A stretch of DNA of 64,000 nt from a virus (Duplodnaviria > Caudoviricetes), in the IMG/VR virus record IMGVR_UViG_3300021426_000063, positions 160,001 to 224,000 of that record; one strand, 5' to 3'. The translations under genes and the position numbers were made by a program. The number at the start of each line of letters is the position of its first letter. Position 1 is the stretch's first letter. This document shows, piece after piece, positions 1 through 64,000 of the stretch. The notes below the pieces were generated by a model, which was not told the origin of the DNA, ran no database searches, and saw only the letters and a list, made by a program, of their open reading frames with translations.

Positions 1-2
1 AC

Positions 3-362
3 TTGGTAAAACACAAGAAAGATAATGTGATGTTCAATATTGCAATGAAAACATGTATATCTTATCTTATGTTTGAGATGGATTTCTGTGATCTCTTTGA
101 CTGGGTGAAGAAGCAGGCACCAGGAATGACAGACTATACTGCATTCAAAACAGTGATGAGACCAAGGAGAAGAAACAAGGATTGTTCAATTATGTCTGGA
201 GAACCTATGACAACATATTTCCAGGGATTTAATATGGTCAATACTATGGATGACCAGATGAGAGATGACATCCTACATTATAATATAGGTCCAGACCAGA
301 AATATGAACTTGAGAATATCAAGGAGTTCCTGAAGGTAAATAAATTCAAATCATTGAAATAA
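3..362 (+). CDS. C-terminal part of a protein truncated by the window edge; weak resemblance to the DUF1704/MATCAP-like metallopeptidase C-terminus
   Basis: Open frame from window start; AFKTVMRPRRRNKDCS...YFQG loosely matches the DUF1704 R.KRG..DTS...Y..G pattern. Confidence 0.4.
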   Translation: MVKHKKDNVMFNIAMKTCISYLMFEMDFCDLFDWVKKQAPGMTDYTAFKTVMRPRRRNKDCSIMSGEPMTTYFQGFNMVNTMDDQMRDDILHYNIGPDQKYELENIKEFLKVNKFKSLK

Positions 363-363
363 T

Positions 364-765
364 ATGAATACATTACTTGAATATAAAGATTTTATAACAT
401 TCAAAAGTTATATCAAGGAATCATTGGATAAACATATGTTTGATGAAGATCCAGGTGTTGATTTTGATGAACATTGGGTAAAATCAGAAAAGGGTTCTCC
501 TGAATTCCAATATGTATCAGATAGACTTCCTGTTTATAAAGGAAACAGACCACCTGTTGTTGACAGTGTATTCAATGCCGGCAACCATTATATTGCATAT
601 ATCTATGGTGGTGAGAATGGTCCTGGAAATTGGAAAGACTATTCAAAATGGTTAAGTGAGTTGTTTGCAAACCTTGATGGTGCAATACCTATTGACTTAA
701 CAAATGATTGTCCTGATGATGTATGGACATTGAGGTTATCATTTAAAATAAAAGAGAGTCTATAA
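364..765 (+). CDS. Hypothetical protein with capsid-targeting-like leader (FITFKSYIKE), possible internal head protein
   Basis: 133-aa ORF starting right after the upstream stop; leader resembles T4 internal-protein targeting sequences. Confidence 0.6.
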   Translation: MNTLLEYKDFITFKSYIKESLDKHMFDEDPGVDFDEHWVKSEKGSPEFQYVSDRLPVYKGNRPPVVDSVFNAGNHYIAYIYGGENGPGNWKDYSKWLSELFANLDGAIPIDLTNDCPDDVWTLRLSFKIKESL

Positions 766-781
766 CAGACTCTCTTTTTTC
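751..781. terminator. Bidirectional intrinsic terminator between convergent genes
   Basis: AAAGAGAGTC-TATAACA-GACTCTCTTT(TTT), perfect stem flanked by A and T tracts. Confidence 0.85.
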
Positions 782-1146
782 TGTGGTTTGCACATATAAA
801 CATCCAGTTCATATAGTGTACCATCCATAGATGCAAGTTGTGTCTTCTTGATTTCATCCTTATGGACTTTCATAATCTCATCTGCTATTCCTCTTATAAG
901 CATTTCAGGAACCCTTTCTTCAATGAAACCTTCATAACCTTTCATCCTTCCATATGTATCCATCATAGTATTGGAAATCATATACTGTGCATGTACCTTG
1001 TCAATATGGTACTGGTCATAGCATATCATTGAAGGAAGTGATGAAGACATCATTGGTAAACACATTTCCCTATTAACAGTCTTCTCATCGAGTTTCTTTG
1101 CTGTATTAAGAAACCACTTTGATAATTTTTCTCTCAATTTACTCAT
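760..1146 (-). CDS. Hypothetical protein
   Basis: 128-aa ORF with ATGA overlap to the upstream phosphoesterase gene. Confidence 0.7.
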   Translation of the reverse strand: MSKLREKLSKWFLNTAKKLDEKTVNREMCLPMMSSSLPSMICYDQYHIDKVHAQYMISNTMMDTYGRMKGYEGFIEERVPEMLIRGIADEIMKVHKDEIKKTQLASMDGTLYELDVYMCKPQKKESLL

Positions 1147-1901
1147 ATCTCAAACTCAAATGGATAATACATTTCTTTATAATCTTCATTCTTCAAGGAC
1201 ACATTCACCAACTTCTTCCCATCAAGTTCAACAGGAAGATGCTGACCAGAATGGACATGTCCACATAATGCATACTTGAAATTCCTGGTCTTCAACACCT
1301 CTGCCAATTCAGGAGAACCATAGTCTGTACCTGTATTGAAACAACCACCCTGGATGACCTCACCAAGACCTTCAATTTTTGGAGGCATATGGGTGATGAT
1401 GACATCACACTTATAAGGGATATTCTTGTACTTCTCCATAAGAGTACCATTATCCTGATAGAATGCCCAGGATGACAAATCCCTGATCCAAGGAGTACCA
1501 TAGAATCTGTGACCCTCATATTCATAAGAAGAATCACACAGATATACCAACTTATTATACTTACCTCTCAAATTACCAGGAAGGAGTTTCTTCATAACAT
1601 CAGATGCACTTCTCCAGGTATATCTCCTATATCCATCAGATTCATCTATCAATCTCCTGTGTATATTCTGTAAGAAGAAGTCATGATTACCACCTACCAA
1701 AATAAACTTCTCACAAGGAAGTTTCTCCACCCAGGGAAGAAACTCAAGACAGAACCAGGACACCATCTGTGTCTGGTCACCCTGGTAATCAAGAGGACTG
1801 ATGTCACCTGCACAGCAGACAACATCACACTCTGGGAGTTGAGGCAATGAACCATGTGTATCAGATATTGCAATACACTTTATTTTCTTTTCTTCAATCA
1901 T
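1143..1901 (-). CDS. Calcineurin-like metallophosphoesterase
   Basis: Motifs SDTHG, AGD, GGNHD, THMPP, CGHVH. Confidence 0.9.
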   Translation of the reverse strand: MIEEKKIKCIAISDTHGSLPQLPECDVVCCAGDISPLDYQGDQTQMVSWFCLEFLPWVEKLPCEKFILVGGNHDFFLQNIHRRLIDESDGYRRYTWRSASDVMKKLLPGNLRGKYNKLVYLCDSSYEYEGHRFYGTPWIRDLSSWAFYQDNGTLMEKYKNIPYKCDVIITHMPPKIEGLGEVIQGGCFNTGTDYGSPELAEVLKTRNFKYALCGHVHSGQHLPVELDGKKLVNVSLKNEDYKEMYYPFEFEI

Positions 1902-2173
1902 GCTTTATAAACCCATTCATTTAAATACCAATCACCATATATACCCATCAGGTCTTTTCTTCCTGTCAATAACTTATATGTATCTTCCATCTGTTCTTTT
2001 GTTACAATTACATATTTATTGAGAGGCATTTCAATTCCAAGATACTGTGAAACCTCATCACAAAGTTCTTGTTTACTGAACCAAATCTCACTTCTTATAT
2101 AATCATAATGTACAACATAATCATCATCTACATAATTATTGATTATGTGATGGAGCATATAATCTACCTTCAT
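1898..2173 (-). CDS. Hypothetical protein
   Basis: 91-aa ORF directly after a TTTGTTATTTTT motif; ATGA overlap with the next gene. Confidence 0.7.
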   Translation of the reverse strand: MKVDYMLHHIINNYVDDDYVVHYDYIRSEIWFSKQELCDEVSQYLGIEMPLNKYVIVTKEQMEDTYKLLTGRKDLMGIYGDWYLNEWVYKA

Positions 2174-2178
2174 AATAC

Positions 2179-2190
2179 AAAAATAACAAA
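2179..2190 (-). promoter_or_regulatory. TTTGTTATWTTT motif (putative middle promoter)
   Basis: Recurs close to start codons at 2179, 3705, 7949, 15976, 48127, 50566 (1 mismatch), 55696, 55888 on minus and 30250, 51416 on plus. Confidence 0.7.
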
Positions 2191-2218
2191 AAAGGATGAC
2201 ATTTACAAGTCATCCTTT
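2191..2218 (-). terminator. Intrinsic terminator after the methyltransferase pair
   Basis: AAAGGATGAC-8 nt-GTCATCCTTT stem with minus-strand T tract. Confidence 0.8.
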
Positions 2219-2221
2219 CAA

Positions 2222-2977
2222 TTAAAACAATTTTTCTGACAATTCACTTTGTAAATTCTTTATCCTCTCTTCTGCAATTTTATAATAATCTTCACTCATC
2301 TCAAACCCTATGAATCTCCTGTTTTCCATAATTGCGGCAACCGCAGTCGTACCACTGCCAATAAATGGATCCAGGATTACATCATCTTCATATGTGAATA
2401 ACCTGATACACCTCTTTGGTAATTCAACAGGATATGCAGCAGGATGACCTATCTTTTTCAGGTTCTCACAATTGAAACTCCACATACCATTACTCCAATC
2501 TATGAATTCTTTTTTCTCAATGGTTATCTTTCCCTTGTGAATGAGTTTTGGTGATTTACAAAATATCAATATATACTCAAAACATCTTGGAAAGGAAGGA
2601 GATGAAGGACTCATAAAACTTCCCCATGCACATCTGTTACTTGTTGTGTTCTTATTCCATATGATTATGGTGAGTATATGGAATCCTATTTCCTTTGCAA
2701 TTTGAATAAAATCAGAGTGTGTTGGTATTGAACCATTCTTTGTATCACCTATATTCACACACATCCTGCCATCATCTGTCAATACCCTGTATGATTCTGA
2801 AAAGATTTCTTTCATCCAATGAAGATAATCCTCATATGGTTTATTGTCTTTATACTCATCATAATCAAGACCTACATTATATGGTGGTGATGTTATGATA
2901 CAATGAATTGATTTGTCAGATATATCCTTCATACCTGTCAAACAATCCTCATTGTATATTTTGTTTAATTCTTTCAT
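2222..2977 (-). CDS. Beta-class DNA methyltransferase, probably N4-cytosine (SPPY)
   Basis: Catalytic TSPPY, HPAAYP, and LDPFIGSGTT SAM-binding motif; ATG at 2977 (MKELNKIYNEDCL). Confidence 0.88.
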   Translation of the reverse strand: MKELNKIYNEDCLTGMKDISDKSIHCIITSPPYNVGLDYDEYKDNKPYEDYLHWMKEIFSESYRVLTDDGRMCVNIGDTKNGSIPTHSDFIQIAKEIGFHILTIIIWNKNTTSNRCAWGSFMSPSSPSFPRCFEYILIFCKSPKLIHKGKITIEKKEFIDWSNGMWSFNCENLKKIGHPAAYPVELPKRCIRLFTYEDDVILDPFIGSGTTAVAAIMENRRFIGFEMSEDYYKIAEERIKNLQSELSEKLF

Positions 2978-3698
2978 TTGCAATATTGAAATAATTTACA
3001 TCTGTCTCAAAACCAATAAAATTTCTTCCAGTGTTCATACAAGCAATTGCAGTTGTACCTGAGCCAATACAGTTGTCAAGAATAACATCACCTTCATTGG
3101 AATAGGATTTTATCAACCACTCAATAAGTTCAACAGGTTTCTGTGTAGGATGAACCTGGTCCTGTCTCCTCCACTTCTGCTGGAACTCCAACACACTGTC
3201 AGGATATCTGTATCCATCATTGACACTGACCACTTCTTTCCTGTTGAATCCTATCTGGTGGTTATTGATGTCAACCTCTGAAATCTTATGGGTTCTCTTG
3301 TATGGTTTGCCTGGTTTCATCTGTGGGTTATAGACAGTTTTTTCACCATTCCTTGAAAAGATACTGATGTTCTCATGCTTGGCAATGGGCCTATACTTGG
3401 CACAAAAGGCAGAACCAGACTTTGACTTCTTCCAAATCAAATCATACTTGTACCATTTCAGATTACTCATCCTTAACATACTACTGAAAGGTTCTGTACC
3501 AAAGAGAATGATTGCACCATTGTCTTTGATAATTCTCTCATACTGTTCCCACAATTTATCAAAAGGAATGAGTATATCCCAGGCACAACTTGTCGACCCA
3601 TAAGGGGGATCACAGATAATACAATCCACAGACTTGTCAGGTATATCTCTCATACCAATAAGACAATCCTCATTATAAATCTTATTCAACTCCTTCAT
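2949..3698 (-). CDS. Beta-class DNA methyltransferase, probably N6-adenine (DPPY)
   Basis: CDPPY, HPTQKP, LDNCIGSGTT; ATG at 3698 just after the promoter motif at 3705-3716. Confidence 0.88.
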   Translation of the reverse strand: MKELNKIYNEDCLIGMRDIPDKSVDCIICDPPYGSTSCAWDILIPFDKLWEQYERIIKDNGAIILFGTEPFSSMLRMSNLKWYKYDLIWKKSKSGSAFCAKYRPIAKHENISIFSRNGEKTVYNPQMKPGKPYKRTHKISEVDINNHQIGFNRKEVVSVNDGYRYPDSVLEFQQKWRRQDQVHPTQKPVELIEWLIKSYSNEGDVILDNCIGSGTTAIACMNTGRNFIGFETDVNYFNIANERIKQNIQ

Positions 3699-3714
3699 AA
3701 CATTAAAAATAACA

Positions 3715-3746
3715 AAATTGGGGAGACTTAACCATCTCCCCAATTT
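3715..3746 (-). terminator. Intrinsic terminator after nrdG
   Basis: AAATTGGGGAGA-CTTAACCA-TCTCCCCAATTT perfect 12-bp stem. Confidence 0.8.
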
Positions 3747-3749
3747 CAT

Positions 3750-4232
3750 TTATAACTTTGAACTTATGTCCTCTCCTGTCTTTAAATCTATGATTCTCTG
3801 GTTTGAACTACCTCTGAATGCCAGTGATGTGTCTCTCTTTGTACAATCATACATCCCATCTACCAGAATGTCTGAAAGTTCAAGAATCTCCTTGAAGTGT
3901 TCCTTACAGTATTCATAAGTATATCCTGTATAAATCCACACATCCTTTGTGTTTCCAAACCTTTCTCTGAAATGTTGAAGAAGTTCCAGTACACCATCAG
4001 GACTGTCAAGTGGGTCACCACCACTCAATGTCAATCCCTTAATGTAAGGTTTATCTATCTCATTAAAGAGAACTTCTTCAACCTTTCCATTGTAAACCTT
4101 ACCAGAACTAAAACTCCAGGTCTTCCTGTTGTGGCACTGCTTACAATGATGGGTACAACCTGACACCCACAATGTAACCCTGCATCCTAAACCATTATTT
4201 ACATCAGATGCTGTGATACTTTCATATTTCAT
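3750..4232 (-). CDS. nrdG: Anaerobic ribonucleotide reductase activase (radical SAM)
   Basis: CTHHCKQC (CxxxCxxC), GLTLSGGDP, FRGSSNQRII; overlaps the nrdD stop. Confidence 0.95.
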   Translation of the reverse strand: MKYESITASDVNNGLGCRVTLWVSGCTHHCKQCHNRKTWSFSSGKVYNGKVEEVLFNEIDKPYIKGLTLSGGDPLDSPDGVLELLQHFRERFGNTKDVWIYTGYTYEYCKEHFKEILELSDILVDGMYDCTKRDTSLAFRGSSNQRIIDLKTGEDISSKL

Positions 4233-6535
4233 TTTACAATAATTTCCTTATTATGTTTCACTCTATCCTTTACCTCATCCTGCTTTCCAAGATTGAATGC
4301 AGTCTTGTAATCGCCGGTAAGGTATCCTGTAACTCGGCGAAGTCTGTGGATATTTGTACTTCCACATCTTGGACAGTTCTCACCAATCTCACCCTGCCAA
4401 CCACAATCAACACAAAGGTCATTAGGAGTATTAACTGCAAAGTAAGGAATGTCCTTGTTCATTGCATAATTGACAATGGTTTCCAATGCTTCAATATTAT
4501 GAAGAACTGTTGAAGGAAGTTCAACATAAGTGATACAACCTGCTGAACTGTATCCTGTCAACTGTGACTCAATGTCAATTTTCTCAAATGGAGTTACCTT
4601 TTCCCATACAGGAACATGCATTGAATTAGTGAAGTATTCTCTATCAGATACATTCTCAATGACACCATACTTGTCACGGAATTTCTTGAGAGCAGTATAG
4701 CAAAGATTTTCAGCAGGTGTATAATAAACACCAAAGTTGAGACTGTATTTCTGTTTATACTCTGCACATCTGTCTTTAAATAACTGCTCAATCCTCTTTG
4801 CAAGTTCCATACCTTCATCAGTACATTGGTTCTTACCAATAAGGAGTTGAAGTGTCTCTGCAAGACCAAGCTGACCAATTACAATAGTACCATGCTTGAG
4901 TGCTGACCTGATACCTTCTTCTGGAATGTAACCTGCCATAGTGTGGTTAATGTACATAAAGTCTGCTGACTTTGGAGACTGTGAGCAGATCCACTCAAAT
5001 CTTTCAAGAAGCATATCCTTTGCCTCACCAATCTTCTTGTCAAGGAGTTTCATAAATTTCTCAACATCCCTGTCTGCTTCCATTGCAAGGGTAGGCATAA
5101 TGATGGTCACAGGGCAGATGTTACCTCTACCATCCTTCAACTGACCAAAACCATTGATGTCCCAACCATTGGCAGTACGACAACCCATTGTACTGAAATA
5201 AGTTCTTGGATCATTCCTGTCATAACCAGCATTACCTGACCAGTCTACATTGGCATAGTTAGGATAGAGCCTCTTTGCTGTTGACTGCAAGGCCATCTTG
5301 AACAAATCATAATTAGGAGTACCAGGTCTGTCATTGACACCCTTCATATACTGGAAGATACCACAAGGGAAGATAGGAGTCTTATGGAACTTACCAACAC
5401 CCTTGATTGAACCCTGGATGAGAGCCTTTGTAACAACCCTACCTTCTGCACTGGTACAAGTACCATAGTTGATGGAAGTGAAAGGAAGCTGATTACCACT
5501 TCTGGACTGTAAGGTGTTGAGGTTATGATACATACCTTCAACAGCCTGCTTTAACTCAATAAGAGTATTCTTCTTTGCACTCTGATAATAGACAGGATTA
5601 AGTTTCTCCTTGTTGTCAAAGAAGAAGTCTTCCCTGGTGAGACCCAATTTCTTGAGCATCTCATCCCTGTGTTCATCACACCAGTCATCAAACTTGTTTC
5701 TTGAAATGATGTACTTCTTTCCATCATCACCAATAATAGTCTCATCATAATCACTGAAAATCATTTCTTCAACATCCAGTTCAAGGAACTCTGGACAGTC
5801 TTCAAGACATCTCTGGATATAGTGTTTGAAGAATGATTTCTGAACATAAGGTACCATTGTCCAGTCAAGGTGTGTTGCTGATACACCACCAAACTGCTGA
5901 AGTGACTGTAACTGGAAGATGACTGCGACAAGCTGCATTGCAGTATTGATTGAGTTGGCAGGACGTACATCTGTCTGTCTTGTGTTGAATCCCTTTGAGA
6001 GTAAATCATCAAATGGAACAGAAAGACAGTTGTGCATACCTGCTGCATAGGAATCAAGGTCATGGATATAAATCTCATTGTTAATATGATTGTTCCTTGA
6101 CTTCCTTGACATACAATTCTTCAAAGCATAATCCTTCAAAACAAGTCTTGTAACCTCACCCATCTTACCACCAAATGATGATTCATCCACATTGGCATTC
6201 TGGTTCTTTACATCTGATGCTTTGATTGCTTTCTCAACCTCCTTCTCCTGCTTACTCTTCTCATCTCTCATTGCCTTGTGTTCTGCTCTATAAATGATGA
6301 AGTTTTTTGCAACACAAGGATAATACCTCATAAGATACTTTTCAAGTTTATCCTGGATGTCTTCCACATGCATTGATTCTTCCTCAATGTCATTCACCCA
6401 CCCCTTGATAAAATCATAAACCTCAACAGGTGTCTCCATCTCTTTTGATGCAAATGCCTTGTCAAGGACATTATAAATCTTCTCAATTCGGAAGTGGGCA
6501 GGTGTCCCATCTCTTTTTATTACTGTTTTAATCAT
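4229..6535 (-). CDS. nrdD: Class III anaerobic ribonucleoside-triphosphate reductase
   Basis: N-terminal ATP cone (VIKRDG), IYIHDLD, HNC, MGCRT, TPAENL, CVDC/CPRC zinc site, glycyl-radical RRVTGYL. Confidence 0.97.
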   Translation of the reverse strand: MIKTVIKRDGTPAHFRIEKIYNVLDKAFASKEMETPVEVYDFIKGWVNDIEEESMHVEDIQDKLEKYLMRYYPCVAKNFIIYRAEHKAMRDEKSKQEKEVEKAIKASDVKNQNANVDESSFGGKMGEVTRLVLKDYALKNCMSRKSRNNHINNEIYIHDLDSYAAGMHNCLSVPFDDLLSKGFNTRQTDVRPANSINTAMQLVAVIFQLQSLQQFGGVSATHLDWTMVPYVQKSFFKHYIQRCLEDCPEFLELDVEEMIFSDYDETIIGDDGKKYIISRNKFDDWCDEHRDEMLKKLGLTREDFFFDNKEKLNPVYYQSAKKNTLIELKQAVEGMYHNLNTLQSRSGNQLPFTSINYGTCTSAEGRVVTKALIQGSIKGVGKFHKTPIFPCGIFQYMKGVNDRPGTPNYDLFKMALQSTAKRLYPNYANVDWSGNAGYDRNDPRTYFSTMGCRTANGWDINGFGQLKDGRGNICPVTIIMPTLAMEADRDVEKFMKLLDKKIGEAKDMLLERFEWICSQSPKSADFMYINHTMAGYIPEEGIRSALKHGTIVIGQLGLAETLQLLIGKNQCTDEGMELAKRIEQLFKDRCAEYKQKYSLNFGVYYTPAENLCYTALKKFRDKYGVIENVSDREYFTNSMHVPVWEKVTPFEKIDIESQLTGYSSAGCITYVELPSTVLHNIEALETIVNYAMNKDIPYFAVNTPNDLCVDCGWQGEIGENCPRCGSTNIHRLRRVTGYLTGDYKTAFNLGKQDEVKDRVKHNKEIIVK

Positions 6536-6558
6536 AAAAATACTTTTGTTATTATATC

Positions 6559-7218
6559 TTATTCACCACAGTTAAGTTGGTTAACTATGGTGTTTGTGTT
6601 CTCATCAACAGTGAAATAATTATGATAAACAGCAACTGTACCATTATAGACATCTTCTCTTCCAAGAAGTTCTACATTCTCAACAGTCTTGTACTCATAA
6701 TTATCAGAGGAAGTACAAACCTTTCCACATTTAACATTATAGAGATCTGCTTCATATCCATCCCTGGTGCAGATCTCTCTCTCATCCCAGACACACTCAA
6801 ACTCTTCACCAGATACTTCACATTTCTTAATTACTGTACCCTTCTTAGTTCCAGTGTATTCTGTAAACTGTTTATCCTTCTCATCAATATCAAAAGGAAG
6901 GATAACAGGATATTTAATAGACACAATCTTATATCCATCAAACAGATCGCCGGCAAATACATAACCATCATCTGTAAGGAACATATGATTGGCCGTTGCT
7001 TTTAGTACTGTACCATCAGTCAATGTGATTTTCACAAGTTCCACATTGTATCCTGACACCCTTGGATGGAACATTTTTGATACCTTGATGTTTCCATCTC
7101 CATCCAAACAATACACATTCACATCATCACCAGCATCAGCCAGTTCCTTGAAGGATTTGAACCCTTCAACAGTCCATACCTTGGTATCTCCTGTAACACA
7201 AGGATTTAGTTTATTCAT
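6559..7218 (-). CDS. Free-standing mini-intein (Hint domain) flanked by RNR extein remnants NP|...|CGE
   Basis: Block A CVTGDTKV at residue 7, block B ATANHMF, block F EDVYNGTVAVYHNYF, terminal Asn216 followed by CGE-stop. Confidence 0.88.
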   Translation of the reverse strand: MNKLNPCVTGDTKVWTVEGFKSFKELADAGDDVNVYCLDGDGNIKVSKMFHPRVSGYNVELVKITLTDGTVLKATANHMFLTDDGYVFAGDLFDGYKIVSIKYPVILPFDIDEKDKQFTEYTGTKKGTVIKKCEVSGEEFECVWDEREICTRDGYEADLYNVKCGKVCTSSDNYEYKTVENVELLGREDVYNGTVAVYHNYFTVDENTNTIVNQLNCGE

Positions 7219-7239
7219 TTAAAAAAATTTAATAAAAAG

Positions 7240-7785
7240 TTAAACATTAAAACCAATATTCCTCGCTCGGTGGAATAATTTATTTATGTAATCATTTACT
7301 GATTTTTCATCCTCAAACCGGAGGTCATAAGTGCTGAAATCTTTAAAATCCTCTGTATCAGCAGCTATCCTCTTTTCATTGTCATCTCCAACCTTGTTTG
7401 TATATCTTTTTTCCAGTCTCTCCCTTCTAAGTTCAACAGGCATATCAAGGTAAATGATTGTAAATCTGTCTCTTAACTCTGGATATAATGTAAACACATC
7501 CTTCACATTGGCAGGTGAGAGAATGGCAACACTGGAGTTCATAAGTTCATCATAAGACACTCCATACCATCCTATACGATAGAAATTGACAGAGATAAAC
7601 TTTGCTCTGTCATCCATATCTTTAAATTCTTCTTCAGAGACAAAATGATATTCATCACCTGTCTCATTCTCTCTCTTCTCACGGGTAGTGTACTGCTTCA
7701 TAGGTTTATACCCAATCTCAACCAATTTCTTTAAGAACCAGTCCTTTCCAGATGCTCCTGGTCCGACAATGATATACTTACTCAT
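7240..7785 (-). CDS. Guanylate kinase-like nucleoside monophosphate kinase
   Basis: GPGASGKD P-loop, YTTREKRENETGDEYHFVS, WYGV. Confidence 0.85.
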   Translation of the reverse strand: MSKYIIVGPGASGKDWFLKKLVEIGYKPMKQYTTREKRENETGDEYHFVSEEEFKDMDDRAKFISVNFYRIGWYGVSYDELMNSSVAILSPANVKDVFTLYPELRDRFTIIYLDMPVELRRERLEKRYTNKVGDDNEKRIAADTEDFKDFSTYDLRFEDEKSVNDYINKLFHRARNIGFNV

Positions 7786-7942
7786 CTAATAGTTTATTAA
7801 AGTTCTCAATCAGGTTTCCTTTGAGGTTGTTTTCCCATTCCTCATTGGTCATAGGAAGATATACAACATCTCCATCACTCATATGAATTGCTGCTTCTTC
7901 TTTAACAGCATTATATGTCACTCTATAAATCTTACCTTTCAT
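7778..7942 (-). CDS. Small hypothetical protein (54 aa, MKGKIYRVTYNAVKEEAA...), not in ORF track
   Basis: Hand-translated; ATG just after the promoter motif at 7949-7960; stop overlaps the kinase start. Confidence 0.65.
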   Translation of the reverse strand: MKGKIYRVTYNAVKEEAAIHMSDGDVVYLPMTNEEWENNLKGNLIENFNKLLDE

Positions 7943-7963
7943 ATATGAAAAAATAACAAAAAA

Positions 7964-7985
7964 AGGAGATGATTACTCATCTCCT
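7964..7985 (-). terminator. Intrinsic terminator
   Basis: AGGAGATGA-TTAC-TCATCTCCT stem with minus-strand T tract running into the promoter motif. Confidence 0.8.
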
Positions 7986-8505
7986 ATTCAAAAATATCTG
8001 TTTGAATTTTATTCTCATCAAACAAACCAAAGAACCTTAACAGTTTTTGTTTCCTTGTCAATGTATTTTCTGTGATATATGGATTGTCAATACCATCCAG
8101 AGTTTCATCCAGAGGTTCATATCTATATTCCCTGGACCACCCATCATTATGTTCCCATAGAGTCTCACACCTGGTTATCTTTGCAAGTCTTCCACCACTA
8201 TACATATTACCTATAAATATCAGGTCTCCAACTTCAAGATCATTCCTTCCAAAGTAATACCCTTCATCCTGTTCATTACAAAAGAATGTAACTTTCCTGT
8301 TCTTTCTATCTACCCAACCATCATTACACCTGTATGCTTTGACGTTCATCTCCATAAGTTTGTTATGGAATTCCTTCATTTCCCTTTTCATCTTTGCATC
8401 AATTTCAAGGAATGTAGGAAGAAATCTGGAATCATGTATTTCAATGGATCCACCACCAGGAATGCCAAATTTCTCTTTTATTAAGTATTCATCTGGAATT
8501 GACAT
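7984..8505 (-). CDS. Hypothetical protein
   Basis: 173-aa ORF ending in a terminator hairpin. Confidence 0.7.
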   Translation of the reverse strand: MSIPDEYLIKEKFGIPGGGSIEIHDSRFLPTFLEIDAKMKREMKEFHNKLMEMNVKAYRCNDGWVDRKNRKVTFFCNEQDEGYYFGRNDLEVGDLIFIGNMYSGGRLAKITRCETLWEHNDGWSREYRYEPLDETLDGIDNPYITENTLTRKQKLLRFFGLFDENKIQTDIFE

Positions 8506-8588
8506 ATCTCATTATTTATTAAAGAATTATGTTGAAAAAATCAATAGTGATCAAATGGCCCGTTTGTATATTATTAAATATAATACAT

Positions 8589-8768
8589 TTAAAATCCCAG
8601 AACTGAAACCAGGAGATAAATCAAACCATAGATTAAAGAAAAGATAATAAGAAACCTAATAATAGAATATAACAGACTGATTATAAACATTATAAGTTTC
8701 CATATCATAGGTATCAGAATAATAAGACCTACAATAGAAAATATCACTATGATAATAGTAAACAACAT
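8589..8768 (-). CDS. Small, very hydrophobic membrane protein (59 aa), not in ORF track
   Basis: Hand translation MLFTIIIVIFSIVGLIILIPMIWKLIMFIISLLYSIIRFLIIFSLIYGLIYLLVSVLGF; starts 3 nt after the upstream stop. Confidence 0.6.
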   Translation of the reverse strand: MLFTIIIVIFSIVGLIILIPMIWKLIMFIISLLYSIIRFLIIFSLIYGLIYLLVSVLGF

Positions 8769-8771
8769 AAC

Positions 8772-8891
8772 TTACTTCTTTACATCACTAACAGGTTCTT
8801 CTGTTTTGAGTTTCTTCAAGATGTCTTTCTTTTTATGTTTGGTTCTTTTGAAAGACCATCCACCATTTCTTGTTTTGATAATCTTAAACAT
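8772..8891 (-). CDS. Small basic hypothetical protein (39 aa), not in ORF track
   Basis: MFKIIKTRNGGWSFKRTKHKKKDILKKLKTEEPVSDVKK; tight spacing on both sides. Confidence 0.5.
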   Translation of the reverse strand: MFKIIKTRNGGWSFKRTKHKKKDILKKLKTEEPVSDVKK

Positions 8892-8897
8892 AATCTC

Positions 8898-9098
8898 TTA
8901 CATTACAGCAACATAATCACCAGTCATAAAGGCAGAATCATAATAGACTCTTTCAATCTCATCTGCAAAGGGGAATCCAGACTTGGGATAGACAGTTGTC
9001 AGAACCATATCCCTCTTTTCATCAATCCCTCTTACTTCAAAGTGGTCGATGTTACTGGAGAAAGTAGGTTTAAATTTAAATCCGATTTTGTACTTCAT
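8898..9098 (-). CDS. Hypothetical early protein
   Basis: ATG at 9098 (MKYKIGFKF) downstream of the host-type promoter. Confidence 0.65.
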   Translation of the reverse strand: MKYKIGFKFKPTFSSNIDHFEVRGIDEKRDMVLTTVYPKSGFPFADEIERVYYDSAFMTGDYVAVM

Positions 9099-9124
9099 AT
9101 TATTTTGTAATTTGTTTTCTATTA

Positions 9125-9156
9125 CAAAGATAATATATTTTTTTGAAATATCCAAA
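9125..9156 (-). promoter_or_regulatory. Bacteroidota sigma-A type promoter (-33 TTTG / -7 TAnnTTTG)
   Basis: Minus strand TTTG (9156-9153), 20-nt spacer, TATCTTTG (9132-9125). Confidence 0.75.
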
Positions 9157-9169
9157 TTTAATTTAATCT

Positions 9170-9177
9170 CATAAATA
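9170..9177 (+). promoter_or_regulatory. CATAAATA putative late promoter (T4 TATAAATA-like)
   Basis: Exact octamer shortly before starts at 9170, 11464, 16096, 16728, 17337, 27754, 32243, 48142, 50542, 51945, 54803, 56833, 60659 on plus and 54820, 56815 on minus. Confidence 0.8.
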
Positions 9178-9202
9178 ATTTATAGTATTAAACTGTATTT
9201 TT

Positions 9203-11458
9203 ATGGATAGATTAGAAAACATCAAAAAGTTTGATGAATATATGAATGTCCTCAATGAAGACCTTATTCATGGTGAACAAAAAGATTGTGATAGAGCATT
9301 CATAAGAAGTACTCCAATAATTGACTTTGGTAATGGTGATAAGGTTAAAGCAATTGAAATTGTCAATGCTGTACATGAAGCAACCAGATTATTGGAAGTT
9401 AATCATGGTAGGACATATGAATTTGCAGAGAATACATTGAACATCATTTATCTTGCACATAGTAATAAGATTAAAACTATGGCAGTTGATAAATATATGA
9501 ATCTTTATATGAATGCAGGTTTCATTTATCATAATTTGAAAATGGACCCAGAACTTATAGGTGCAGTAATTATGCATGAGGCTCTTCATGCTCTTTATGA
9601 CCATATTGACAGAAGTATAAACTGGTTGTCTGCAAAAGGAAAACCAAAGACACCAAGTAATTGGCATGATACTAATCTTGCTGCTGATGTTGAGGTGAAC
9701 AGAACATTAACCCGTATTGGAGTTATAGAAGAAGATAGACTTATTAATGAGATACATGGTTTGTATCTTAAACAGTTGGATAGATCAACTGGTGTTGTAC
9801 CTCTTGAAATGATACTTGATAATGAAGAGTATATGCAGAAATTGAGGGAGATGTGTCCTCCTGATCCAGATCCAACGAAGATGCCTTCTACTCCTGAAAC
9901 TGAAATTGAAACAACAGAAGATTGGGATAATGGATACAAAGATGCCTGGAATAAGGTTGCTGAACTTATTAGAAAGTATGGTGCCAAAGGTGCCTGGGAG
10001 AAACTTATGGATGCTGGTGTTGTGAATGGTGTTGGTGAAATCTATACTAATAAAGAGATAGATGATATTATGGGACTTGAGTTTTTAACTGTCAAGTCTA
10101 TGGAGGATTTTATAAATGAAGACCTTAAAGTTGAACCATCAGATAAAGGAAAAACATATAAAGATGGATTTATGAATGCTTTTGGTAAGTTGGTGAATGC
10201 ACTTTATACATCCATTAATCCACCAGATGATTGGGATGATGAAGGAAGTGATGGTCCAGAACCTTCAGGTGGAAAAAAGTTTAAATCAAAGATGAAGAAG
10301 GATGAACTTGATCCAATTAATTTACCACAACCAAAAGGAAAAAAGAAAAAGAAGAAAGATTCAGATGATGATGGTGTGCCTGAAAATATAAATGGTGGTT
10401 ATGATGATAATGAACTTGAAAATGATATAGACAAGAAGACTAATGGAGGTGAGAATAAGATTACAACAAAACAAGATGTTGAGTTTGGTGGAAGAAAAGG
10501 TGTTGGAGGTACAGGTTCATTCCAGGAGGAAGGTTTGTCAGATGATGAATTGAAGAATTCAGGATATAGCACAGAAGACCTTGAAAAGGTTAATAAGGTA
10601 AGAGAGAATAATAAATTCAAAAATACAAAGGCTGGTATTGAGAAAAAGATTGAAAGGATGAAGAGAAATCTTCCTCCAGGTCATCCTATTAAGAAGACTC
10701 TTGATGCAATTGAAGTTGAGGCCAGTAAGTATAGGAATATCTGGAAAAAGATTCTTAAAGAATTTATGGCCCAGAAAACAAGAAGGGCAGGAACTGATAA
10801 ATCAACTGGACACAATGACTGGATAAGAAAGAAGTCAATTGCCAGGGGAGAATATGGTATACATCATCAGAAGACTGCACAGGATCCACAGGATGTGAAT
10901 ATATATGTTGATGTATCTGGTTCAATGGATGCTGAACTTCTTGAAATCATTGCAAAATCATTGGTCATCTATACACAACAATGGAAATATTCTGGAATAA
11001 ATGTTTGTCCTTGGGCATCTTATAGTGGAGGTGTACATAATGTTGGAGACTTCTATAAGAAAACCGAAGCACAGGTTACAAAGGAAATCCTTGATATTAT
11101 AGATGAAGGTAAATATAAATGTGGTGGAGGTACATCAGGAGATGCTGCCATAGATTCAATGGTTGATTCTGTTGTTGAAACATTGAGTGATTCTAAAAAG
11201 AAGAAGAAAGATGATATCCATGTTGTGATTACTGATGGCTATTTTGATTTTGAAAATATTGAAAACAGAATCAAACAAGCACTTAAATCTGAGATTAATA
11301 GAGATGATGTTGCAGCAAAAGCACCAAAGAATACAATATGGATGATATATAATGACACTGGTGATTTTAGTGAGTCATTTAAAGATGGATGGAATAATGA
11401 GATTAAAGAAGGTAGAATCATTTTTATTAACTCAAATGTAGTTAAGAATAATGGATAA
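9203..11458 (+). CDS. HExxH metallopeptidase-like plus VWA domain protein (DUF2201-like architecture)
   Basis: TMAVD, HEALH, NLAADVEVN; MIDAS DVSGSM, GGGT, VITDGY; acidic/Lys-rich linker. Confidence 0.85.
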   Translation: MDRLENIKKFDEYMNVLNEDLIHGEQKDCDRAFIRSTPIIDFGNGDKVKAIEIVNAVHEATRLLEVNHGRTYEFAENTLNIIYLAHSNKIKTMAVDKYMNLYMNAGFIYHNLKMDPELIGAVIMHEALHALYDHIDRSINWLSAKGKPKTPSNWHDTNLAADVEVNRTLTRIGVIEEDRLINEIHGLYLKQLDRSTGVVPLEMILDNEEYMQKLREMCPPDPDPTKMPSTPETEIETTEDWDNGYKDAWNKVAELIRKYGAKGAWEKLMDAGVVNGVGEIYTNKEIDDIMGLEFLTVKSMEDFINEDLKVEPSDKGKTYKDGFMNAFGKLVNALYTSINPPDDWDDEGSDGPEPSGGKKFKSKMKKDELDPINLPQPKGKKKKKKDSDDDGVPENINGGYDDNELENDIDKKTNGGENKITTKQDVEFGGRKGVGGTGSFQEEGLSDDELKNSGYSTEDLEKVNKVRENNKFKNTKAGIEKKIERMKRNLPPGHPIKKTLDAIEVEASKYRNIWKKILKEFMAQKTRRAGTDKSTGHNDWIRKKSIARGEYGIHHQKTAQDPQDVNIYVDVSGSMDAELLEIIAKSLVIYTQQWKYSGINVCPWASYSGGVHNVGDFYKKTEAQVTKEILDIIDEGKYKCGGGTSGDAAIDSMVDSVVETLSDSKKKKKDDIHVVITDGYFDFENIENRIKQALKSEINRDDVAAKAPKNTIWMIYNDTGDFSESFKDGWNNEIKEGRIIFINSNVVKNNG

Positions 11459-11493
11459 TTAAACATAAATAAACTATATAAAGTATTTGTACT

Positions 11494-13686
11494 ATGAAAA
11501 ATTTAATGAGTAGAAATGAATATCTTCAGAATGTTGAAGAAGGTTTCATCAAAGATACTATTAAGAAAGGATGGGAAAAGGTGAAGTCTTTCTTCAAACT
11601 TGGATATAAGAAGGTTAAGGATTTCATTGCTGTTATTGATGGGGCTGGTAATGTACTTCCAGTTGTTTCATTTTCAGCAACCATTGATAGGATTGCTGAT
11701 ATGACAGGTGTTGATGTATTTGCACCTTCAATGATTTCAGATTTTGTTGTTGAGGCAGGAGGTAATGGTTGTGAAGAGAAAGCGCCATTGATAGAAGATG
11801 ATGAGATTTACAACTATGGACCTAATGGTCGTGAAGAGTTTGCATCTTGGATGAAAGACAAGAAATATAAGGAAGAACCAGAGTATAAGAATATGATGAC
11901 TCTTACCAAGATGATGGCAGAGAGTAATGGTGTATCAGAAGAAGAGTTTAACAAACTCTTTGAAGATTGGGAAGGAGTTAAAAATGCCAGAGTGAAGTTT
12001 GAGGATGATCAAGAATTAAAGGGAGCAAGAAAAATACATGCTGATAAATTTTCACAGATTCTTAATAAGAAATTAAATGACTGGTCTGTCAGGAGAGGTA
12101 AGGGAAGTGTTGAGATTGATGCCAATGGTAGGAGAAGAGAAGGTGGAGTTATGTCAAACATCTTGGTGTTTGGTGCTCCGGGTATTGGTAAATCAACTGT
12201 ACCAAATGCTGTTATTAAAGAGTATAACAGTCGTGTTACAAATCCAGAAGATATGATTTCATTGATTAATATTAACTGTGCAAACATTGATGAAGGTGAT
12301 TTTATGATGCCTACAATGCCAAGAGAAGTTAATATCACAGATGAGATTGAAAATTTCAAGGATGCATTCCCACAGGCAAGTGCTGAACTTGAAAAACTTT
12401 CTCCTGCACAAAAAGAGAAACTTGCAAATGTAATTTATCATAGTAATCAGTTTAAGGCAACAGATGCACCTAAATCCTGGTTACCTTCATATAGAAAGAC
12501 AGGTAATGATTTCATTGATAAACTTCTTAATGATGCCGCCAATGGTGGTGTATATAGTAATGATGATGGTTCAGTGAAAGTTGGTGGTGGTGGTATCATC
12601 CTTCTTGATGAGTTCCTCAGATGTAAACCTGGTGTGTTTGGTCAGTTGATGAACTTTTTGAATGATAGAACACTCAATGGTTGGGTACTTGGTGACAGAT
12701 GGACAATCATTGCTTGCTCTAACAGACCTTGTGATGATGGTGAAGTTGCAGAAGCATGGGGTAACTTCCATATAGCAGGTAAAGATAGATGGGGACATAT
12801 GTATCAATTGATTCCAACAGCAGAAGAATGGAAAGAATGGGTAAGAAGTAAAGGTTGGGATGAACTTCTTCTTGAATTTATTTTTGAAGATAGTGAAGAA
12901 TCAATGGCAGGTAAAGAGTATGCAAGATGGCATAGTGGTGTCTTGAATGGTGCAGAAGCAAGTAGTCAGGTGAAACCTATTACTCCCCGTGAATGGGAAC
13001 GTGTGTTCAGAGAATTGACAGAGTATGAAATTGAAAATGGTTACAGTGATATTTCAGAAATGACTATGGAAGAAATTGATGATATATTGGGTGGTGCTTT
13101 TGATGATGATTTTGTAGAAGAAATTAAGGATTGGTTGGAAGACCACAAGGATAAGATTGACCTTGATAAAGTTATGAATAATCCAGAAGATGTTTATATG
13201 CCAAAACAGTTCATCAATGACCCTGCAAAGGCACTTATACTTATTCAAAGTCTTTATAAGGATTTTGCTAGAAGATATAAAGATGACATTGATGGATTTA
13301 CAGATGAGCAACTTGCTAACATATGCTTATGGTTAGGTATTAATTATAAAGATGATTATCAAAATGTATATGGATTTGTTGATAAACTCACAAAGACTGT
13401 ATTGAAAGATAAATCAGATCATAATATTACTAATTACATAAAGACTATGCAAGTATTGATGGCAGGATATCCTTTGAAAGGTTTTGAAGAAGATGTTGAA
13501 TATGGAGAACAAAATCAAAATTGGCCAGAAGGAAGTCTTGAAATTATCAAAGACCTTATGCGAAAATATTTCCCTTGGAGAATTGATGGTGATAAGATTA
13601 ATTACTTTGATAATTTTGATATGAGTGAAGTTGAAAAATATTCTGCAAAAATCAATACAATTGGTGATAAAGTAGAAACAGAATAA
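11494..13686 (+). CDS. MoxR/AAA_5-like AAA+ ATPase
   Basis: Walker A GAPGIGKS, Walker B IILLDEF, ACSNRP, TPREW; adjacent to its VWA partner. Confidence 0.85.
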   Translation: MKNLMSRNEYLQNVEEGFIKDTIKKGWEKVKSFFKLGYKKVKDFIAVIDGAGNVLPVVSFSATIDRIADMTGVDVFAPSMISDFVVEAGGNGCEEKAPLIEDDEIYNYGPNGREEFASWMKDKKYKEEPEYKNMMTLTKMMAESNGVSEEEFNKLFEDWEGVKNARVKFEDDQELKGARKIHADKFSQILNKKLNDWSVRRGKGSVEIDANGRRREGGVMSNILVFGAPGIGKSTVPNAVIKEYNSRVTNPEDMISLININCANIDEGDFMMPTMPREVNITDEIENFKDAFPQASAELEKLSPAQKEKLANVIYHSNQFKATDAPKSWLPSYRKTGNDFIDKLLNDAANGGVYSNDDGSVKVGGGGIILLDEFLRCKPGVFGQLMNFLNDRTLNGWVLGDRWTIIACSNRPCDDGEVAEAWGNFHIAGKDRWGHMYQLIPTAEEWKEWVRSKGWDELLLEFIFEDSEESMAGKEYARWHSGVLNGAEASSQVKPITPREWERVFRELTEYEIENGYSDISEMTMEEIDDILGGAFDDDFVEEIKDWLEDHKDKIDLDKVMNNPEDVYMPKQFINDPAKALILIQSLYKDFARRYKDDIDGFTDEQLANICLWLGINYKDDYQNVYGFVDKLTKTVLKDKSDHNITNYIKTMQVLMAGYPLKGFEEDVEYGEQNQNWPEGSLEIIKDLMRKYFPWRIDGDKINYFDNFDMSEVEKYSAKINTIGDKVETE

Positions 13687-13690
13687 AAAC

Positions 13691-13722
13691 AAAAAGAGAG
13701 AACCAAACAGTTCTCTCTTTTT
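13691..13722. terminator. Bidirectional intrinsic terminator
   Basis: AAAAAGAGAGAAC-CAAACA-GTTCTCTCTTTTT between convergent genes. Confidence 0.85.
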
Positions 13723-13906
13723 ATTTGTTTTGATCTGTGATGAGTATTTCTGATTCACATATCTTTGTACTCTCACTCAATTCTTTCTGGAATGGTCTGT
13801 CAATATAGATACCAATCTTGAAACCATTACCCACATCCATTTGAATGGGTGTGATATGAATCCTCATATTCTTTTTGAGGAATCTTATGAGTTCATCTTC
13901 ATCCAT
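13721..13906 (-). CDS. Hypothetical protein
   Basis: 61-aa ORF with TAATG overlap to the upstream gene. Confidence 0.6.
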   Translation of the reverse strand: MDEDELIRFLKKNMRIHITPIQMDVGNGFKIGIYIDRPFQKELSESTKICESEILITDQNK

Positions 13907-14295
13907 TAGTCACCAAAATCTATTTCATAGATAGTATCTTCCTTACCAATCTCCCAGAACTTGAATGTTCCACACTTGGTATAATGGTAAGCTTTCATAC
14001 TGATTTCACCATTCTTCTTTGCCTCTTTGAGCAAAGGGAACACCTTGTTACTGTATTTCTGTGAATAAGATCCTTCTATGATGTCATACCCAACAATATA
14101 TGCATCTGCTTCAACAGTAACAGTTTCTTTTCTTAATTTATTATACTGTTGTATAAAGTGAATCTTAACAGGTAGGTTCTCTATCTGTTTGTGTTCTTCA
14201 ATGTAATCTTTCTTCAACTGGGTAAGTTCCCGTTTGAGTTGAATCATCTGTGCTGTCTTCTTTGTATGAAGATCAATATATTCTTCTCTTGTCAT
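13906..14295 (-). CDS. Hypothetical early protein
   Basis: 129-aa ORF immediately after a host-type promoter. Confidence 0.7.
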   Translation of the reverse strand: MTREEYIDLHTKKTAQMIQLKRELTQLKKDYIEEHKQIENLPVKIHFIQQYNKLRKETVTVEADAYIVGYDIIEGSYSQKYSNKVFPLLKEAKKNGEISMKAYHYTKCGTFKFWEIGKEDTIYEIDFGD

Positions 14296-14302
14296 ACTAC
14301 TA

Positions 14303-14334
14303 CAAATATAATGAAAATAATTTGCTTATCCAAA
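14303..14334 (-). promoter_or_regulatory. Bacteroidota sigma-A type promoter
   Basis: TTTG (14334-14331), 20-nt spacer, TATATTTG (14310-14303). Confidence 0.75.
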
Positions 14335-14339
14335 TAATT

Positions 14340-15473
14340 TTAGATAAGCATTGCATCAAACTCATCATCAGAGAAACATTTTTCTATCTCATCAATATTG
14401 AAAAGGTTCTTCTTCTGAAGGTCATTGACATCTTTTATTGTTTCCTTGGTATTGATTGTTTTGAGATATTGTCCCCATAGGAACACAGGTTTGTGTTCTT
14501 TGAGTTTCTTCAATGATTTCTCTCTTCCAGTCTTGTCATTGTCAAACAGATATCTCACAGTCTCCACCTCATCAAAGAATCCATCCAGATGCTTGGCAGC
14601 ACTCTGTAAGGCAATGGAGTTCGCTATCGCAAGTGAATCAATAGGACCCTCCATAATGGTGAGAGGTTGACTCATATTGACATTCATAATATTGAAAAGA
14701 CCGGACAGTCTGTCAAGATTGGCCACAATGTTCTCAATACCATCCTCTTCATCAATGTACTTCTGACCAAGTGGTTCTTTAAGTAGAAGTCTTTCTACAA
14801 TACCATTGATGTCCTTGTTGAACACATCTGAATATATCTTTGTCAATCTACTTGACATATATCTCTGCTTATTGGATTTAGGATCCAGTTGTCTTATCTG
14901 ATAACCTATCACCCTATCAGATGGAGATATGTTCAGGATATAGAGTTCCATTGTTGAAGGATTGTATGCAAAGTACTTCCAATCCTGGATACCAATCATC
15001 CTTGATTTGAGATAGTTTGATACTTCCTGGTTCTTATAAGGAGAGATGATTCCCAGTTGTTTGAAGAGTATCATCTTTGGTATTGCCAGTTTATCAAGGA
15101 GAGTCATTGACATTGATGCCTGGTTTCCTGATACTTTCCTCTCAAACTTCTTTGCATTCTGTTGGATTTCATGGATAACAACCCTATCATCAATGGACAG
15201 TTCTTCACCAAAGTCTGAAAGAAGTCTATTTACACCAGTAGAGTGTGAGCAATTGAAACAATGATACCTGAGAGAATCAAGATAAAGGTTTCCTCTCTTC
15301 TTTCTTACATCAGTTCTGCTATCATTGCAGTAGACACAAGCAAAGTTAAGTCTATCATGATAGACATCAATCTTTCTTTTGATATAACTATCATTTGCAA
15401 ACTTCTTATTTAATATGTTCTGAATTTTACCTTTGATATTTTCAATGGTTGTATTCTCTGAATCTGTCATCAT
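14340..15473 (-). CDS. DNA primase, T4 gp61-like
   Basis: Zn finger NFACVYCNDS...YHCFNC, GYQIR, Toprim IMEGPIDS, FDND, KDVND; likely start is MMTDSE at 15473. Confidence 0.88.
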   Translation of the reverse strand: MMTDSENTTIENIKGKIQNILNKKFANDSYIKRKIDVYHDRLNFACVYCNDSRTDVRKKRGNLYLDSLRYHCFNCSHSTGVNRLLSDFGEELSIDDRVVIHEIQQNAKKFERKVSGNQASMSMTLLDKLAIPKMILFKQLGIISPYKNQEVSNYLKSRMIGIQDWKYFAYNPSTMELYILNISPSDRVIGYQIRQLDPKSNKQRYMSSRLTKIYSDVFNKDINGIVERLLLKEPLGQKYIDEEDGIENIVANLDRLSGLFNIMNVNMSQPLTIMEGPIDSLAIANSIALQSAAKHLDGFFDEVETVRYLFDNDKTGREKSLKKLKEHKPVFLWGQYLKTINTKETIKDVNDLQKKNLFNIDEIEKCFSDDEFDAMLI

Positions 15474-15708
15474 AAACTGAATCATAAATGTCCTGGAGAC
15501 TAAACTGACCATACTTGGAATGAAGTTCAGACATCATTCCATCTTCTTTCTCTTTGATTGATTTCAAGGTTTTTTCAAGTTCAATGACCTTATCTTGAAT
15601 CTCTTCTGCTTTCTTTTGATATACAAACAGTTCTTCAGAGACATTCCTGTACTCTTCAACAATGTCTCTGATTTCTTTTGATTCCTGTTCTGTGAAGTTA
15701 ATCTTCAT
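15442..15708 (-). CDS. Coiled-coil hypothetical protein
   Basis: 88 aa, E/K-rich heptads, in an operon between GroES and primase. Confidence 0.7.
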   Translation of the reverse strand: MKINFTEQESKEIRDIVEEYRNVSEELFVYQKKAEEIQDKVIELEKTLKSIKEKEDGMMSELHSKYGQFSLQDIYDSVYDDRFREYNH

Positions 15709-15970
15709 CTTTTACAATCTTTGCAAAAACAAATCCTTCCTTTATACAATCATATTTTACACCATCTATCTTGATTGGTGTTGACCTGCCAATAGGTTTT
15801 ACAATGATGTCACCTTCTTTGAGTATTGAACCATCATATACTTTCAACACCCTGGCAAATCTGTTGTATTGTTCATCTGGTATATATAAACCAGATTTAG
15901 TTATATTCTCATTCTTTATGTCCTGGATGAGTATATAACCATTCTTCATTTCTATTGGTATGTTATTCAT
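15698..15970 (-). CDS. GroES/Cpn10-like co-chaperonin
   Basis: Mobile loop ITKSGLYIP, LKEGDIIV, IKIDGVKY. Confidence 0.8.
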   Translation of the reverse strand: MNNIPIEMKNGYILIQDIKNENITKSGLYIPDEQYNRFARVLKVYDGSILKEGDIIVKPIGRSTPIKIDGVKYDCIKEGFVFAKIVKDED

Positions 15971-16126
15971 ATTGTAAATATAACAAAAGACAATAACTTC
16001 TAAAAAAACATAATTTATTAATTGAAAAATATGTATTGAAAGTCCTAATATATTAGATATGTTGTTTTATAAAGATACTTATTTGTACTATTGTACATAA
16101 ATATTATATAAAAAAGTAAAGTTTAT

Positions 16127-16669
16127 ATGAATTATTATATAGCATTGGAGATGGTAGGATATTCATCTGTGAGTAGTTTCTTGAGTAGTCTTGGTGAAAA
16201 ACCAACATATGGTACTTGTGAAGATTTTTCAGATCCTTTTAATAGTTATACACCTGATAGCCAATTTCACAGTAGAAATACTGGTTCTAGTACTGGTCAA
16301 TGGTATCCATCTCCAAAATCCTATAGTGGAACAACATATGCATTATATAGAATTGATGGATATGAATTAGATAATTTTGATATAGGAACTCTTGCTGCCC
16401 GAGATGATATTCATAGTTCTCTTTGGTTATATGTGAATGATAGTGGTGCAAGTGGTGATCAGATAGTATATCTCAATAAATATGTTGCACCAACTTTAAC
16501 ATCTATATCAATTAAGATTGGAGGTTCATATGTGTCATCAAGTACAAGTATAAAGGTAGGTGAACAAAAGGAAATACAAATAATTGGAAATTACAGTAAT
16601 GGTGAGACTAGGAATATCACTACTTCTGCATCATTGACACGTAGTAATACAAATATAAGTATTGTATAA
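16127..16669 (+). CDS. Small virion-type protein A: unique N-domain plus N-terminal half of a Big_2 Ig domain
   Basis: C-terminus PTLTSISIKIGG...IKVGEQKEIQIIGNYSNGETRNITTSASLTRSNTNISIV*; own CATAAATA and terminator. Confidence 0.75.
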   Translation: MNYYIALEMVGYSSVSSFLSSLGEKPTYGTCEDFSDPFNSYTPDSQFHSRNTGSSTGQWYPSPKSYSGTTYALYRIDGYELDNFDIGTLAARDDIHSSLWLYVNDSGASGDQIVYLNKYVAPTLTSISIKIGGSYVSSSTSIKVGEQKEIQIIGNYSNGETRNITTSASLTRSNTNISIV

Positions 16670-16672
16670 ATT

Positions 16673-16702
16673 AAGGACTTCTTTTTAGAAGTCTTTTTTT
16701 TT
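16673..16702 (+). terminator. Intrinsic terminator
   Basis: AAGGACTTCT-TTTT-AGAAGTCTT plus T tract. Confidence 0.85.
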
Positions 16703-16767
16703 ATCCAGAAAATTCCAAATGATATTGCATAAATAACATATATTTAATAATTAGATTGTTTAGAGTT

Positions 16768-17274
16768 ATGGCAGCAGGAAGTGTTATTTGTGTTGAATCA
16801 AGTACAAGTTATATAAATACATTCAGAAATTCATATGGCAGTAATTTGACAGTGTATAATGGTGATGCTATAATTTATAATGTACCTACTAATGAATGGA
16901 TAAAAATTAAAACATTTAATAATAAATATTATGCTTGTGCTTATGTTGGTAGATTTGTAGGATCTTCAGCAAATTTAAATGTTATAAATTCTGGGTCTAA
17001 TACACCTAAAAAATGGGTATATGATACAAGTACAAGTATAGTTGACCCAGATTTTCAGGGAGGTATGACAATTACAGCATATTTATTAAAAGAATATGTC
17101 CCTGCTGTTACATCTATTTCAGTTACAGTAGGAGGTTCATCTGGAAGTACATCAGTTAAGGTAGATGAGCAAAAGGAGATTGTGGTTACAGCAAATTATG
17201 ATGATGGTTCTACTTCTACTGTAACACATAGTGCAACATTGACACCTAGTAATTCAAATATAAGTATTGTATAA
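16768..17274 (+). CDS. Small virion-type protein B: different N-domain plus the same Big_2 N-half
   Basis: C-terminus PAVTSISVTVGG...VKVDEQKEIVVTANYDDGSTSTVTHSATLTPSNSNISIV*; ATG at 16768; own CATAAATA and terminator. Confidence 0.75.
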   Translation: MAAGSVICVESSTSYINTFRNSYGSNLTVYNGDAIIYNVPTNEWIKIKTFNNKYYACAYVGRFVGSSANLNVINSGSNTPKKWVYDTSTSIVDPDFQGGMTITAYLLKEYVPAVTSISVTVGGSSGSTSVKVDEQKEIVVTANYDDGSTSTVTHSATLTPSNSNISIV

Positions 17275-17296
17275 AAATCTTAATTATAATATATAT

Positions 17297-17330
17297 AAAT
17301 GACCTGTCTTATTTGACTGGTCATTTTTTT
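17297..17330 (+). terminator. Intrinsic terminator
   Basis: AAATGACCTGTC-TTATTT-GACTGGTCATTT stem (one mismatch) plus T tract, followed by CATAAATA. Confidence 0.75.
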
Positions 17331-17375
17331 ATTTCCCATAAATAACTTATATGAAAATAACATAAGTATATAGAT

Positions 17376-17597
17376 ATGGAAAATGACATTCAAACAATTT
17401 CCTATATCAATTTGGGAGATGGTCAGGAACACCCAATAGATGCTGTTTCAGTTGGTGGAAAACTTGGTGAAAATATCCAGGTGACCAATAATCTTGTTAC
17501 ATCTGTGAATTCAAGTTCATCAGATACACAATATCCATCTGCAAAATGTGTATATACATTGATAGGTGATATAGAAACTCTTTTGAGTAATATTTAA
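17376..17597 (+). CDS. Small fibre-associated protein
   Basis: 73 aa with a YPSAKCVY...IGDIETLL pattern I associate with phage fibre proteins; same late unit as the giant fibre. Confidence 0.6.
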   Translation: MENDIQTISYINLGDGQEHPIDAVSVGGKLGENIQVTNNLVTSVNSSSSDTQYPSAKCVYTLIGDIETLLSNI

Positions 17598-17614
17598 AAA
17601 AAATGATTTAATTT

Positions 17615-20600
17615 ATGGCAAAATATGTAAAGGGTTTAAATGCTGGTTCCTCAACATTGACTGCAACATATTCAGGTAAAACTGCTAGTATTAATATAAC
17701 AGTTAATAAGGGTGCTGGAACTTTAGGTAGTGCTGATGCATTATCTGACCATGAATATCGTACAGGTCCACATACATATACATTAACAGTTACAGGAGCA
17801 TCAGGAAGTGTATCATTTAACACAAGTTCATCATATTTAACTGTTACAAAAGATGGAAGTTCTTATAATAAATCTGGATGGTCAGTTACATCTACTGGAG
17901 GTCTTGCAACTGCTGCTTCAATAAATGCTGGTACATATACAGTTAAGTGTTATGTTACATCTGCTGCAACCACTAATTATAATTCAGTATCTGGATATTT
18001 AACTTGGACATTTAAAATTACAAAAGCCACACCAACCTGTTCAATATCAATACCTGATTATACATATGGTGGAACAAAATCTAATTATAATTTCTCTGCT
18101 AATATGGGTGTTGGAAGTGTTGATGTATATCTTAACTCAACCAATTCAACATCTGGTGGAACATTGTGGGGTAATGCAACATCTACAACATTGAATGCTG
18201 GTACAAGATATATATATGCAATTGTTGGTGCTGGAACAAATACAAATGCAGTTACTGTTGGACCAACTGCTTTTACAATCAGTAAAGCTAGTCAGTCTGC
18301 TCCAACTGCATCAGGTAATTCAAGTACATATTCAACATCTGGTTCAATTAGTGGTAGTGCATCAGGAGGTGGAGGTGTTGGTACACTTTATTATAAGGCA
18401 GATACATCAGGTGGAACAAGTTATGGTACAGCTGCAACATCTGTATCAAGGTCAAGGTCTTCTGTTGGTACAACAACCTTTGTTGCTTACTGGAGTGGTA
18501 ATGATAACTATAATGCATCACCAAATTCAAATCAAGCAAGTCTTGTTATTGGTAAAGCAGATCAGTCTGCTCCAACAGCATATGGAGATACAAAATCATA
18601 TGGTTCAACAGCAACTGCAACAACATCTGGTGGTGGCGGTCAGGGTTCTATTGAATGGTCTAATGGTAGTACAAGAACAGATGTTGGTTCACAGACAACA
18701 AAAGCAAGATGGTCTGGTAACAGTAATTATAATGCATCAGGTTGGTCTAATGAGGTAACACTTAAAATCAACAAAGCAGATCAGTCTGCTCCAACACCAA
18801 AAGGATCATCAAGTACTTATTCATCATCTGGTTCAATTAGTGGTAGTGCATCAGGAGGTGGAGGTCATGGTTCACTTTATTATAAGGTTGATACATCAGG
18901 TGGAACCAGTTATGGTTCTGCAACAACTACTGCACCTTCAAGAAATAGGAACTCTGTTGGTACAACCACTTTTGTTGCTTACTGGGGTGGTGATGGTAAC
19001 TATAATGCATCACCTAATTCAAGTCAGGCAAGTCTTGTTATTGATAGAGCAGGTCAGCCTGCTCCAACTGCAACAGGTTCATCAGTAACATATCCTAATA
19101 CTGCAACTGCATCATATTCAGGTGGTGGAGGTGTTGGTACGCTTACTTGGACAAATGGTAGTTCAAGATCTGCAATTGGTTCACAGACAACAAAGGCATA
19201 TTGGAGTGGTAATGGTAATTATTATGCTTCTGGATATTCTAATGAAGTAACACTTTCTGTATCTAAATATACACCAACCATTTCTTTGTCTGCAACAGAT
19301 AGGATATATAATGGTAATGCCCTTTATGCAACAGCAACAGTATCTGTTCCTTCTGGTGGTAAAACTATGAAAGGTACTATTTATTATGGTACATCTTCTG
19401 GTTCAACATCATATAGTGTATCCTATAGTGGTTCTGCTGTATCATTGAGTTCAGTGAGTGTAACTAACTATAATAGTGGTTCTGGTAATTCAGTAACTGT
19501 ATTTGCTTACTTTGTACCTGACAGTACTTGTAATGATGTATATAATAGTTCAGGCAATGCAAGTAAGACTATGACCATTACTGGTCCTACAAGTCAGTCT
19601 GCTCCAACAGCAACAGGTGCTTCTTCTCAATATGCAACATCTGGTTCAATTAGTGGTAGTGCATCAGGTGGTGGTGGGCATGGTACACTTTATTATAAGG
19701 CAGATACTAATGGAGGAACAAGTTATGGTTCTGCTGCAACATCTGTATCAAGGTCAAAGAGTTCTTTGGGTACAACAACCTTTGTTGCTTACTGGGGTGG
19801 TGATGGTAACTATAATGCATCAGGTAATTCTAACCAGGCAAGTCTTACTGTTGTAAAGGCAGATCAATCTGCTCCAACAGCAACCGGTTCATCAGTAACT
19901 TATCCTAGTACTGCAACTGCTTCTGCATCTGGTGGAGGCGGTCAGGGTTCTATTGAGTGGTATAATGGTAGTTCAAGGTCTGCCATTGGTTCACAGACAA
20001 CAAAGGCAAGATGGTCTGGAAATACATATTATAATGCATCTGGATATTCTATTGAGGTAACTCTTTCAGTTGCAAAATATACACCAACTGTTACATTGTC
20101 TGCAACAGATAGAGCATACAATGGTAATGCTTTATATGCATCAGCAACAGTATCTGTACCATCAGGAGGTAAGACAATGAAAGGTACAATATACTATGGT
20201 ACATCTTCTGGTTCAACATCATATAGTGTATCATATAGTGGTTCTTCTGTATCATTGAGTTCAGTAAGTGTAACTAATGTTGGTTCAGCAACAGTATATG
20301 CTTACTTTGTACCTGACAGTACTTGTAATGATGTATACAATAGTTCAGGTAATGTAAGTAAGACATTTACTGTTAGAAAGGCTGATCAGGATGCTCCAAC
20401 AGCAACTGGTTCATCAGTTACTTATCCTAGTACTGCTACTGCTTCCGCTTCAGGTGGAGGTGGTCAGGGTTCTATTGAATGGTATAATGGTTCATCAAGA
20501 AGTTCTGTTGGTTCACAGACAACAAAAGCAAGATGGTCTGGTAACAGTAATTATAATGCATCAGGTTATTCTAATGAAGTAACTCTTTCAGTTGCTAAAT

Positions 20601-23600
20601 ATACACCTTCTGTAACATTGAGTGTAACTGATAGGAAGTATAATGGAAATGCACTTTATGCAACAGCAACTGTATCAGGTGCATCTGGTGGTGCAACTCC
20701 AAAGGGAACTATTTATTATGGTACAAGTTCAGGTTCAACATCATATAGTGTTTCATATACTGGTTCTTCTGTATTATTGAGTTCAGTGAGTGTAACTAAT
20801 GTTGGTTCAGCAACAGTATATGCTTACTTTACACCAGATTCTACTTGTAGTGGTGTCTATAATAACTCTGGTAGTGCAAGTAAGACATTTACTGTTAGTA
20901 AGGCTGACCAATCTGCTCCAACAGCAACAGGTGCAACAGTTACTTATCCTAGTACTGCTACTGCTACTGCTACAGGTGGTGGTGGTCAAGGTACACTTAC
21001 TTGGACTAATGGAGATACACAAAGTGGTGCTGGTTCAAAAACAACAAAGGCTTACTGGGCTGGTAACAGTAATTATAATGCATCAGGTTATTCTAATGAA
21101 GTAACACTTAAAGTTAACAAGGCTGCTGGTTCTACTGGTGTATCAACATCAGCAATGTCAATTACTTATAGTACAACATCTGCAACAAGAACAGTATCTG
21201 GAAATACAAATACTGTATCTGTTTCTTCAAGTAATGAAAATATTGCTACTGTATCAATTTCTGGTTCAACTATTACAGTAAACAGAATTGGTTATGGTAG
21301 TGCAACCATAACTGCTTCTGTTGATGCTGCTACTAATTATGAGGCAGCAACATCATCATTCACAGTTACTAATTACAAGGCTGCTGGTAGTGTTAAGACT
21401 GCACCAGCCAATAATGGTGCAACATATGGTTCAGGAAGTTATTTGTGTACAACAGGTGCTTCTGATACAGGTACAATGTATTATAGACTTGGTACAAGTG
21501 GAAGTTATAGTACAACAAGACCAACAACAAGTGGACTCAATGTTGGTTCATATACATTGTATTACTATGCTGCTGAATCAACTAATTACTATGCAACAAG
21601 TGCTGCATCTATTACAGTTACAGTTGTACAGGCAAATGGTTCAGTTGCTGGTAATGTTACTGATAGAACATATAATACTTCAGGTCAGACTGTAGGTACA
21701 CTTACATCTGCAACTGGTGATTATTATCTTGGATTTGGTAGTTCAACATCTTCTGGTCCATCATCTTGGGGAACAAAGAATGTTAATACTATTTCTGCAA
21801 CAACAGCAGGAACATATTATGTTTGGGCAAAATGTGATGCTTCTACAAATTATAAAGCTGTTGGTGCGACATACATTGGAAAAGCAATAATAAGTAGGGC
21901 ATCAACCAATGCTCCTGTTCTTGTTGCCGGTGGTACAACAACATATACAGGTTCAACCTATTATGCTACTGCTGCCAATGGTAGTGGTAACCCTTCTGGT
22001 ACAATCAAGTATGGTGCAACATCAGGTGCTTCTACTTACAGTATGACAGCAGGTACTGCTGCTAATATGACAAGTATGGGTAGAAGTGATGTTGGTACAA
22101 CAACCATCTATGCCTTCTTCCAACCAACAGATACAACCAACTATTCTAATTCTGGTGTTGCATCAACAACTGTAACCATTACTAAACCAGCAGGTGGTTC
22201 AGGTAGTGTAACAATGTCAGGTTGGACATATGGTGGAACAGTAACTAACCCTAATCCATCATCAAGTACTAATGGTACAAGTAATGTATCTTACACCTGG
22301 TATGATTCTGGAAAGACAGCTTTGTCATCAAAACCAGGTTCTACTTCAACAGCAGGAACATATTATGTAAAGGCAACCTTTGCTGCCACTACAAACTATA
22401 CAGAATACACAACTGATTATGTATCATTCACAATCAGTAAGGCTACTGGTTCAGGTAGTGTAACAATGTCAGGTTGGACATATGGAGGTACTGTAACAAA
22501 TCCATCACCATCATCAAGTACTAATGGTACAAGTAATGTATCTTACACCTGGTACAATTCAAGTAAGACAGAGTTGTCAAGTAAGCCAGGATCCAACTCA
22601 ACAGCAGGAACATATTATGTAAGGGCAACCTTTGCAGCAACAGCAAACTACAATGCTGTGACAACAGATTATGTATCATTCCCAATCAGCAAGGCAGCAG
22701 GTACTCTTTCAGGTAGTACAACTAATAGTACATATAATGGTTCAGGACAGGTTATTGGTACAATAACATCTACCACAGGTACATACTATCTTGGATTTGG
22801 TAGTTCTGCCACATCTGGTCCATCATCTTGGGGTTCAGCAAATACATCACTTTCAGCAACCAATGCCGGAACATATTATGTATGGGCATACTGTGATGCT
22901 TCAACTAACTATAATGGTGTTGGTTCAAAGTACATTGGTCCAGCAACAATATCACAGAAGTCAGTTACAGTCACAGCAGCATCAGATTCAAAGGTATATA
23001 ATGGTACTGCATTGACAAACAATACTGCATCCATCAGTGGTCAGGTGAGTGGTCATACACTTAACTCTGTAACGGTAACAGGTTCACAGACAAATGTTGG
23101 TTCATCTTCCAATGTACCAAGTGGTGCAAAGATTTATTCTGGTTCAACAGATGTTACAAGTAATTATAGTATTACTTATACAAATGGTACATTGACTGTT
23201 TCAAATGCAACCATCACAGTATCTGCACCTAACCAGAGTTATACATATACTGGTTCAGCACAGGGTAATGCCATTACAGTAACAACTGTTAACAGTCAGA
23301 CAGCAACCATCAAGTATGGTACAACATCTGGTACATACAATTTGACATCAGCACCACAGATAACCAATGTTGCTGAATCAAAGACTATCTACTATAAGGT
23401 AACTGCACCTAACCATGCTGATAAGACAGGTTCTTATACATTGACTATAACCAACAAATCAATCTCTATACCTACTCCAACAAGTGTATCAAAGACCTAT
23501 GACAGGACAGCATACAGTGCAACCTTTGGTGCTGCAACTGGTGCAACAATAACCAAGTGGAGATACTCAACAGATAACTCTACTTGGACAGAGACATCAA

Positions 23601-26600
23601 GTGGTAATCCAACACAGACCAATTATGGTACACTTTATGTCCAGGCATATTATTCTGCAAACACAAACTACACAGGTAGTAATTGGTCTGCATCTGCAAC
23701 CATCTCAATAGCAAAGAGGGAGGTAACCCTTACTTGGGGTACACATACTTGGACATATGATGGTGGTGCAAAGACTGTTACTTGTACTGCTGGTAATGTT
23801 GTTTCAGGTGATACTTGTACTGTTACATTAAGTAATCAGAGTAGGACCGCTGCTGGTTCACAGACAGTTACAGCAACAGGTTTGAGTAATTCAAATTATA
23901 AGTTGCCATCATCTACTACAACAACATTGACTATAAACAAGGCTACATTGACTGTTGTTGAGTCAAGTTATAGTGGAACATATGATGGAAACAACCATTC
24001 AAGTACTGTTAAGGTAACAAATTCAGACTGGACAGGTAAGACCATTGTTTATGGTTCAAGTACATCTTATGGTTCAACTGCAACAACTACTGGTACTTAT
24101 AATACAGCATATGCAGTACATACTGCAAAGGATTACACATCATCAATAACTATCTATTATAAGATTACTGGTGATGACAACTATAATGACTTTGCTGACA
24201 GTGTAACCTTCCAGATTGGTAAGGCAACAGGTACACTTACTGGTAGTACATCAAACAAGATATACAATGCATCATCACAGGTTATTGGTACAATATCTTT
24301 CAATACAGGTACATACTATCTTGGTCTTGGTAGTTCAACTACATCAGGTCCATCATCTTGGGGTTCAGCAAATAGTTCACTTTCTGTAAAGGATGCTGGA
24401 ACATACTATGTATGGGCAAAGTGTGATGGTTCAACCAACTACAATGCTGTATCAGCAAAGTACATTGGTCCAGCAACAGTATCACAGAAATCAGTTACAG
24501 TTACTGCCGGTTCAGCAGAGAAGGTATATAATGGTACTGCATTGACCAGTAGTAATGCAACAGCAACTGGTCTTGCAAGTGAGAATCACCATCTACATTC
24601 TTGGACTTGTACTGGTTCACAGACCTATGTTGGTTCCGGTCCTAACACTGCAAGTAATGCCAAGATTTATGAAGGTACTCATAATGGTACAGAGATTGAT
24701 GTAACATCTAATTACAGTATCTCTTACAGTCAGGGTATATTGTCAGTTACAAAGGCAACACCAGTTGTGACAGTTACGGGTGTAACAGCAGACTACACAG
24801 GTGGTTCATTCTATTCAACTGCAAAGGCCAATGCAATTGGTACATTCTATTGGAAGAAGGGTTCTGCACCTACAACATCATCTTATGATGGTAGTGTTGA
24901 GTTGTCTACATTGAACACAGCAACCAATGCTGCTTTTGTAAAGAACAACTCTGATGACTTTGAGATGTTCTGGTTGTTTGTTCCAAGTGGTACAGCAACC
25001 ATTGCATCAGGTCAGACATACTCTGCCAACTTCAGTTCTACATCAAGTGGTAGTTCAGGTGTCAACCTCATCATTAATCCAAGAGATATATCAAAGGTAT
25101 CTGCATCAGTAGCATCAGTCACATACAATGGTTCACAGCAGACTGCATCAGTAAATGTAACTGATACAGCAACCATCACTTCGAGTGATTATACCATCTC
25201 TGGTAATACTGGAACCAATGCTGGTAATTATTCAATCACCATCACAGGTAAGAATAACTACACAGGTACAAAGACCATCACCTGGACAATAAATAAGAAG
25301 TCTGTCACAGTTACAGCTGGTTCAGCATCAAAGGTATATGATGGTACTCCATTGACAAAGACTGATGGTGTAACCACAACAACACTTGGTACTGGAGACC
25401 ATCTCCACTCATTCAAAGTAACTGGTTCAATCACCAATGTTGGTATTGAAAACAATGTATTGAGTGAGATCAAGATTTACAAGGGTACTCATAATGGTAC
25501 AGAAACAGATGCAACAAGTAACTATACCATCACTTCTGAAAATGGTACATTGATTGTTAACAATGCAACAATCACAGTATCTGCACCTAATCAGGAATAC
25601 ATCTATAACGGTTCAGCCCAGGGTGCTGCTATCTCTGCATCTGCTGTTGGTGGTCAGACAGCAACCATCAAGTATGGTACAACAAATGGTTCTTACACAT
25701 TGACAACAGCACCACAGATAACAACTGTTGCTGAATCAAAGACCATATACTATCAGGTGACTGCACCTAACCACACAACAAAGACAGGTTCATACACTCT
25801 TACTATCAAGAAGTTCACAGTCAATGCAACTGCAACCAATCAGTCAAAGACCTATAATGGTACCGCATTGAATGCTGAAAACACAGGTAGTATAGTTGAG
25901 ACTCTTCCTACTGGACATACCATTACTTATAGTTGTACTGGTTCACAGACCAATGTTGGTTCATCTGCCAAGACTTTGTCATCTGTAACTATCAAGAATG
26001 GTTCAGGTACAGATGTGACTGCAAACTTCACAGTCAATAAGAACAATGGTACATTGACAGTTAATGCAGCAACCATCACAGTATCTGCTCCTAAACAGTC
26101 ATACACATATGATGGTAATAAGCATGGTAATGCTATCACAGTAACAACTGTGAACAGTCAGGAAGCAACCATCAAGTATAGTACATCATCAACAGGTACA
26201 TTCACAACAACTGTTCCACAGATTACTAATGTTGCTGAATCAAAGACTATCTACTATCAGGTGACTGCACCTAACCATATTGACAAGAGTGGTTCATATG
26301 AATTGGAGATAACTGAAAAGTCAATCTCTATTCCAGCACCAACTGCAAAGGAAGAGACTTACACAGGTACAGCATATTCAGCATCCTTTGGTTCTGCTAC
26401 TGGTGCAACCATCACCAAGTATCAGTACTCATCAGATAACTCTACTTGGACTGATTCAAACACCAATCCAACCAGGACTGATGCAGGTACAACTTATGTG
26501 AGGGCATACTACACTGCTGGTACTAACTACAAAGGTAGTGGTTGGTCAACTAGTACAACCATCAAGGTTAACAATGCTACAATGACAGTGTCTGCACCTA

Positions 26601-27742
26601 ACCAGAGTTATATGTATAATGGTTCATCTCAGGGTACTGCAATATCTGCTACAACAGTTAACAGTCAGGCCACAACAATCACCTATGGTACAACATCTGG
26701 TTCATATACATTGTCATCTGCTCCAAAGATAACCAATGTATCAGAATCAAAGACTATCTATTATAAGGTGACTGCACCTAACCATAATGATAAGACAGGT
26801 TCATACACATTGACTATCACCCAGAGGGCAATCACCTTCAAGGCTGATGATCAGTCAAAGGTATATGATGGTACTACATTGTCAGCAGAGAACACTGCAA
26901 CAAGAGTCACATCAACAGGTAATGCTCTTGTTTCCGGACACACTGTTGCATTCACCTGTTCAGGTACACAGACAGTAGTTGGTTCATCTGACAAAACCTT
27001 GTCAACTGTAACCATCTATGATGCATCTACCAATAATGTATCTGCTAACTATGCAATCACAAAGAACAAGGGTACATTGACTGTTACAGCAAGGACTGTT
27101 ACATTCACAGAACCTACATTCAACAGTGATACATTGACATACAACAAGTCATCAAAGACTCTTGCTTCTGGTGCAACCTGTTCTGCCGGTGGAGTTATGT
27201 ATTACTATGCATCAACATCATCAACACCTGCTACATTCTCTACAACCACTTGGAGTACTGATTCAGCAAGTGCAGTTAATGCAGGCACATATAATGTATG
27301 GTATTATTGTTATGTAGTAGATACAGATAACAACACAGGTACAGGTATCAACACAGCAAATAAGATGAGTGGTACAAAGACCATTGGTCAGAGGGAGGTA
27401 ACACTTACCTGGGGTACAAGAACATGGACATATGATGGTTCAGCACACTCAACAACCTGTACTGCTGGTAATCTTGTTTCTGGTGATACTTGTACTGTGA
27501 CATTGACTGGAAACTCAATAACAGAGATTGGTTCACAGACTGTGACAGCATCTTCATTGAGTAATCCAAACTACAAGTTACCAAGCAACAACACAGCAAC
27601 CCTTACCATTGAACCAGGTATGTTTGTTAAGTTGAGTGGTTCTTGGACAGTAGTTAAGAAGATATACAAGAAGATATCAGGTCATTGGACAGAACAGTCA
27701 TTTGACTCATTGAGTACAGATGATTTCTATGTCAAGAGATAA
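17615..27742 (+). CDS. Giant S/T/G-rich multi-repeat (Ig-like/MBG) fibre or adhesin, 3375 aa
   Basis: Dozens of ~65-110-aa beta-rich repeats incl. MBG-like VTVTA.S.SKVY.GT.LT; begins with a Big_2 C-half; ends in a VKLSGSW..VKKIYKKISGHW module. Confidence 0.8.
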   Translation: MAKYVKGLNAGSSTLTATYSGKTASINITVNKGAGTLGSADALSDHEYRTGPHTYTLTVTGASGSVSFNTSSSYLTVTKDGSSYNKSGWSVTSTGGLATAASINAGTYTVKCYVTSAATTNYNSVSGYLTWTFKITKATPTCSISIPDYTYGGTKSNYNFSANMGVGSVDVYLNSTNSTSGGTLWGNATSTTLNAGTRYIYAIVGAGTNTNAVTVGPTAFTISKASQSAPTASGNSSTYSTSGSISGSASGGGGVGTLYYKADTSGGTSYGTAATSVSRSRSSVGTTTFVAYWSGNDNYNASPNSNQASLVIGKADQSAPTAYGDTKSYGSTATATTSGGGGQGSIEWSNGSTRTDVGSQTTKARWSGNSNYNASGWSNEVTLKINKADQSAPTPKGSSSTYSSSGSISGSASGGGGHGSLYYKVDTSGGTSYGSATTTAPSRNRNSVGTTTFVAYWGGDGNYNASPNSSQASLVIDRAGQPAPTATGSSVTYPNTATASYSGGGGVGTLTWTNGSSRSAIGSQTTKAYWSGNGNYYASGYSNEVTLSVSKYTPTISLSATDRIYNGNALYATATVSVPSGGKTMKGTIYYGTSSGSTSYSVSYSGSAVSLSSVSVTNYNSGSGNSVTVFAYFVPDSTCNDVYNSSGNASKTMTITGPTSQSAPTATGASSQYATSGSISGSASGGGGHGTLYYKADTNGGTSYGSAATSVSRSKSSLGTTTFVAYWGGDGNYNASGNSNQASLTVVKADQSAPTATGSSVTYPSTATASASGGGGQGSIEWYNGSSRSAIGSQTTKARWSGNTYYNASGYSIEVTLSVAKYTPTVTLSATDRAYNGNALYASATVSVPSGGKTMKGTIYYGTSSGSTSYSVSYSGSSVSLSSVSVTNVGSATVYAYFVPDSTCNDVYNSSGNVSKTFTVRKADQDAPTATGSSVTYPSTATASASGGGGQGSIEWYNGSSRSSVGSQTTKARWSGNSNYNASGYSNEVTLSVAKYTPSVTLSVTDRKYNGNALYATATVSGASGGATPKGTIYYGTSSGSTSYSVSYTGSSVLLSSVSVTNVGSATVYAYFTPDSTCSGVYNNSGSASKTFTVSKADQSAPTATGATVTYPSTATATATGGGGQGTLTWTNGDTQSGAGSKTTKAYWAGNSNYNASGYSNEVTLKVNKAAGSTGVSTSAMSITYSTTSATRTVSGNTNTVSVSSSNENIATVSISGSTITVNRIGYGSATITASVDAATNYEAATSSFTVTNYKAAGSVKTAPANNGATYGSGSYLCTTGASDTGTMYYRLGTSGSYSTTRPTTSGLNVGSYTLYYYAAESTNYYATSAASITVTVVQANGSVAGNVTDRTYNTSGQTVGTLTSATGDYYLGFGSSTSSGPSSWGTKNVNTISATTAGTYYVWAKCDASTNYKAVGATYIGKAIISRASTNAPVLVAGGTTTYTGSTYYATAANGSGNPSGTIKYGATSGASTYSMTAGTAANMTSMGRSDVGTTTIYAFFQPTDTTNYSNSGVASTTVTITKPAGGSGSVTMSGWTYGGTVTNPNPSSSTNGTSNVSYTWYDSGKTALSSKPGSTSTAGTYYVKATFAATTNYTEYTTDYVSFTISKATGSGSVTMSGWTYGGTVTNPSPSSSTNGTSNVSYTWYNSSKTELSSKPGSNSTAGTYYVRATFAATANYNAVTTDYVSFPISKAAGTLSGSTTNSTYNGSGQVIGTITSTTGTYYLGFGSSATSGPSSWGSANTSLSATNAGTYYVWAYCDASTNYNGVGSKYIGPATISQKSVTVTAASDSKVYNGTALTNNTASISGQVSGHTLNSVTVTGSQTNVGSSSNVPSGAKIYSGSTDVTSNYSITYTNGTLTVSNATITVSAPNQSYTYTGSAQGNAITVTTVNSQTATIKYGTTSGTYNLTSAPQITNVAESKTIYYKVTAPNHADKTGSYTLTITNKSISIPTPTSVSKTYDRTAYSATFGAATGATITKWRYSTDNSTWTETSSGNPTQTNYGTLYVQAYYSANTNYTGSNWSASATISIAKREVTLTWGTHTWTYDGGAKTVTCTAGNVVSGDTCTVTLSNQSRTAAGSQTVTATGLSNSNYKLPSSTTTTLTINKATLTVVESSYSGTYDGNNHSSTVKVTNSDWTGKTIVYGSSTSYGSTATTTGTYNTAYAVHTAKDYTSSITIYYKITGDDNYNDFADSVTFQIGKATGTLTGSTSNKIYNASSQVIGTISFNTGTYYLGLGSSTTSGPSSWGSANSSLSVKDAGTYYVWAKCDGSTNYNAVSAKYIGPATVSQKSVTVTAGSAEKVYNGTALTSSNATATGLASENHHLHSWTCTGSQTYVGSGPNTASNAKIYEGTHNGTEIDVTSNYSISYSQGILSVTKATPVVTVTGVTADYTGGSFYSTAKANAIGTFYWKKGSAPTTSSYDGSVELSTLNTATNAAFVKNNSDDFEMFWLFVPSGTATIASGQTYSANFSSTSSGSSGVNLIINPRDISKVSASVASVTYNGSQQTASVNVTDTATITSSDYTISGNTGTNAGNYSITITGKNNYTGTKTITWTINKKSVTVTAGSASKVYDGTPLTKTDGVTTTTLGTGDHLHSFKVTGSITNVGIENNVLSEIKIYKGTHNGTETDATSNYTITSENGTLIVNNATITVSAPNQEYIYNGSAQGAAISASAVGGQTATIKYGTTNGSYTLTTAPQITTVAESKTIYYQVTAPNHTTKTGSYTLTIKKFTVNATATNQSKTYNGTALNAENTGSIVETLPTGHTITYSCTGSQTNVGSSAKTLSSVTIKNGSGTDVTANFTVNKNNGTLTVNAATITVSAPKQSYTYDGNKHGNAITVTTVNSQEATIKYSTSSTGTFTTTVPQITNVAESKTIYYQVTAPNHIDKSGSYELEITEKSISIPAPTAKEETYTGTAYSASFGSATGATITKYQYSSDNSTWTDSNTNPTRTDAGTTYVRAYYTAGTNYKGSGWSTSTTIKVNNATMTVSAPNQSYMYNGSSQGTAISATTVNSQATTITYGTTSGSYTLSSAPKITNVSESKTIYYKVTAPNHNDKTGSYTLTITQRAITFKADDQSKVYDGTTLSAENTATRVTSTGNALVSGHTVAFTCSGTQTVVGSSDKTLSTVTIYDASTNNVSANYAITKNKGTLTVTARTVTFTEPTFNSDTLTYNKSSKTLASGATCSAGGVMYYYASTSSTPATFSTTTWSTDSASAVNAGTYNVWYYCYVVDTDNNTGTGINTANKMSGTKTIGQREVTLTWGTRTWTYDGSAHSTTCTAGNLVSGDTCTVTLTGNSITEIGSQTVTASSLSNPNYKLPSNNTATLTIEPGMFVKLSGSWTVVKKIYKKISGHWTEQSFDSLSTDDFYVKR

Positions 27743-27765
27743 TTTTGAATTTTCATAAATACATT

Positions 27766-28086
27766 ATGAGTTTTGTAAAATTTAGATACAGAAGAAGTAA
27801 ACCATTAGATCCGGTTCCTGGTTCATTCTATTGGGTTGAACTGGATGATGATGAAACACATCAGATATGGTTTGCCCCGGATACAAACCCTGAACACCTG
27901 ATACTTCTCAATGAGAATGTTGATTTGAGTTCATATGTGAGTGAAGAAGTTCTTGCAGAAGTCCTTGCTGATTATGCCAAGACAACAGACATTCCAGAAA
28001 TAACAGAATTAACAGAATCAGATTATGATAAGATTGCTGAAAAGGTTAATGAAAAAACATTACACCTGACCTGGCAAGAAATATAA
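27766..28086 (+). CDS. Hypothetical late protein
   Basis: ATG at 27766 just after CATAAATA (27754). Confidence 0.65.
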   Translation: MSFVKFRYRRSKPLDPVPGSFYWVELDDDETHQIWFAPDTNPEHLILLNENVDLSSYVSEEVLAEVLADYAKTTDIPEITELTESDYDKIAEKVNEKTLHLTWQEI

Positions 28087-28118
28087 TATACAATATAAAA
28101 AACAATAATAAAAAAATT

Positions 28119-30197
28119 ATGGCAAAAACAACCGCTTTAAGTTTTATTGGAACTGCTTCCGAAAACTACATTCAGCAAATCACTGCTCTTGAAGGAACAT
28201 TTGATATTGCCCCAAAACATAAGATTGTATTTTATGATGGTGCTGGTGCTGTTTCAGGTATTGAATGGAATGGTACACAGGATTTGGAAGTTGTAATTCC
28301 TACTATTGCAGATCTTATAAAGGATCCTGTTAAGTTTGCTGGTACTGTTGATGCAGCAGATGGTACTATTACTTGGAAAGAAACAGGTCATACTGCTCAG
28401 ACTGGTGACTTGGTTTATATGACTGTTGATTGTACATTTAACACTATTGCTTGTGAGGCAGGTGATATGGCAATCTATGATGGTAAAAACTGGCATGTTG
28501 TTACTGGTGAGAACCAGGTAACTATCAATGCAACAGCTGCTACTGTTTCAGGTAATGACAATCTATTCTCAATCACAGGTTCAGCAAAGACTCTCCTTAC
28601 TGTTGAAGGTAAGACATTGAGTGTAAAGATTGATTATGCTGATGTAAGAAGTAAACTTGGTCTTGTATTTAATGATGAAGTTAATCGTAGTGTTGATAAT
28701 GCAAAGGTTACTGTTGATACAGTTAAACTTTCTGTTTCAAAAGTTGATGGTACACCTAGTGATATCACAACATCAGTAAGTTTTGATTTACCTACTGCTC
28801 TTGCAGATGGTACAGTTACTATTAATCAGAGTGTTCTCACTAGTGGAGACTTCACATTCGAAAGAGGTGTATTCCCTGCTGTTGTTAAGAATAGTGCATC
28901 AATTAGTGCAGAAGTATCAGGTAATTTGACAATTGGTAAGTCAAGTTTGGAAGATAGTGAAAATGGTGATTATGTTACTACTGTTGATGCTATCAAGGCA
29001 GTTTCATTTGCTCCAGCAACAGCAGCAAGTCATCAGTTTGCTTATGTTGCCAATGTATCAACAAGTGGTTCAAAATCATTTGTAAGTGGTCTTCACACAT
29101 TTGTAGATGGTACTGATGATCCAGCAAAGGCAGACTTCACTGTATATGGTGCTGTAACCGCAGCTGCTGCAAGTAATACATTTGCAACTGGTTGGGATGT
29201 AGAGGCAGCAACTGGTGAAGTTGTTTCATCAATCACTGTTGGTAATGTAACTATTGGTGCATCTAGTGCAAACAATGTTCTTGTAACTGGTCTTTCAGGT
29301 GAAGGTTCAACAGTTGTTACTGATGTAACATTTGGTTCAATCTCATTTGGTGCTGGTACAGACTTTGTAACTGGTCTTGGAAATACAGAGGCAGCAACTG
29401 GTGATGTTGTTACAACTGTTAGTTTTGGTACAACCTCTCTTGTTGAAGATTCAACAGTCACAGCAAAGTCAGCAGCAATTGTAAGTGCAACTGTAAGTAA
29501 TCATGTTCTTTCATTCACAACTGCTGACTTTATGAAACCTGTTAGAGTTGATGTTACTGGTCAGAGTGTTTCAAAGAAGGAATTCACAAAGGGTTCTGCA
29601 ACACTTACTGGTTTCAGCTTTACATCAGATGCATTAACATTTGGAGGTATCAGTCAGGCAGATACAACAATTTCTTACAAGAGTCTTTTGAAAGGTGAGG
29701 TTACTTTGACACAGGATTCTACTTTGTATTATCTTGATAAGGCAGCACAGGATCAGTATGTTGTAGAGATGTCTTATGCTGATTGGTCATTCACAGCAGC
29801 TACTGTATCAAAGAATACTCCTGTACTTAACAATCCAGGTTTGACAGCATACATTCCTGCTAACACAGTTGCTGTTTCTCTTACAGATGGTACATTACCT
29901 TCATTAACAATTGCTGATCCAACTAGTAAACTTACTGCTTCTGTTGGCACAGCATTGTCAACAGAAAAAGTTGCATTCTTGGCTGTTAGTTCTGATAAGA
30001 AGAATATTGCTATTCCTAGTTTCTCATTGGTTTCTGTTTCTGCTGAAGCAGATGGTATCAGTGTTGCTGTTGGAGGTAACTATGCTGTTACTGATGGTAC
30101 AGTTACAATCCTTTCAAATACATTTGTTAAAGGTGTTATGGTTGATGATTCTGCTGTTAGCACATATGTTGCTCCTACTCAAGAACAAGGTAACTAA
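28119..30197 (+). CDS. Putative tail fibre/spike-like structural protein
   Basis: 692 aa, T/V/S/G-rich; EAGDMAIYDGKNW module and internal EAATG.VV repeats. Confidence 0.6.
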   Translation: MAKTTALSFIGTASENYIQQITALEGTFDIAPKHKIVFYDGAGAVSGIEWNGTQDLEVVIPTIADLIKDPVKFAGTVDAADGTITWKETGHTAQTGDLVYMTVDCTFNTIACEAGDMAIYDGKNWHVVTGENQVTINATAATVSGNDNLFSITGSAKTLLTVEGKTLSVKIDYADVRSKLGLVFNDEVNRSVDNAKVTVDTVKLSVSKVDGTPSDITTSVSFDLPTALADGTVTINQSVLTSGDFTFERGVFPAVVKNSASISAEVSGNLTIGKSSLEDSENGDYVTTVDAIKAVSFAPATAASHQFAYVANVSTSGSKSFVSGLHTFVDGTDDPAKADFTVYGAVTAAAASNTFATGWDVEAATGEVVSSITVGNVTIGASSANNVLVTGLSGEGSTVVTDVTFGSISFGAGTDFVTGLGNTEAATGDVVTTVSFGTTSLVEDSTVTAKSAAIVSATVSNHVLSFTTADFMKPVRVDVTGQSVSKKEFTKGSATLTGFSFTSDALTFGGISQADTTISYKSLLKGEVTLTQDSTLYYLDKAAQDQYVVEMSYADWSFTAATVSKNTPVLNNPGLTAYIPANTVAVSLTDGTLPSLTIADPTSKLTASVGTALSTEKVAFLAVSSDKKNIAIPSFSLVSVSAEADGISVAVGGNYAVTDGTVTILSNTFVKGVMVDDSAVSTYVAPTQEQGN

Positions 30198-30216
30198 TCT
30201 TATGAAACATATTTTT

Positions 30217-30252
30217 AGAAAAGGACTTGAAAAATCAAGTCCTTTTCTTTTT
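30217..30252 (+). terminator. Intrinsic terminator fused to the next promoter motif
   Basis: AGAAAAGGACTTGA-AAAA-TCAAGTCCTTTTCT, T tract continuing as TTTGTTATATTT (30250-30261). Confidence 0.85.
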
Positions 30253-30284
30253 GTTATATTTAACATATATAATATTTTGTTTAT

Positions 30285-31289
30285 ATGGAACATAAAAAAC
30301 TTCAATTTTTAGTTCCCCAGTATAAAGAGACAGAAGAAATTATTTCTTTTCTTTTGGATTCCATAGAGTGTCAGGCTTATATTGATAAGAAGGATATAGG
30401 CATGATTATCTGTTCTGATGGTGGACAATATATTCTTGACAGAAAATTCCTTGATAAATACTCTTATGATATTGATTATGTCATCTGTAAGCACAGGGGT
30501 GTATCAGCAACCAGGAACACAGCATTCTTGTTGTCTGATGCAGATTATGTGATGTATTGTGATTCTGATGATGGATTCTGTAACACCTTTGCTCTTAAAA
30601 TCATATTTGAGAATATCAAGATTAGTGAAGATGAAGGAAAACCTTTTGACTTATTGAGTTCCAAGTTCTATTCTGAAAAGACTGTTACAGAGAAAAACAA
30701 GTTATGGGCATTGAGTATTGTTGACCATAATAACATCTATATACACAGTCGGGTTTACAGGAGAGATTTCTTGGTCAAGAATGGTCTTTACTTCAATGAG
30801 AACATCTGGGCCAATGAAGATAGTTTCTTCAATATAACCACCAACTTCTTCTCAAAGAATACAAAGGCATTGAACATTCCAATTTATTGTTGGAGAGGTA
30901 ATCCTTTGTCAGTTACTCATGATCCAAAGTACATAATGAAGACTCTTCATCAATTATTGTATTCCAATGACAGTGTTGTTGAAGTGATGCTGTTATTGAA
31001 TAAAGACAAGAAGGAGATTGCAAAAACAACATTTGATGTGATATGCAAGTTGTATCTGGATATGAACAAACCTTGTTGGTATGAACCGGAGAATGAAGAG
31101 TATAAGGATATTACATTAAAGACATTGAAGTGGTATCTTTTGAAGAGAGGTAAGTTGTGTGAGGTGTTAACTGATGATGAAAAGAAGGAAGTTCTTCAGG
31201 GTGCCAGGAAGACTGAACATTACAAGAACATTGAGAGTATCACATTTAATGATTTTATAAAATGGGTTATTAATTATGAAAAGAAATAG
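30285..31289 (+). CDS. Glycosyltransferase family 2
   Basis: LVPQYK, CSDGG, HRGVSATRN, YVMYCDSDD (DxD), NEDSFF. Confidence 0.88.
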   Translation: MEHKKLQFLVPQYKETEEIISFLLDSIECQAYIDKKDIGMIICSDGGQYILDRKFLDKYSYDIDYVICKHRGVSATRNTAFLLSDADYVMYCDSDDGFCNTFALKIIFENIKISEDEGKPFDLLSSKFYSEKTVTEKNKLWALSIVDHNNIYIHSRVYRRDFLVKNGLYFNENIWANEDSFFNITTNFFSKNTKALNIPIYCWRGNPLSVTHDPKYIMKTLHQLLYSNDSVVEVMLLLNKDKKEIAKTTFDVICKLYLDMNKPCWYEPENEEYKDITLKTLKWYLLKRGKLCEVLTDDEKKEVLQGARKTEHYKNIESITFNDFIKWVINYEKK

Positions 31290-32202
31290 AACAGAATGGG
31301 TAATACATGTCTGGGGAAAGAAGAGAGATACCCTGGAACTGAATGATGTTGAGAAATTCCATATTGATATGTTGCGAATGTTTCAGTCGCAACAGAAGAA
31401 GTTTGATAAGATACTTATCAATATTGCATTGTATGATGTCAATGATATGAACCTCTTCAATTTCTTGAAGGAAAAGATTTCAGAGGTATTGGTTAATGAC
31501 AATGTTGAGTTCAAGTATTGTCAGAATGACCCAAACAAAGGAGAGTATGTCACATTCAGACCATATGTGTTTGACAGGATTGGTGAGGATGTGAATGTGT
31601 TTTATTCACACTTCAAAGGTTATGCGACACATGTGAGTTTGATTAGAGAATCATTTCCTGTAAGGGTTGTTAATCTGTGTGAGTTGTTCTGGTCATATAT
31701 AATGTATAGATATTCATTGGACATCAAGGATGTTAATGAAAAACTAAAAGACCACAGTACATATTGTTGGTATGTCTTTAAATGTGAACAGAGTGAGACT
31801 GGTGTCTTCTGTGAAAAATATAATAGTATTCTCAATAGTGTAGATAATAATTTTGAAAAGTATGTGAAGGATAAACTTCATAAACATTCTCCTGGAAGTT
31901 TTGCATGGTATAATCTCAAAAGGATTGGTGAACAATTAAAGGATGTACCTTATGTAACACAGATTCCAACAAGTGTTTTGGAAAAGGAATGGGATGGGAC
32001 TTTACAATTATGTACACATTTCAGTGAAGTTTACATAATGCAATTCCTTGATGAGAAGGAATGTTATTCTGTAAAAAATTACGACAAAGAATTGTCAGAG
32101 GATATTAATCCATTATATATTACAATTTATCCATCAAAGAAGTTTGGAGAAGAGTACATAAAGGATTTTGAAAAGTATTTAATTGATAATAATTTGTTCT
32201 AA
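31276..32202 (+). CDS. Putative glycosyltransferase-like protein (YxHxKG motif)
   Basis: NKGEYVT...VFYSHFKG...W...M...PGSFAW pattern; overlaps the GT2 stop. Confidence 0.5.
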   Translation: MKRNRTEWVIHVWGKKRDTLELNDVEKFHIDMLRMFQSQQKKFDKILINIALYDVNDMNLFNFLKEKISEVLVNDNVEFKYCQNDPNKGEYVTFRPYVFDRIGEDVNVFYSHFKGYATHVSLIRESFPVRVVNLCELFWSYIMYRYSLDIKDVNEKLKDHSTYCWYVFKCEQSETGVFCEKYNSILNSVDNNFEKYVKDKLHKHSPGSFAWYNLKRIGEQLKDVPYVTQIPTSVLEKEWDGTLQLCTHFSEVYIMQFLDEKECYSVKNYDKELSEDINPLYITIYPSKKFGEEYIKDFEKYLIDNNLF

Positions 32203-32206
32203 AAAG

Positions 32207-32241
32207 AAGAGGGATGATTTCAACAGTCATCCCTCTTTTTT
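32207..32241 (+). terminator. Intrinsic terminator followed by late promoter
   Basis: AAGAGGGATGA-9 nt-TCATCCCTCTT plus T tract, then CATAAATA at 32243. Confidence 0.8.
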
Positions 32242-32254
32242 CCATAAATATAAT

Positions 32255-33184
32255 ATGATTACAGAAGAGATTAAATTCATAAAAACTACTCCATCAAAAT
32301 TGGAGTCAGAGAATGTACAGGAAGATTATCCTAATTCATTCATCCATACACATAATGAGAATGGTGATGACCAGTTGTATATTGGTGAAGACAGGATTAC
32401 AGACAATCTGAACATTGGTAACACAGATCCTGCTATGCCAACCAGGAAGATTGGTGGTCTCCAGGCTTCTACCATTGGTGCATTACAACAGAGGACATTG
32501 AGTGATATTGTCATTGATATACTCAAACCAGATGTTGTTGAACCAAGTGTGAGTACACATGCTGGTGTAAGTATTTCTTATGTTGGGACAAAACTTATTG
32601 AGGCTGGTACATCACTTCCTGAGAAGTCACAAATCACATCAACAATAGTTAATGGTGCTTGGTCTGATGGTACACCTTATTCTGGAGGAAGTGGAAATGA
32701 AACATTGACTATGAGTCCAGATAAATGGGGACAACCAGCAGAAGAAGGAAAGTATAGTATTTCAGAAACTGTTGAGTTCACAGAAGGTGGAATACCAAAG
32801 GATAATTTTGGAACACCTTATCCAAATAAACAATATCATGGTGATGTTAAAAGTTCAAACACAATAACCATAACTGCTGTTGAACCTATGTATATCAATG
32901 ATGGTGATGATATTGAGTTAATGGTTAAACATCTGTATGATTATATAACAGGCCAGACAATAGATATAGTAATCCCAGAAGAATCAGAAGAACTTCATTT
33001 TATGGTTGTTGTCCCAGAGGAGTTCACAACATTTACAGTTAAGCAGTTCAATCCTTTGACACAAACATATGATATTGATATACCAATGAAATTTGTTTCA
33101 GGTAATGATTCATATTATGTAAGGGATGATGATAGTTACACAAATACATTAAGTACAAGATATAAAATTAATTTCAAGAAATAA
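32255..33184 (+). CDS. Putative structural/fibre adaptor protein
   Basis: ATG at 32255 after the late promoter; beta-rich; C-terminal domain resembles that of 60694-62334. Confidence 0.6.
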   Translation: MITEEIKFIKTTPSKLESENVQEDYPNSFIHTHNENGDDQLYIGEDRITDNLNIGNTDPAMPTRKIGGLQASTIGALQQRTLSDIVIDILKPDVVEPSVSTHAGVSISYVGTKLIEAGTSLPEKSQITSTIVNGAWSDGTPYSGGSGNETLTMSPDKWGQPAEEGKYSISETVEFTEGGIPKDNFGTPYPNKQYHGDVKSSNTITITAVEPMYINDGDDIELMVKHLYDYITGQTIDIVIPEESEELHFMVVVPEEFTTFTVKQFNPLTQTYDIDIPMKFVSGNDSYYVRDDDSYTNTLSTRYKINFKK

Positions 33185-33187
33185 TAT

Positions 33188-36100
33188 ATGCCAAAAACAT
33201 TCAAAGGTTCAATTGACTTTACTTCCAATTTTAATGTCCAGACCACAAGGCCATTGGATGTTAGATTGGTTGTAGATAGTTTTGATGACCTGACAAATGG
33301 TTCTATTGAAGCACCATATCAGGGTATGGTGGTGAATATTGCCGGCACATCTGAACTCTGGGTTTTACAGACTTCAGGTATTGAAGCATCAAGGAATCCA
33401 AGAAACTGGAAATTGGTTACTGGTTCTGGTGGTTCTGGTGGAGATGGTCTCTCAAAGTATTCACTTCCTGTTATGACACCAGAGATGGCAGATCATGCTA
33501 CTGCCAATCCAGATGTTGAGTTTGATGAATCAGAAGACCCATATATAGAGATTAGTTATGATCCTACCACACCATCACACACAGAGAGTGATGATGTGTA
33601 TATGAGTATGATTTATGATATGACCCGGGCAATCAGGTCTCTCCAGGCTGAGGTTACCAGGTTGAAGAACTCATTTGAGTATGGTTTTGATTCATACAAT
33701 AACACAAGGACTGCCAAATCTGTACAACTTGGTTCAATGAATGATATTGAAAGTGTTGAACCATTATGGGCACTTGATCCAGAGGTTGGACTTTCATTGG
33801 TACCAGACAGTGCAATCTTCAATACACTCCTTGATATCAACCACAAGTTTGCCAAGATTGGTCCTGGTGTAATAGATACCAATGTTGAAGGACAACTTAC
33901 ATTCAATGATTGTAAGGGTGTCTTCTATGATGGTAATGAAGATGGTGCAACAGATGAAAAACTCACATTGTACCACTTGAAGGATTCCAAACTGGTTACA
34001 TATTTGGTCACAGATAAACCAACCATCAAGATGACTCTTGTATCAATGGATGACAAGACCAGGACCAGGGAGATTGATTTTGAACCATTGATGAATGGTA
34101 ATTCTGTAAGCAAGTATGGTTTCTGTGTTATATTAAGTAGGAAGCAGACAGTTGATGATGAAGAGAAAGGATTCAATTATATCTATTTTTCAATCATCAA
34201 CTACAAGAATAATGAGAAACTTTATGAAGGTTATTTGACAAGTAATGGTACATTGACTGATACAAGGGTTGATGTATCAGAAAGATATTCAATCCAATCA
34301 ATAGAGTTTGACAGACTCACACTTTCAAGGATGGTATTCTATACCAAGTTTGAGGATTTCACTGAAGAGGTTATTCCTTCTGTACCAAGTGAAGATGATT
34401 GGAAGTATGATGTTGCACATATTGCTATCAGGTCTGTGAAGGATTCAGAGATGTTGAATAGTATTGCCAACCAATTAAGAGATAATGAATTGATTTGGAA
34501 CAAGAAAGCAGGTACATTGCACATCAAGTCAGATGGTAAGATACATGTTATCGGAGCCAAGTCTACCCCAGATGATAAACCAAAAGATAATGATATGACA
34601 GATAGAGAAATTTTGGCAGCCCTTGAGAGAATGGGTATTGTCATAAATGTTAAGTACAAAGTTGAAGATGGTGAGGAGACTGATGATATTGAATCATTAG
34701 AGGATATGTCATTAGCACCTATCTCTGATTTCACATTTGTAAACCAGGAGACTGGTAAGAAGTTTACCTTTGCTGTTGATACAGAAGGTAATCTTACTGG
34801 AAAAGACAATTCTGCAACTACCATTAAGGAGTTTATGGATAGTCTTGGAACAAGTGCTGGTAACTATGATGCTGATAGTTACCAGGCTGTAAGAGGATTC
34901 ATTGCAGATTATCTTGCAAGGAAGAATAAGAAGTACAACATTTCTGATGGTGTGAATAAGACTGGTGATGCCGGTAAGTTGTCAGATAGATTGAGGATTT
35001 CTTCATTCTATGCACCTATCACAACAGATGAGGTACATGGTTGTACACACTCATTCATTGAGTTGGAGAATACATCAGAGGTTGATATTCCTTTGACTGG
35101 TATATATCTCCACTTCTACAACCCATCAGAGAATGATTATGAAGGTGCAGTACATCATCTTGCACTTGATGGTGTATGTCCTGCTGGAGGTACTTACCTC
35201 ATCAGAGGTGCAAAGCATGCAGAGTTTGATGATGAATCTGCATTCATCAAGGTGAAGACTTTTGATAAGGAATGGTATGAGAATGGTAGTCCTGTATCCT
35301 TTGAACAGGAACCAGTGAAGACTGTTGTTGTTGATTCAACAGAGAAGGTTGCTGATGACAGTCTCATCAAGACTGCATACAGGTTCTGCCTCACTTATGG
35401 TCTTCCTACATTGAGTGCAGACACAATTCTTGTACAGAGGAACACTGGTGGTGTAATCATCAATGGTGCAGAGTATGATGCAACAACATATCCTAATATT
35501 ATTGTTAATCCAAGATTTATTGATTCTTGCTCATACTCAACCTTTGCTGCTGTATCAGCATTGTCAGATGAGAAGAACCCTTGGTATGCAAAGGGTGATG
35601 CAAAGGGTATTGGTATCACCATTGCAAAGAACTCAATGTTCAGATTAATGTTTGCATTGGATCCAGCAAAGCAGGCATTCAATGGATTCAACACAAAGGA
35701 TAGTTCCCGTGTAAGATATAATAAAGCAACTGATATTCAGATACTTAATCTTGACAAGGAGTTTATTGGATATCCATTCAGTAATGAGACTATCAAGATT
35801 GACAGATATACACCAAAGGCATCCTTTGAAAAGAGGAATGTTATGACTGATAAGTCACAACTCAACAGGGAGAAACCTAATATGGTTACTTGTTCATTTG
35901 GTGTTGATGTTTATAACACAAGATGTTTCAACTGGATTTCTTGTGGTGCATTTGATGAGTATGTATGGGTAAGGAAGCAGGGAGAGACTGCTTGGAATAA
36001 GTTCCAGTCATACACAAAGGTATCTGCTGATATAGAAGAAAAGACAACAGCAATCCACAGGAAGGAGTATCCAATGATTGTTAACAATGCTGGATATGCA

Positions 36101-38203
36101 AGGATGATTAACAGATTCCCTGGTAATGATGTTCTCTTTACATCACACAAGTGTGTTATTGTTCTTCCAGATGCAACAACCGATCCAGAGAAGTATGAGT
36201 ATGTAGTTGGTAGACCAGACAAGGATGGTAATCCAGATTTGGAACACACAAATGAAACCTTCACATTCACAATCTATCCAAGGACTTATGAAGGTAGAGT
36301 ATATCAGATTACTGACCAGCAGGGATTCCATTGGATTGAATATCAGGTATGGGCTGCATCAGCAGAGTTCTTGAATACAAAGATAGAATCAGAGTGTAAT
36401 GCAATCAATAGTGTTGCTGGTAACACAAAGGTATTTCCTATCCTTCTCAACACTGGTGATATGACCCAGTCTGGTGCCCGTATCAATGAGTGGTTGGATT
36501 ATTATAATGGAGGTAAGAGTTTGTTCAATCATATGGAACAGATGAACTGTGTAGGTAACAATGACCTTTGTCCTATCAACCCAAGAGAACTTGGTACAGG
36601 TAATGATAATGATAAGTCAAGCTCACACTTCTTCCATTACTTCTATTGCTTCGATGTGAAGGATACAGATAAGTATGATTCTGCTTCAGCAGAAGACAAG
36701 AAGTTCTTCTCTGGTGAGACACTTGTTGTAAAGGCACACACAGGTTCAGTTGGTTCTGGTGATTCAGCAGTTAATATCAATAATAAGGAAGACAGGTTCA
36801 TCCCTTCATTCTATTATTTCAAGACCAATAAGGTTCTTTATGTGATGGTTAATTCAGAGATTCCTATCTCTAACTGTCAGAAGTGGTTTGGACTTTGTTC
36901 AGCAGATCATCAGTATGTGAACATCTATACTGGTATTGAGTCTGTTCCAAATGGTAAGTATGCTGGTAACAATGATTACTTCACACCATTATATGAGACA
37001 ATGTATGCTTGGTTGAAGTCAAATCAGGATGAAGGCAACAACAGCAAGAAGGTCATTGTTGCAATGCATGAGATGCCATTCACAGTTATCACAAAGGTAT
37101 CTTTGGATAATGCATCACAGAAACAGTTACCTTGTACAAGAAACCACCCTACAAAGGCAGGTAGACTTGGATCCAATGTCAATCAGTTGAGTATTGATGA
37201 GAACAGGGGTATCTACTGGTGTTCAAGACTTCTTGAATACTTTGGATGTAAGTTGGTGATTGGTGGTCACAAACACACATATGCTCTTTCTTATCCTGTT
37301 AAGGAGAAGTACAGTTGGACATACAATGGTGTTACAAAGGACAGTGCCACTGAAATCAAGCCAATGTTTGCTACCCTTGTTGATGAAGCTGGTGCAACAC
37401 CAACATATGAAGTATCCTGGGATATTGACATCACAAATGATGATGTGAGAAATGAATATCATATCACAACAACAAGAGAGGGTGATAATGGTGTTCCTAA
37501 CACAGTAAAACTCAATAGTACAAAGACTCCATATGTTCCTGAAAATCTTTATCTTGGATATGGTAAGGATGCTTATGAGAAATCAAATAGTGGATTGTTC
37601 CGTTGCTGTACTCCATTGACAGTAACCAACAATGACAATTATGATGGATTTGTAACCTATTCAATGTGTCAGGCAACAGGTTATAAGTTGAAATCAAACA
37701 AGGAGTTACCATCAGAGGTTCAGGTATTCTCAAAGATTATTCCTTTGACCACACATGGTGCAAGTGATAGTCCTAGTGCTGAACAGTTGTATCCAATGTA
37801 CAGTGTACTTGAATTTAACAATGACTGTTCAGAGGTTGATGTTACAATGAACCGTATCACAGGTATCTTCAAGAAAGATGGTGCAGATAAGTTTGACCAG
37901 TTGAACTATGGTTCAAAGGAAATGACCAAACAATGTCTCTGCACATTTGAGAAGGAAGATTGTACAGCATTTGGTACATATGCTGAAAGACATGGTGAGA
38001 ATGATGGTGATACATATTATGCAACTGATCAGAACAAGATTTACCAATACAATGTATCAGAGAGTGGAAACACTTGGACATTGTTCAACAAGAGGATGTA
38101 TGGTAAGTGGTTGAAGGAAAAAGATGCAAAGGCAAGATTGGATGAATATAAGGCAAATCCTACAACTGCTTCAGATAACAGATATTTACACATTAAATTT
38201 TAA
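33188..38203 (+). CDS. Large protein: fibre N-module + lamin-tail-like domain + purple-acid-phosphatase-like metallophosphoesterase
   Basis: PLDVRLVVDS N-module; LTD-like SFIELENTSEVDIPLTGIYL; FN3-like TRCFNWIS; TDQQG, NTGDMTQ, VGNND, MHEMPF, GGHKHTY. Confidence 0.75.
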   Translation: MPKTFKGSIDFTSNFNVQTTRPLDVRLVVDSFDDLTNGSIEAPYQGMVVNIAGTSELWVLQTSGIEASRNPRNWKLVTGSGGSGGDGLSKYSLPVMTPEMADHATANPDVEFDESEDPYIEISYDPTTPSHTESDDVYMSMIYDMTRAIRSLQAEVTRLKNSFEYGFDSYNNTRTAKSVQLGSMNDIESVEPLWALDPEVGLSLVPDSAIFNTLLDINHKFAKIGPGVIDTNVEGQLTFNDCKGVFYDGNEDGATDEKLTLYHLKDSKLVTYLVTDKPTIKMTLVSMDDKTRTREIDFEPLMNGNSVSKYGFCVILSRKQTVDDEEKGFNYIYFSIINYKNNEKLYEGYLTSNGTLTDTRVDVSERYSIQSIEFDRLTLSRMVFYTKFEDFTEEVIPSVPSEDDWKYDVAHIAIRSVKDSEMLNSIANQLRDNELIWNKKAGTLHIKSDGKIHVIGAKSTPDDKPKDNDMTDREILAALERMGIVINVKYKVEDGEETDDIESLEDMSLAPISDFTFVNQETGKKFTFAVDTEGNLTGKDNSATTIKEFMDSLGTSAGNYDADSYQAVRGFIADYLARKNKKYNISDGVNKTGDAGKLSDRLRISSFYAPITTDEVHGCTHSFIELENTSEVDIPLTGIYLHFYNPSENDYEGAVHHLALDGVCPAGGTYLIRGAKHAEFDDESAFIKVKTFDKEWYENGSPVSFEQEPVKTVVVDSTEKVADDSLIKTAYRFCLTYGLPTLSADTILVQRNTGGVIINGAEYDATTYPNIIVNPRFIDSCSYSTFAAVSALSDEKNPWYAKGDAKGIGITIAKNSMFRLMFALDPAKQAFNGFNTKDSSRVRYNKATDIQILNLDKEFIGYPFSNETIKIDRYTPKASFEKRNVMTDKSQLNREKPNMVTCSFGVDVYNTRCFNWISCGAFDEYVWVRKQGETAWNKFQSYTKVSADIEEKTTAIHRKEYPMIVNNAGYARMINRFPGNDVLFTSHKCVIVLPDATTDPEKYEYVVGRPDKDGNPDLEHTNETFTFTIYPRTYEGRVYQITDQQGFHWIEYQVWAASAEFLNTKIESECNAINSVAGNTKVFPILLNTGDMTQSGARINEWLDYYNGGKSLFNHMEQMNCVGNNDLCPINPRELGTGNDNDKSSSHFFHYFYCFDVKDTDKYDSASAEDKKFFSGETLVVKAHTGSVGSGDSAVNINNKEDRFIPSFYYFKTNKVLYVMVNSEIPISNCQKWFGLCSADHQYVNIYTGIESVPNGKYAGNNDYFTPLYETMYAWLKSNQDEGNNSKKVIVAMHEMPFTVITKVSLDNASQKQLPCTRNHPTKAGRLGSNVNQLSIDENRGIYWCSRLLEYFGCKLVIGGHKHTYALSYPVKEKYSWTYNGVTKDSATEIKPMFATLVDEAGATPTYEVSWDIDITNDDVRNEYHITTTREGDNGVPNTVKLNSTKTPYVPENLYLGYGKDAYEKSNSGLFRCCTPLTVTNNDNYDGFVTYSMCQATGYKLKSNKELPSEVQVFSKIIPLTTHGASDSPSAEQLYPMYSVLEFNNDCSEVDVTMNRITGIFKKDGADKFDQLNYGSKEMTKQCLCTFEKEDCTAFGTYAERHGENDGDTYYATDQNKIYQYNVSESGNTWTLFNKRMYGKWLKEKDAKARLDEYKANPTTASDNRYLHIKF

Positions 38204-38211
38204 TTGAGATT

Positions 38212-41200
38212 ATGAAAATCAAAAAGGGAGATAAAGTATATCCATTTATAACTGGTGATGATGTTATCATTACAAAGGGAATCAATCATCCTGGAAAGAC
38301 TGTTGATGATGCTTTTGAGGAAGTAGATAATACCCTTGATGAACATAAGAGACGTATAGATAGACTTGATAGTAATATGAAGTATCTATATTCTTATGGT
38401 GGTGTAGGTGGTAATGGAACTGGAGGACAAGGAGGTACTACCCCAACAGGTAGTGCATCCTTGTTCGTCTCACTTGGTGGTCACCAGTTACAGAATGGTG
38501 GAAATGCAATAGTACTTAATGAACCTGGTACTTATGTAGTAGAAGGTAATGTAAGTAATAGTGGTGGTGAGGTGTTCTATGTTACTGTTGGATATGGTAA
38601 CAAGATTGATTACCCAGACACATTCAAGTTGAGTACAGAACTCAATAGATGTAGATTCTCCAGTGGTCTTAACTTGAAGAACAATGGTGAGATTGTAATC
38701 ACATTCTATGATTCTGAATATTCAACATTGTCAGTTATCCGTCAGAATTACATTGTTAAACCTCACACATTTGCTGTGAAGTTTATGTATGAGTTTGATA
38801 ATGGTAGTGGTATCATCCAGGAGAATGAGTTCAATCCTTATGAATACTTCATTGGTGATTCTACTTATCAGAATCCATTTATTGATTCTACATTTAAGAT
38901 CGATATTCCAAATGTAACCAATGTCTCCCTTACTTATTCAATTGGTGACACTACTGATGGTCAGGGTGTTGAGTCATTTGGTACAGTGACAGATATATCT
39001 AATAACCATTTCAAGATTCATCTTAATGAACTCCACAGAAATGGTAAGGTCTTCACTGATGAGAGTAACACAGGTACTTATACAGTCAATGTAAAACTGA
39101 AGTACTATGTTAATGCAGAACTGGTTGAGACAGAAGAATCATTCAAGATAACATTGATTCCAAGTTATCTTTACATCAATGTGAGAAATCCTCAGAACTT
39201 GATTTATGATACTCTCGAGGAACTCCTCGCTGCAATAGACAATGGTGTTGATGGTATTCCAGAAAGATATGTGAATGCTGGTTCATATACATCATTCTAT
39301 TGTAAGATATATGAAGGTCCAATCAAGACTGCAAAGAAGAAATACACATTGAGGTTTAATTCATATGACTTGGTTGATGATGATTCAGATCCCGATACCC
39401 CAGATGTATTTGTTCTTAATGAAGATATGAAACAGAGTCTTGATGGTGTTGATGAACAGGTTGAGACACCAAGACCAATCACAGTAGCATTTGAGACTCC
39501 TGGTATCAAACAGATTGAGTTCTCCACTCTTGGCCAGAAGACAACAGACCATAGTGATGAAAGACCAGTTGTGAAGTATATCTATGTTAAGGAAGCAAGT
39601 AGTGAAGTATCTTGGTTCCCACAGGATATTGAGCACAATGATTTCTACTTCAGGGCAAATCTTGGTGCAGGAACATATTCAGCTGGTTTCCCAAGATTGT
39701 CATCTGGTTCATCACCATTGGAGATAAGTGAATCAGACAGACCTATAACTCTTTCAGATGAACAGTGGTCAAATCCATCACAGGGATTTGATACCACCAT
39801 CTTGTCATTGGGTATGCAGTACAGTGTGGTTAACAATGATGGCGCAAAGATACTTGAAACCTATTCAAGTGATGGAGGTTATTCACAGGTACCAGATATT
39901 GTATTATATGCAGACAAGTTGTTCTCTGATAACAACAAGAAGATTTGTATTCCAAAGGAAAGTAACTTTGACAAGTCTGTAAATGAACAGTACCACTTGG
40001 TTCAGATTGTAAGATACAGGGTTGGTTATAACAACCTTAATAAACCACAGTATGCATCATATTTGTATATTGATGGTAAACTTGAATCAAATGAACCAAT
40101 ATTGAGAGAGAACCAATTACACATTGGTAAGATTGTGTTGAACAATGTAAATGTAATTTACAACTTGATTGAGATTCAGTATGTGAACATAAAGGATCCA
40201 AAGTTTGAAGTAAAGTATACTCTTGATAGTCTTATTTATCAGTACTATCTTGGATATAAAGAGATTATGCATGCTGGTGAAGTATCAGAATCTGAAATGG
40301 CAATTCTCAAAAACATATCAGAAATGAAATTTGATGGTGAGAATGTTATTGTTCAGAAGTCATTTGTTGATACTGTTGCACCACATATGCCTATTCCTAC
40401 AATGATGATGGAATACACAGGCACTGATGTTGATACCTTCATCAATGATTTGTTCAAGGGTTATCCTAATGGTGATGATAGTTTCCATCAGAAACCTATT
40501 TCACTTTATTGGTGTGAAGGTTTGAAGCAGGGTATAACCACATCATTGACAGAGATTCATATTCCTAATATCACAGATAGGGAAACAAACATTGAGTACT
40601 CTGGTGACTGGTATGTTGAACTCCAGGGTACATCAACAATGAGAAACAGAATCAAGAACTTCTCACTTGTATTGAATACAAGAAACACAACAGGTGATAA
40701 GGTTATTTTGATGTCTCCAAACTATGATGCCAATGATCCTAACACCTTCCTTCCAGAAAGGATATGGACAATAAAGGCTGATATTGCTGACTCTGCTCAT
40801 GCTAACAACACAGCAGTGGGTAAGTTTGTTAACCATACTTGTACTCCTTTCAGTAATGGTTTGACATTCCCTTCAAACATCACTCCTTATATCAAAAACA
40901 CACTTGAAGGTTTCCCTGTTTTGATGTACTTCAAAGTAGGTGAATCAGTGTACTATCTTGGTGTATATAACTTCAATATGGGTCGTAACTCATATTACAA
41001 CCTTGGTTACCATACTGCTAATGATATGGTTGATATGATGAACAATATCACAGCAGGTGATGCATCATTCTCTTATTCACTTGGTAATGGTCTTGTTGTT
41101 GATGACTTGGCCATTGGTGAAGTACAGGATAACTTCGCACAGTTTGACTTCCACCAGTATGATGACTCTGTATTGTTCCAGAGTAATGACAGTTCAATCA

Positions 41201-44200
41201 CCAAGATGTTTGGTAAGGACAGTAAGATAACCGGTGCAAACATTGGTGCAGCAAAGAACACATTGAAGAACTTTGTGAAGTCTGTTGCTATTGCCGGTGC
41301 ATATTGTTTTGCTAACATAGGTAAGACACCTATATCAAGTAAATCAGATGAAAATGATGACTGTATCAATAGATATAATGCAGTTAAAGTAGATGGTGAG
41401 GATCACCAGTTCATAGAGTATGTACCAGACATTAGTTGGCAGTTCAGGTATGCTGGTACCAACAAGGTATGGGAACAGAAGACAGACCTCACCTTTGACA
41501 CTATCAAGGGTAATATGGAAAACCTCTTACAGTGTATCTCTCCTACTGACCTTGAAGGTAATGTGAGGGATGACTATCATTTCCTTGATTTCACATCTGT
41601 TTCAGAGTATTATACAATTTGTATGGCATTTGGTCTTGTTGACTCAATCTTGAAGAATATGAACATCAAGTCATGGAATGGTAAGAAGTGTTATGTTGCT
41701 TTCTATGATATGGACTGTGCCCTTGGTGAGAACAATGCTGGTGGTGAGGATGTATCATACCTTGCAGCAACTGACTTCTGGCATTCAAATACAAGTAGAG
41801 GTTATGTTGAACCAGTTGATATTAACTATGACTACTGGGATGAATCAGTTGGTAAGGGATTTGACTTCTCATCAAGTTATCTCTTTGCTATTGCCAAGTA
41901 TGCCCAGGCTATCATAAGTAAGAGTGACAGTGGTTTGATATTGAACAACTATCCTCAACAGTTCTGGGCAAAACTACGTCTTGCTGATGGTGAGTTGAGA
42001 AATGCAAAATATTTTGTTGATAATTATTTTTCATCAGGTATTGGTAAGGTTCCAGCATATCTTGCATCATTGAACTATCAGGTTAAGTATCTTTATAAGG
42101 GTACTATCCTTGATGATGAGACTGGTCTTCCAACAGAAGAGAGATTCCTTGCTAATGAATCAGCATTCAATGGTACTCGTATTGAGAAGGTAAAGGATTG
42201 GTTGAACAAGAGACTTCACTTCTTGGATGTGATGTTCAATGTACAGGGTGTTGGTATTAATATTGGTGGTGGTTACACCATTCCAATGGCAGATAGTAAT
42301 ACATTGAGTAACCTTGCAAGTAATACAGATATTGTTGTATTGTCAGATGCATTCTCAACTCCAAATGCAAAGAGTGCTCTTATGAGTAGTAATGCTCTTC
42401 CTGTTGATGTATATGCACCAATGAATACTCCTTTCATTATCAATAGGGGTAGTTCTAATGAAATATTCCTTCTTTGTGCAGGAACAGATGAACCAAATCC
42501 TATCAGGATTACCGCAACTAGGTCAGAATCTTATAGATTCCTTGGTTCAAAAGAGTTCACTAATGTAAGTATGGTTGAACCATTCCTTACATCTGCTACT
42601 CAGATTATTTCTAATAACATTGAGGAGATTAAATATGGTGGTAGGGATGTACCAAGTTATGACCTTGACTTGAAGATATTCTCAACATCTGTTAAGAGTG
42701 TTAAACTTGATATACCTACATTCACAGGTTCATTGACTATTGATAATACTAATCTTAATGGTCAGGCTATCCACACATTGAATGTATCTAACTCTGGTCT
42801 TATTGGTTCTTGGACTAGTTTGAAGAATCTTAAATCAGTTAACATATCATCTGTTGTAAATGCTAATGGTACAATAACAGTATCTAACTGTCCTATCATT
42901 GGTGACCAGTGTTCTATCTCTGGTACAGAAGATAAACCTACCACATTGCAGTCATTGATTATGACAGGTGTATCTGGTAACTTCAATATCAGTAACACAA
43001 AGATTCAGTCAATCCAGTTTGATGCCGCTGATGGTAGTGATTCATCATTTGAAATCAATGGTGATACATTGTTGAGGACTCTTAACTTGTCTGGTTTCAA
43101 GAAAATCAAGATAACAGGTTGTCCTAACATTGAGAATCTTGTCATTTCAGATATCAATAATGTATGTGAAGAGATTATTATCAGTATACCTGAATACACC
43201 AATGCAGATGGTTCTGCACAGAGAGAATTGAAGAAGTTCAATTCAGACAGAGATGGTGTATTTGATTTCACTTCATATGCTAGTTTGAAGACCTTGGGTA
43301 TATCTGGATGTAATCAGGCAGTGGTTATCAAGATGCCTGACCATAAGGTATCAATTGAGACACTTGCTAATAATAAGAATCTTGAATTTATTGATACTAT
43401 TGGTAAGAATTCTGTTATTGAAATTACCAAAGATAGTACTTTCTATAATTCTTCAAGATATGCAATGAAGCAGAGTTGGTGTACTGCTGGTGATGGTGAT
43501 GACAATAATAAAGACATTACAACATTGACAGGAAATTATAGTTATAGTAAACTCAAGAATACAAAGATGTGTATTGGTGAGGGTTGTGTTACACTTGCTC
43601 ATACATTTGATAAACTTGATTCTGGAATTGTATCTAATTATAATTCAACAAAATATACTAATGAGTGGGGTCAAAAGGTTAACAATGGAGAAATCCGTGT
43701 TGCTGAATGTGCCTGGTTCATCAATGATGTTGTTGGTGGTCAGAAACTTGATGATGCCTGGATTGATAGTTCAAACATCATCCATGATACTCCAAACACA
43801 AGAGTAAAGATTGGTGAAGACAGAAGAGGACAGATTGTATCTTTGGCAGGTTGCTTCTATAAGCAGAAGGGTATTGTAATTGGTACTGGTTCAAATATAA
43901 CCTTCCCAGTTTTGAGACAGTATACTTCATTGAAAGATATATCATTTATGTATTATGGTACAAGTGTAACTTATCTTTCACCTGGATTGTTGGATCTTCC
44001 TGATTCAAAAAACAACAATGATGATGAGAATGCATTGTCTTGGGTTGAGTTCATTCAGAGTGGTGAATGGAGGATTGCACAGGATGCATTCAAACACATC
44101 TCTTACCGTATATCTGAATTCACATCAATGAGTCTTACAGTATATGATCCAACTGACCATAGTACTATCCTTAATTCAGATGATGAACTTGTTGATAGAC

Positions 44201-46581
44201 TTGATGCAAGGTCTATATTGTGTCCACATACTGACCCAGAAACAGGTGAGTATATACCTTTCACAAGGATAAAGACATTCAACTCATTCTCAATAAATCC
44301 AGTACAGTGGGTAGATTATACTCATTTCATTGAGATATGTCCTAATGTTGTTTCCTTGATTGGTTTCTTGAGTACTGATTTGTCAAGGGCAAAGATTGAT
44401 GGTATGTTGAAGACTTGTACAAAACTTGAAATTGTATCAGATTCATTTAACCATTCAGGTATTGTTGAAGAATTGGATTCAATTGATTTGTATGATTTCT
44501 TCAACTGGAGTGATGGAACTGACTATCCTTTGAAGAACATTCGTAGGTTGTTTGATTCAACTGCAACATCTTCTGTTGGTTTCTCTATAAAGAAACACAT
44601 CAGTCAGGAACACTTTGCAGAGATTATTGAATCACTTCACAACTATAAGAATATCACAAAGTTGTCAAACATATTCAGTTATTGTACAATTACTAATTAC
44701 AATCCTGATTATGAGATTAAACTTGAAGGTGATATGAACAATATCATCAGTTTGAGTGGATTATTCTATCGTTGTGATACTGGTAATAAACAGCCATTGA
44801 AGATAAGACGTTCATTCTTTGAACATCTCAAGAATGTGACATCAGTTGCAAATACATTTGGTGGTGTACACTTTGACCATATGTTGTCATATGATTTCTT
44901 CTGTAAGAGATCAAATGTTGTTGAAGATGTATATGTAAAGATTAATGACAGTTATTTACCTGCCAAGTTGTACACAACTGGTTATGGTCAGAATGTTCTC
45001 AATGATATGCTCTGCTGCTTTGAGGGAAGTGTATTTGAGAATTGTAAGTCTTGGTTTGATGTCAATGATGGTAATGCTGAATTGATACCAGCAGATGACA
45101 GGGTTGTATATAATGATACTGAATACCAGACATACTATAAGAAAGAAGGAGGTAAGTATATTGAGTATACAGTAAAGAGACCAGATGAGTACATAGATAC
45201 ACTAAATAACTTCACACATTATGTTGATAGTATTAAGATTGTTGCAACAGAATGTATAATTGATAATCACAACATAGAGGCTGATTTGAACTTGTATGGT
45301 ACTATCCAGGCTGCTGGTAGACCATTTACAACCAATGATTATAATCTCTATCCAACATACTGTTGTTTGCCACCAGACATCTTCTATGGATGTAGAAATG
45401 ACTGTCAGCTTGTGAATGTGTTCTCCAACTCAAACATCATTGGTGTTATACCTCAACACCTTTTGAAGAACTGTTATAACAGTAAGTTGAACAATATGTT
45501 CCAGAATGTAAACATCCTTCCTAACTTGATTTATCATTATAATAAAGATTTTGATAATGATCCAGGTTATCTTGAATTCATTAGTGGAATTGAAGTTGAT
45601 AATGATAGTATCAATGTACACAAGAATGAGGATGATACAACAGAATATGTACTTGCAGAAGGAAATGAAACAGTATTGTTCAGGAACAGTGATGGTGAAT
45701 TGAGGAAGAGGAAACCAATTGTTGACAATGAGTACAGTAAGAGTCAATATGTATATGTACCACAGGGTTATACAACAAATACTAACCTTAAAGAAGCATT
45801 CACATTTAGATACAATCTTCCTGACCAGATAAATCTCTATGAGTCAGAATTGCAGGCAAAGGGTATCACTTGGGCTGCTGGTTCATATGGTACAGATTAT
45901 TCTCCTGAAATCAGACCAGAGTTATGGCCTTACCATACACAGTACTTCTTTACAGTTGATGAGAGTATTGATTGGAAGAGAATCTACAATATGAGTTCTC
46001 CATTCATTGCTGATGGACAGGATATTGATTATGAGACAGGTCAAGTCCGTGTGTTCTCATCATCAGATAGAAACTATCATAACAGATGGTGGAAAGACTT
46101 CCCTTCAATTCCTGTTGACAGATCAGAATGGCACATTAAGACCAATGGTTTGTTAAATGTCTTCTTGAACCTTTGTGGTGAGAGAGATACCAGAACAGGA
46201 AAACTTACTGATTGTGGTTGTCTTGTAAGTAATGCAATGAACAATTATCCACAATTTGATTCGTTTGTTTCAGGATCATTGGTTACCTTCTTGAATGGTA
46301 GAATGTTCAATGATGGTATGGATGGTGGTAGATTCACCCAGATTAATGGTTCAAGTATTATTAGGTATCCTGGATTCAGTAGGAACATCATACTTCCTTC
46401 AATCCAATACATACCATCTGGAAATACCAGTAATGCACCAAAGGTATTGCTTTCATATGTTTCTGATATTTCTATATTCTATGACTATATGTTTATTGAT
46501 AATACATCTATGAATAACTATTCAAGCATATTTGGTTTGGGTAGAAACATAACATCAGTACTGAAATACAAAGTCATCTAA
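38212..46581 (+). CDS. Giant protein with LamG-like domain, CotH-family kinase domain and C-terminal LRR/BspA-like repeats
   Basis: YLYIDGK (LamG-like); QGTST...KNF, WTIKADIADSAHANN, YLGVYNF, VDSILKN, FYDMDCALG, RLHFLD; LRR-type repeats afterwards. Confidence 0.78.
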   Translation: MKIKKGDKVYPFITGDDVIITKGINHPGKTVDDAFEEVDNTLDEHKRRIDRLDSNMKYLYSYGGVGGNGTGGQGGTTPTGSASLFVSLGGHQLQNGGNAIVLNEPGTYVVEGNVSNSGGEVFYVTVGYGNKIDYPDTFKLSTELNRCRFSSGLNLKNNGEIVITFYDSEYSTLSVIRQNYIVKPHTFAVKFMYEFDNGSGIIQENEFNPYEYFIGDSTYQNPFIDSTFKIDIPNVTNVSLTYSIGDTTDGQGVESFGTVTDISNNHFKIHLNELHRNGKVFTDESNTGTYTVNVKLKYYVNAELVETEESFKITLIPSYLYINVRNPQNLIYDTLEELLAAIDNGVDGIPERYVNAGSYTSFYCKIYEGPIKTAKKKYTLRFNSYDLVDDDSDPDTPDVFVLNEDMKQSLDGVDEQVETPRPITVAFETPGIKQIEFSTLGQKTTDHSDERPVVKYIYVKEASSEVSWFPQDIEHNDFYFRANLGAGTYSAGFPRLSSGSSPLEISESDRPITLSDEQWSNPSQGFDTTILSLGMQYSVVNNDGAKILETYSSDGGYSQVPDIVLYADKLFSDNNKKICIPKESNFDKSVNEQYHLVQIVRYRVGYNNLNKPQYASYLYIDGKLESNEPILRENQLHIGKIVLNNVNVIYNLIEIQYVNIKDPKFEVKYTLDSLIYQYYLGYKEIMHAGEVSESEMAILKNISEMKFDGENVIVQKSFVDTVAPHMPIPTMMMEYTGTDVDTFINDLFKGYPNGDDSFHQKPISLYWCEGLKQGITTSLTEIHIPNITDRETNIEYSGDWYVELQGTSTMRNRIKNFSLVLNTRNTTGDKVILMSPNYDANDPNTFLPERIWTIKADIADSAHANNTAVGKFVNHTCTPFSNGLTFPSNITPYIKNTLEGFPVLMYFKVGESVYYLGVYNFNMGRNSYYNLGYHTANDMVDMMNNITAGDASFSYSLGNGLVVDDLAIGEVQDNFAQFDFHQYDDSVLFQSNDSSITKMFGKDSKITGANIGAAKNTLKNFVKSVAIAGAYCFANIGKTPISSKSDENDDCINRYNAVKVDGEDHQFIEYVPDISWQFRYAGTNKVWEQKTDLTFDTIKGNMENLLQCISPTDLEGNVRDDYHFLDFTSVSEYYTICMAFGLVDSILKNMNIKSWNGKKCYVAFYDMDCALGENNAGGEDVSYLAATDFWHSNTSRGYVEPVDINYDYWDESVGKGFDFSSSYLFAIAKYAQAIISKSDSGLILNNYPQQFWAKLRLADGELRNAKYFVDNYFSSGIGKVPAYLASLNYQVKYLYKGTILDDETGLPTEERFLANESAFNGTRIEKVKDWLNKRLHFLDVMFNVQGVGINIGGGYTIPMADSNTLSNLASNTDIVVLSDAFSTPNAKSALMSSNALPVDVYAPMNTPFIINRGSSNEIFLLCAGTDEPNPIRITATRSESYRFLGSKEFTNVSMVEPFLTSATQIISNNIEEIKYGGRDVPSYDLDLKIFSTSVKSVKLDIPTFTGSLTIDNTNLNGQAIHTLNVSNSGLIGSWTSLKNLKSVNISSVVNANGTITVSNCPIIGDQCSISGTEDKPTTLQSLIMTGVSGNFNISNTKIQSIQFDAADGSDSSFEINGDTLLRTLNLSGFKKIKITGCPNIENLVISDINNVCEEIIISIPEYTNADGSAQRELKKFNSDRDGVFDFTSYASLKTLGISGCNQAVVIKMPDHKVSIETLANNKNLEFIDTIGKNSVIEITKDSTFYNSSRYAMKQSWCTAGDGDDNNKDITTLTGNYSYSKLKNTKMCIGEGCVTLAHTFDKLDSGIVSNYNSTKYTNEWGQKVNNGEIRVAECAWFINDVVGGQKLDDAWIDSSNIIHDTPNTRVKIGEDRRGQIVSLAGCFYKQKGIVIGTGSNITFPVLRQYTSLKDISFMYYGTSVTYLSPGLLDLPDSKNNNDDENALSWVEFIQSGEWRIAQDAFKHISYRISEFTSMSLTVYDPTDHSTILNSDDELVDRLDARSILCPHTDPETGEYIPFTRIKTFNSFSINPVQWVDYTHFIEICPNVVSLIGFLSTDLSRAKIDGMLKTCTKLEIVSDSFNHSGIVEELDSIDLYDFFNWSDGTDYPLKNIRRLFDSTATSSVGFSIKKHISQEHFAEIIESLHNYKNITKLSNIFSYCTITNYNPDYEIKLEGDMNNIISLSGLFYRCDTGNKQPLKIRRSFFEHLKNVTSVANTFGGVHFDHMLSYDFFCKRSNVVEDVYVKINDSYLPAKLYTTGYGQNVLNDMLCCFEGSVFENCKSWFDVNDGNAELIPADDRVVYNDTEYQTYYKKEGGKYIEYTVKRPDEYIDTLNNFTHYVDSIKIVATECIIDNHNIEADLNLYGTIQAAGRPFTTNDYNLYPTYCCLPPDIFYGCRNDCQLVNVFSNSNIIGVIPQHLLKNCYNSKLNNMFQNVNILPNLIYHYNKDFDNDPGYLEFISGIEVDNDSINVHKNEDDTTEYVLAEGNETVLFRNSDGELRKRKPIVDNEYSKSQYVYVPQGYTTNTNLKEAFTFRYNLPDQINLYESELQAKGITWAAGSYGTDYSPEIRPELWPYHTQYFFTVDESIDWKRIYNMSSPFIADGQDIDYETGQVRVFSSSDRNYHNRWWKDFPSIPVDRSEWHIKTNGLLNVFLNLCGERDTRTGKLTDCGCLVSNAMNNYPQFDSFVSGSLVTFLNGRMFNDGMDGGRFTQINGSSIIRYPGFSRNIILPSIQYIPSGNTSNAPKVLLSYVSDISIFYDYMFIDNTSMNNYSSIFGLGRNITSVLKYKVI

Positions 46582-46585
46582 TAGA

Positions 46586-46616
46586 AAAACCCAGGAGTAA
46601 ATCTCCTGGGTTTTTT
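46586..46616. terminator. Bidirectional intrinsic terminator
   Basis: AAAACCCAGGAG-TAAAT-CTCCTGGGTTTT between convergent genes. Confidence 0.85.
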
Positions 46617-48108
46617 ACATTTTCAGTTTCTTCACCTCATAAGGGAATCCCTGACTCTCATAAATCTTTATTCTCTCCCTGGCATGTGCCATCTCATAAC
46701 AACCGGAATATAAATCATCAGAGATGTCATAGATGTTCACAAAGTCCTTGTTGATGTTCTCATTCTTTCTGAGACCTCGACCAATACTCTGGAGAACAGT
46801 GGAGATGGATTTGTAACTACTTACAAAGAAGATGTTGAATATCTTGTCAATACTGATACCTGTTGATGATGTACCAAAGGAAGCAACCAGAATCACATCA
46901 TCCTTTATTTCCATCCTCTTTCTTATCTCCTCACGGACTTTCTTGTCAATCTGTCCATCAATATAATATACCATCTTTGTGGTATTTTCTTTCATCCACT
47001 TGAATACCTTCTTACCATAGTCAATATCCTTGAAGAGAACCATTGTGTTCTGTTTGGTGTTGGCGATCAGTTTCGTAATGATATAGAATCTCCTTTCACT
47101 CTCATTCACAAACTTGTTTTCAAGTTGGAACATATCTTTACCCTTACCTGCTTTCACCAGGTTCTTCTTTGCACCCTTGAATGCTTCTTTCTGTTTATCA
47201 GAGGTGTAATCAAGTCTGACCTGTGTTATTTTACAGTTGGAGATGAACCCTTCCTCCTGGAGTTGCTTGGCCTTGATATCAACCATTATCGGTCCGAAGT
47301 TTGAGATGAGTGTAAGACCATCAGCATACTTGGTTCCTGGAATTGTACCAGATAGTCCAATTCTGTAAGGAAACTTACACATATCCATAATCTTTATCTG
47401 TGAAGCAGAACAGGCAAGGTGTACCTCATCAGTGAGAACCACATCAAACTGTTTAAAGAAGGTTGCACATTCTTTACAGAGAGACTGGTATGTACCTATA
47501 TAGATATTGGCATCAGGTGTTGCTTTACATCCAGAGAATATCTGTTGTATCTTGATATCCAGTTTACCATTGTTGTATTCAGTGAAGTCTGCTGTTGGTT
47601 GGAGTACTAAATCAACCTTTGGAACGACCATCATTATCTTCTTCACATTTCTATGAGTGAGTAACCAGGCAAACATCATAAAGGCAATGAATGTCTTACC
47701 AGCAGAGGTTGCCAACTGTAACATACATCTCCTGTATTTCAATCCCTTGTATGCTGAATCAATCTGATAGTATCTTGGTTTCTTCTTTGCATCCTTGAAG
47801 AAGTCATCACACCATTCCTTGAACTCATCATAATCAATGTCATTGTCAAAGAGAGTATCCAGTCCTTCAATTTCACAAGAGAATCCAAACTGTTCGCAGA
47901 CACTAAACAGATAGTTATATGAAGTTGCCGGGAGATACTTACCCCTCATAAAGTTTATCTTACCATCCCAGCTTCCTGCTTTATATTGTGGAGAGAACCT
48001 TGCATTTTTCACATCCTTATTAAAGGAGATGCACAACTGGTCATACTCCAGCTGTGTGCATTCATCTATAACAAGGTACTCTTTTGTATCGTCTATATGT
48101 AATTTCAT
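46615..48108 (-). CDS. uvsW: SF2 DNA helicase, T4 UvsW-like
   Basis: WDGKINF, PRYYQ, ATSAGKT, DEVH, GLSGT, QSIGRGLR; start MKLHIDD at 48108. Confidence 0.9.
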   Translation of the reverse strand: MKLHIDDTKEYLVIDECTQLEYDQLCISFNKDVKNARFSPQYKAGSWDGKINFMRGKYLPATSYNYLFSVCEQFGFSCEIEGLDTLFDNDIDYDEFKEWCDDFFKDAKKKPRYYQIDSAYKGLKYRRCMLQLATSAGKTFIAFMMFAWLLTHRNVKKIMMVVPKVDLVLQPTADFTEYNNGKLDIKIQQIFSGCKATPDANIYIGTYQSLCKECATFFKQFDVVLTDEVHLACSASQIKIMDMCKFPYRIGLSGTIPGTKYADGLTLISNFGPIMVDIKAKQLQEEGFISNCKITQVRLDYTSDKQKEAFKGAKKNLVKAGKGKDMFQLENKFVNESERRFYIITKLIANTKQNTMVLFKDIDYGKKVFKWMKENTTKMVYYIDGQIDKKVREEIRKRMEIKDDVILVASFGTSSTGISIDKIFNIFFVSSYKSISTVLQSIGRGLRKNENINKDFVNIYDISDDLYSGCYEMAHARERIKIYESQGFPYEVKKLKM

Positions 48109-48171
48109 AGTAAAATCCTTATAATTAAATATAACAAAAGTCATAAATATACTATATATTTATAGAAATTT

Positions 48172-48822
48172 ATGGCAGTAAGTTCTATTGATTTTAATAA
48201 GGTTATTACTTATTCATTAAGTCATTGTTTCCAAAAATCCAAATCAAAATGTGCTGAATATGTAAAGAGGGCATTTGAAGTTGGAGGATGTAAATATATT
48301 ATGGGTAATGGTTGGAGTAATCAGAGATGGTGTAAGGAGAATGGATTCCAATTGATAGGAGATTTTGTTCCAGAAGATTATCAACCAAGGGCACACAATG
48401 GAAAACCAATACAGTTTCCTACTGGGTATAAGCAACAGGCTGGTGATGTGTGTTTGATTGACCATGGCACATATGGTCATATCTGTTATGCAATGAGTGA
48501 TGATATTGATTCCTGGGTATCTGATTACTTCCAGAAGTATCCAGGACAACAGACTGGTACAGGTCCATATTGTTATGGTGAAGGAAATGTGAGGAGAGTT
48601 CAGTTCTGGAGACATTCATCTGTTCTTAATGGTGCCCCGGTTATTAATGTACCAACAACACCAAACACATATCCAATAAATGAATATGCAAAAAGTAGGA
48701 ACAGTGGTTATAGTGGTTCATCATCAACAGAACCTCTTACAGTTAATGAACTTTCAAGTATGAATGATGATGAAAGAACAAATATGGGTATTACACTTGG
48801 ATACAATATGAGACAAAGATAA
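48172..48822 (+). CDS. CHAP/NlpC-P60-like peptidoglycan hydrolase
   Basis: KCAEYVKRA (catalytic Cys), QAGDV, YGHIC (His), WVSDYFQ; late promoter. Confidence 0.75.
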   Translation: MAVSSIDFNKVITYSLSHCFQKSKSKCAEYVKRAFEVGGCKYIMGNGWSNQRWCKENGFQLIGDFVPEDYQPRAHNGKPIQFPTGYKQQAGDVCLIDHGTYGHICYAMSDDIDSWVSDYFQKYPGQQTGTGPYCYGEGNVRRVQFWRHSSVLNGAPVINVPTTPNTYPINEYAKSRNSGYSGSSSTEPLTVNELSSMNDDERTNMGITLGYNMRQR

Positions 48823-48846
48823 AGGAGATCAAGCAGATCTCCTTTT
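48821..48846. terminator. Bidirectional intrinsic terminator
   Basis: AAAGGAGATC-AAGCA-GATCTCCTTT. Confidence 0.8.
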
Positions 48847-50544
48847 GTTTATTTGTTCCTTTCTCTTTTTAAGATTCTCATTCATCCTCTCCCTGTCTTC
48901 ATCATCCAGTTCATTGGATTCAGCAATGTATCTTTTCAGACTTCCCAGTGTGATTGGTTTGATATATAACTTCTTCAAGTTACTGTTTACTTCTTTAAGG
49001 AGTTCTTTCCTGGTTATCTTTGTACTTTTATTCAATACTTTATCAACCAATATGAGTTTGATTTCCTTTTTGAAACATCTTGATAGTTGTGATTTCATTC
49101 TGTCCTCATTTGAGTAAGAGAAGTTATTGATGTTGTTGATTGCATACTGGAATGCAGAGTTGAATGCTTTCCTGAAATCATTTGTTGAGAACACAGATAT
49201 GTTTGTTGTATCAGGCCAGATACCACCATACTTTTCATTTTTGTTCTTGAACATCTGGTGAACAATATTGTATATCTCTGATTTGAACACATTGAACTCT
49301 TCATGGGACATCTTGTTGATGTCTTCCTTACTTCTGTAACCATATCTCTTGAATGTTTCAAGGGTTATATGTCTGGTACAGTTGATAACATAAGTGTTTC
49401 TTGATTCACCAAAATCTTCTGTCTTGGTGAGTTTCCTTTCTACCTTTTCAAGTGGTTTGATCTCTGACACATCCTCTGCATCATTAATCTTCATCATCTT
49501 CTTCACATTCACCTTTTCAACAAGAGGATCCAACAGTTCAGATAATCCATTATACCATTCTTGAAGAGTTGGTGCATCACCGTAATACAATCTCCTTGCT
49601 TCCTTTGAAGAAAATAGATTCCACATCTCATCATCTGAATAATACTTGATTTCTCCATGTGAGTAATAAGGCATCTTCAGTTCCAGTTCATAGATGCCGG
49701 CAAGTGCAGACATAGGGTTCTTTGCTTTCCAGAAGGTGTAGTTCCTATCACCAAACTTTCTTCTTGAATTTATTTCACAAAGAGCAAGAGTGTATTTTCT
49801 ATATTGAATACCAATAGGTGATATTTCAGTGAAGTCTATCTTCCTGTAATCAAGTTCCCTGTTCTTGTTTGTGTCATTGTTCAGTTCATTGGTGATGTTA
49901 GTGACAACCTCATTGTTGATGTCTTTGTATTGTAGATCCTGGATCAACCATTGAAGTTGGATATGTTTTGACTGATGATTGAAGATATAGAAATCAGGAA
50001 GTGAATTATACTTTGCAAACAGAAGGAGAAGGTTGTTGACATCTTCTTTGTTATCTGGTTTTGTACAATCCACATCAATATCCATCACCACAAGGTTTCT
50101 CACATCCCGTGTATATCCAGTTCCAATAGCAGTATAATCTCTGTGTTCATAACATAGGTCAAGGAAGTTTTCAATCCCTTTGTTCTTCATTTCTCCTTGT
50201 GTGATTCTGAATGAAGGATCATTCTTGGTCTTGGAGATGTCATTACTCTTTACAGAATAATCAACAAGGACTTTGACATATGTTGGTACACTGTTCCTGT
50301 ACATTGCTCTTTTAGGGTCTACAAAATAAGCATTGGATTCATCTGACTTATATGCCAGGAAGAATCCATTATCCCTTCTGAGATATACAGGTTTGAAAGT
50401 ATAATCCTTGAATGATTCATCTGTCCATCTTGGGTCTACCATCTTGAATGTCCAAGTGGAATGATCCCTCTTTGATGGTTTGAACACCTTGATTTGATAG
50501 ATGTCATTATTGTTCTTTATTATATCTTTTAGTGTTTTAGCCAT
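48829..50544 (-). CDS. Replicase-domain (ColE2 Rep-like, AEP superfamily) protein
   Basis: LVVMDIDVD, LPDFYIFNHQSKHIQLQW, GDRNYTFWKAKNP match the Replicase DxD / P...N..H / GD..Y...KNP pattern. Confidence 0.6.
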   Translation of the reverse strand: MAKTLKDIIKNNNDIYQIKVFKPSKRDHSTWTFKMVDPRWTDESFKDYTFKPVYLRRDNGFFLAYKSDESNAYFVDPKRAMYRNSVPTYVKVLVDYSVKSNDISKTKNDPSFRITQGEMKNKGIENFLDLCYEHRDYTAIGTGYTRDVRNLVVMDIDVDCTKPDNKEDVNNLLLLFAKYNSLPDFYIFNHQSKHIQLQWLIQDLQYKDINNEVVTNITNELNNDTNKNRELDYRKIDFTEISPIGIQYRKYTLALCEINSRRKFGDRNYTFWKAKNPMSALAGIYELELKMPYYSHGEIKYYSDDEMWNLFSSKEARRLYYGDAPTLQEWYNGLSELLDPLVEKVNVKKMMKINDAEDVSEIKPLEKVERKLTKTEDFGESRNTYVINCTRHITLETFKRYGYRSKEDINKMSHEEFNVFKSEIYNIVHQMFKNKNEKYGGIWPDTTNISVFSTNDFRKAFNSAFQYAINNINNFSYSNEDRMKSQLSRCFKKEIKLILVDKVLNKSTKITRKELLKEVNSNLKKLYIKPITLGSLKRYIAESNELDDEDRERMNENLKKRKEQINKRRSA

Positions 50545-50582
50545 AAATATTTTGTAAGTTGTATTAAAAATAACAATAATTT

Positions 50583-50846
50583 ATGAGAAAATTAGGAGAA
50601 ATTTTGAATGAGAATGTAAATCCTAATCCAAATAACTGGCCTGATGTAAAGACTCTTGGTGATGGTGAATATGATGGTGCTCTCTGGGGACATTGCTTTG
50701 TATATGAAGGAAAGAAGTACTATTCAGAGTGTGGATGGAAGAACATATACCCAAGTTATTGTAAGATGGTTATTGAGAATGGTAAAGCCTGGGCACACCA
50801 AGTTGATATTTATCAGAGACCAAAACTAAAAGAATTGTTTGATTAA
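50583..50846 (+). CDS. Hypothetical protein with capsid-targeting-like leader (MRKLGEILNE)
   Basis: 87 aa; CATAAATA at 50542. Confidence 0.6.
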   Translation: MRKLGEILNENVNPNPNNWPDVKTLGDGEYDGALWGHCFVYEGKKYYSECGWKNIYPSYCKMVIENGKAWAHQVDIYQRPKLKELFD

Positions 50847-51415
50847 TGGATAAGTATAATATACTTGAATGGTCAGACCATTTTGAAAAGAATAATGGAG
50901 TGGTTGACCCAAAGAGAGACTTCCTGGAGAGCAACAGTATAGTACTTTATCCGGGAAGATTCTATGTCTTGGAGTATTTTGCAAAGACTAAAGATATGTA
51001 TAATACAAGACCTGTCATCATCAGTATGGGTATAAGTAAGAAAGAACCAGATTCATTCCTTTGTGTTGATTTGTGTGTTATGCCTATCCAGGTCCGCAGG
51101 AGATTCATTGAGATGTACTTTAATATCTTCAAGAGAGAGATAATGGATAATATGGACAAACATTTCTTTGTTGATGATGCAGACAAACAATCTTGGATGA
51201 GAAGTTTCAGTTATGAGAATCTTTGTAAGTCAATGCAGATGTTACCAATCAAGAATGCAATTAAGAGGTATAAGATTGAGAACACAAGGAAGATTTATTC
51301 ACTTCCATTCAGTGGTGTATATAAGGTGATAGGAAGATATTGTGATGAAGATTATTATGTGAATGGACATCTAAAAGATATACAGTTGGAGTTCATTAAT
51401 AAGATGAGGAAGTAA
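50846..51415 (+). CDS. DNA end protector protein, T4 gp2-like
   Basis: YPGRFYVLEYFAKTK..YNTRPVII..G...DLCVMP..VR..F...AIKRY resembles T4 gp2. Confidence 0.7.
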   Translation: MDKYNILEWSDHFEKNNGVVDPKRDFLESNSIVLYPGRFYVLEYFAKTKDMYNTRPVIISMGISKKEPDSFLCVDLCVMPIQVRRRFIEMYFNIFKREIMDNMDKHFFVDDADKQSWMRSFSYENLCKSMQMLPIKNAIKRYKIENTRKIYSLPFSGVYKVIGRYCDEDYYVNGHLKDIQLEFINKMRK

Positions 51416-51432
51416 TTTGTTATATTTAGTAT

Positions 51433-51714
51433 ATGACACTTGAAGAATTAAAAACAGAATTTAAAATCCAGGGGTTTAAGATTGAAGGAAACTCATTTAT
51501 ACATGAGTTTGAAGACCCAAATACAATTATCAATGGTGTTCATCCAAAGAAGAGATTTGAGATGGAATATGTATGTGAGGGATGTATGAGGGATGCTGGT
51601 GATTCAGATGATGGAGAACCAATCTATCAGTTTGATATACTTGGTCAGAACAGAGAACCAGTGGTTACTATCTGTTTTGGAAGTTTTGAAGAATTCACAA
51701 GACTTGTAGGATGA
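51433..51714 (+). CDS. Hypothetical protein
   Basis: 93 aa after TTTGTTATATTT (51416-51427). Confidence 0.65.
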   Translation: MTLEELKTEFKIQGFKIEGNSFIHEFEDPNTIINGVHPKKRFEMEYVCEGCMRDAGDSDDGEPIYQFDILGQNREPVVTICFGSFEEFTRLVG

Positions 51715-51926
51715 AAAGGATAGGAAGATTTATAAAAGCATTATGGAGATATATCAGGTATGGTAAGAGAGTTTCATTTGATGAATATGTTACCAGACTG
51801 AATGATTGTAGATACTGTCTCCATAATGATACTGAAAAATGGATATGTAAGAAATGTGGTTGCTATATCATCAAGAAGTGTAAAATGTCCACAGAAGAAT
51901 GTCCTGTAGGAAGATGGTTGGTGTAA
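51711..51926 (+). CDS. Cys-rich small protein (DUF6171-like)
   Basis: RL..CRYC...CKKCGC...K......CPVGRW. Confidence 0.7.
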   Translation: MKRIGRFIKALWRYIRYGKRVSFDEYVTRLNDCRYCLHNDTEKWICKKCGCYIIKKCKMSTEECPVGRWLV

Positions 51927-51944
51927 ATCACATCAACCATTTTT
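51914..51944 (+). terminator. Probable intrinsic terminator followed by late promoter
   Basis: ATGGTTG...CAACCAT stem plus T tract, then CATAAATA at 51945. Confidence 0.6.
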
Positions 51945-51972
51945 CATAAATACCATATAATAGTATATACTT

Positions 51973-54045
51973 ATGAATAATATAAAGAGTTTTAATGAGT
52001 ACACTGGACAGGAACTTGAACAAATAGTTTATGATCAGGAACTTAATGAAGGAATAATGGGTAAAGGAATCAGAGGATTCTTCAACAAGAGTGCTGCCAG
52101 GAAGGTAAGGGCAGAACTTGCTGATGAGATTGAGATGAGTAAATCCATTATGGATGGAATCAAGGAAGGTCTTGAAGCAATGAATGATGATTTTGATGCA
52201 ATCAAGAAAAGTCTTGATGATTCTGATGAGAATGATAAGAAGAAGGGTGATAAGCAGAAGTTACTTGAAGAAATCACAAAGATTCTTGAAAATTCAAGGA
52301 AGAATACTTGGGACTTGAATGAACTCATTGATGAAGGTGAGATTGATTATACAGGTTTCACTGCCAATATTGGTATTGCTACTGTTGCTAACTTTGGTGT
52401 CCTCTTTACACCATTCAGGTCAATGGTTATGATTCATAAGGGATATAGGTATTTCTTCAATATTATAAAGAATACTGTGAGAAAATCTCTTGTAATGTTA
52501 CAGGTGAATTTTGATCAGTTTGAAAATCTTATTGTAACCCAGAGTTTAAGATGTGCTGGTGTTATTACTGCAACTGATACAAGTGGAGATATTGGTGAGT
52601 TCTATGGAAATATCTGTGCTCAGATTGCAGAAAACAAATCAATGAGTAAAAAGCAGCTTGAAAAAGTAAAGACTTTGTTAAATGCAGCAAAAAACAAGTT
52701 TGATCAGCAGGTAAAGGCTGATAAGTTGAAAGATACTGCTGAAAATTTGTATAACAATCTTGATCCATATAACAACACATATACAAAATCTCTTGAAGTG
52801 TTGAGGCAGTATTCTGGTGATGATGTACAGAAGCATCTTGATGCAATCAAGACATCTATGAATAAACTTGCTGGTCAGGATGTAGACCTTCAGACATATG
52901 CAGAACTTATCATTGCTGCTGCTGAGGAGCATGCTTATGAAGTATCTTCTTCAATTTATAATAAGTTTGCAAAGATGACAGAGGTGTTCAGTCTTCCTAA
53001 TCAGCAGAAACTTATTGATTTGATTCTTGCTGCTAATAAAGAAGATAAAGCTGCTGCCAAGAAGTTGAGGGATGAAAAGAAAGCAGAAAAGTTAGAGCAA
53101 GAAAAATCTGAAAAGGAAGAAAAGTGTACAGAAATATTTGAAAAGATTGAAGGTACAAAACTTGGTGAACTTGATAATGAAACAAATAAATATGATGAAT
53201 CAAAAATCAAGGCAGACAAGTGGACATATGAAGAGTTTAGTAAATTGGATGAGGATGACCAGGATTTGTTTGGTTCTTGGTTAGACTGTCATAGTGAAGT
53301 ACTGAAAAAGTGTGATGAAACTCTTTGGGTGTATATAACAACACCACCATCACAGAATAGAAATACATCATACATTGATTCATTGATTGATTATATCGGA
53401 CCATGTCTTCTCCCATTGGAAGAATCAAGTAGTGTACATATTCTCAACTTTGATGAATATGTTAATGAAAGTACTGAATATAAATTATCAAAGAAAGAAA
53501 CAGATGATCTTGATAAAAAATATGATGACCTTGGTTCAAAAACTAGTTTTGAAAATTTGTTAAATATAATTTTTGATGAGGAAATTGAAGATTTTGATTC
53601 TCTTGAATTAACAGATGAAATAGAAGCAAGGTATTATTATATAATGTCTAAATGTGATGAAGATGAACTTGAAGAAGAATTGAGTAAACTTAAAGCTTTC
53701 AAAAAAGGTATAGATAAAAAGAATAAGTTCAACATTAATTTTGATAGTATTGATGATAATCAGATTAGTGACCTTAAAGAGTTATATGAAAATAAGGATG
53801 TTGCAATTGTAGCTCTTAAAGCAATTGGTAAAAAGGTTCTTAAAGATACAACATTTACCAAAAATAGTAAAGTTATAGTTGAAAATATAAACAAATGCTT
53901 TGAAAAGGGTAAGTGTAGAGTTTCATTAATGACATATATTTTACTTGCAAATGCTTTGAAAGATTTGAAGCAATTGAGAAATAATGATTATGCTGAAATT
54001 GAACAAGAAGCAGATAATGAAGAAAAGAAAAAGAGTGAGAAATAA
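51973..54045 (+). CDS. Helical acidic protein, candidate internal head (ejected) protein
   Basis: Leader MNNIKSFNEY...ELNE|G, internal ILNFDEYVNE|S; late promoter. Confidence 0.6.
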   Translation: MNNIKSFNEYTGQELEQIVYDQELNEGIMGKGIRGFFNKSAARKVRAELADEIEMSKSIMDGIKEGLEAMNDDFDAIKKSLDDSDENDKKKGDKQKLLEEITKILENSRKNTWDLNELIDEGEIDYTGFTANIGIATVANFGVLFTPFRSMVMIHKGYRYFFNIIKNTVRKSLVMLQVNFDQFENLIVTQSLRCAGVITATDTSGDIGEFYGNICAQIAENKSMSKKQLEKVKTLLNAAKNKFDQQVKADKLKDTAENLYNNLDPYNNTYTKSLEVLRQYSGDDVQKHLDAIKTSMNKLAGQDVDLQTYAELIIAAAEEHAYEVSSSIYNKFAKMTEVFSLPNQQKLIDLILAANKEDKAAAKKLRDEKKAEKLEQEKSEKEEKCTEIFEKIEGTKLGELDNETNKYDESKIKADKWTYEEFSKLDEDDQDLFGSWLDCHSEVLKKCDETLWVYITTPPSQNRNTSYIDSLIDYIGPCLLPLEESSSVHILNFDEYVNESTEYKLSKKETDDLDKKYDDLGSKTSFENLLNIIFDEEIEDFDSLELTDEIEARYYYIMSKCDEDELEEELSKLKAFKKGIDKKNKFNINFDSIDDNQISDLKELYENKDVAIVALKAIGKKVLKDTTFTKNSKVIVENINKCFEKGKCRVSLMTYILLANALKDLKQLRNNDYAEIEQEADNEEKKKSEK

Positions 54046-54059
54046 TCTCACTCTTTTTT
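54029..54059. terminator. Bidirectional intrinsic terminator
   Basis: AAAAGAGTGAGA-AATAA-TCTCACTCTTTT. Confidence 0.85.
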
Positions 54060-54786
54060 ATTTTATATCAAACATATCTTTCAGTTTCTTCACAAATTCT
54101 GGGTGTCTCATACTTGAATTATAGAAACCTACCCATCTACAATTGTTCCAGAAGGTCTCACCACATGTACAATGGAATTCATCAAAGTTTGGTACTCCTC
54201 TTTCATTTATGAAGTTATAGTACAGATCATAGATGGTGATACCTGTTTCAGTCTGGTAAGGAAATTTGTTACACATCTTGATGAACTTGTGTTTGTTCAA
54301 TGGGCTTGGGATGTGTGGATTGAAGAACCTACAACCAATACCATTTCTGGGGAATCTGCTGAAACATTTAATCAGTCTCTTATACCAGATCCTGTTCTTT
54401 GCCATATTCATAAACCAAGGTATTGTAGATTCATTATAGATTCTCATATATCTTGGTGTGGTATCAGACCATTCAGTGTCTTTGGTGATGAACTGGTCGT
54501 CACTCCACATTATAAAATCATCAGTCAGGTCTGGTACTTTCTCAATGGCTGCTCTTACCTTCTCAATAATATTTGCATCTTTGTCATGTCCATAGATATC
54601 ATCCTGGTAAATCCAGATAATGTCATCCCCAAGTTCTTTGATTGGTTCAATCTGTGTGACAATGATGATTCTGTTAAGACATTTGAAATATTTCTTGATA
54701 CTTGCAACAGCAACCTTGATTTCAAAGTTATCATTATTGAAACTTTTTACTCCAAGTGGAATTACAACATCATGCTTATTTTCCAT
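54058..54786 (-). CDS. Stealth-like sugar-phosphotransferase/glycosyltransferase
   Basis: DVVIP, EIKVAVASIKKY...IIIVT, DFIMWSDDQF, HIPSP resemble Stealth conserved regions; minus-strand CATAAATA at 54820-54827. Confidence 0.6.
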   Translation of the reverse strand: MENKHDVVIPLGVKSFNNDNFEIKVAVASIKKYFKCLNRIIIVTQIEPIKELGDDIIWIYQDDIYGHDKDANIIEKVRAAIEKVPDLTDDFIMWSDDQFITKDTEWSDTTPRYMRIYNESTIPWFMNMAKNRIWYKRLIKCFSRFPRNGIGCRFFNPHIPSPLNKHKFIKMCNKFPYQTETGITIYDLYYNFINERGVPNFDEFHCTCGETFWNNCRWVGFYNSSMRHPEFVKKLKDMFDIK

Positions 54787-54834
54787 AGAATACTATATTT
54801 AGCATAAATAATATATAAATATTTATGTTCAGAT

Positions 54835-55071
54835 ATGGCAGCAAATAATGAATCAACAACATCAAATGTAGTTTCCAGGCTTGGATCTGTTTCAAAAAGG
54901 AATGAGATTTTGGCCAAGCAAGATGCAAACCGTAAGGAAGAGTTTGAGTCTTTGAGAAACAAGATGTCAGCTGCTGCACCAAAGATGGGAAGAGAGATTC
55001 TTATGACAGCTGAACTATATGACTCCAATATATTAAAGGGAGACCAGGAAGCAAGAAAGGAGAAGATTTAA
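54835..55071 (+). CDS. Small hypothetical late protein
   Basis: 78 aa with its own CATAAATA (54803) and a hairpin at 55056-55084. Confidence 0.6.
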   Translation: MAANNESTTSNVVSRLGSVSKRNEILAKQDANRKEEFESLRNKMSAAAPKMGREILMTAELYDSNILKGDQEARKEKI

Positions 55072-55084
55072 GTCTTCTCCTTTT
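55056..55084. terminator. Bidirectional intrinsic terminator
   Basis: AAAGGAGAAGA-TTTAAG-TCTTCTCCTTT. Confidence 0.8.
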
Positions 55085-55086
55085 CA

Positions 55087-55542
55087 TTATATCAGTTGTT
55101 GAGATATTATCTCCAGTTTATTTCGTACCGCAAATCCAAAGTTGTCCAATGTCTTCACACATTCTTCAAAGTACATTATCTGTGTCTTTATCATATTGAC
55201 CTGTTGTTTGATTGCAATACAGTCTGCACTTACAAAGGCATTCTTTTCTGCACTACTGAGCTTGATGTCATAACTTAAACAATAATCCCTGAACCTTGCT
55301 GTTGTCTGTGTCTCCAACATTCCTTGTCTCTTGTCGAGGAGGATCCTGTATGCTGCTAACTTTTCCTGGACCTGTTGCCTATATGATAACTGAAAGACCT
55401 GGGCTTCTGAAAGTTTCTTGTTATCCTTCATCATACTGATGAGTTCAATAACCTTATCCCTCCATTCTTCCCTTTCCTTCTTCAATTCATCTTCCAGTTT
55501 GGCATTCTGTTCAACAGTCTTCTTGTCATCTAATGGTTTCAT
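55087..55542 (-). CDS. uvsY: Recombination mediator, T4 UvsY-like
   Basis: Helical 151 aa; C-terminus YFEECVKTLDNFGFAVRNKLE resembles UvsY. Confidence 0.6.
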   Translation of the reverse strand: MKPLDDKKTVEQNAKLEDELKKEREEWRDKVIELISMMKDNKKLSEAQVFQLSYRQQVQEKLAAYRILLDKRQGMLETQTTARFRDYCLSYDIKLSSAEKNAFVSADCIAIKQQVNMIKTQIMYFEECVKTLDNFGFAVRNKLEIISQQLI

Positions 55543-55688
55543 AGGGTAATCTGTTTATCCTTTAATTCCTTTAACTCTTCTTCGAGTCTTTCATCAGGTT
55601 CAAACTTGGCAATGAGTTTCAGTTTCTTATTTCGGGTTTCCAAGTCTTTCTGATAAATTTCAAATTCTTTATTTATCTTATCTCCCAT
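55539..55688 (-). CDS. Small hypothetical protein (49 aa), not in ORF track
   Basis: MGDKINKEFEIYQKDLETRNKK...; after promoter motif 55696-55707; ATGA overlap with uvsY. Confidence 0.6.
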   Translation of the reverse strand: MGDKINKEFEIYQKDLETRNKKLKLIAKFEPDERLEEELKELKDKQITL

Positions 55689-55723
55689 ATAAACTAAATA
55701 TAACAAAATTGGCAGGAATGTGG

Positions 55724-55882
55724 TTAATCCTGCCAGTCTTGTAGTTTAATTTTCTTTAATAATCTTCTCAATGAAGGTGTGTAGAATGCAAATCCCTTGG
55801 GTCCTTTGTTGTCTTTGTCTTTCAACATTGAAGGAACATAATGGGAGTTCTTCAATTTCTTTTTCTTATTCAGTGATACCAT
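55724..55882 (-). CDS. Small basic hypothetical protein (52 aa), not in ORF track
   Basis: MVSLNKKKKLKNSHYVPSML...; after promoter motif 55888-55899; ends in a TGGCAGGA/TCCTGCCA hairpin. Confidence 0.5.
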   Translation of the reverse strand: MVSLNKKKKLKNSHYVPSMLKDKDNKGPKGFAFYTPSLRRLLKKIKLQDWQD

Positions 55883-55899
55883 ATATTAAATATAACAAA

Positions 55900-56787
55900 T
55901 TAAAGAGAGAGAATCATATCTATAAGATTTGGTTGTGGAGATAAATCAAATTTATCACGTCTCACATTTGCATGGGTAATCATACCTTTAACTTTTCCAT
56001 CATAGGCATCCTGGTGGAATTCAAATGCCTTGTCAGCACCTTCATCTTTTATCCACTGATAGATTCCTTTATGTAAATCAATATTGTCTCTGTTAGCAAT
56101 ATACAACAACAAAGAGTATAATGCCTTCAACTGGTTATCTGAATACCTGTGCCATGTATAATAACCTCTGAATGCTTCTTTGAGTCTCACAATCTGGTCT
56201 GCTCTGACAGGAGTGTTCACATAAGTGAGACCATTCTTTACATATCCCATATTGCAGAGTTCAATACCAACTGAATGTGAGTTCATATATGATGAACCAG
56301 ATTTGCCAATATGATAACCCTGGTTTCCTTCTGGATAAGATCTGATTACTTTTCCATCATATATACTCCTTCCATCAGAACTTCTCTGACCACCGATGAC
56401 AAACTCTGTTGCCACTCTTCCAAGTGTATCTTTTGCCCAGCAGTCAACAACTGCCTTTGGGTTATCATGTCCTGCTGTATGATGTAGGACAATATAATCA
56501 TTCAAATATTTACCATTTAAATATTCCTTCTTTGGGAGGAAATAATCTTCAATGTCAATGAGAGATACTGGTTCAATTATAGGACTCAAATCTGTATCAA
56601 ACTGTGGCATAAGTTTTTCAATGGTTTTCTTACCTACAACACCATCTGCAAAGAGACCATTTTCCTTCTGGAATTTCTTTACTGCTGCTTCAGTACCCCT
56701 TCCAAAAACACCATCAGCCTTAAGACCAAGTGCCTTTTGAATCTGCTTGATTTCATCTCCCCTACTACCAATTTTGTAAACAGCCAT
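55900..56787 (-). CDS. Endolysin: peptidoglycan-binding domain plus N-acetylmuramoyl-L-alanine amidase
   Basis: GSRGDEIKQIQ..ADGVFG..T..AVKKFQ..DGVVG; VLHHTAG, SVGIELCN, ITHA, KFD; minus-strand CATAAATA at 56815. Confidence 0.9.
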   Translation of the reverse strand: MAVYKIGSRGDEIKQIQKALGLKADGVFGRGTEAAVKKFQKENGLFADGVVGKKTIEKLMPQFDTDLSPIIEPVSLIDIEDYFLPKKEYLNGKYLNDYIVLHHTAGHDNPKAVVDCWAKDTLGRVATEFVIGGQRSSDGRSIYDGKVIRSYPEGNQGYHIGKSGSSYMNSHSVGIELCNMGYVKNGLTYVNTPVRADQIVRLKEAFRGYYTWHRYSDNQLKALYSLLLYIANRDNIDLHKGIYQWIKDEGADKAFEFHQDAYDGKVKGMITHANVRRDKFDLSPQPNLIDMILSL

Positions 56788-56874
56788 AAGTTTAGAAATT
56801 TTAATTGTATAAATTATTTATGAGGTATTCACCATAAATACATTATATATAGTGTTTAATAAAAATAGACATTT

Positions 56875-59800
56875 ATGACAAAGATTAAAAACTCTTTAAG
56901 TACCTATTTGGAACAGGCAATTGTTATGACTGGAAACAGTCTTGAAACAATGGATAAAATAAGTGATGCAGTGTCATCATCAGAGGATAGTGTCAAGCTT
57001 ATCCTCACTGATCCAAATGATCCAAAGAAATCTGTGGAGTATATCATTCCATCATTTGGATATTTGAAATCAGAGATAGACAGACTGTCTGCAAGTATCA
57101 ACACAATGACCAACATCACTGATGGTGCTGGTAGTAGAATCAGATTGTCTGATGGTTCATATAGAAAGATTATTGCAAGTAAGGTTCCAAGTGAGGCACC
57201 AACCATCACCCAGGTTGACAACATAACAAATTTCAATTTCAAGTCAAACTGGTTCTTTGAGGATATGCTTAATCCTTCACTTTACATCACCTGGGATTTA
57301 TCAAGTCAGATAAATCCAGAGACAGAGAGGGTGATGATTCAGAGATACATCTTGAAGTGTGATACACAGGTAAAGATTGATGCTTTCAATAAAGACATCA
57401 AAGGAAGAAATGATATTGATTATAAAGAGTTCCTTACCTTCCTTCTTAATAATAGGATTAAATACACTCTTGATGATGAGATTAAAGATCTTCCACCAAG
57501 AGCAAGAAGGTATTATGGTACATTCTCTGTAATCAGGATTGAGACAGAGAAAGACCTGAAAGGAATGACAGTGAAGAGATATATCCTTGACAGTCTTGAA
57601 TTCACTGATTCAAGAAGTGGATTTGAGAACACAAGGGTTCTTTCTGTTGGTGATTTTGTTGAGGTCAATTCAAATCCAACCACAACAAGATATGAAGTGA
57701 TTTATGTTGAGGCATCTGAAAACAAGGTTGGTCTCAAATGTATTGAAGGTTGTGAAGGTGTAAGGATTGGTGCTGATACATTGAAGATAAGTGCATCACA
57801 GGATACACTTGTATCTGCTGATATTCCTATTGGATTTGATGAGAGGGAAGTAATCTTTGTTAAGTCTATTGACCCAGATTCAAATATCCCTTCAACAGTA
57901 TGGTCTCCTGGTGTTGGTTTTTATAGTAATGAACTCACTTATGTTGATGAGAGTGGTGCAACACAGACTCTTCAGAAGTTCTATCAGAGAAATGTGGTTG
58001 ACTTTGGTCAGGTATTGTTGTCATATGCCAATGACTATTATCCTTCAATCAGGGAAGGTATCATACCTAATGTACCAGTATTGAACTATGCTGGTGGTGA
58101 AGGTGACTTCAAGATTGTTCAGATTAACACTCAACTCACAGAGACAACAGATGCAGAGACATTCAGGAGTCTTGTTTCAGATAAGATAAAGATTCAGAGT
58201 GAGTTGGATAATGTTGCTAATGAGATTGAGAAACAGAAAGAGGCAATCCAGACAACACAGTATAAGTCAACAACAGATAAGTTGAAGGCCCAGGCAACAC
58301 TCAAATCCCTTATTGATAGTCAGTCTGTACTTACATCAGATTATAACAGTAAGGTTAACAGTATCAAGGCGAGGGTCGAGTCTGGTAATTTAGTAACACC
58401 GAAGTATCGTGTCCGTGGTTTCTGGGATATTCCTGATTCAAAGATTAGTCCTTCATCCGGTGAACAGAAGATTATCAAGTTCAAAATCAGATACAGATAT
58501 TTGAGTGAGTATGGTAATGCCAACAAGGAGGAAGAATTCACCTACACATCAGGTAATGCTACAGTCACAGGTAGGTTCTCAAACTGGAATGAGATTGAAA
58601 CCAAGCTCAGGAAGAGAGTGAAGACTGATTCTGGTTGGGACTGGGCAAAGATAAACAATGCTGACCCAGATGAGGTTGACATCAATCAGTTGGATATTCC
58701 TATCAATCCTGGTGAGCAGGTTGAGATCCAGGTGAAGTCTGTAAGTGAGGCTGGTTGGCCATCTAATCCATTGGAATCAGATTGGTCAGAACCTATTGTT
58801 GTTGCTTTCTCTGATTTTGCAGAGTTACAGGCGGATGATATTTCAGAGGTTATAGAGCAGAACAGGATTGATGCTGCTGTTGCCAATGTGACAAAGATGT
58901 TTAGTGGTACTGCTGCACATGCAAGTTCAAGTTTCTATACCAATGATAAGTACTTTGCTCACAGTGCAGAGAACATCACATCTGGTTTCTTGTCACCTGA
59001 ACAGACACCTATCACATTGTTTGATAAACTCCAGGAACTCCAGAATCAGATTGATATGATCATTGAACAGATTAATAATACAGTTGGTGATTTGACAGTT
59101 ACATTGCAGGATGCATCTGATGAATCAAAGATTTATACACTCAATGAGGGTGGTACAACCTATATCAATGCTGGTGATTATCTTACAGCAATTGGTGGTG
59201 AACTTATAAAACCTGATGATGAGCAACATCGTAATAGTAATAGTGGTTCAATTGTATCAAAGATTTATTATCTTAACATCACAACAGATTCAAAGTCTGG
59301 TTTATTCCTTTTGAGTAAGTTGACAGGTAACAGATTGTCAATGTGTCCAAATACAACAGAGAGGACATCTAGTGTAGTTGGAGGTAATGATTATTACAAT
59401 TATGATAATGTTACAACTCATTCAAGTACAAGTGGTTCATATTATTATGAGCAGGGTAGATATGATTTGGTACCTATCAACTTAACAAATCCAGAGTATA
59501 TTGACTTCCAGGTTGGTTCTCCAACAATGTATCAGTCAGCACAGTGTAGAGGTCAGTTTGTTTATTCAAGATTTAGAAACATTGGTGATACATTTGATAT
59601 GTATGCCAACACAAGTAAGCATTATGCAAATCTTGATTCTGATTCTGAATTGGAAGAAGATCCAGATAATAGGACACCTTGGTTTAATCCAGATGCACAA
59701 TTCCGTGAAGCAGAGGTTGTTTATAAAACTGATCAGTCAGTAAATTATGTTGAGGAATATAATACTATGACAGGTTCAGAAGTTACAACTACAGATGATT

Positions 59801-60612
59801 CTGTTCGTGATATAGTAAATAGATTACCTAAAAACTGGATTAAACCTGATACAGCAAGTATAAGAAATCTTTCAAGTAAAAAGACATTGCTTAGACTTAA
59901 TAGTTTGAATGATGGTATTTTAAATAAAGAGGCAAGGTTGACTGCACTTCAAAAAAGAATATCACAACTTGAAACTCCTGATTCATCATCAGTGTATACA
60001 ATAATACCTAAATTACAAACCGCATATGGTTTCACAGATTTAGGAAAAATTTTAGGAGATAATAATGGTCTTTCATTTGATACTGATATAAATGGAAAAA
60101 CATTTATAACAACTCATAAGATTGGATATGAAGAAAAGGATAAGAGAGCTGTTGGTCCAGATACTTGTGATTCTTATTTGTTCTTGAGCCCAGTAAATCA
60201 TAGTGAGATTCAGGTTGATGGAGATACATTGAATTCAAGTAAATCATTGAAGAGTGGTGAGGTTTTGAGAGTTCCTATAATTTATCAGTATAGAATGACA
60301 GATGCTAATGGTTATATTTTTGGTTCAATTAGACCTGAAAATAGTACAACAACAAGAGTAAAGAATGAAAAGTATGCCAACATCATTGGTATTGACATCT
60401 GGACAAACAGAAATGATTTGAAACCAAAGCAGTATGATATAGTTGTTTATTCAACATATAACAGTACAGTTGATACCAATACAAGTACAACCAAGACATC
60501 ATCACAACAGTCATTGGTTAATGTTGGAAATGAAATTGTAAATGAACTTGAAAAGTTGAGAAGAGACAGTAAATCTGTATCATCAAAGCCAAGAGTTTCT
60601 ACATTAAAATAA
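56875..60612 (+). CDS. Large structural protein (possibly baseplate), with coiled-coil and FN3-like segments
   Basis: 1245 aa; late promoter; FN3-like VEIQVKSVSEAGW...SDWS. Confidence 0.55.
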   Translation: MTKIKNSLSTYLEQAIVMTGNSLETMDKISDAVSSSEDSVKLILTDPNDPKKSVEYIIPSFGYLKSEIDRLSASINTMTNITDGAGSRIRLSDGSYRKIIASKVPSEAPTITQVDNITNFNFKSNWFFEDMLNPSLYITWDLSSQINPETERVMIQRYILKCDTQVKIDAFNKDIKGRNDIDYKEFLTFLLNNRIKYTLDDEIKDLPPRARRYYGTFSVIRIETEKDLKGMTVKRYILDSLEFTDSRSGFENTRVLSVGDFVEVNSNPTTTRYEVIYVEASENKVGLKCIEGCEGVRIGADTLKISASQDTLVSADIPIGFDEREVIFVKSIDPDSNIPSTVWSPGVGFYSNELTYVDESGATQTLQKFYQRNVVDFGQVLLSYANDYYPSIREGIIPNVPVLNYAGGEGDFKIVQINTQLTETTDAETFRSLVSDKIKIQSELDNVANEIEKQKEAIQTTQYKSTTDKLKAQATLKSLIDSQSVLTSDYNSKVNSIKARVESGNLVTPKYRVRGFWDIPDSKISPSSGEQKIIKFKIRYRYLSEYGNANKEEEFTYTSGNATVTGRFSNWNEIETKLRKRVKTDSGWDWAKINNADPDEVDINQLDIPINPGEQVEIQVKSVSEAGWPSNPLESDWSEPIVVAFSDFAELQADDISEVIEQNRIDAAVANVTKMFSGTAAHASSSFYTNDKYFAHSAENITSGFLSPEQTPITLFDKLQELQNQIDMIIEQINNTVGDLTVTLQDASDESKIYTLNEGGTTYINAGDYLTAIGGELIKPDDEQHRNSNSGSIVSKIYYLNITTDSKSGLFLLSKLTGNRLSMCPNTTERTSSVVGGNDYYNYDNVTTHSSTSGSYYYEQGRYDLVPINLTNPEYIDFQVGSPTMYQSAQCRGQFVYSRFRNIGDTFDMYANTSKHYANLDSDSELEEDPDNRTPWFNPDAQFREAEVVYKTDQSVNYVEEYNTMTGSEVTTTDDSVRDIVNRLPKNWIKPDTASIRNLSSKKTLLRLNSLNDGILNKEARLTALQKRISQLETPDSSSVYTIIPKLQTAYGFTDLGKILGDNNGLSFDTDINGKTFITTHKIGYEEKDKRAVGPDTCDSYLFLSPVNHSEIQVDGDTLNSSKSLKSGEVLRVPIIYQYRMTDANGYIFGSIRPENSTTTRVKNEKYANIIGIDIWTNRNDLKPKQYDIVVYSTYNSTVDTNTSTTKTSSQQSLVNVGNEIVNELEKLRRDSKSVSSKPRVSTLK

Positions 60613-60615
60613 TTT

Positions 60616-60652
60616 AAAATGGAAGAATTATAAAAAGATTCTTCCATTTTTT
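60616..60652 (+). terminator. Intrinsic terminator
   Basis: AAAATGGAAGAAT...ATTCTTCCATTTT plus T tract, then CATAAATA at 60659. Confidence 0.8.
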
Positions 60653-60693
60653 GTTTTCCATAAATAATATAAGAAACAATCACAATAAAAGAT

Positions 60694-62334
60694 ATGCAGA
60701 AAAATTATAACTACAACTATGTAAACAGAGTTGCTAAGGCAAAGGATGCCATTGAATATTTGAATGTTGAACTTGCTTCTTGTATAAAGAAGGTTCTTGA
60801 TTCAGAAAAGGTGACTGATGGTAAGTTATGGCATGCAACTGATGAGAATAAGTTCTATTTCGATTGGAATGGAAAGAGAACTGAATTAAATTTGACAGGT
60901 AGTTCTTCAGATTTGACAGCAGAGATTGAGAAGATCAAGGCTGATGTTGCCAAGATTGACCCTTCAAACATTGACAGGATTGAAGATAGGGTTGATTCTG
61001 CTGTTGCACAGGTAAATACTATGCAGAGTGAAGTTAACTCTGCTATTGCTAATGCAGAGGCAGCAACACAGGCAGCTAATGATGCAGCACAGGTTGCACA
61101 GGAAGCAGCAAGTCAGGTTGCTGATAAGGCAAGTACATCATATGTTGATGATGCTGTTTCACATGCATTTGACAATCTTACTGATGCACAGAAAGCAGAA
61201 CTCAAAGGTGATGCTGGTAAGGATGGTAAAGATGGTACTGATGGTAAGGATGGTGAGAAGGGTGACAAGGGTGATCCTTTCACATATGAAGACTTCACAC
61301 CTGAACAACTGGCTGCCCTTAAAGGTGCTGATGGTAAAGATGGTAAAGATGGTGTAGATGGTCAGAATGGTGCTGATGGTAAAGATGGTGTAGATGGTGA
61401 AAAGGGTGACAAGGGTGATCCTTTCACATATGAAGACTTCACACCAGAACAGCTTGCTGCACTTAAGGGTGCTGATGGTAAAGATGGTAAAGATGGTGTA
61501 GATGGTAAAGATGGTGCTGATGGTCAGAATGGTGTCAATGGTTTGTCAGCATATGAAGTTGCTGTTGATAATGGATACACTGGTACAGAAGAAGAATGGC
61601 TTGCATCTCTTAAGGGTGAGAAGGGTGAACCTGGAGAAGGTGGTCTCACAGAAGAGGATAGGGAGAAGATTGATTCTATTCCTAATGATATTGCATCAAA
61701 AAGTGATATTCCTACCAATGTAAGTGATTTTACCAATGATGCTGGTTACCTTACAGAACATCAGGATTTGAGTGGTTATGCAAAGGTAGAAGATGTTATT
61801 GCTGGTTCATTCCCTGAAGATGTTGATGGCTCAGAGGCTGGTGTTGATGGATTTGCAACAGTACAGGATGTGATGAATTATGTAAATGCATTAATTGAAA
61901 AAAAAAAGGATGAGTTAGCTCCTGTTGATACAAAACATTATGCATACATAACAGGTTATGCCCTTGATGGTAAACCAACAAATATCACAATGTTCAATCA
62001 ATTTGAATTGAATGATACTGGTGATACAGTTATAGAAATACTTACTGATCCTGAAATTCTCACATATGAAGGTTATGATGATGCATCATCTATTAAATTG
62101 ACAGTTGACATTCCTGTTGGCTATATAATCTCAGCTGCATATATTTGGAATGAACAACTTGGAACAGATGGTGACTATGAGTTGATGGATCAGGGTAGAG
62201 AATTTGGAGTTAATGCAAGATATTCATCAAGAATCATTAATGGTGTAACATATAATAGTTATGCAAGAGGTCCAGTGAATGATACTGGTGCAAGATCGAA
62301 TGAGAAATATAAAATAATAATTACAAAACAATAA
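60694..62334 (+). CDS. Collagen-like tail fibre protein
   Basis: Coiled coil, G-X-Y runs, two GDPFTYEDFTPEQLAALKG, SAYEVAVDNGYTGTEEEWLASL, NDAGYLTEHQDL. Confidence 0.85.
   Translation: MQKNYNYNYVNRVAKAKDAIEYLNVELASCIKKVLDSEKVTDGKLWHATDENKFYFDWNGKRTELNLTGSSSDLTAEIEKIKADVAKIDPSNIDRIEDRVDSAVAQVNTMQSEVNSAIANAEAATQAANDAAQVAQEAASQVADKASTSYVDDAVSHAFDNLTDAQKAELKGDAGKDGKDGTDGKDGEKGDKGDPFTYEDFTPEQLAALKGADGKDGKDGVDGQNGADGKDGVDGEKGDKGDPFTYEDFTPEQLAALKGADGKDGKDGVDGKDGADGQNGVNGLSAYEVAVDNGYTGTEEEWLASLKGEKGEPGEGGLTEEDREKIDSIPNDIASKSDIPTNVSDFTNDAGYLTEHQDLSGYAKVEDVIAGSFPEDVDGSEAGVDGFATVQDVMNYVNALIEKKKDELAPVDTKHYAYITGYALDGKPTNITMFNQFELNDTGDTVIEILTDPEILTYEGYDDASSIKLTVDIPVGYIISAAYIWNEQLGTDGDYELMDQGREFGVNARYSSRIINGVTYNSYARGPVNDTGARSNEKYKIIITKQ
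61252..61506 (+). repeat. Internal direct repeat (144-nt period) in the collagen fibre
   Basis: 61252-61362 is near-identical to 61396-61506. Confidence 0.8.
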
Positions 62335-62335
62335 T

Positions 62336-63733
62336 ATGGCTAAAACTTATACAGGTGATAAAACAGGTTCATCATTTATAATCAATGTTAATAAACCTGT
62401 TGATGTTAGGACTGTTGTAGATTCTGTTGCAGATTTGACTAATGGTTCAATACCTTATCCATATGCAGGCTTAGTTGTTAATATCAAAGGTACTGGTGAT
62501 TTATATGTATTGACAACTGGAGGTAGAGGTGCAAGTAATATTAATAATTGGAAGAAAGTTGGTGAAGGTGGTGAGATTGATCCTGAAGATTATCTCTCAT
62601 ACTACCAAGAGAAACTTGGCGCAGTCATTCTTGATTCAGTAAGTGGTCTATCATCAATTGAATCTCCATTCATTGGACAGTTTGCATATGTGAAGGATGA
62701 TTCTGAAACATCAGAAGATGAATCAGGATTGTACCTCTATGATGGTGGTCTATGGTTAAGGATACTTACTGGTTCAGGAGAGGTTTCTAGTGATTATGTA
62801 AAGAGAGAGGAACTTGAAGATTATTTAAAAAAGGAAGTCCTTGATGACCTTGCAAAGAAATCAGACCTTGATGGTTATGTGAGGGTAGAAGAAGCATTTG
62901 AATTCTTGACAGAAAGTGACCTTGACATTTATGTAAAAAAGGAAGATTTACCAAAAAATGTAAGTGAGTTTAATAATGATGCTGGTTATCTTACTGAACA
63001 TCAGGATTTGAGTAATTATGCAGAAAAGGATTATGTTGATGTTGTGATTGGTAGTCTTGATATTCCTGAACAGTCAGAAGTATTGACAACTGATGGTACA
63101 ATACCTACATCTGGTAGTGGTATTTCTATTTCAACTGATGGAGATGGTTCATTTGTTGAAGAGATTTATGCTGATGATTATCTCCATGCCGGTGTATATT
63201 ATACAAGTAAGGGTATCAACAGTTCAAAGGATAATGGTGGAAGTGAACTTGAAGGTATAGGTTATATTACATTATCTAATGGTGATTCTTGGATAAAGTT
63301 TGACAATAAAAGTACAATAACAATCTATGTTCGTGATGATTCACTTGGATTTAATGCAGAAAATATTGTGGGCATCATTGATAGTAATGGTAATGAGATT
63401 AAAAATCCTTATGCAGGTTATCCATATACAGAATCACCTATTAGTGTATCTCTAGAAGGTAAGACCTATATCAAGTTTAATAAAGATATTTATTTCACAG
63501 GACTGACAGAAACAAGGGATGGAGATTCTACTGAATATATCTTTGGTCAGACAGGTAGTAACTATGAAGATTTGGATTTTTACACAACTAATATATTACC
63601 TACTGTTTATGCTTATTCAGATAACACACCTGTTAGGGTTTTGACAGAGGGTGATAAGGAAGAACTTCTCAACAAGATTGATGAAGCAGAACCTGAAACA
63701 ATATCCAATGAAGATATTATGGATTTATTTTAA
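62336..63733 (+). CDS. Fibre-associated protein with PVDVRTVVDS N-module
   Basis: N-terminus homologous to the 33188 protein; NDAGYLTEHQDL repeat; ends ISNEDIMDLF. Confidence 0.7.
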   Translation: MAKTYTGDKTGSSFIINVNKPVDVRTVVDSVADLTNGSIPYPYAGLVVNIKGTGDLYVLTTGGRGASNINNWKKVGEGGEIDPEDYLSYYQEKLGAVILDSVSGLSSIESPFIGQFAYVKDDSETSEDESGLYLYDGGLWLRILTGSGEVSSDYVKREELEDYLKKEVLDDLAKKSDLDGYVRVEEAFEFLTESDLDIYVKKEDLPKNVSEFNNDAGYLTEHQDLSNYAEKDYVDVVIGSLDIPEQSEVLTTDGTIPTSGSGISISTDGDGSFVEEIYADDYLHAGVYYTSKGINSSKDNGGSELEGIGYITLSNGDSWIKFDNKSTITIYVRDDSLGFNAENIVGIIDSNGNEIKNPYAGYPYTESPISVSLEGKTYIKFNKDIYFTGLTETRDGDSTEYIFGQTGSNYEDLDFYTTNILPTVYAYSDNTPVRVLTEGDKEELLNKIDEAEPETISNEDIMDLF

Positions 63734-63761
63734 GAAACAATAAAAAATTGAATATATAGAA

Positions 63762-64000
63762 ATGGCAACAAAAGGAAAATATTTGGATTATGAGGGTCTT
63801 AAAACATACCATAATACATTAGTTGGAAAGTTAAAAGACCTTGAATATGGACCATCAACAATGTTTGAATCAAAATCTGCTCTCTTGACATTAAATAACT
63901 GGAAACATGATGAGTATCTTAAAGTTTATGGATTGAGAATAGGTTTGATTGTTACTGTTGATGATGAACTTTGGCAACTTGTTAACCCAGCAAAGTTCAA
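63762..64000 (+). CDS. Fibre-associated protein, truncated by the window end
   Basis: Hand translation MATKGKYLDYEGLKTYHNTL...GLIVTVDDELWQLVNPAKF, open to the window end. Confidence 0.65.
   Translation, partial: MATKGKYLDYEGLKTYHNTLVGKLKDLEYGPSTMFESKSALLTLNNWKHDEYLKVYGLRIGLIVTVDDELWQLVNPAKF

Follow-up and report, generated by a model that had tools for sequence, protein, structure and literature searches.

In the baseplate tripod of Lactococcus phage Tuc2009, a C-terminal β-hairpin of BppU completes domain 2 of BppA, a composite titin/Ig-like domain that has been solved (PMC4742702). BppA itself consists of an N-terminal globular carbohydrate-binding domain and a C-terminal incomplete β-sandwich (PMC4742702). 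In the podophages A1002 and GP4, chain-like fibres made of separately encoded proteins are held on the tail via β-sheet augmentation (PMC13730344). Beyond Tuc2009 and such β-augmentation cases, we found no literature on a split Big_2 joint in phage fibres.

In chaperone-usher pili, which assemble by donor-strand complementation and exchange, and in type V pili, the terminus of the next subunit completes an incomplete Ig-like fold, giving non-covalent head-to-tail chains with dedicated tip subunits. SpyTag/SpyCatcher and its relatives are engineered Ig-like domains, cut into one larger and one smaller part that come back together on their own. Alternative ends of tail fibres are produced by DNA inversion (Gin in Mu, Cin in P1) or carried on branched adaptors for multiple receptor-binding proteins (CBA120, G7C).

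We analyzed a 64,000-nt stretch of DNA, the window, from an uncultured giant phage of the cattle gut. It belongs to a 233-kb record with a completeness of ~62%, and further donors or acceptors could sit in the missing part. Two short genes, A and B, which encode the putative caps, precede the gene of a giant fibre (Table 1). Sequence comparison and structure modelling indicate that an Ig domain is divided between them, and that its halves probably rebuild one domain in trans, with A or B capping the N-terminal end of the fibre. All support for this joint is computational. In this reading, A and B are late proteins that are transcribed separately. Each carries a globular domain of its own at the N-terminus, which leads into the first ~five strands of a single Big_2-type Ig domain, and the last three strands of that domain are the first ~30 residues of the fibre. 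After translation, the fibre would slot its N-terminal strands into the open sandwich left in A or B, completing the Ig domain without a covalent bond, and each fibre polypeptide would carry A or B as its N-terminal cap. In related phages, the same plug-and-socket cut would link consecutive fibre segments head to tail and accept further cap types.

Table 1. Positions in the window of the cap genes, the fibre gene, the half-domains and the expression signals.
Feature	Coordinates	Strand	Description
CATAAATA promoter-like motif, 5' of gene A	16096..16103	+	enriched motif
Gene A, cap protein type A, 180 aa	16127..16669	+	unique N-terminal domain, then N-terminal two thirds of a Big_2-type Ig domain
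Donor half-domain of A, residues 120-180	16484..16666	+	profile positions 8-62 of 99, 48 bits
Intrinsic terminator after A	16673..16696	+	hairpin + U; -11.6 kcal/mol, z -2.65
CATAAATA motif, 5' of gene B	16728..16735	+	enriched motif
Gene B, cap protein type B, 168 aa	16768..17274	+	β-sandwich N-domain, then same half Ig domain as A
Donor half-domain of B, residues 112-168	17101..17271	+	profile positions 10-62, 29-35 bits
Terminator hairpin + U-tract after B	17297..17333	+	-14 kcal/mol, z -5.5
CATAAATA motif of the transcription unit with 73-aa gene and fibre	17337..17344	+	enriched motif
Conserved 73-aa gene	17376..17597	+	between caps and fibre in relatives
Giant fibre or adhesin-like protein, 3375 aa	17615..27742	+	repeated β-rich modules, weak MBG/YDG-type matches
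Acceptor half-domain, fibre residues 1-33, last three strands of Big_2-type domain	17615..17713	+	profile match 18.5 bits
Uninterrupted Big_2-like domain in fibre, residues ~1189-1239	21179..21331	+	Pfam 17 bits, E 0.0056

Like BppA, A and B are accessory proteins whose globular domain at the N-terminus is followed by an incomplete sandwich at the C-terminus, as seen in the model of B and in the profile match, which stops at position 62 of 99. In Tuc2009 the sandwich is completed by strands of a structural protein, a role predicted here for the fibre N-terminus. The original prediction knew of no described example of such a joint, a statement that proves too strong given the solved composite of BppU and BppA. 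The two cases differ in that BppU donates a two-strand, 25-residue hairpin from its C-terminus, whereas here three strands (~30 residues) would come from the N-terminus of a giant fibre. Moreover, a recognizable Big_2 repeat is cut here, alternative caps exist, and the same joint would chain fibre segments in relatives. The proposed polarity, in which the next protein brings the completing strands at its N-terminal end, resembles that of chaperone-usher pili. Pilins, however, are short of a single strand, and their assembly depends on a periplasmic chaperone and usher or on proteolytic priming, whereas here ~30 residues in three strands, a third of the domain, are missing and assembly would take place in the cytoplasm of the infected cell. 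The fibres of A1002 and GP4 differ in that dimers dock along a 'rope' protein and no domain is cut at a gene boundary, and SpyTag/SpyCatcher differs in being man-made and locked by an isopeptide bond, whereas residues that could form such a bond are not evident here. The fibre ends of Mu, P1, CBA120 and G7C resemble the arrangement proposed here in that a single virion scaffold carries alternative terminal modules, but they depend on an invertase acting on C-terminal exons or on dedicated adaptor domains. Here, in contrast, the socket of a single split domain would be contested by two complete genes, without either an invertase or inverted repeats.

The C-terminal ~60 residues of A and B are 55% identical and both proteins end in N-I-S-I-V followed by TAA, whereas their N-terminal domains share no detectable homology (hhalign probability 0.7%), as had been read from the sequence. 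Residues 118-178 of A match internal repeats of large proteins (E down to 2.7e-17), four of which score 38-53 bits on Pfam Big_2, over its cut-off. The profile used for most scoring was built from 200 intact repeats that Pfam calls Big_2 and has 99 positions. The match of A (48 bits) and that of B (here 35 bits) both end at profile position 62, which in A is the loop following the '...SVATV'-type strand, and residues 5-32 of the fibre take up the profile at positions 68-95; thus the caps stop within a Big_2-type domain and the fibre starts with the remainder, as originally claimed. Artificial joins of A or B to the fibre gave a single domain over positions 8-95 with 67 and 52 bits, respectively, versus 50.3 +/- 1.3 bits when the A half was followed by residues 1-45 of other proteins from the window (n=31). 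On the 200-repeat profile, the fusions thus scored in the way that had been suggested. The Pfam model (PF02368) made no call for A, B, their C-terminal 69 residues or fibre residues 1-40, even at E<=10. Nor was there a Pfam Big_2 call for a natural in-frame junction in a relative (L005) when its TAA stops were read as glycine.

Complex prediction with fibre residues 1-136 and A residues 112-180, proposed at the outset as a check, gave a score of 0.86, compared with 0.00 for the best of three controls. The mark set for this score lets through 58 of 80 solved complexes and also 2 of 110 mismatched pairs, counts that are approximate because own alignments were used. The runs had at least 98% of contacts in common, with a partner pLDDT of at least 90. 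The predicted interface joins fibre residues 1-33 to A residues 124-180, with fibre strands 3-8, 13-19 and 24-30 interleaved with residues 125-131, 140-152 and 169-180 of A. The result may stem from the model's memory of intact Ig folds. Since halves of a split domain tend to pass through their likeness to solved Ig folds, it speaks for complementarity rather than for binding. By itself, A was predicted poorly by AlphaFold2 (pLDDT 50). The model of B reached a pLDDT of 82.8, with a confident N-domain (80-92) and a less confident C-terminal partial sandwich (65-83).

We compared the locus with the metagenome contigs L003-L008, L009 and L090, among which L003-L008 and L090 come from different samples. 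A search of relatives for N-I-S-I-V-type ends and matching fibre starts had been suggested, and the same cut is kept in all eight. L003-L008 and L090 contain three cap types, A, B and a third (P0010), with the same end residue. Homologues of A in L003, L006, L007 and L008 are 77-91% identical and keep that end, the six homologues of B (60-81% identity) all end in N-I-(S/E)-I-V, and the cap end in the L090 fragment is the same as in the window and L003-L008. The fibres of this set all begin with M-A-K-Y-V-K-G. Furthermore, the cut divides the fibre of relatives into two or three genes, which adds six junctions; these include the 518-aa protein and the next gene in L005, the 550-aa protein and the fibre in L006, and the boundaries g1|g2 and g2|g3 in L009. 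Across junctions, donors lie within profile positions 2-63 and acceptors within 67-96, with neither overlap nor gap, and joins at eight junctions gave one domain each with the 200-repeat profile. Reassembly of the half-domains in trans, and with it the attachment of A or B to the fibre N-terminus, was thus favoured by every computational test that was run, but the joint appears broader than the two tips originally proposed.

Searches for relatives outside this family gave little. No match was found among GenBank phages at the DNA or protein level, IMG/VR yielded no relative of A or B, and a scan of metagenomes with the cap alignment returned one short contig. PHROGs had no match for A, B, the 73-aa protein, fibre pieces or neighbours. 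In 80 unrelated phage loci scanned for ORFs that start or end inside this domain, none was found outside the family. A single uninterrupted gene in relatives would have spoken against the split; instead, the cut recurs in relatives, and no fused form of the A N-domain was present among 1.84 billion representatives. The longer proteins searched contained no fused form of B, which is weaker evidence than that for A.

The half-domains could also be relics of cassette recombination, in which Ig-encoding DNA serves as a homology anchor while the halves do not associate and A and B act alone or are decaying. Over their last ~45 nt, A and B show 92-96% identity, as opposed to ~50-67% further upstream, and this identity drops sharply directly past the stop codon. 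This pattern fits such an origin, as do a chimeric cap 3' end in a relative (run X2) and the dN/dS of the half-domains, which spans 0.1-1.0 and reaches ~1 in some pairs of B-type half-domains; these values rest on few sites and are not clear purifying selection. However, 11 cap genes were read in the window and in L003-L008, and every one retains an open frame and the identical end residue behind three unrelated N-domains. The ~30 acceptor residues, moreover, hardly vary among relatives, including those with a divergent fibre body. The loop that is cut never changes, the halves neither overlap nor leave a gap, and a three-strand piece of 30 residues would, like an open sandwich of five strands, be unstable on its own. 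The same DNA could, moreover, act as a recombination anchor and encode a protein joint. We regard relics without association as unlikely.

It is similarly improbable that the two halves have other partners, such that the fibre strands dock on a virion protein of the baseplate or capsid, while a protein from the missing ~38% of the genome, or self-association, completes A and B. The ~62% completeness of the record leaves room for such a protein. In addition, donors outnumber acceptors 2:1 in the window and visibly 3:1 in L006, and the N-terminus of a phage fibre is usually its virion-attachment end. Against this, donor and acceptor genes adjoin in relatives with gaps of 1, 6 and 27 nt, and the caps always lie immediately 5' of the fibre unit. 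The 233 kb of the record hold no other piece of this domain type: the profile is matched by A and B only, and the acceptor-motif start occurs in the fibre only. The predicted pair is also confident against its controls. Because donors are more numerous than acceptors, some caps may go unused even if the caps and the fibre are the true partners.

Each cap has expression signals of its own. With 16 copies in the window, where 5.8 +/- 2.1 would be expected, the motif CATAAATA is enriched, and it lies ~30 nt 5' of many gene starts. As had been noted, a copy precedes both A and B; the third copy at this locus, which had been assigned to the fibre, stands before the 73-aa gene. The terminators expected after A and B were found at both as a hairpin followed by a U-tract, and the interval from the 73-aa gene to the fibre contains neither a terminator nor structure. 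As had been noted, a TAA lies in frame ahead of the fibre ATG, two codons upstream.

These signals bear on covalent joining, be it by read-through, frameshifting, ribosomal bypassing, RNA splicing, DNA rearrangement or protein trans-splicing, which we consider highly improbable. The A stop and the fibre ATG do share one frame, as do the L005 and the L009 g1|g2 junctions. Nevertheless, 28 in-frame stops separate A from the fibre, the short in-frame junctions hold two or three consecutive stops, and other junctions are out of frame (B at +1, L004 and L009 g2|g3 at +2). With A and B each possessing a terminator and a promoter-like motif, this agrees with the earlier view that a read-through or frameshift fusion is unlikely. 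Programmed recoding was rejected as a candidate, the frames at seven junctions being 0, +1, +2, 0, +1, 0 and +2, with 2, 3 or 28 stops at those in frame. Rfam found no intron and no other credible RNA family over positions 15900-18000. The reads of four runs contained no A-fibre or B-fibre joint, and the sole read joint listed was a back-jump, in relatives, linking the two homologous ends of their caps. In two RNA libraries, whose coverage is limited to ~200 nt where the 73-aa gene gives way to the fibre, the contigs were colinear with the DNA. A split intein was likewise rejected: there was no intein or Hint match, the acceptor starts with M-A-K and then a strand, and the donors end directly at an Ig strand.

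Non-covalent reassembly of the cap and fibre halves leads to several further readings. We infer that caps bind the fibre physically, one cap per fibre, and the fibre polarity would place them at the distal, possibly ligand-binding end. A and B may be receptor-binding tips, which would give virions of mixed specificity. Their N-domains had no informative match in Pfam, PHROGs, Atlas, Foldseek or VIA; the cap fold search gave no usable match in Atlas, and the model of B retrieved nothing from Foldseek at E<=0.001. The best VIA match of this model was a pullulanase N-domain (Z 5.3), followed by CBM41, phage tail and baseplate domains (Z ~4.2-4.6), scores below the level that would mean more than a common β-sandwich. 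The half-domain of B aligned to PKD, FN3 and Ig domains at Z 4-4.7.

The split Ig domain looks like a general connector, through which modules are exchanged by recombination while the giant gene is left untouched. More tentatively, an Ig domain cut at a fixed loop could be a universal plug-and-socket, in which socket-ended proteins cap or extend plug-started ones to build combinatorial fibres. Single infections might then yield mixed populations with bet-hedged binding, and a new cap might be gained simply by inserting its gene, with the giant gene left as it is and neither invertases nor retroelements required. Should the joint prove real, it would be a natural, genetically encoded and enzyme-free connector made from a very common domain, and it would explain how giant phage fibres are shuffled and re-equipped. 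It would also offer a testable route to alternative fibre ends besides DNA inversion and diversity-generating retroelements, and protein engineers could gain from it a new orthogonal pair of split-domain parts. Tuc2009, where the composite is solved, would then be one instance of a wider assembly principle. Gene calling would be affected as well, since an Ig domain that looks 'truncated' at the end of a gene may be no error.

The intact Big_2 domain claimed inside the fibre was located, and it runs unbroken across the point where the terminal domain is cut; its Pfam score of 17 bits is weak and under the gathering score. Those fibres of L004 and L005 that start with the half-domain align best from this internal domain onward. 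Among the neighbouring genes, one encodes a GroES-like protein (15698-15970), and a scan of these genes, including this one, found no chaperone or usher family. The 73-aa gene is shortened to 34 aa in L003, and in L006 the order is caps, 73-aa gene, 550-aa protein and fibre. The C-terminal motif of the 73-aa protein is a widespread C-terminal module of phage fibre-like proteins.

The three reading frames of the original prediction, namely cap genes A and B and the giant fibre gene, were confirmed at their coordinates (Table). As had been claimed, unrelated N-termini precede homologous C-termini in the caps: A and B are 55% identical over their last ~60 residues, with a common final five residues followed by TAA in both, and profile-profile comparison found no similarity between their N-terminal domains (probability 0.7%). 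In an exhaustive search, A matched internal repeats of many large proteins that Pfam called as Big_2 above threshold. On a 99-position profile built from 200 intact repeats of this kind, A covered positions 8-62 (48 bits), B positions 10-62 (35 bits) and the first 45 fibre residues positions 68-95 (18.5 bits). Joined in silico, A+fibre and B+fibre each read as a single uninterrupted domain (positions 8-95; 67 and 52 bits, respectively), versus 50.3 +/- 1.3 bits for A's half followed by residues 1-45 of other window proteins (n=31). The proposed fusions thus scored as one domain on this profile, but Pfam made no Big_2 call on either half alone. The split between the genes lies in the loop that follows the '...ATV' strand, with no part lost or doubled: the caps supply the domain up to ATV and the fibre exactly the remainder, as predicted. 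A and B were the sole matches to the profile in the entire record, and the fibre was the sole protein to start with the acceptor motif.

Coordinates of the cap-fibre region and associated features (window positions unless L009, the contig of a distant relative, is named)
Feature	Position	Remark
GroES-like co-chaperonin gene	15698-15970 (- strand)	
Gene A	16127-16669	180 aa
A, last ~45 nt	16627-16669	
Gene B	16768-17274	168 aa
B, last ~45 nt	17232-17274	
Conserved 73-aa gene	17376-17597	between caps and fibre, also in relatives
Fibre (giant ORF)	17615-27742	3375 aa
Fibre, last ~35 residues	27640-27742; L009 5440-5569 (last segment)	
Small conserved gene directly 3' of fibre	27766-28086; L009 5600-6079	own CATAAATA at 27754
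L009 fibre genes	L009 3-5569	at least three
CATAAATA example sites	9170, 11464, 16096, 16728, 17337, 27754, 48142, 51945, 56833, 60659	

A complex of fibre residues 1-136 with A residues 112-180, predicted with an alignment for each, scored 0.86, versus 0.00 for the best of three controls; among solved complexes 58 of 80 attain this mark, and among mismatched pairs 2 of 110, a benchmark that is rough here as our own alignments were used. Contacts agreed between runs by at least 98%, partner pLDDT was at least 90, and three strands of fibre residues 1-33 were predicted to interleave with strands of A residues 124-180. The suggested pairing of A's C-terminal part with the fibre start therefore passed, though this may stem from likeness to solved folds, because the split fold has many solved examples. 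The prediction supports complementarity, short of demonstrating binding. Fold complementation in trans, whereby the donor half of A or B and the fibre N-terminus would complete one Ig fold, is probably the best explanation; everything past the sequence anatomy we infer.

The alternative, fusion of A or B with the fibre at expression, is very unlikely. Short contigs from two RNA libraries were colinear with the DNA over the 73-aa gene/fibre boundary, a weak hint since DNA can occur in such libraries, and contigs of four sequencing runs contained no joint linking A or B to the fibre. Fusion is opposed by inconsistent frames at seven junctions (0, +1, +2, 0, +1, 0, +2), by 2, 3 or 28 stops at the in-frame junctions, by hairpin-plus-U terminators 3' of both A and B and their own promoter-like motifs, and by the lack of an intron (Rfam) or intein. 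Read-through or frameshifting had likewise been considered unlikely.

The source record (233 kb, ~62% complete, 35% G+C) has near-identical DNA mainly in bovine gut metagenomes, and none of the GenBank phages searched was similar. Further reading frames with the same donor end or acceptor start, sought in the record and its relatives, were found in L003-L008 and L090, metagenome contigs that come from different samples. These carry A-like and/or B-like genes (60-91% identity), plus a third cap type, P0010, with yet another N-domain. All caps stop at the same residue; next come the 73-aa gene and a fibre with the same ~30 starting residues, kept even where the fibre body diverges, as in L004. 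A 518-aa protein in L005 has the acceptor at its start and the donor half at its end, six bases upstream of an acceptor-starting gene, and a 550-aa protein in L006 ends in the same donor one base upstream of the fibre ATG. In the more distant, syntenic L009 (31 kb), the fibre lies in consecutive genes, the Ig domain is cut in the same loop at two junctions, and genes 2 and 3 have a terminator-like hairpin between them. At the six extra junctions, donors cover profile positions 2-63 and acceptors 67-96, and every join reads as one domain. Judged by sequence, relatives use the cut more widely, dividing the fibre itself. No fused form of A's N-domain was present among 1.84 billion representatives, and none of B's was found by a weaker search.

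Over their last ~45 nt, A and B share 92-96% identity, compared with ~50-67% upstream and no identity past the stop codon. In sequencing run X2, a contig of a relative has a chimeric cap end, with a B-like half-domain running into A's 3' end and the region downstream of it. Together, these suggest recombination between cap genes. The identity itself is consistent with cassette exchange that has its anchor in the half-domain, or with strong constraint on the fibre-pairing strand, both compatible with the protein joint.

B's N-domain is a confident predicted beta-sandwich, whose structural neighbours (CBM-like, phage tail and baseplate domains; Z <= 5.3) are weak and non-specific; structure prediction gave no usable model for that of A. 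Cap type and number differ among the window and relatives, whereas the window and L009 share a conserved fibre C-terminal end (41% identity over 215 residues). Its last ~35 residues share the motif G-M-F-V-K-L-S-G-x-W..V-K-K-x-(Y/F)-K-K..G-x-W, which had no match in Pfam or PDB, and are a candidate virion-attachment end. Because the conserved end is the one that attaches to the virion in other fibres, the caps would be distal, and mixed-specificity virions are possible. The small gene directly 3' of the fibre is also found in L009, with the common motif ...F-Y-W......I-W-F-A-P-D....

The principle of such a joint is already known, and this form of it is new. Pili use one-strand donor complementation with chaperone and usher. 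Chain-like podophage fibres use beta-sheet augmentation (PMC13730344). In Tuc2009, the nearest solved case, a 25-residue C-terminal BppU hairpin completes a sheet of BppA's C-terminal sandwich, so that a composite, titin-like domain forms; the other domain of BppA is carbohydrate-binding (PMC4742702). Here, in contrast to all three, a gene boundary divides a recognisable Big_2 repeat into two thirds and one third, a giant fibre supplies the plug with its N-terminus, one socket would be contested by alternative caps, and the same joint would chain fibre segments in relatives.

CATAAATA was enriched three-fold in the window (16 sites versus 5.8 expected) and lies ~30 nt upstream of many gene starts. 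Its enrichment and its likeness to the T4 late promoter, TATAAATA, suggest that late transcription in this uncultured giant phage is T4-like. The third CATAAATA, at 17337, had been assigned to the fibre unit; this holds in that the 73-aa gene and the fibre appear to be transcribed together, but the motif directly precedes the 73-aa gene, which had been overlooked. Contigs of two metatranscriptome libraries from different studies (X16, X18) span 17468-17712 uninterrupted, covering the 73-aa gene end, a 17-nt spacer and the fibre start, consistent with co-transcription, with DNA carry-over possible in such libraries. The last ~40 residues of the 73-aa protein carry the motif ...S-T-D-T-Q-Y-P-S-A-K-C-V-Y-D..G-D-I-E-T-L-L, and recur as the very C-terminal end of numerous unrelated phage fibre-like/collagen-like proteins (109 IMG/VR matches, ORFs of 56-1571 aa), possibly serving in trimerisation or docking. 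The GroES-like gene (Pfam Cpn10, 24.5 bits, above cut-off) lies divergently just upstream of the cap genes, a position kept in L004 and L007.
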